Of a DNA stretch of 19,790 bases, positions 1-19,790 are shown in pieces. The stretch lies in contig CBDIID010000002.1 of NCBI GenBank assembly GCA_965279515.1, positions 1 through 19,790 on the forward strand, in the 5' to 3' direction. Each line of letters starts with the position of its first letter. The first letter of the stretch is position 1. The notes under the pieces are model-generated. The model had not been told where the DNA came from. It did not search any database and saw nothing but the letters and a program-made list of their open reading frames with translations. This DNA is from Turneriella sp. (GTDB lineage: Bacteria; Spirochaetota; Leptospiria; Turneriellales; Turneriellaceae). The position numbers and the translations under genes were made by a program.

Positions 1-587
1 TACAGAAACGATTGTGAAAGATCGTAGCGTCGTTGGGAATATTATCCAGAGTTGGCTTGAAACGTGGCTAAAATCAAAATCAATATCGTTTGATAAAAAC
101 CCCAATACTCAGGAGTCCCCGGACTTTTATCTTAATCCATCGGATAAAACGAGAGACCTACTCGAAGTGAAATGTTTTTATAAGAGCGCCAATTTTGATG
201 TGGGGAACTTCTTAGGATATTGTACGGAACTTGAACAGGCGCCGTATAAGCTGGGTGCTGACTATTTAATATTTTCGTATGCCATGTCGAGCGCTGGCGT
301 AGTATCTATTAAAGATATCTGGTTTGAAAAAGGTTTGGGAAATTTGTGGCCCCTCTGGGTCACATAAAATCAAGGTACAGGCAAAAAAAGGAGCCATAGT
401 TAATATCCGGCCTGTTTCTTGGTACTCTAATAGACCTGAATTCGCACCCTTCAATAATCAACTCTTATTTTTAAAGGCATTGAACGATACTTTGAGAATA
501 AGCACGGGAAATCATTTGTATGCTGCAGGTTGGCTGAAAAAAGTCCAGTCAGGCTACGAGACGTTTTCTGGCGTAAAGCTGACCTAG
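1..587 (+). pseudogene. 5'-truncated, frameshifted copy of the NlaIV/NgoBV-like restriction endonuclease
   Basis: Same sequence as 6628-7213 but reads GGTTTGAAAA at 321-330 where the other copies read GGTTGAAAA, splitting it into ORFs 14..367 and 324..587. Probably a consensus error. Confidence 0.75.
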
Positions 588-1892
588 AGAACGTAAGGAT
601 AGCTCTTTAATAACAGTGACTATTACGGTGTTACCAAGTAAGTCGAAAGCCTCATCATATTTTATCCCATCGATTTTGTAACTTTCTGGGAATCCAGAGA
701 GTCTAAGCCCCTCCCGCACCGTTAGCCGCCGCAGCCCATTCTTATCCGGGACCGCCATCCGTGTTACATCTGTTGCAACTAATGTCGGAGCAATGTCGTT
801 AGGGTCTAAAATTTTACTAATTTCGAAGCTAAGTTTTCCAGTAACTATATTATATCCTTTTTCTTTATCTTTGGCGTACTTCCGCTCTTCAAACACTTTT
901 CCATCAGCTGTTTTTTGCGTTACCACATCTTTGGGATGTTCAAATGTTAGGTAGCCCTTTTTAACTAGATCATCCAACATCTCTTTTAACTTAGAGTGCG
1001 GGTAAAAAGTTTTAATTTCTCTTAGAGTAAGGGGCATTCCATCCATCCATTTAATGCCCTTGGATTCTGCCCATTTCTTTTGTCGCCTCTGTTTGAGTAA
1101 GGCCGAGAGAAGTTTGCGCTGTTCTTTTGTTGTTTTACCTTTGATTTCGATGTCCCAGCTATGGATATTATTATCCCCGCCTCTTTTGTCTTTGATGCTT
1201 TTTCCGTGCAGTTCTCCCAACGTAAAATGCTTTAATAGCTTATCTACAAAGGGTGACTCCATACATTTTAGATCTTGCTCTAGGACAGAGGATAGTTTGC
1301 TTCTCTTCAGCAGAAAATTATCTAGAGAAAGTTCCTGTGTTTTCGAGCCAATAATGTAAATTCTTTTTCTATTCTGCGGCACACCGAAGTCGCTGGCGTT
1401 TAGTACTTTCCAAGAAACGTAGTAACCAAGGCCAGTCAGTTTCTCTAGAATAGTCTCTAGTGTTCTGCCGTATGGCGCAGATCTATCTAGTTGATCGTGG
1501 TTTACTAAGCCTTCGACATTTTCTAAAAGAAATCCTTGGGGCTGCTTCGCTGCAAGGATGCGCTCGATTTCAAAGAAAAGAGTCCCGCGAGTATCAAGGA
1601 AACCTTTTCTGCTCCCAGCCGCGCTAAATGCCTGACAAGGAAACCCTGCCAGCAGAAAATCAAAAGATGGTATCTCGGTTTCTTTAATCTTGGTGATGTC
1701 CCCGCAAACTGTGCTATCGGAAAAATTTTGTTGATAAACTTGAATAGCGAACGGTTTAATTTCAGACGTGAAAACGCACTCTGGTACAATTCCCATCTCT
1801 GTACAGGCGAGCTCAAAGCCTAGTCGCGTCCCGCCAATACCAGCAAAAAGATCTATAAAGCGTATTTTATTTCTTTTCATGTTTTCCGCCAT
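549..1892 (-). CDS. C5-cytosine DNA methyltransferase, M.NlaIV/M.NgoBV-like (predicted GGNNCC)
   Basis: Motifs I (FIDLFAGIGG), IV (GFPCQAFS), VI (ENV), VIII (QNRKRIY), IX (RRLTVREGLRL) and X (LGNTV). The variable region (KDKRGGDNNIHSWDIE, KKKW-like/WMDGMPLT, KILDPNDIAPTLVA) matches my recollection of M.NlaIV. The start may be 1880. Confidence 0.95.
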   Translation of the reverse strand: MAENMKRNKIRFIDLFAGIGGTRLGFELACTEMGIVPECVFTSEIKPFAIQVYQQNFSDSTVCGDITKIKETEIPSFDFLLAGFPCQAFSAAGSRKGFLDTRGTLFFEIERILAAKQPQGFLLENVEGLVNHDQLDRSAPYGRTLETILEKLTGLGYYVSWKVLNASDFGVPQNRKRIYIIGSKTQELSLDNFLLKRSKLSSVLEQDLKCMESPFVDKLLKHFTLGELHGKSIKDKRGGDNNIHSWDIEIKGKTTKEQRKLLSALLKQRRQKKWAESKGIKWMDGMPLTLREIKTFYPHSKLKEMLDDLVKKGYLTFEHPKDVVTQKTADGKVFEERKYAKDKEKGYNIVTGKLSFEISKILDPNDIAPTLVATDVTRMAVPDKNGLRRLTVREGLRLSGFPESYKIDGIKYDEAFDLLGNTVIVTVIKELSLRSLGQLYARKRLVA

Positions 1893-2010
1893 CCTTAGAT
1901 AAAGAAATATCAGCTTTTTGGCAGAGGCACCAGACTTATTTCCCCTGTTTCGGGGTCAAGGGATACTTTACGACAAGGATGAGATAACATCCGACCTCCA
2001 AGTTACCGCT

Positions 2011-2229
2011 TTAGTCGTTCTCAATTTCGATGCCGGGATATTTTTCCTCCACGGCTTTTTCAAGTTCCTCGCGGTCATAGTCTGATAACTCTTCAACTAT
2101 CTCAGACCTTTCCTCGTCGCATATAGAGGCGATGAAAAAGGTGTTCATCTCTCGATCAGGTGACTCGGAGATATATGCCTTAAAGACGGTCTTTGGTTGC
2201 GCAGATTCCTCTGCTTTATCTATCATCAT
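2011..2229 (-). CDS. Small highly acidic hypothetical protein (72 aa)
   Basis: Strong SD (AGGAGG) overlaps the rep stop codon. 22 D/E versus 8 K/R. Confidence 0.75.
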   Translation of the reverse strand: MMIDKAEESAQPKTVFKAYISESPDREMNTFFIASICDEERSEIVEELSDYDREELEKAVEEKYPGIEIEND

Positions 2230-2242
2230 CTAACTCCCCCTC

Positions 2243-2827
2243 CTATGCTTGCTGCTTTCCATCGGCATCAGAGCGCCCATCTAACCCCGGCAGCTGGGGC
2301 TGTTTGCCGCTATCCTTCAATTTGTAGCCCTTGACGAAGGCCAGACGATCGCCATTGAACATGAACCTGATATTTACAAAGAAATTCCCGTCATATGGGC
2401 TACGAAAAAGAAACTCTTTTTCCAGCAGCTCCCGTATCCCCCGCTGATATGTTCTTTCTTCGAGGTTGCTGGTTGCAGCCGCAAGGTGTACCTGATCCTT
2501 GCCGGGGTTTTCACGCACCTGCTTATAGACCAGTTCGAACACCGCCAGCCCAGCCTTAGAAAGCCCCGCTGCCTGTTTAAGGCCAGCGAAATACAGCTTC
2601 ACGAACCGTTCCTTGTCCACCTCTTCCCACTCATAGACCATCGCTCCCCCATGCCCGAGGATTTCCCCGGTGCCGTTATCCACGACCAAGCCTTTCTGGT
2701 CGTTGCCGAGCCGCGCCCGCTTCGGCTTTCTGATTTCGTTGGCATCTGGAACGCTGGGGTTCGTCTGATAAACAGGAATCCCCCTCTTTTCTTTAATAAC
2801 TGCGATGTTTTGTCGCTCTTCCGTCAT
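2243..2827 (-). CDS. repL: Plasmid replication initiator, RepL-like
   Basis: 194 aa with the pattern typical of RepL-type initiators: VVDNGTGEI, VDKERFVKLY, wHTH-like TYQRGIRELLEKEFL, FFVNIRFMFNGDRL. It sits next to a repeat array and a DnaA box. Confidence 0.78.
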   Translation of the reverse strand: MTEERQNIAVIKEKRGIPVYQTNPSVPDANEIRKPKRARLGNDQKGLVVDNGTGEILGHGGAMVYEWEEVDKERFVKLYFAGLKQAAGLSKAGLAVFELVYKQVRENPGKDQVHLAAATSNLEERTYQRGIRELLEKEFLFRSPYDGNFFVNIRFMFNGDRLAFVKGYKLKDSGKQPQLPGLDGRSDADGKQQA

Positions 2828-3008
2828 TTGTGATTCTCTTTTTTGTCGTTATAGCGACACCACTTTGGCACTAAAGCGACATATTTTCAACACAGTTTTG
2901 TCGCTTTACCGACTATTTTTGACGGAGTGCCGACAGAATCTGTCGGACGCCATTCATAAATTTCAATGGGTTAGGTATATCTCTCTTCTTAGATATAATA
3001 AACCCTTA

Positions 3009-3061
3009 TCTACCACAGCGCCGTAGCGCCCCCAAGGAGCTGGCGAAGGTGCTGTGGTGGA
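3009..3061 (+). other. Hairpin A: 14-bp stem with a 25-nt loop carrying the conserved 21-mer
   Basis: TCTACCACAGCGCC (3009-3022) pairs with GGTGCTGTGGTGGA (3048-3061), including two G-T/U pairs. Loop core AGCGCCCCCAAGGAGCTGGCG. Confidence 0.75.
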
Positions 3062-3091
3062 TTCCAATTTCCCTTTTAAGAACCTCGGCAG

Positions 3092-3100
3092 TTATCCACA
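3092..3100 (+). promoter_or_regulatory. DnaA box
   Basis: Perfect TTATCCACA next to the putative origin. Confidence 0.7.
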
Positions 3101-3445
3101 ACCCTATAAAACCGGAAAATTGCCCCTCTGGGGGGTAAGAGAGGCTCGGCAGGGCGAGCGCTAGCTGGGCTTGCAGTTCTAAGCCCCCTGCCCCGCGCTA
3201 ATGGCTTTTTAGAAGGCTTTCCGTAGGGCGAAGCCCTGCACCCGTTCGAGGGTCTTTTTGATGCGCCTGCCGCGTACCAAAGTTTCTGTTCAAGGAGGAA
3301 CAGAACCGCTATCGCTCCGCTTGTGTATTTTAGACCGTGAGCGCTTTGGCGCTACAGAGGGTCGTTTGGTATCTAGGGAGCTGCGTGTCGTGGTGCGCAA
3401 CAGACTATCAAATATAGCATAAGTACTATGAAAAGTCAAGGAAAA

Positions 3446-3865
3446 TTAGCCAAATATCCGGGCAAAAAGCCCCTTCTTTTCTGGTTTCTCCTGCCGCTGG
3501 TCGGCCAGCAGCCGAACACTTACGATTTGATCTTCCAGCAGTTTCATTGTCTTAGAGTGGTTTTCTTCTGCTTTTCCGAGCTGATCTTGCAATAAATCGA
3601 TCTGCTCACGTAATAGTTTATTCTCCGCCTCTAGCACCCTGTTATCGTTGCCGGAAACTTGCTGGATACCAGAGGAAACTGGTTCGCTCTGGTTTGTGGG
3701 TGCCTCGCTCTTAGGTGGATACACCCTGAACAATTCGGCAGGGTCTATGTCCCATTCGCCGTGGTCGTTCTTTTTAGCAGAAAGTTTCCCCTTAACAATG
3801 GCTTTCTTAATACCCGCTTTGGTCATTCCGACACGATCAGCGGCCTCTAGCAGTGATATTCCCAT
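3446..3865 (-). CDS. HTH + coiled-coil protein with C-terminal amphipathic tail (pSK1 Par/RacA-like architecture), candidate partition protein
   Basis: Start reassigned to ATG 3865 (SD AGGAG), giving 139 aa. MerR/excisionase-like HTH (SLLEAADRVGMTKAGIKKAIVKGKLSA...GEWDIDPAEL), a linker, heptad repeats, and the tail KKGLFARIFG. Confidence 0.8.
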   Translation of the reverse strand: MGISLLEAADRVGMTKAGIKKAIVKGKLSAKKNDHGEWDIDPAELFRVYPPKSEAPTNQSEPVSSGIQQVSGNDNRVLEAENKLLREQIDLLQDQLGKAEENHSKTMKLLEDQIVSVRLLADQRQEKPEKKGLFARIFG

Positions 3866-3994
3866 GTGGATACTCCTGAAACTGGTTTCCCCGCTTTTTA
3901 GGGTACTGGTTTCCACCCTTCATTGGAAGCCCCTGCCCTCGGTATGCTGCGGTTTCCACCAAGTTTTGCCCCTGAGTTTGCTTTGGTATCCACC
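3866..3994. repeat. RGTWTCC(AC) repeat array upstream of the par-like gene
   Basis: GTGGATACT 3866 (inverted), GGTTTCC 3884, GGTTTCCAC 3908, GGTTTCCACC 3951, GGTATCCACC 3985. Confidence 0.7.
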
Positions 3995-4106
3995 TGAAAT
4001 TAACCAGTCGTTAATATTTTGCCGATATTATCGCTACTCATACCCACACTCTCAGGCATCGGAATCCAGCTCGACACCCGAGCATTGTAAATTTCGGCCC
4101 CCTGCA

Positions 4107-4143
4107 AGGGCGCACTTACGCATTGCCCCCAAGAGGGCAATGC
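4107..4143 (-). other. oriT: oriT, MOBQ (RSF1010/pSC101-type)
   Basis: The minus strand reads inverted repeat GCATTGCCC-TCTTGG-GGGCAATGC, then G-TAAGTGCG^CCCT. nic predicted between 4111 and 4110. Confidence 0.9.
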
Positions 4144-4351
4144 ACGCGCGGTCAGGCGCTTCGCCCTGACAACCAGACCAAGGGGCGCGGTGCGTCCCCT
4201 TTGGAAACCCGGCCCCGGATATTTGCTTCTGGCAACTATCCCGGAGCCATGCACCCGGCGCAGCCGGGCAGGGGGATACCCCCTGAAACCCCGCCCGGTG
4301 AACGTCCTCCGATGTCGGAGCGTACCGGGCAAGAAAGACGGAGGCGCACCC

Positions 4352-5830
4352 TTGGCGATATTCCATGCCTCCGTCAGGACTATCAGCCGCGCCTCCGGGC
4401 GGTCTGCGACCGCTGCCGCCGCGTATCGGTCTGGCACCGCCATCACCGACACCCGCGACGGCCTGACCCACGACTACACCCGCAAGGGCGGTGTAGCGGG
4501 GTCATTCATCGTCCTGCCAGCCGGGGCAGGGGCTTCTGGCTTCCTCGACCGCTCTATCCTCTGGAACGCTGCCGAGGCTGCCGAGAAGCGCAAGGACGCT
4601 CGCGTAGCCCGCGAGCTGATCCTTGCCCTGCCGCACGAGCTGGACGATGAGGGCAGGGAAGCCGCCGCCAGAGACATGGCGGAATGGCTTGCCGCCCGGT
4701 ACGGGGTCGCCGTGGACGTATCCCGGCATAACCCCGACCGTCAGGGCGACACTCGCAACCATCACGCCCACCTGTTATTTACCACCCGCGCTGTGACCGC
4801 CGACGGCATGGGCGCCAAAACCCGCCAGCTGGACGACCACAAAACAGGGCCGCTCGAAGTCCAGGCCATTCGCCTGGCCTGGGAGTCGATTGCCAACGCC
4901 GCGCTCGAGCGGGCAGGGGTCGCCGCCCGCATCGACCACCGCAGCCATGAGGAACTTGGCATCGAGCTGCCGCCGCAGATTCATGTTGGTGTCCGGGCCC
5001 GCGGTATGAGCCGCCGCGGGGTGAAGCCGCGGGATAGTGTCGTGCATGTGGACTTCCGGGGCCGGGAAATAAATTATCCCGCCATCGATGCAGGCGGCAC
5101 CCGCGAAGAACACAACGCCGAGATTATATCCCTGCAGCAGTACCGCGACACCATGCAGGAGCAGCGGGAGCAACAGGCCGGGCTGCACGAAGAGGAAATA
5201 CTTGAGAACCAAATCCTTGAGCTGCAGGAGCGGGCAGGGGATCTGCACGGCGACATAACCGCCATGGAATCCATGCTCCACAGTCACCTGTTATCCGACG
5301 ACCTCCGGGCGCGTATCCGTATCGCGCTAGAAAAAGCCATTGTCGCCATCTTCTACCGCCACCAGCACGAAACCGATTATCTCCGGGCGCGGGCAGAGGC
5401 GCAGCGGCAGGAAAAGGAAATCGAGCAGAAGAAGGCTGAATACCATCGTATGCAGCAGCAGATTGTCGAGCTACAGATCCGGCAGAAAGAGCTGCAAGCG
5501 CAGTATGCCGCTAATCGGGAGCTGGCCGGCAGGGTGGAACACATGGCGGCCGCGCTGGCTCTGCCGGCCGCCGGCATTAAAATTCAAATACCGTTAACCA
5601 TACGCTTCGAAGAAGTGGCTATGCAGGGTAGGGTGCAGAAGCAGGCTACCGCCGAGCTGATACAGGCGGTAACTTCACCACCGCCCGTGGTGAGCAAACC
5701 CGCGCAAGCCACGCTTGAGCTGCGGCAGAGTGTCCTGCAGGTCAAAGAGCTGCTGGCGCGATCAAACCAACCGAAGCGGGCAGGGGCGCAGCGCGTGACC
5801 GTCACGGCTAATATTTCTATGCGGAAATAA
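4352..5830 (+). CDS. mobA: MobA/MobL family (MOBQ) relaxase with C-terminal coiled-coil extension
   Basis: Start reassigned to TTG 4352 (SD GGAGG 4340-4344), giving MAIFHASVRTISRASGRSATAAAAYRSG, 492 aa. Also WNAAEAAEKRKDARVARE, ALPHEL, the His triad H...NHHAHLLFTTR, and RIDHRS. Confidence 0.93.
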   Translation: MAIFHASVRTISRASGRSATAAAAYRSGTAITDTRDGLTHDYTRKGGVAGSFIVLPAGAGASGFLDRSILWNAAEAAEKRKDARVARELILALPHELDDEGREAAARDMAEWLAARYGVAVDVSRHNPDRQGDTRNHHAHLLFTTRAVTADGMGAKTRQLDDHKTGPLEVQAIRLAWESIANAALERAGVAARIDHRSHEELGIELPPQIHVGVRARGMSRRGVKPRDSVVHVDFRGREINYPAIDAGGTREEHNAEIISLQQYRDTMQEQREQQAGLHEEEILENQILELQERAGDLHGDITAMESMLHSHLLSDDLRARIRIALEKAIVAIFYRHQHETDYLRARAEAQRQEKEIEQKKAEYHRMQQQIVELQIRQKELQAQYAANRELAGRVEHMAAALALPAAGIKIQIPLTIRFEEVAMQGRVQKQATAELIQAVTSPPPVVSKPAQATLELRQSVLQVKELLARSNQPKRAGAQRVTVTANISMRK

Positions 5831-5880
5831 AAACCCGCCCTACGCCAGCTCCTTGGGGGCGCTCCGGGCGGGTTTTTATT
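5826..5880. terminator. Bidirectional terminator-like hairpin B with a 25-nt loop carrying the conserved 21-mer
   Basis: Perfect 15-bp inverted repeat AATAAAAACCCGCCC / GGGCGGGTTTTTATT between the convergent stop codons, with T-tracts on both strands. Confidence 0.8.
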
Positions 5881-6205
5881 ATTTACGGACGGAAGCCCTT
5901 GCGCCCTCATCCGACCACAAAAGCCGCTGACAGTCGCCGCGCTCGATGGTGGATTTTTTGCGTCGCACGTTGTCGCCGACATTGACACCGGGAGGGGCTT
6001 TAGCCCCGGCATCGAGGGAGAGGACTTCGACCGCCCGTATATGCAGCTGCAGGAAGTCTCCCAAACCCTTAACCTCCGCCGTCAGAATCTGCTCGCCTAT
6101 CTTGTCAGGCTTGCCACGCTTTTTATTTGGTGCCGACCATATCGGCTCTTTCCACTTGATAACATCTGCGACAATCGGGGAGGGGCAGGGCGTCCAAGTG
6201 CTCAT
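5879..6205 (-). CDS. Hypothetical basic protein (108 aa)
   Basis: ATG overlaps the upstream stop (ATGA at 6205-6202) and the ORF ends at the terminator. 19 K/R versus 13 D/E. Confidence 0.75.
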   Translation of the reverse strand: MSTWTPCPSPIVADVIKWKEPIWSAPNKKRGKPDKIGEQILTAEVKGLGDFLQLHIRAVEVLSLDAGAKAPPGVNVGDNVRRKKSTIERGDCQRLLWSDEGARASVRK

Positions 6206-6381
6206 CGCTGCCCACGCATAAGTTTTACCAGATCTTCCAAAAGCTCCACTATCTGCTCTTGCGCCGCCGCTATTCTTTCGATGTTAACCCCCATATCCTC
6301 ATCGGCGCTTTCTTTGGCATTGCGATCCTCTTCCCATCGTTCTTCCTCGGCCTCTGCCGCCTCATCCTTTTTCTTGCTCAT
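6202..6381 (-). CDS. Small acidic hypothetical protein (59 aa), not in the ORF track
   Basis: MSKKKDEAAEAEEERWEEDRNAKESADEDMGVNIERIAAAQEQIVELLEDLVKLMRGQR. SD AAGGA upstream and ATGA overlap with the next gene. Confidence 0.75.
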   Translation of the reverse strand: MSKKKDEAAEAEEERWEEDRNAKESADEDMGVNIERIAAAQEQIVELLEDLVKLMRGQR

Positions 6382-6541
6382 CTTTCGTCCTTATGTCCGC
6401 GCCATTCCCATGGGCTAAAAGCTGCATGGCTAATTGTCTGATAATGTATCTTCTGGGAAAAGCGTCTGTTATGCTTTGATAAGATTGATCTTGTTAATTA
6501 GACTGTTTCACAGCTTGCCGATATAGACAATAGGATTAGAA

Positions 6542-7213
6542 ATGTCCCCAGCGCAGAAAATTTTTAAACTTCTCAAAGACAGCGGCGTTCTGTCGGCAAC
6601 AGGAACGGTAACTTTTGACTTTATGAGTACAGAAACGATTGTGAAAGATCGTAGCGTCGTTGGGAATATTATCCAGAGTTGGCTTGAAACGTGGCTAAAA
6701 TCAAAATCAATATCGTTTGATAAAAACCCCAATACTCAGGAGTCCCCGGACTTTTATCTTAATCCATCGGATAAAACGAGAGACCTACTCGAAGTGAAAT
6801 GTTTTTATAAGAGCGCCAATTTTGATGTGGGGAACTTCTTAGGATATTGTACGGAACTTGAACAGGCGCCGTATAAGCTGGGTGCTGACTATTTAATATT
6901 TTCGTATGCCATGTCGAGCGCTGGCGTAGTATCTATTAAAGATATCTGGTTGAAAAAGGTTTGGGAAATTTGTGGCCCCTCTGGGTCACATAAAATCAAG
7001 GTACAGGCAAAAAAAGGAGCCATAGTTAATATCCGGCCTGTTTCTTGGTACTCTAATAGACCTGAATTCGCACCCTTCAATAATCAACTCTTATTTTTAA
7101 AGGCATTGAACGATACTTTGAGAATAAGCACGGGAAATCATTTGTATGCTGCAGGTTGGCTGAAAAAAGTCCAGTCAGGCTACGAGACGTTTTCTGGCGT
7201 AAAGCTGACCTAG
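6542..7213 (+). CDS. Type II restriction endonuclease, NgoBV/NlaIV family (predicted GGNNCC)
   Basis: PD-(D/E)xK core (VVGNIIQSWL...NTQESPDFYL...LLEVKCF...NFDVGNF), plus ADYLIFSY, IKDIWLKKVWEI and NIRP. Adjacent to the NlaIV-like methyltransferase. Confidence 0.88.
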   Translation: MSPAQKIFKLLKDSGVLSATGTVTFDFMSTETIVKDRSVVGNIIQSWLETWLKSKSISFDKNPNTQESPDFYLNPSDKTRDLLEVKCFYKSANFDVGNFLGYCTELEQAPYKLGADYLIFSYAMSSAGVVSIKDIWLKKVWEICGPSGSHKIKVQAKKGAIVNIRPVSWYSNRPEFAPFNNQLLFLKALNDTLRISTGNHLYAAGWLKKVQSGYETFSGVKLT

Positions 7214-8518
7214 AGAACGTAAGGATAGCTCTTTAATAACAGTGACTATTACGGTGTTACCAAGTAAGTCGAAAGCCTCATCATATTTTATCCCATCGAT
7301 TTTGTAACTTTCTGGGAATCCAGAGAGTCTAAGCCCCTCCCGCACCGTTAGCCGCCGCAGCCCATTCTTATCCGGGACCGCCATCCGTGTTACATCTGTT
7401 GCAACTAATGTCGGAGCAATGTCGTTAGGGTCTAAAATTTTACTAATTTCGAAGCTAAGTTTTCCAGTAACTATATTATATCCTTTTTCTTTATCTTTGG
7501 CGTACTTCCGCTCTTCAAACACTTTTCCATCAGCTGTTTTTTGCGTTACCACATCTTTGGGATGTTCAAATGTTAGGTAGCCCTTTTTAACTAGATCATC
7601 CAACATCTCTTTTAACTTAGAGTGCGGGTAAAAAGTTTTAATTTCTCTTAGAGTAAGGGGCATTCCATCCATCCATTTAATGCCCTTGGATTCTGCCCAT
7701 TTCTTTTGTCGCCTCTGTTTGAGTAAGGCCGAGAGAAGTTTGCGCTGTTCTTTTGTTGTTTTACCTTTGATTTCGATGTCCCAGCTATGGATATTATTAT
7801 CCCCGCCTCTTTTGTCTTTGATGCTTTTTCCGTGCAGTTCTCCCAACGTAAAATGCTTTAATAGCTTATCTACAAAGGGTGACTCCATACATTTTAGATC
7901 TTGCTCTAGGACAGAGGATAGTTTGCTTCTCTTCAGCAGAAAATTATCTAGAGAAAGTTCCTGTGTTTTCGAGCCAATAATGTAAATTCTTTTTCTATTC
8001 TGCGGCACACCGAAGTCGCTGGCGTTTAGTACTTTCCAAGAAACGTAGTAACCAAGGCCAGTCAGTTTCTCTAGAATAGTCTCTAGTGTTCTGCCGTATG
8101 GCGCAGATCTATCTAGTTGATCGTGGTTTACTAAGCCTTCGACATTTTCTAAAAGAAATCCTTGGGGCTGCTTCGCTGCAAGGATGCGCTCGATTTCAAA
8201 GAAAAGAGTCCCGCGAGTATCAAGGAAACCTTTTCTGCTCCCAGCCGCGCTAAATGCCTGACAAGGAAACCCTGCCAGCAGAAAATCAAAAGATGGTATC
8301 TCGGTTTCTTTAATCTTGGTGATGTCCCCGCAAACTGTGCTATCGGAAAAATTTTGTTGATAAACTTGAATAGCGAACGGTTTAATTTCAGACGTGAAAA
8401 CGCACTCTGGTACAATTCCCATCTCTGTACAGGCGAGCTCAAAGCCTAGTCGCGTCCCGCCAATACCAGCAAAAAGATCTATAAAGCGTATTTTATTTCT
8501 TTTCATGTTTTCCGCCAT
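7175..8518 (-). CDS. C5-cytosine DNA methyltransferase, NlaIV-like (copy 2)
   Basis: Identical translation to 549..1892. Confidence 0.95.
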   Translation of the reverse strand: MAENMKRNKIRFIDLFAGIGGTRLGFELACTEMGIVPECVFTSEIKPFAIQVYQQNFSDSTVCGDITKIKETEIPSFDFLLAGFPCQAFSAAGSRKGFLDTRGTLFFEIERILAAKQPQGFLLENVEGLVNHDQLDRSAPYGRTLETILEKLTGLGYYVSWKVLNASDFGVPQNRKRIYIIGSKTQELSLDNFLLKRSKLSSVLEQDLKCMESPFVDKLLKHFTLGELHGKSIKDKRGGDNNIHSWDIEIKGKTTKEQRKLLSALLKQRRQKKWAESKGIKWMDGMPLTLREIKTFYPHSKLKEMLDDLVKKGYLTFEHPKDVVTQKTADGKVFEERKYAKDKEKGYNIVTGKLSFEISKILDPNDIAPTLVATDVTRMAVPDKNGLRRLTVREGLRLSGFPESYKIDGIKYDEAFDLLGNTVIVTVIKELSLRSLGQLYARKRLVA

Positions 8519-8636
8519 CCTTAGATAAAGAAATATCAGCTTTTTGGCAGAGGCACCAGACTTATTTCCCCTGTTTCGGGGTCAAGGGATACTTTACGAC
8601 AAGGATGAGATAACATCCGACCTCCAAGTTACCGCT

Positions 8637-8855
8637 TTAGTCGTTCTCAATTTCGATGCCGGGATATTTTTCCTCCACGGCTTTTTCAAGTTCCTCGCGG
8701 TCATAGTCTGATAACTCTTCAACTATCTCAGACCTTTCCTCGTCGCATATAGAGGCGATGAAAAAGGTGTTCATCTCTCGATCAGGTGACTCGGAGATAT
8801 ATGCCTTAAAGACGGTCTTTGGTTGCGCAGATTCCTCTGCTTTATCTATCATCAT
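8637..8855 (-). CDS. Acidic 72-aa hypothetical protein (copy 2)
   Basis: Identical to 2011..2229. Confidence 0.75.
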   Translation of the reverse strand: MMIDKAEESAQPKTVFKAYISESPDREMNTFFIASICDEERSEIVEELSDYDREELEKAVEEKYPGIEIEND

Positions 8856-8868
8856 CTAACTCCCCCTC

Positions 8869-9453
8869 CTATGCTTGCTGCTTTCCATCGGCATCAGAGC
8901 GCCCATCTAACCCCGGCAGCTGGGGCTGTTTGCCGCTATCCTTCAATTTGTAGCCCTTGACGAAGGCCAGACGATCGCCATTGAACATGAACCTGATATT
9001 TACAAAGAAATTCCCGTCATATGGGCTACGAAAAAGAAACTCTTTTTCCAGCAGCTCCCGTATCCCCCGCTGATATGTTCTTTCTTCGAGGTTGCTGGTT
9101 GCAGCCGCAAGGTGTACCTGATCCTTGCCGGGGTTTTCACGCACCTGCTTATAGACCAGTTCGAACACCGCCAGCCCAGCCTTAGAAAGCCCCGCTGCCT
9201 GTTTAAGGCCAGCGAAATACAGCTTCACGAACCGTTCCTTGTCCACCTCTTCCCACTCATAGACCATCGCTCCCCCATGCCCGAGGATTTCCCCGGTGCC
9301 GTTATCCACGACCAAGCCTTTCTGGTCGTTGCCGAGCCGCGCCCGCTTCGGCTTTCTGATTTCGTTGGCATCTGGAACGCTGGGGTTCGTCTGATAAACA
9401 GGAATCCCCCTCTTTTCTTTAATAACTGCGATGTTTTGTCGCTCTTCCGTCAT
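8869..9453 (-). CDS. repL: RepL-like replication initiator (copy 2)
   Basis: Identical to 2243..2827. Confidence 0.78.
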   Translation of the reverse strand: MTEERQNIAVIKEKRGIPVYQTNPSVPDANEIRKPKRARLGNDQKGLVVDNGTGEILGHGGAMVYEWEEVDKERFVKLYFAGLKQAAGLSKAGLAVFELVYKQVRENPGKDQVHLAAATSNLEERTYQRGIRELLEKEFLFRSPYDGNFFVNIRFMFNGDRLAFVKGYKLKDSGKQPQLPGLDGRSDADGKQQA

Positions 9454-9726
9454 TTGTGATTCTCTTTTTTGTCGTTATAGCGACACCACTTTGGCACTAA
9501 AGCGACATATTTTCAACACAGTTTTGTCGCTTTACCGACTATTTTTGACGGAGTGCCGACAGAATCTGTCGGACGCCATTCATAAATTTCAATGGGTTAG
9601 GTATATCTCTCTTCTTAGATATAATAAACCCTTATCTACCACAGCGCCGTAGCGCCCCCAAGGAGCTGGCGAAGGTGCTGTGGTGGATTCCAATTTCCCT
9701 TTTAAGAACCTCGGCAGTTATCCACA
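9437..9726. other. Putative replication origin with hairpin A and DnaA box (copy 2)
   Basis: Repeat of 2811..3100. Confidence 0.7.
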
Positions 9727-10071
9727 ACCCTATAAAACCGGAAAATTGCCCCTCTGGGGGGTAAGAGAGGCTCGGCAGGGCGAGCGCTAGCTGGGCTTGC
9801 AGTTCTAAGCCCCCTGCCCCGCGCTAATGGCTTTTTAGAAGGCTTTCCGTAGGGCGAAGCCCTGCACCCGTTCGAGGGTCTTTTTGATGCGCCTGCCGCG
9901 TACCAAAGTTTCTGTTCAAGGAGGAACAGAACCGCTATCGCTCCGCTTGTGTATTTTAGACCGTGAGCGCTTTGGCGCTACAGAGGGTCGTTTGGTATCT
10001 AGGGAGCTGCGTGTCGTGGTGCGCAACAGACTATCAAATATAGCATAAGTACTATGAAAAGTCAAGGAAAA

Positions 10072-10491
10072 TTAGCCAAATATCCGGGCAAAAAGCCCCT
10101 TCTTTTCTGGTTTCTCCTGCCGCTGGTCGGCCAGCAGCCGAACACTTACGATTTGATCTTCCAGCAGTTTCATTGTCTTAGAGTGGTTTTCTTCTGCTTT
10201 TCCGAGCTGATCTTGCAATAAATCGATCTGCTCACGTAATAGTTTATTCTCCGCCTCTAGCACCCTGTTATCGTTGCCGGAAACTTGCTGGATACCAGAG
10301 GAAACTGGTTCGCTCTGGTTTGTGGGTGCCTCGCTCTTAGGTGGATACACCCTGAACAATTCGGCAGGGTCTATGTCCCATTCGCCGTGGTCGTTCTTTT
10401 TAGCAGAAAGTTTCCCCTTAACAATGGCTTTCTTAATACCCGCTTTGGTCATTCCGACACGATCAGCGGCCTCTAGCAGTGATATTCCCAT
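10072..10491 (-). CDS. HTH/coiled-coil Par-like protein (copy 2)
   Basis: Identical to 3446..3865. Confidence 0.8.
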   Translation of the reverse strand: MGISLLEAADRVGMTKAGIKKAIVKGKLSAKKNDHGEWDIDPAELFRVYPPKSEAPTNQSEPVSSGIQQVSGNDNRVLEAENKLLREQIDLLQDQLGKAEENHSKTMKLLEDQIVSVRLLADQRQEKPEKKGLFARIFG

Positions 10492-10620
10492 GTGGATACT
10501 CCTGAAACTGGTTTCCCCGCTTTTTAGGGTACTGGTTTCCACCCTTCATTGGAAGCCCCTGCCCTCGGTATGCTGCGGTTTCCACCAAGTTTTGCCCCTG
10601 AGTTTGCTTTGGTATCCACC
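10492..10620. repeat. RGTWTCC repeat array (copy 2)
   Basis: Repeat of 3866..3994. Confidence 0.7.
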
Positions 10621-10732
10621 TGAAATTAACCAGTCGTTAATATTTTGCCGATATTATCGCTACTCATACCCACACTCTCAGGCATCGGAATCCAGCTCGA
10701 CACCCGAGCATTGTAAATTTCGGCCCCCTGCA

Positions 10733-10769
10733 AGGGCGCACTTACGCATTGCCCCCAAGAGGGCAATGC
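10733..10769 (-). other. oriT: MOBQ oriT (copy 2)
   Basis: Repeat of 4107..4143. Confidence 0.9.
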
Positions 10770-10977
10770 ACGCGCGGTCAGGCGCTTCGCCCTGACAACC
10801 AGACCAAGGGGCGCGGTGCGTCCCCTTTGGAAACCCGGCCCCGGATATTTGCTTCTGGCAACTATCCCGGAGCCATGCACCCGGCGCAGCCGGGCAGGGG
10901 GATACCCCCTGAAACCCCGCCCGGTGAACGTCCTCCGATGTCGGAGCGTACCGGGCAAGAAAGACGGAGGCGCACCC

Positions 10978-12456
10978 TTGGCGATATTCCATGCCTCCGT
11001 CAGGACTATCAGCCGCGCCTCCGGGCGGTCTGCGACCGCTGCCGCCGCGTATCGGTCTGGCACCGCCATCACCGACACCCGCGACGGCCTGACCCACGAC
11101 TACACCCGCAAGGGCGGTGTAGCGGGGTCATTCATCGTCCTGCCAGCCGGGGCAGGGGCTTCTGGCTTCCTCGACCGCTCTATCCTCTGGAACGCTGCCG
11201 AGGCTGCCGAGAAGCGCAAGGACGCTCGCGTAGCCCGCGAGCTGATCCTTGCCCTGCCGCACGAGCTGGACGATGAGGGCAGGGAAGCCGCCGCCAGAGA
11301 CATGGCGGAATGGCTTGCCGCCCGGTACGGGGTCGCCGTGGACGTATCCCGGCATAACCCCGACCGTCAGGGCGACACTCGCAACCATCACGCCCACCTG
11401 TTATTTACCACCCGCGCTGTGACCGCCGACGGCATGGGCGCCAAAACCCGCCAGCTGGACGACCACAAAACAGGGCCGCTCGAAGTCCAGGCCATTCGCC
11501 TGGCCTGGGAGTCGATTGCCAACGCCGCGCTCGAGCGGGCAGGGGTCGCCGCCCGCATCGACCACCGCAGCCATGAGGAACTTGGCATCGAGCTGCCGCC
11601 GCAGATTCATGTTGGTGTCCGGGCCCGCGGTATGAGCCGCCGCGGGGTGAAGCCGCGGGATAGTGTCGTGCATGTGGACTTCCGGGGCCGGGAAATAAAT
11701 TATCCCGCCATCGATGCAGGCGGCACCCGCGAAGAACACAACGCCGAGATTATATCCCTGCAGCAGTACCGCGACACCATGCAGGAGCAGCGGGAGCAAC
11801 AGGCCGGGCTGCACGAAGAGGAAATACTTGAGAACCAAATCCTTGAGCTGCAGGAGCGGGCAGGGGATCTGCACGGCGACATAACCGCCATGGAATCCAT
11901 GCTCCACAGTCACCTGTTATCCGACGACCTCCGGGCGCGTATCCGTATCGCGCTAGAAAAAGCCATTGTCGCCATCTTCTACCGCCACCAGCACGAAACC
12001 GATTATCTCCGGGCGCGGGCAGAGGCGCAGCGGCAGGAAAAGGAAATCGAGCAGAAGAAGGCTGAATACCATCGTATGCAGCAGCAGATTGTCGAGCTAC
12101 AGATCCGGCAGAAAGAGCTGCAAGCGCAGTATGCCGCTAATCGGGAGCTGGCCGGCAGGGTGGAACACATGGCGGCCGCGCTGGCTCTGCCGGCCGCCGG
12201 CATTAAAATTCAAATACCGTTAACCATACGCTTCGAAGAAGTGGCTATGCAGGGTAGGGTGCAGAAGCAGGCTACCGCCGAGCTGATACAGGCGGTAACT
12301 TCACCACCGCCCGTGGTGAGCAAACCCGCGCAAGCCACGCTTGAGCTGCGGCAGAGTGTCCTGCAGGTCAAAGAGCTGCTGGCGCGATCAAACCAACCGA
12401 AGCGGGCAGGGGCGCAGCGCGTGACCGTCACGGCTAATATTTCTATGCGGAAATAA
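10978..12456 (+). CDS. mobA: MobA/MobL relaxase (copy 2)
   Basis: Identical to 4352..5830. Confidence 0.93.
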   Translation: MAIFHASVRTISRASGRSATAAAAYRSGTAITDTRDGLTHDYTRKGGVAGSFIVLPAGAGASGFLDRSILWNAAEAAEKRKDARVARELILALPHELDDEGREAAARDMAEWLAARYGVAVDVSRHNPDRQGDTRNHHAHLLFTTRAVTADGMGAKTRQLDDHKTGPLEVQAIRLAWESIANAALERAGVAARIDHRSHEELGIELPPQIHVGVRARGMSRRGVKPRDSVVHVDFRGREINYPAIDAGGTREEHNAEIISLQQYRDTMQEQREQQAGLHEEEILENQILELQERAGDLHGDITAMESMLHSHLLSDDLRARIRIALEKAIVAIFYRHQHETDYLRARAEAQRQEKEIEQKKAEYHRMQQQIVELQIRQKELQAQYAANRELAGRVEHMAAALALPAAGIKIQIPLTIRFEEVAMQGRVQKQATAELIQAVTSPPPVVSKPAQATLELRQSVLQVKELLARSNQPKRAGAQRVTVTANISMRK

Positions 12457-12506
12457 AAACCCGCCCTACGCCAGCTCCTTGGGGGCGCTCCGGGCGGGTT
12501 TTTATT
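12452..12506. terminator. Hairpin B (copy 2)
   Basis: Repeat of 5826..5880. Confidence 0.8.
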
Positions 12507-12831
12507 ATTTACGGACGGAAGCCCTTGCGCCCTCATCCGACCACAAAAGCCGCTGACAGTCGCCGCGCTCGATGGTGGATTTTTTGCGTCGCACGTTGTC
12601 GCCGACATTGACACCGGGAGGGGCTTTAGCCCCGGCATCGAGGGAGAGGACTTCGACCGCCCGTATATGCAGCTGCAGGAAGTCTCCCAAACCCTTAACC
12701 TCCGCCGTCAGAATCTGCTCGCCTATCTTGTCAGGCTTGCCACGCTTTTTATTTGGTGCCGACCATATCGGCTCTTTCCACTTGATAACATCTGCGACAA
12801 TCGGGGAGGGGCAGGGCGTCCAAGTGCTCAT
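12505..12831 (-). CDS. Hypothetical 108-aa protein (copy 2)
   Basis: Identical to 5879..6205. Confidence 0.75.
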   Translation of the reverse strand: MSTWTPCPSPIVADVIKWKEPIWSAPNKKRGKPDKIGEQILTAEVKGLGDFLQLHIRAVEVLSLDAGAKAPPGVNVGDNVRRKKSTIERGDCQRLLWSDEGARASVRK

Positions 12832-13007
12832 CGCTGCCCACGCATAAGTTTTACCAGATCTTCCAAAAGCTCCACTATCTGCTCTTGCGCCGCCGCTATT
12901 CTTTCGATGTTAACCCCCATATCCTCATCGGCGCTTTCTTTGGCATTGCGATCCTCTTCCCATCGTTCTTCCTCGGCCTCTGCCGCCTCATCCTTTTTCT
13001 TGCTCAT
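12828..13007 (-). CDS. Acidic 59-aa protein (copy 2)
   Basis: Repeat of 6202..6381. Confidence 0.75.
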   Translation of the reverse strand: MSKKKDEAAEAEEERWEEDRNAKESADEDMGVNIERIAAAQEQIVELLEDLVKLMRGQR

Positions 13008-13167
13008 CTTTCGTCCTTATGTCCGCGCCATTCCCATGGGCTAAAAGCTGCATGGCTAATTGTCTGATAATGTATCTTCTGGGAAAAGCGTCTGTTATGC
13101 TTTGATAAGATTGATCTTGTTAATTAGACTGTTTCACAGCTTGCCGATATAGACAATAGGATTAGAA

Positions 13168-13839
13168 ATGTCCCCAGCGCAGAAAATTTTTAAACTTCTC
13201 AAAGACAGCGGCGTTCTGTCGGCAACAGGAACGGTAACTTTTGACTTTATGAGTACAGAAACGATTGTGAAAGATCGTAGCGTCGTTGGGAATATTATCC
13301 AGAGTTGGCTTGAAACGTGGCTAAAATCAAAATCAATATCGTTTGATAAAAACCCCAATACTCAGGAGTCCCCGGACTTTTATCTTAATCCATCGGATAA
13401 AACGAGAGACCTACTCGAAGTGAAATGTTTTTATAAGAGCGCCAATTTTGATGTGGGGAACTTCTTAGGATATTGTACGGAACTTGAACAGGCGCCGTAT
13501 AAGCTGGGTGCTGACTATTTAATATTTTCGTATGCCATGTCGAGCGCTGGCGTAGTATCTATTAAAGATATCTGGTTGAAAAAGGTTTGGGAAATTTGTG
13601 GCCCCTCTGGGTCACATAAAATCAAGGTACAGGCAAAAAAAGGAGCCATAGTTAATATCCGGCCTGTTTCTTGGTACTCTAATAGACCTGAATTCGCACC
13701 CTTCAATAATCAACTCTTATTTTTAAAGGCATTGAACGATACTTTGAGAATAAGCACGGGAAATCATTTGTATGCTGCAGGTTGGCTGAAAAAAGTCCAG
13801 TCAGGCTACGAGACGTTTTCTGGCGTAAAGCTGACCTAG
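13168..13839 (+). CDS. NgoBV/NlaIV-family restriction endonuclease (second intact copy)
   Basis: Identical to 6542..7213. Confidence 0.88.
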   Translation: MSPAQKIFKLLKDSGVLSATGTVTFDFMSTETIVKDRSVVGNIIQSWLETWLKSKSISFDKNPNTQESPDFYLNPSDKTRDLLEVKCFYKSANFDVGNFLGYCTELEQAPYKLGADYLIFSYAMSSAGVVSIKDIWLKKVWEICGPSGSHKIKVQAKKGAIVNIRPVSWYSNRPEFAPFNNQLLFLKALNDTLRISTGNHLYAAGWLKKVQSGYETFSGVKLT

Positions 13840-15144
13840 AGAACGTAAGGATAGCTCTTTAATAACAGTGACTATTACGGTGTTACCAAGTAAGTCGAAA
13901 GCCTCATCATATTTTATCCCATCGATTTTGTAACTTTCTGGGAATCCAGAGAGTCTAAGCCCCTCCCGCACCGTTAGCCGCCGCAGCCCATTCTTATCCG
14001 GGACCGCCATCCGTGTTACATCTGTTGCAACTAATGTCGGAGCAATGTCGTTAGGGTCTAAAATTTTACTAATTTCGAAGCTAAGTTTTCCAGTAACTAT
14101 ATTATATCCTTTTTCTTTATCTTTGGCGTACTTCCGCTCTTCAAACACTTTTCCATCAGCTGTTTTTTGCGTTACCACATCTTTGGGATGTTCAAATGTT
14201 AGGTAGCCCTTTTTAACTAGATCATCCAACATCTCTTTTAACTTAGAGTGCGGGTAAAAAGTTTTAATTTCTCTTAGAGTAAGGGGCATTCCATCCATCC
14301 ATTTAATGCCCTTGGATTCTGCCCATTTCTTTTGTCGCCTCTGTTTGAGTAAGGCCGAGAGAAGTTTGCGCTGTTCTTTTGTTGTTTTACCTTTGATTTC
14401 GATGTCCCAGCTATGGATATTATTATCCCCGCCTCTTTTGTCTTTGATGCTTTTTCCGTGCAGTTCTCCCAACGTAAAATGCTTTAATAGCTTATCTACA
14501 AAGGGTGACTCCATACATTTTAGATCTTGCTCTAGGACAGAGGATAGTTTGCTTCTCTTCAGCAGAAAATTATCTAGAGAAAGTTCCTGTGTTTTCGAGC
14601 CAATAATGTAAATTCTTTTTCTATTCTGCGGCACACCGAAGTCGCTGGCGTTTAGTACTTTCCAAGAAACGTAGTAACCAAGGCCAGTCAGTTTCTCTAG
14701 AATAGTCTCTAGTGTTCTGCCGTATGGCGCAGATCTATCTAGTTGATCGTGGTTTACTAAGCCTTCGACATTTTCTAAAAGAAATCCTTGGGGCTGCTTC
14801 GCTGCAAGGATGCGCTCGATTTCAAAGAAAAGAGTCCCGCGAGTATCAAGGAAACCTTTTCTGCTCCCAGCCGCGCTAAATGCCTGACAAGGAAACCCTG
14901 CCAGCAGAAAATCAAAAGATGGTATCTCGGTTTCTTTAATCTTGGTGATGTCCCCGCAAACTGTGCTATCGGAAAAATTTTGTTGATAAACTTGAATAGC
15001 GAACGGTTTAATTTCAGACGTGAAAACGCACTCTGGTACAATTCCCATCTCTGTACAGGCGAGCTCAAAGCCTAGTCGCGTCCCGCCAATACCAGCAAAA
15101 AGATCTATAAAGCGTATTTTATTTCTTTTCATGTTTTCCGCCAT
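13801..15144 (-). CDS. C5-cytosine DNA methyltransferase, NlaIV-like (copy 3)
   Basis: Identical translation to 549..1892. Confidence 0.95.
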   Translation of the reverse strand: MAENMKRNKIRFIDLFAGIGGTRLGFELACTEMGIVPECVFTSEIKPFAIQVYQQNFSDSTVCGDITKIKETEIPSFDFLLAGFPCQAFSAAGSRKGFLDTRGTLFFEIERILAAKQPQGFLLENVEGLVNHDQLDRSAPYGRTLETILEKLTGLGYYVSWKVLNASDFGVPQNRKRIYIIGSKTQELSLDNFLLKRSKLSSVLEQDLKCMESPFVDKLLKHFTLGELHGKSIKDKRGGDNNIHSWDIEIKGKTTKEQRKLLSALLKQRRQKKWAESKGIKWMDGMPLTLREIKTFYPHSKLKEMLDDLVKKGYLTFEHPKDVVTQKTADGKVFEERKYAKDKEKGYNIVTGKLSFEISKILDPNDIAPTLVATDVTRMAVPDKNGLRRLTVREGLRLSGFPESYKIDGIKYDEAFDLLGNTVIVTVIKELSLRSLGQLYARKRLVA

Positions 15145-15262
15145 CCTTAGATAAAGAAATATCAGCTTTTTGGCAGAGGCACCAGACTTATTTCCCCTGT
15201 TTCGGGGTCAAGGGATACTTTACGACAAGGATGAGATAACATCCGACCTCCAAGTTACCGCT

Positions 15263-15481
15263 TTAGTCGTTCTCAATTTCGATGCCGGGATATTTTTCCT
15301 CCACGGCTTTTTCAAGTTCCTCGCGGTCATAGTCTGATAACTCTTCAACTATCTCAGACCTTTCCTCGTCGCATATAGAGGCGATGAAAAAGGTGTTCAT
15401 CTCTCGATCAGGTGACTCGGAGATATATGCCTTAAAGACGGTCTTTGGTTGCGCAGATTCCTCTGCTTTATCTATCATCAT
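15263..15481 (-). CDS. Acidic 72-aa hypothetical protein (copy 3)
   Basis: Identical to 2011..2229. Confidence 0.75.
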   Translation of the reverse strand: MMIDKAEESAQPKTVFKAYISESPDREMNTFFIASICDEERSEIVEELSDYDREELEKAVEEKYPGIEIEND

Positions 15482-15494
15482 CTAACTCCCCCTC

Positions 15495-16079
15495 CTATGC
15501 TTGCTGCTTTCCATCGGCATCAGAGCGCCCATCTAACCCCGGCAGCTGGGGCTGTTTGCCGCTATCCTTCAATTTGTAGCCCTTGACGAAGGCCAGACGA
15601 TCGCCATTGAACATGAACCTGATATTTACAAAGAAATTCCCGTCATATGGGCTACGAAAAAGAAACTCTTTTTCCAGCAGCTCCCGTATCCCCCGCTGAT
15701 ATGTTCTTTCTTCGAGGTTGCTGGTTGCAGCCGCAAGGTGTACCTGATCCTTGCCGGGGTTTTCACGCACCTGCTTATAGACCAGTTCGAACACCGCCAG
15801 CCCAGCCTTAGAAAGCCCCGCTGCCTGTTTAAGGCCAGCGAAATACAGCTTCACGAACCGTTCCTTGTCCACCTCTTCCCACTCATAGACCATCGCTCCC
15901 CCATGCCCGAGGATTTCCCCGGTGCCGTTATCCACGACCAAGCCTTTCTGGTCGTTGCCGAGCCGCGCCCGCTTCGGCTTTCTGATTTCGTTGGCATCTG
16001 GAACGCTGGGGTTCGTCTGATAAACAGGAATCCCCCTCTTTTCTTTAATAACTGCGATGTTTTGTCGCTCTTCCGTCAT
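15495..16079 (-). CDS. repL: RepL-like replication initiator (copy 3)
   Basis: Identical to 2243..2827. Confidence 0.78.
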   Translation of the reverse strand: MTEERQNIAVIKEKRGIPVYQTNPSVPDANEIRKPKRARLGNDQKGLVVDNGTGEILGHGGAMVYEWEEVDKERFVKLYFAGLKQAAGLSKAGLAVFELVYKQVRENPGKDQVHLAAATSNLEERTYQRGIRELLEKEFLFRSPYDGNFFVNIRFMFNGDRLAFVKGYKLKDSGKQPQLPGLDGRSDADGKQQA

Positions 16080-16352
16080 TTGTGATTCTCTTTTTTGTCG
16101 TTATAGCGACACCACTTTGGCACTAAAGCGACATATTTTCAACACAGTTTTGTCGCTTTACCGACTATTTTTGACGGAGTGCCGACAGAATCTGTCGGAC
16201 GCCATTCATAAATTTCAATGGGTTAGGTATATCTCTCTTCTTAGATATAATAAACCCTTATCTACCACAGCGCCGTAGCGCCCCCAAGGAGCTGGCGAAG
16301 GTGCTGTGGTGGATTCCAATTTCCCTTTTAAGAACCTCGGCAGTTATCCACA
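16063..16352. other. Putative replication origin with hairpin A and DnaA box (copy 3)
   Basis: Repeat of 2811..3100. Confidence 0.7.
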
Positions 16353-16697
16353 ACCCTATAAAACCGGAAAATTGCCCCTCTGGGGGGTAAGAGAGGCTCG
16401 GCAGGGCGAGCGCTAGCTGGGCTTGCAGTTCTAAGCCCCCTGCCCCGCGCTAATGGCTTTTTAGAAGGCTTTCCGTAGGGCGAAGCCCTGCACCCGTTCG
16501 AGGGTCTTTTTGATGCGCCTGCCGCGTACCAAAGTTTCTGTTCAAGGAGGAACAGAACCGCTATCGCTCCGCTTGTGTATTTTAGACCGTGAGCGCTTTG
16601 GCGCTACAGAGGGTCGTTTGGTATCTAGGGAGCTGCGTGTCGTGGTGCGCAACAGACTATCAAATATAGCATAAGTACTATGAAAAGTCAAGGAAAA

Positions 16698-17117
16698 TTA
16701 GCCAAATATCCGGGCAAAAAGCCCCTTCTTTTCTGGTTTCTCCTGCCGCTGGTCGGCCAGCAGCCGAACACTTACGATTTGATCTTCCAGCAGTTTCATT
16801 GTCTTAGAGTGGTTTTCTTCTGCTTTTCCGAGCTGATCTTGCAATAAATCGATCTGCTCACGTAATAGTTTATTCTCCGCCTCTAGCACCCTGTTATCGT
16901 TGCCGGAAACTTGCTGGATACCAGAGGAAACTGGTTCGCTCTGGTTTGTGGGTGCCTCGCTCTTAGGTGGATACACCCTGAACAATTCGGCAGGGTCTAT
17001 GTCCCATTCGCCGTGGTCGTTCTTTTTAGCAGAAAGTTTCCCCTTAACAATGGCTTTCTTAATACCCGCTTTGGTCATTCCGACACGATCAGCGGCCTCT
17101 AGCAGTGATATTCCCAT
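16698..17117 (-). CDS. HTH/coiled-coil Par-like protein (copy 3)
   Basis: Identical to 3446..3865. Confidence 0.8.
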   Translation of the reverse strand: MGISLLEAADRVGMTKAGIKKAIVKGKLSAKKNDHGEWDIDPAELFRVYPPKSEAPTNQSEPVSSGIQQVSGNDNRVLEAENKLLREQIDLLQDQLGKAEENHSKTMKLLEDQIVSVRLLADQRQEKPEKKGLFARIFG

Positions 17118-17246
17118 GTGGATACTCCTGAAACTGGTTTCCCCGCTTTTTAGGGTACTGGTTTCCACCCTTCATTGGAAGCCCCTGCCCTCGGTATGCT
17201 GCGGTTTCCACCAAGTTTTGCCCCTGAGTTTGCTTTGGTATCCACC
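17118..17246. repeat. RGTWTCC repeat array (copy 3)
   Basis: Repeat of 3866..3994. Confidence 0.7.
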
Positions 17247-17358
17247 TGAAATTAACCAGTCGTTAATATTTTGCCGATATTATCGCTACTCATACCCACA
17301 CTCTCAGGCATCGGAATCCAGCTCGACACCCGAGCATTGTAAATTTCGGCCCCCTGCA

Positions 17359-17395
17359 AGGGCGCACTTACGCATTGCCCCCAAGAGGGCAATGC
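17359..17395 (-). other. oriT: MOBQ oriT (copy 3)
   Basis: Repeat of 4107..4143. Confidence 0.9.
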
Positions 17396-17603
17396 ACGCG
17401 CGGTCAGGCGCTTCGCCCTGACAACCAGACCAAGGGGCGCGGTGCGTCCCCTTTGGAAACCCGGCCCCGGATATTTGCTTCTGGCAACTATCCCGGAGCC
17501 ATGCACCCGGCGCAGCCGGGCAGGGGGATACCCCCTGAAACCCCGCCCGGTGAACGTCCTCCGATGTCGGAGCGTACCGGGCAAGAAAGACGGAGGCGCA
17601 CCC

Positions 17604-19082
17604 TTGGCGATATTCCATGCCTCCGTCAGGACTATCAGCCGCGCCTCCGGGCGGTCTGCGACCGCTGCCGCCGCGTATCGGTCTGGCACCGCCATCACCG
17701 ACACCCGCGACGGCCTGACCCACGACTACACCCGCAAGGGCGGTGTAGCGGGGTCATTCATCGTCCTGCCAGCCGGGGCAGGGGCTTCTGGCTTCCTCGA
17801 CCGCTCTATCCTCTGGAACGCTGCCGAGGCTGCCGAGAAGCGCAAGGACGCTCGCGTAGCCCGCGAGCTGATCCTTGCCCTGCCGCACGAGCTGGACGAT
17901 GAGGGCAGGGAAGCCGCCGCCAGAGACATGGCGGAATGGCTTGCCGCCCGGTACGGGGTCGCCGTGGACGTATCCCGGCATAACCCCGACCGTCAGGGCG
18001 ACACTCGCAACCATCACGCCCACCTGTTATTTACCACCCGCGCTGTGACCGCCGACGGCATGGGCGCCAAAACCCGCCAGCTGGACGACCACAAAACAGG
18101 GCCGCTCGAAGTCCAGGCCATTCGCCTGGCCTGGGAGTCGATTGCCAACGCCGCGCTCGAGCGGGCAGGGGTCGCCGCCCGCATCGACCACCGCAGCCAT
18201 GAGGAACTTGGCATCGAGCTGCCGCCGCAGATTCATGTTGGTGTCCGGGCCCGCGGTATGAGCCGCCGCGGGGTGAAGCCGCGGGATAGTGTCGTGCATG
18301 TGGACTTCCGGGGCCGGGAAATAAATTATCCCGCCATCGATGCAGGCGGCACCCGCGAAGAACACAACGCCGAGATTATATCCCTGCAGCAGTACCGCGA
18401 CACCATGCAGGAGCAGCGGGAGCAACAGGCCGGGCTGCACGAAGAGGAAATACTTGAGAACCAAATCCTTGAGCTGCAGGAGCGGGCAGGGGATCTGCAC
18501 GGCGACATAACCGCCATGGAATCCATGCTCCACAGTCACCTGTTATCCGACGACCTCCGGGCGCGTATCCGTATCGCGCTAGAAAAAGCCATTGTCGCCA
18601 TCTTCTACCGCCACCAGCACGAAACCGATTATCTCCGGGCGCGGGCAGAGGCGCAGCGGCAGGAAAAGGAAATCGAGCAGAAGAAGGCTGAATACCATCG
18701 TATGCAGCAGCAGATTGTCGAGCTACAGATCCGGCAGAAAGAGCTGCAAGCGCAGTATGCCGCTAATCGGGAGCTGGCCGGCAGGGTGGAACACATGGCG
18801 GCCGCGCTGGCTCTGCCGGCCGCCGGCATTAAAATTCAAATACCGTTAACCATACGCTTCGAAGAAGTGGCTATGCAGGGTAGGGTGCAGAAGCAGGCTA
18901 CCGCCGAGCTGATACAGGCGGTAACTTCACCACCGCCCGTGGTGAGCAAACCCGCGCAAGCCACGCTTGAGCTGCGGCAGAGTGTCCTGCAGGTCAAAGA
19001 GCTGCTGGCGCGATCAAACCAACCGAAGCGGGCAGGGGCGCAGCGCGTGACCGTCACGGCTAATATTTCTATGCGGAAATAA
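17604..19082 (+). CDS. mobA: MobA/MobL relaxase (copy 3)
   Basis: Identical to 4352..5830. Confidence 0.93.
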   Translation: MAIFHASVRTISRASGRSATAAAAYRSGTAITDTRDGLTHDYTRKGGVAGSFIVLPAGAGASGFLDRSILWNAAEAAEKRKDARVARELILALPHELDDEGREAAARDMAEWLAARYGVAVDVSRHNPDRQGDTRNHHAHLLFTTRAVTADGMGAKTRQLDDHKTGPLEVQAIRLAWESIANAALERAGVAARIDHRSHEELGIELPPQIHVGVRARGMSRRGVKPRDSVVHVDFRGREINYPAIDAGGTREEHNAEIISLQQYRDTMQEQREQQAGLHEEEILENQILELQERAGDLHGDITAMESMLHSHLLSDDLRARIRIALEKAIVAIFYRHQHETDYLRARAEAQRQEKEIEQKKAEYHRMQQQIVELQIRQKELQAQYAANRELAGRVEHMAAALALPAAGIKIQIPLTIRFEEVAMQGRVQKQATAELIQAVTSPPPVVSKPAQATLELRQSVLQVKELLARSNQPKRAGAQRVTVTANISMRK

Positions 19083-19132
19083 AAACCCGCCCTACGCCAG
19101 CTCCTTGGGGGCGCTCCGGGCGGGTTTTTATT
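19078..19132. terminator. Hairpin B (copy 3)
   Basis: Repeat of 5826..5880. Confidence 0.8.
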
Positions 19133-19457
19133 ATTTACGGACGGAAGCCCTTGCGCCCTCATCCGACCACAAAAGCCGCTGACAGTCGCCGCGCTCGATG
19201 GTGGATTTTTTGCGTCGCACGTTGTCGCCGACATTGACACCGGGAGGGGCTTTAGCCCCGGCATCGAGGGAGAGGACTTCGACCGCCCGTATATGCAGCT
19301 GCAGGAAGTCTCCCAAACCCTTAACCTCCGCCGTCAGAATCTGCTCGCCTATCTTGTCAGGCTTGCCACGCTTTTTATTTGGTGCCGACCATATCGGCTC
19401 TTTCCACTTGATAACATCTGCGACAATCGGGGAGGGGCAGGGCGTCCAAGTGCTCAT
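19131..19457 (-). CDS. Hypothetical 108-aa protein (copy 3)
   Basis: Identical to 5879..6205. Confidence 0.75.
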   Translation of the reverse strand: MSTWTPCPSPIVADVIKWKEPIWSAPNKKRGKPDKIGEQILTAEVKGLGDFLQLHIRAVEVLSLDAGAKAPPGVNVGDNVRRKKSTIERGDCQRLLWSDEGARASVRK

Positions 19458-19633
19458 CGCTGCCCACGCATAAGTTTTACCAGATCTTCCAAAAGCTCCA
19501 CTATCTGCTCTTGCGCCGCCGCTATTCTTTCGATGTTAACCCCCATATCCTCATCGGCGCTTTCTTTGGCATTGCGATCCTCTTCCCATCGTTCTTCCTC
19601 GGCCTCTGCCGCCTCATCCTTTTTCTTGCTCAT
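19454..19633 (-). CDS. Acidic 59-aa protein (copy 3)
   Basis: Repeat of 6202..6381. Confidence 0.75.
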   Translation of the reverse strand: MSKKKDEAAEAEEERWEEDRNAKESADEDMGVNIERIAAAQEQIVELLEDLVKLMRGQR

Positions 19634-19790
19634 CTTTCGTCCTTATGTCCGCGCCATTCCCATGGGCTAAAAGCTGCATGGCTAATTGTCTGATAATGTA
19701 TCTTCTGGGAAAAGCGTCTGTTATGCTTTGATAAGATTGATCTTGTTAATTAGACTGTTTCACAGCTTGCCGATATAGACAATAGGATTA

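Follow-up and report, generated by a model that had tools for sequence, protein, structure and literature searches.

How a small plasmid might be inherited when no partition NTPase accompanies it is the question raised by this locus. The stretch of DNA analysed here (the window, 19,790 nucleotides) is one whole contig, and the initial annotation had proposed that a single protein encoded in it binds repeats next to its own gene and anchors a plasmid to the membrane. Since the window is an assembly concatemer of three unit copies, all of the parts listed in Table 1 recur at +6626 and +13252. Short-read contigs from three of the four runs examined (12 runs are listed) join 6949 to 324, showing that the 6,626-bp unit is a real circle; two runs gave closing contigs of 6,656 bp, and the third closing contig came from a run of another study. 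The plasmid encodes an NgoBV-family endonuclease, a C5 methyltransferase, a MobQ relaxase, a RepL-like initiator, three small unmatched ORFs and the Exc1-like protein considered below.

Table 1. Features of the first copy of the plasmid unit, in window positions
Feature	Position	Strand	Remarks
Circular plasmid unit, 6,626 bp	324..6949	.	Three tandem copies fill the window (assembly concatemer)
Small ORFs of 72, 108 and 59 aa	2011-2229, 5879-6205, 6202-6381 (-)		Two very acidic; no family matches
RepL-like replication initiator	2243..2827	-	Same strand as the Exc1-like gene and 3' of it
Likely replication origin	2784..3100	.	Iteron-like TGTCGCT repeats and, at 3092, TTATCCACA, which we take to be a DnaA box
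Exc1-like gene, 139 aa	3446..3865	-	ATG at 3865, stop ends at 3446
Residues 130-139, KKGLFARIFG, predicted amphipathic membrane-targeting helix	3449..3478	-	From the model and tail conservation
Residues 72-125, predicted long helix/coiled coil	3491..3652	-	Ends with conserved LL(A/T)DQR
Residues 51-71, low-confidence linker	3653..3715	-	Linker DNA contains the intragenic repeat cluster
Intragenic repeat cluster	3653..3722	.	GGAWAC at 3653, 3664, 3674 (11 and 10 bp apart) and 3717
Residues 1-50, predicted MerR/Xis-type winged helix-turn-helix head	3716..3865	-	Carries the family signature DPAELFRVYP
Upstream repeat cluster	3866..3994	.	Over the RBS and presumed promoter; GGAWAC at 3868, 3885, 3909, 3952, 3986
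Likely MOBQ oriT	4107..4143	-	TAAGTGCGCCCT, presumably the MOBQ nick-site motif, adjoining a 24-nt palindrome
mobA, MobQ relaxase	4352..5830	+	Divergent from the Exc1-like gene; TTG start inferred

The NgoBV-family endonuclease and C5 methyltransferase genes, at 549-1892 (-) and 6542-7213 (+), are convergent and overlapping, with approximately 41% GC, and as a possible addiction module they would be a confounder of stability tests. Near 323, the first copy alone lacks 1 bp, which breaks the endonuclease frame; this is probably an assembly error. The iteron-like TGTCGCT repeats of the likely origin form a set separate from the GGAWAC repeats described below. A 29-nt inverted repeat (93% complementary, 3021-3049 and 5839-5867) flanks the block containing the Exc1-like gene, oriT and mobA, and the pair may represent single-strand initiation sites or module ends. 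Directly past the Exc1-like stop codon begins a strong sigma70-like promoter match (3439-3411, minus strand; TTGACT-17-TG-TATATT, 10/12). The interval of approximately 580 bp from there to repL contains no long ORF, and this promoter possibly serves a rep leader or a small RNA.

Rep and MobA had their top plasmid matches in Alphaproteobacteria, so the earlier description of a proteobacterial-looking plasmid holds for the genes; the genome binned with the contig, however, is that of a spirochaete. The assembly chromosome carries spirochaetal FlaA genes above the Pfam cut-off, and the assembly 16S is only ~80% like the best full-length matches in the plasmid collection, with what we take to be a Leptospirales-like signature. 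A cyanobacterial host was ruled out, PsaA/B being absent. The runs containing the plasmid resemble mixed communities, a search of 19 further host-family genomes gave no Exc1-like homologue, and by tetranucleotide distance 5.4% of 242 chromosome windows lie farther out than the plasmid. The plasmid host may not be a proteobacterium.

The 139-aa ORF with its terminus KKGLFARIFG was found as annotated. A GGAG ribosome-binding site lies 7-10 nt 5' of the ATG, and the start Met is common to the two closest metagenome relatives. We built an AF2 model on an 80-sequence alignment (mean pLDDT 80.7), which predicted helices at residues 5-12 and 16-24, strands at 30-32 and 38-40, a helix at 42-48, a long helix at 72-125 with a partial heptad pattern, and a last helix at 133-138. 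The homodimer prediction scored 0.27 against a mark of 0.42 and was counted for neither side. A fold search with the predicted head matched Xis, BldC, SoxR, RacA and pSK1 Par with Z of 5.6-7.5, none outstanding: pSK1 Par (8csh_A) aligned at Z 5.7 with an rmsd of 2.1 over 48 residues and 5i41 at Z 5.6, Xis (Z 7.5) and BldC (Z 7.2) outscored Par, and the tool calls all these Z values common. Foldseek gave a MerR-type match to the head with a probability of 0.98 and E 0.1, and none at E<=0.001. HTH_17 was matched at E<=0.05 by 67 of the 80 aligned homologues, the window protein by itself giving no match. ESM Atlas matches were limited to HTH clusters without a name and to 'plasmid replication DNA-binding protein'. 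Taken together, the AlphaFold and profile comparisons envisaged by the initial annotation predict a head folded like those of pSK1 Par and RacA, with a tail like that of Par.

By its sequence, the 139-aa protein is a member of the large Exc1-like family and kin to ColE1 Exc1 and Acinetobacter OrfX. We found 85 close homologues, 9,391 clusters at 50% identity (E<=0.001) and 245 GTDB stretches, the best 80 of the 245 being used. An Exc1-like group of small alphaproteobacterial plasmids was named by Maj et al. 2013, with no function assigned in the account given there (PMC3832669). The window protein is 38% identical with the pYAN-1 member of that study over 141 columns, its whole length, which places it within the Exc1-like definition of at least 30%, and tblastn with the window protein also matches records of the pSX-Qyy, pUT2, pMARC2 and pAES4 type. 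The family profile aligned with ColE1 Exc1 at a probability of 97.8 and E 7.5e-13 over 132 columns with the same tail, and the direct pair gave 21% identity at E 3e-5; relatives of ColE1 Exc1 are present on 1,469 of 72,556 plasmid records. In its passages on the Exc1-like proteins, PMC3832669 notes the HTH and mentions neither a membrane helix nor binding sites. Exc1-like genes usually lie directly 3' of rep, whereas the window gene is ~620 bp 5' of repL and faces oriT; gene context is also variable among the relatives. 'Entry exclusion' was not taken up as a rival reading, since PMC3832669 reports that an exclusion role was ruled out for exc1/exc2. In the experiments described in PMC6234761, mob-exc1-exc2 was cloned and biofilm alone was tested.

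Acinetobacter OrfX corresponds to NCBIfam NF038291 (rep_pAB02_ORF2), a model matched at E<=0.001 by all 80 of the aligned homologues; the window protein scored 53.4 bits (E 3.7e-14), below the curated cut-off of 85 bits. The family profile aligned with OrfX by hhalign at a probability of 97.8 over 95 columns, and the OrfX tail is basic-aromatic. Unlike the window gene, OrfX overlaps the end of rep and lacks an upstream cluster, and its GCAAC/GCATG words cluster in a second low-complexity region (L127:1870-2100, pABVA01; seen post hoc). The OrfX site array is thus possibly wholly intragenic.

The initial annotation had compared the tail with a membrane-targeting helix, and this likeness was borne out at the level of prediction: the tail KKGLFARIFG is MinD-like and near-identical to that of pSK1 Par (KKGFWSRLFGG), and the predicted helix 133-138 puts L, F, I and F on one face. 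The corresponding tails are KKRGFWSRLFGR in ColE1 Exc1 and KKRGLFGRVL in OrfX. We then surveyed 148 representatives with lengths of 110-260 aa, two of 150 listed entries being shorter or longer. An aromatic amphipathic-type terminal motif was present in 108 of the 148, compared with 17/148 in a control window, and a predicted transmembrane helix took the place of the tail in another 14 (N-terminal control, 0/148). The remaining 26/148 showed neither pattern, several of them looking amphipathic by eye. The end was net basic in 140/148, and F or W occurred within the last 14 residues in 139/148. According to the published descriptions of RocS, one such helix is too weak and two are enough for membrane binding (PMC11500499; RicO preprint; PMC13042908), and RocS stayed partly functional after its helix was swapped for a transmembrane segment (PMC11500499; RicO preprint).

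Next, we analysed the repeats. At least five RGTWTCC repeats had been claimed over the RBS and promoter region, and five were found there, at 3884, 3908, 3951 and 3985 on the plus strand and 3868 on the minus strand, four of the five extending to RGTWTCCAC. The cluster also contains three copies of GGTGGAWACC and the inverted pair GAAAC-CA-GTTTC. When overlapping copies were counted and motif choice was allowed for, five upstream copies were reached by 18/150 and 86/500 shuffles and were thus not significant. Non-overlapping counts beat chance: three GGTGGAWACC occurred in 0/1000 shuffles, five GGAWAC in 6/1000, and five copies of a 7-mer with two degenerate places in 2/200. Five more GGAWAC sites, which the initial annotation did not mention, lie within the Exc1-like gene, namely the four of the intragenic cluster in Table 1 and one at 3784. 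The resulting ten GGAWAC sites in 3650-3994 (345 bp) were matched by 0/500 shuffles and gave the highest score among 126 plasmid windows, and the best diagonal between the intragenic and upstream clusters at this locus is 203 bp. This second GGAWAC cluster, in linker-coding DNA ~200 bp downstream of the first, is a new observation. Neither a linker-encoded site cluster nor membrane tethering by Exc1-like proteins or OrfX was found in the literature searched, which lay mostly outside subscription journals.

The same arrangement was then sought in homologous loci. We started from 112 loci with a match; the anchor motif was present in 109, flank and length were sufficient in 104, and filtering to below 60% identity left 54. 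In these, 100 bp of upstream DNA was compared with 75 bp of linker-coding DNA for shared six-mers. Upstream and linker DNA shared a mean of 12.2 six-mers, whereas the mean was 4.3 when HTH-coding DNA was used, 4.4 with coil-coding DNA and 4.3 with the upstream DNA of other loci, with p about 1e-8, a value that, like every cross-locus p-value, is inflated by kinship among the loci. A locus's own upstream DNA ranked strictly first of 54 in 21 loci. The per-locus shuffle test was passed by 29/54 loci (coil control, 5/54) and failed by 25/54. Word sharing peaked 40-80 nt past the DPAE codons, just over the linker, and the best upstream-linker diagonal was 182-299 bp, with a median of 214, in 34/54 loci. 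The repeat words vary with the clade (GAAAC, GCAAC, GTAAC, CTAAC and AGAAC), and the motif tracks the recognition helix with a partial r of 0.24 compared with 0.14 for the rest of the head, kin not being independent in this comparison. Taken singly, the held-out loci gave p 0.32 (ColE1), p 0.11 (pHW42) and p 0.31 (pAMI3) in the shared-k-mer test, none of them significant. The motif G[AG]GACA, derived from the ColE1 upstream DNA, occurred at both places in ColE1, pHW42 and L131 (three of six enterobacterial or pseudomonad loci), only at the upstream one in L133, and was absent from L132 and L134.

We compared the locus further with the known systems of similar design. The window protein shares with pSK1 Par a predicted MerR-type head, a predicted coiled coil, a near-identical tail and repeats just upstream, with no NTPase. 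However, Par is 245 aa long, carries DUF536 and has 12-bp repeats upstream only, no intragenic copy of the pSK1 par repeat being found, whereas the window protein has 139 aa, lacks DUF536 and has 6-10 bp sites in both orientations with a second cluster inside the gene. The family profile aligned with Par by hhalign over the head only (probability 39%, E 3e-4) and found 8csh in the PDB weakly, at E 0.89; the similarity to Par is weak and confined to head and tail. DUF536 (PF04394) was not matched by the whole protein at E<=1 or by its last 51 aa at E<=10, compared with a match of 3e-6 for Par, and it is not among the 25 families listed for the 80 homologues; in RocS, DUF536 is needed for function. 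We therefore filed the protein, despite its Par/RocS/RicO-like design, as Exc1-like and not as Par. The likeness to pSK1 Par drawn in the initial annotation stands for the layout, the predicted head fold and the tail, but not for DUF536 or for repeats that are upstream only.

As far as published descriptions allow the comparison, RocS of Streptococcus and RicO of Staphylococcus, which anchor the chromosome to the membrane, likewise combine a wHTH, a coiled coil and a MinD-like C-terminal helix. They differ in being chromosomal, with membrane binding shown; as described, they were surveyed in Firmicutes only, and the sites of RicO are nine dispersed 18-bp sequences. For Firmicutes, these accounts have already proposed that Par-like proteins act as membrane tethers (PMC11500499; RicO preprint). 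Bacillus TubY, as characterized in PMC7762940, combines a MerR-like HTH and a coiled coil with an amphipathic tail that is induced by lipid and depends on oligomerization, but it serves the TubZ/TubR NTPase system, and no such system is present on the window plasmid.

Chromosomal relatives were also found. In two Methylocapsa chromosomes a 12-mer occurs ten times, eight of them in local pairs 202-204 bp apart; it adjoins an Exc1-like gene in each genome (L058/G020 and L070/G021), and a second pair elsewhere in G020 perhaps marks a paralogue. These are mainly local site pairs, unlike a ricS-like network, and autoregulation would fit them too. Chromosomal members in Beijerinckiaceae and some Bacteroidota contigs (also L005, L010, L020, L038 and L071) retain the tail and paired sites, and possibly represent domesticated RocS-like anchors in Gram-negative bacteria.

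The initial annotation had stated that the plasmid carries no NTPase gene, and none was detected by a Pfam/NCBIfam scan together with a ParA search. The scan gave no NTPase family match among the eight main plasmid ORFs, being the sole cover for ParM and TubZ, and the ParA-family search of the assembly gave seven matches with none on this contig. The one Walker-A-like string, at ~6244, precedes the first start codon available to the 108-aa ORF. On another small contig of the assembly (38 kb), two ParA matches with identical score lie 23.5 kb apart, which suggests another partly duplicated plasmid or phage circle. Among 14 whole plasmids with a family member, none has an annotated ParA/ParB in gene tables that are themselves incomplete; the pMARC2 AAA ATPase is described as SMC-like in the part of PMC3832669 that treats it. 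We scanned 70 of 82 neighbour ORFs, the 12 from annotated plasmids being omitted, and found six known Rep families, three relaxases and one ParA-like protein. On Paracoccus plasmids, as reported in PMC3832669, an exc1-like gene is present in 13/14 and the sole plasmid without one is the sole plasmid with a ParAB module, an exclusion that is expected by chance about one time in 14.

What, then, does the protein do? We favour, with a probability of roughly 55%, a cis-acting DNA-membrane tether that aids plasmid inheritance without an NTPase. That the Exc1-like protein is a DNA-membrane tether we consider quite likely; that inheritance is its main job we would put a little above an even chance. 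Beyond the gene, its two repeat clusters, its family, its conserved tail and the lack of a detected NTPase gene, we infer the steps from RocS, RicO and Par. The winged-helix head would load on the GGAWAC clusters before and inside its own gene, and the bound protein would repress that gene, because the sites overlap the RBS. The coiled coil would oligomerize, and clustered oligomers would offer several weak helices at once; we propose that helices presented together in this way would bind the inner membrane only when the protein is on plasmid DNA. The C-terminal helix would insert into the inner membrane, tethering the plasmid, and the tethered copies would spread along the growing membrane or cell surface and so escape clumping and one-sided capture at division. 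On the whole, the layout and mechanism first proposed fit all of the sequence and structure tests that were run, whereas the family, the host, DUF536 and the repeat location needed correction. Plasmids this small often exist in several copies and may do without a partition system, 5.8-11 copies being cited for OrfX plasmids in PMC13141974, and many small plasmids with a family member also have toxin-antitoxin or restriction systems. On a wider and more tentative view, to which we give somewhat less than an even chance, the Exc1-like proteins, OrfX and ColE1 Exc1 may together make up a single, very large branch of this Par/RocS/RicO design in Gram-negative bacteria, that is, a motor-less single-gene partition cassette with its centromere partly in its own coding sequence and with arrays ~200 bp apart that change with the recognition helix.

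The paired sites resemble a looped operator in overlapping the RBS and lying ~200 bp apart, and the protein could instead be a membrane-anchored, self-regulating DNA organizer that takes part in replication, copy control, the resolution of multimers by an Xer-type system or the shuffling of modules rather than in segregation as such. The genes lie beside initiators of several families, directly next to an annotated initiator on 6/14 plasmids, and OrfX, called unknown in function, has been proposed to have a role in dif-module movement in the accounts given of it (PMC13141974; PMC9927589; PMC13621841). However, the Reps found alongside are unrelated (RepL, RPA, Rep_3, TrfA and RepC) and RNA-primed ColE1 origins also occur, indicating that the Exc1-like protein is not the partner of one Rep; pMAC replication is reported, in the relevant part of PMC9927589, to have no need for OrfX; and the distances separating the two clusters gave no support for helical phasing (best period 11.9 bp, p 0.05 across all 34 loci; p 0.07-0.10 within the 10-11.5 band). 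We consider such an organizer unlikely.

A mobilization accessory is suggested by position, because the gene faces mobA across oriT: in a MobC-like role, the protein would occupy DNA close to oriT and deliver the relaxosome to the coupling protein that a helper plasmid provides in the membrane. The window and its two closest relatives all show this divergent arrangement of the gene and mobA around oriT, and none of them yielded another candidate for mobC. A further pair of GGAWAC sites, at 4203 and 4274, falls between oriT and mobA, and 26/41 plasmid matches are typed mobilizable. On the other hand, 10/41 are typed non-mobilizable, some relatives share their plasmid with a distinct protein annotated as MobC or as a mobilization protein, and the nearest repeat is ~115 bp from the nick motif. 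Many MobC proteins have a ribbon-helix-helix fold, whereas the window protein is modelled as a winged helix and has no MobC family match. Thus the MobC-like role that the initial annotation had named as its own refutation retains the gene arrangement in its favour, but the family search and the model speak against it, and we regard it as improbable. The close relative L082:696-1406 (59% identity) has a divergent mobA with an internal shortening (236 aa) and retains both the Exc1-like gene and the sites upstream of it intact, followed by a toxin-antitoxin-like pair; this is a weak hint that the Exc1-like gene is independent of mobilization. It is very improbable that the protein is an excisionase-like recombination directionality factor or a plain MerR/BldC-type regulator with an incidental tail: although Xis and BldC are its best fold matches, 32/80 homologues match TIGR01764 and some records are annotated 'recombinase', the window plasmid has no integrase or resolvase, these account for 2/70 neighbours, and a membrane-type tail that occurs in two chemically different forms in 122/148 homologues is not incidental.

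NTPase-free segregation of DNA by one DNA-binding protein is posed as an open question in the RocS paper (PMC11500499), and single-protein segregation of this kind has so far been studied only in Firmicutes. If the DNA-membrane tether is true, the mechanism would extend to thousands of Gram-negative proteins, as counted by the clusters above, and ColE1 Exc1 and Acinetobacter OrfX, both long unexplained, would acquire a function. On the wider view set out earlier, small plasmids long thought to segregate randomly, ColE1 included, would be membrane-tethered. A tether of this kind would also bring the question within reach of laboratory E. coli by means of a 0.55-kb cassette, and the second cluster in the linker-coding DNA predicts specific binding sites member by member.
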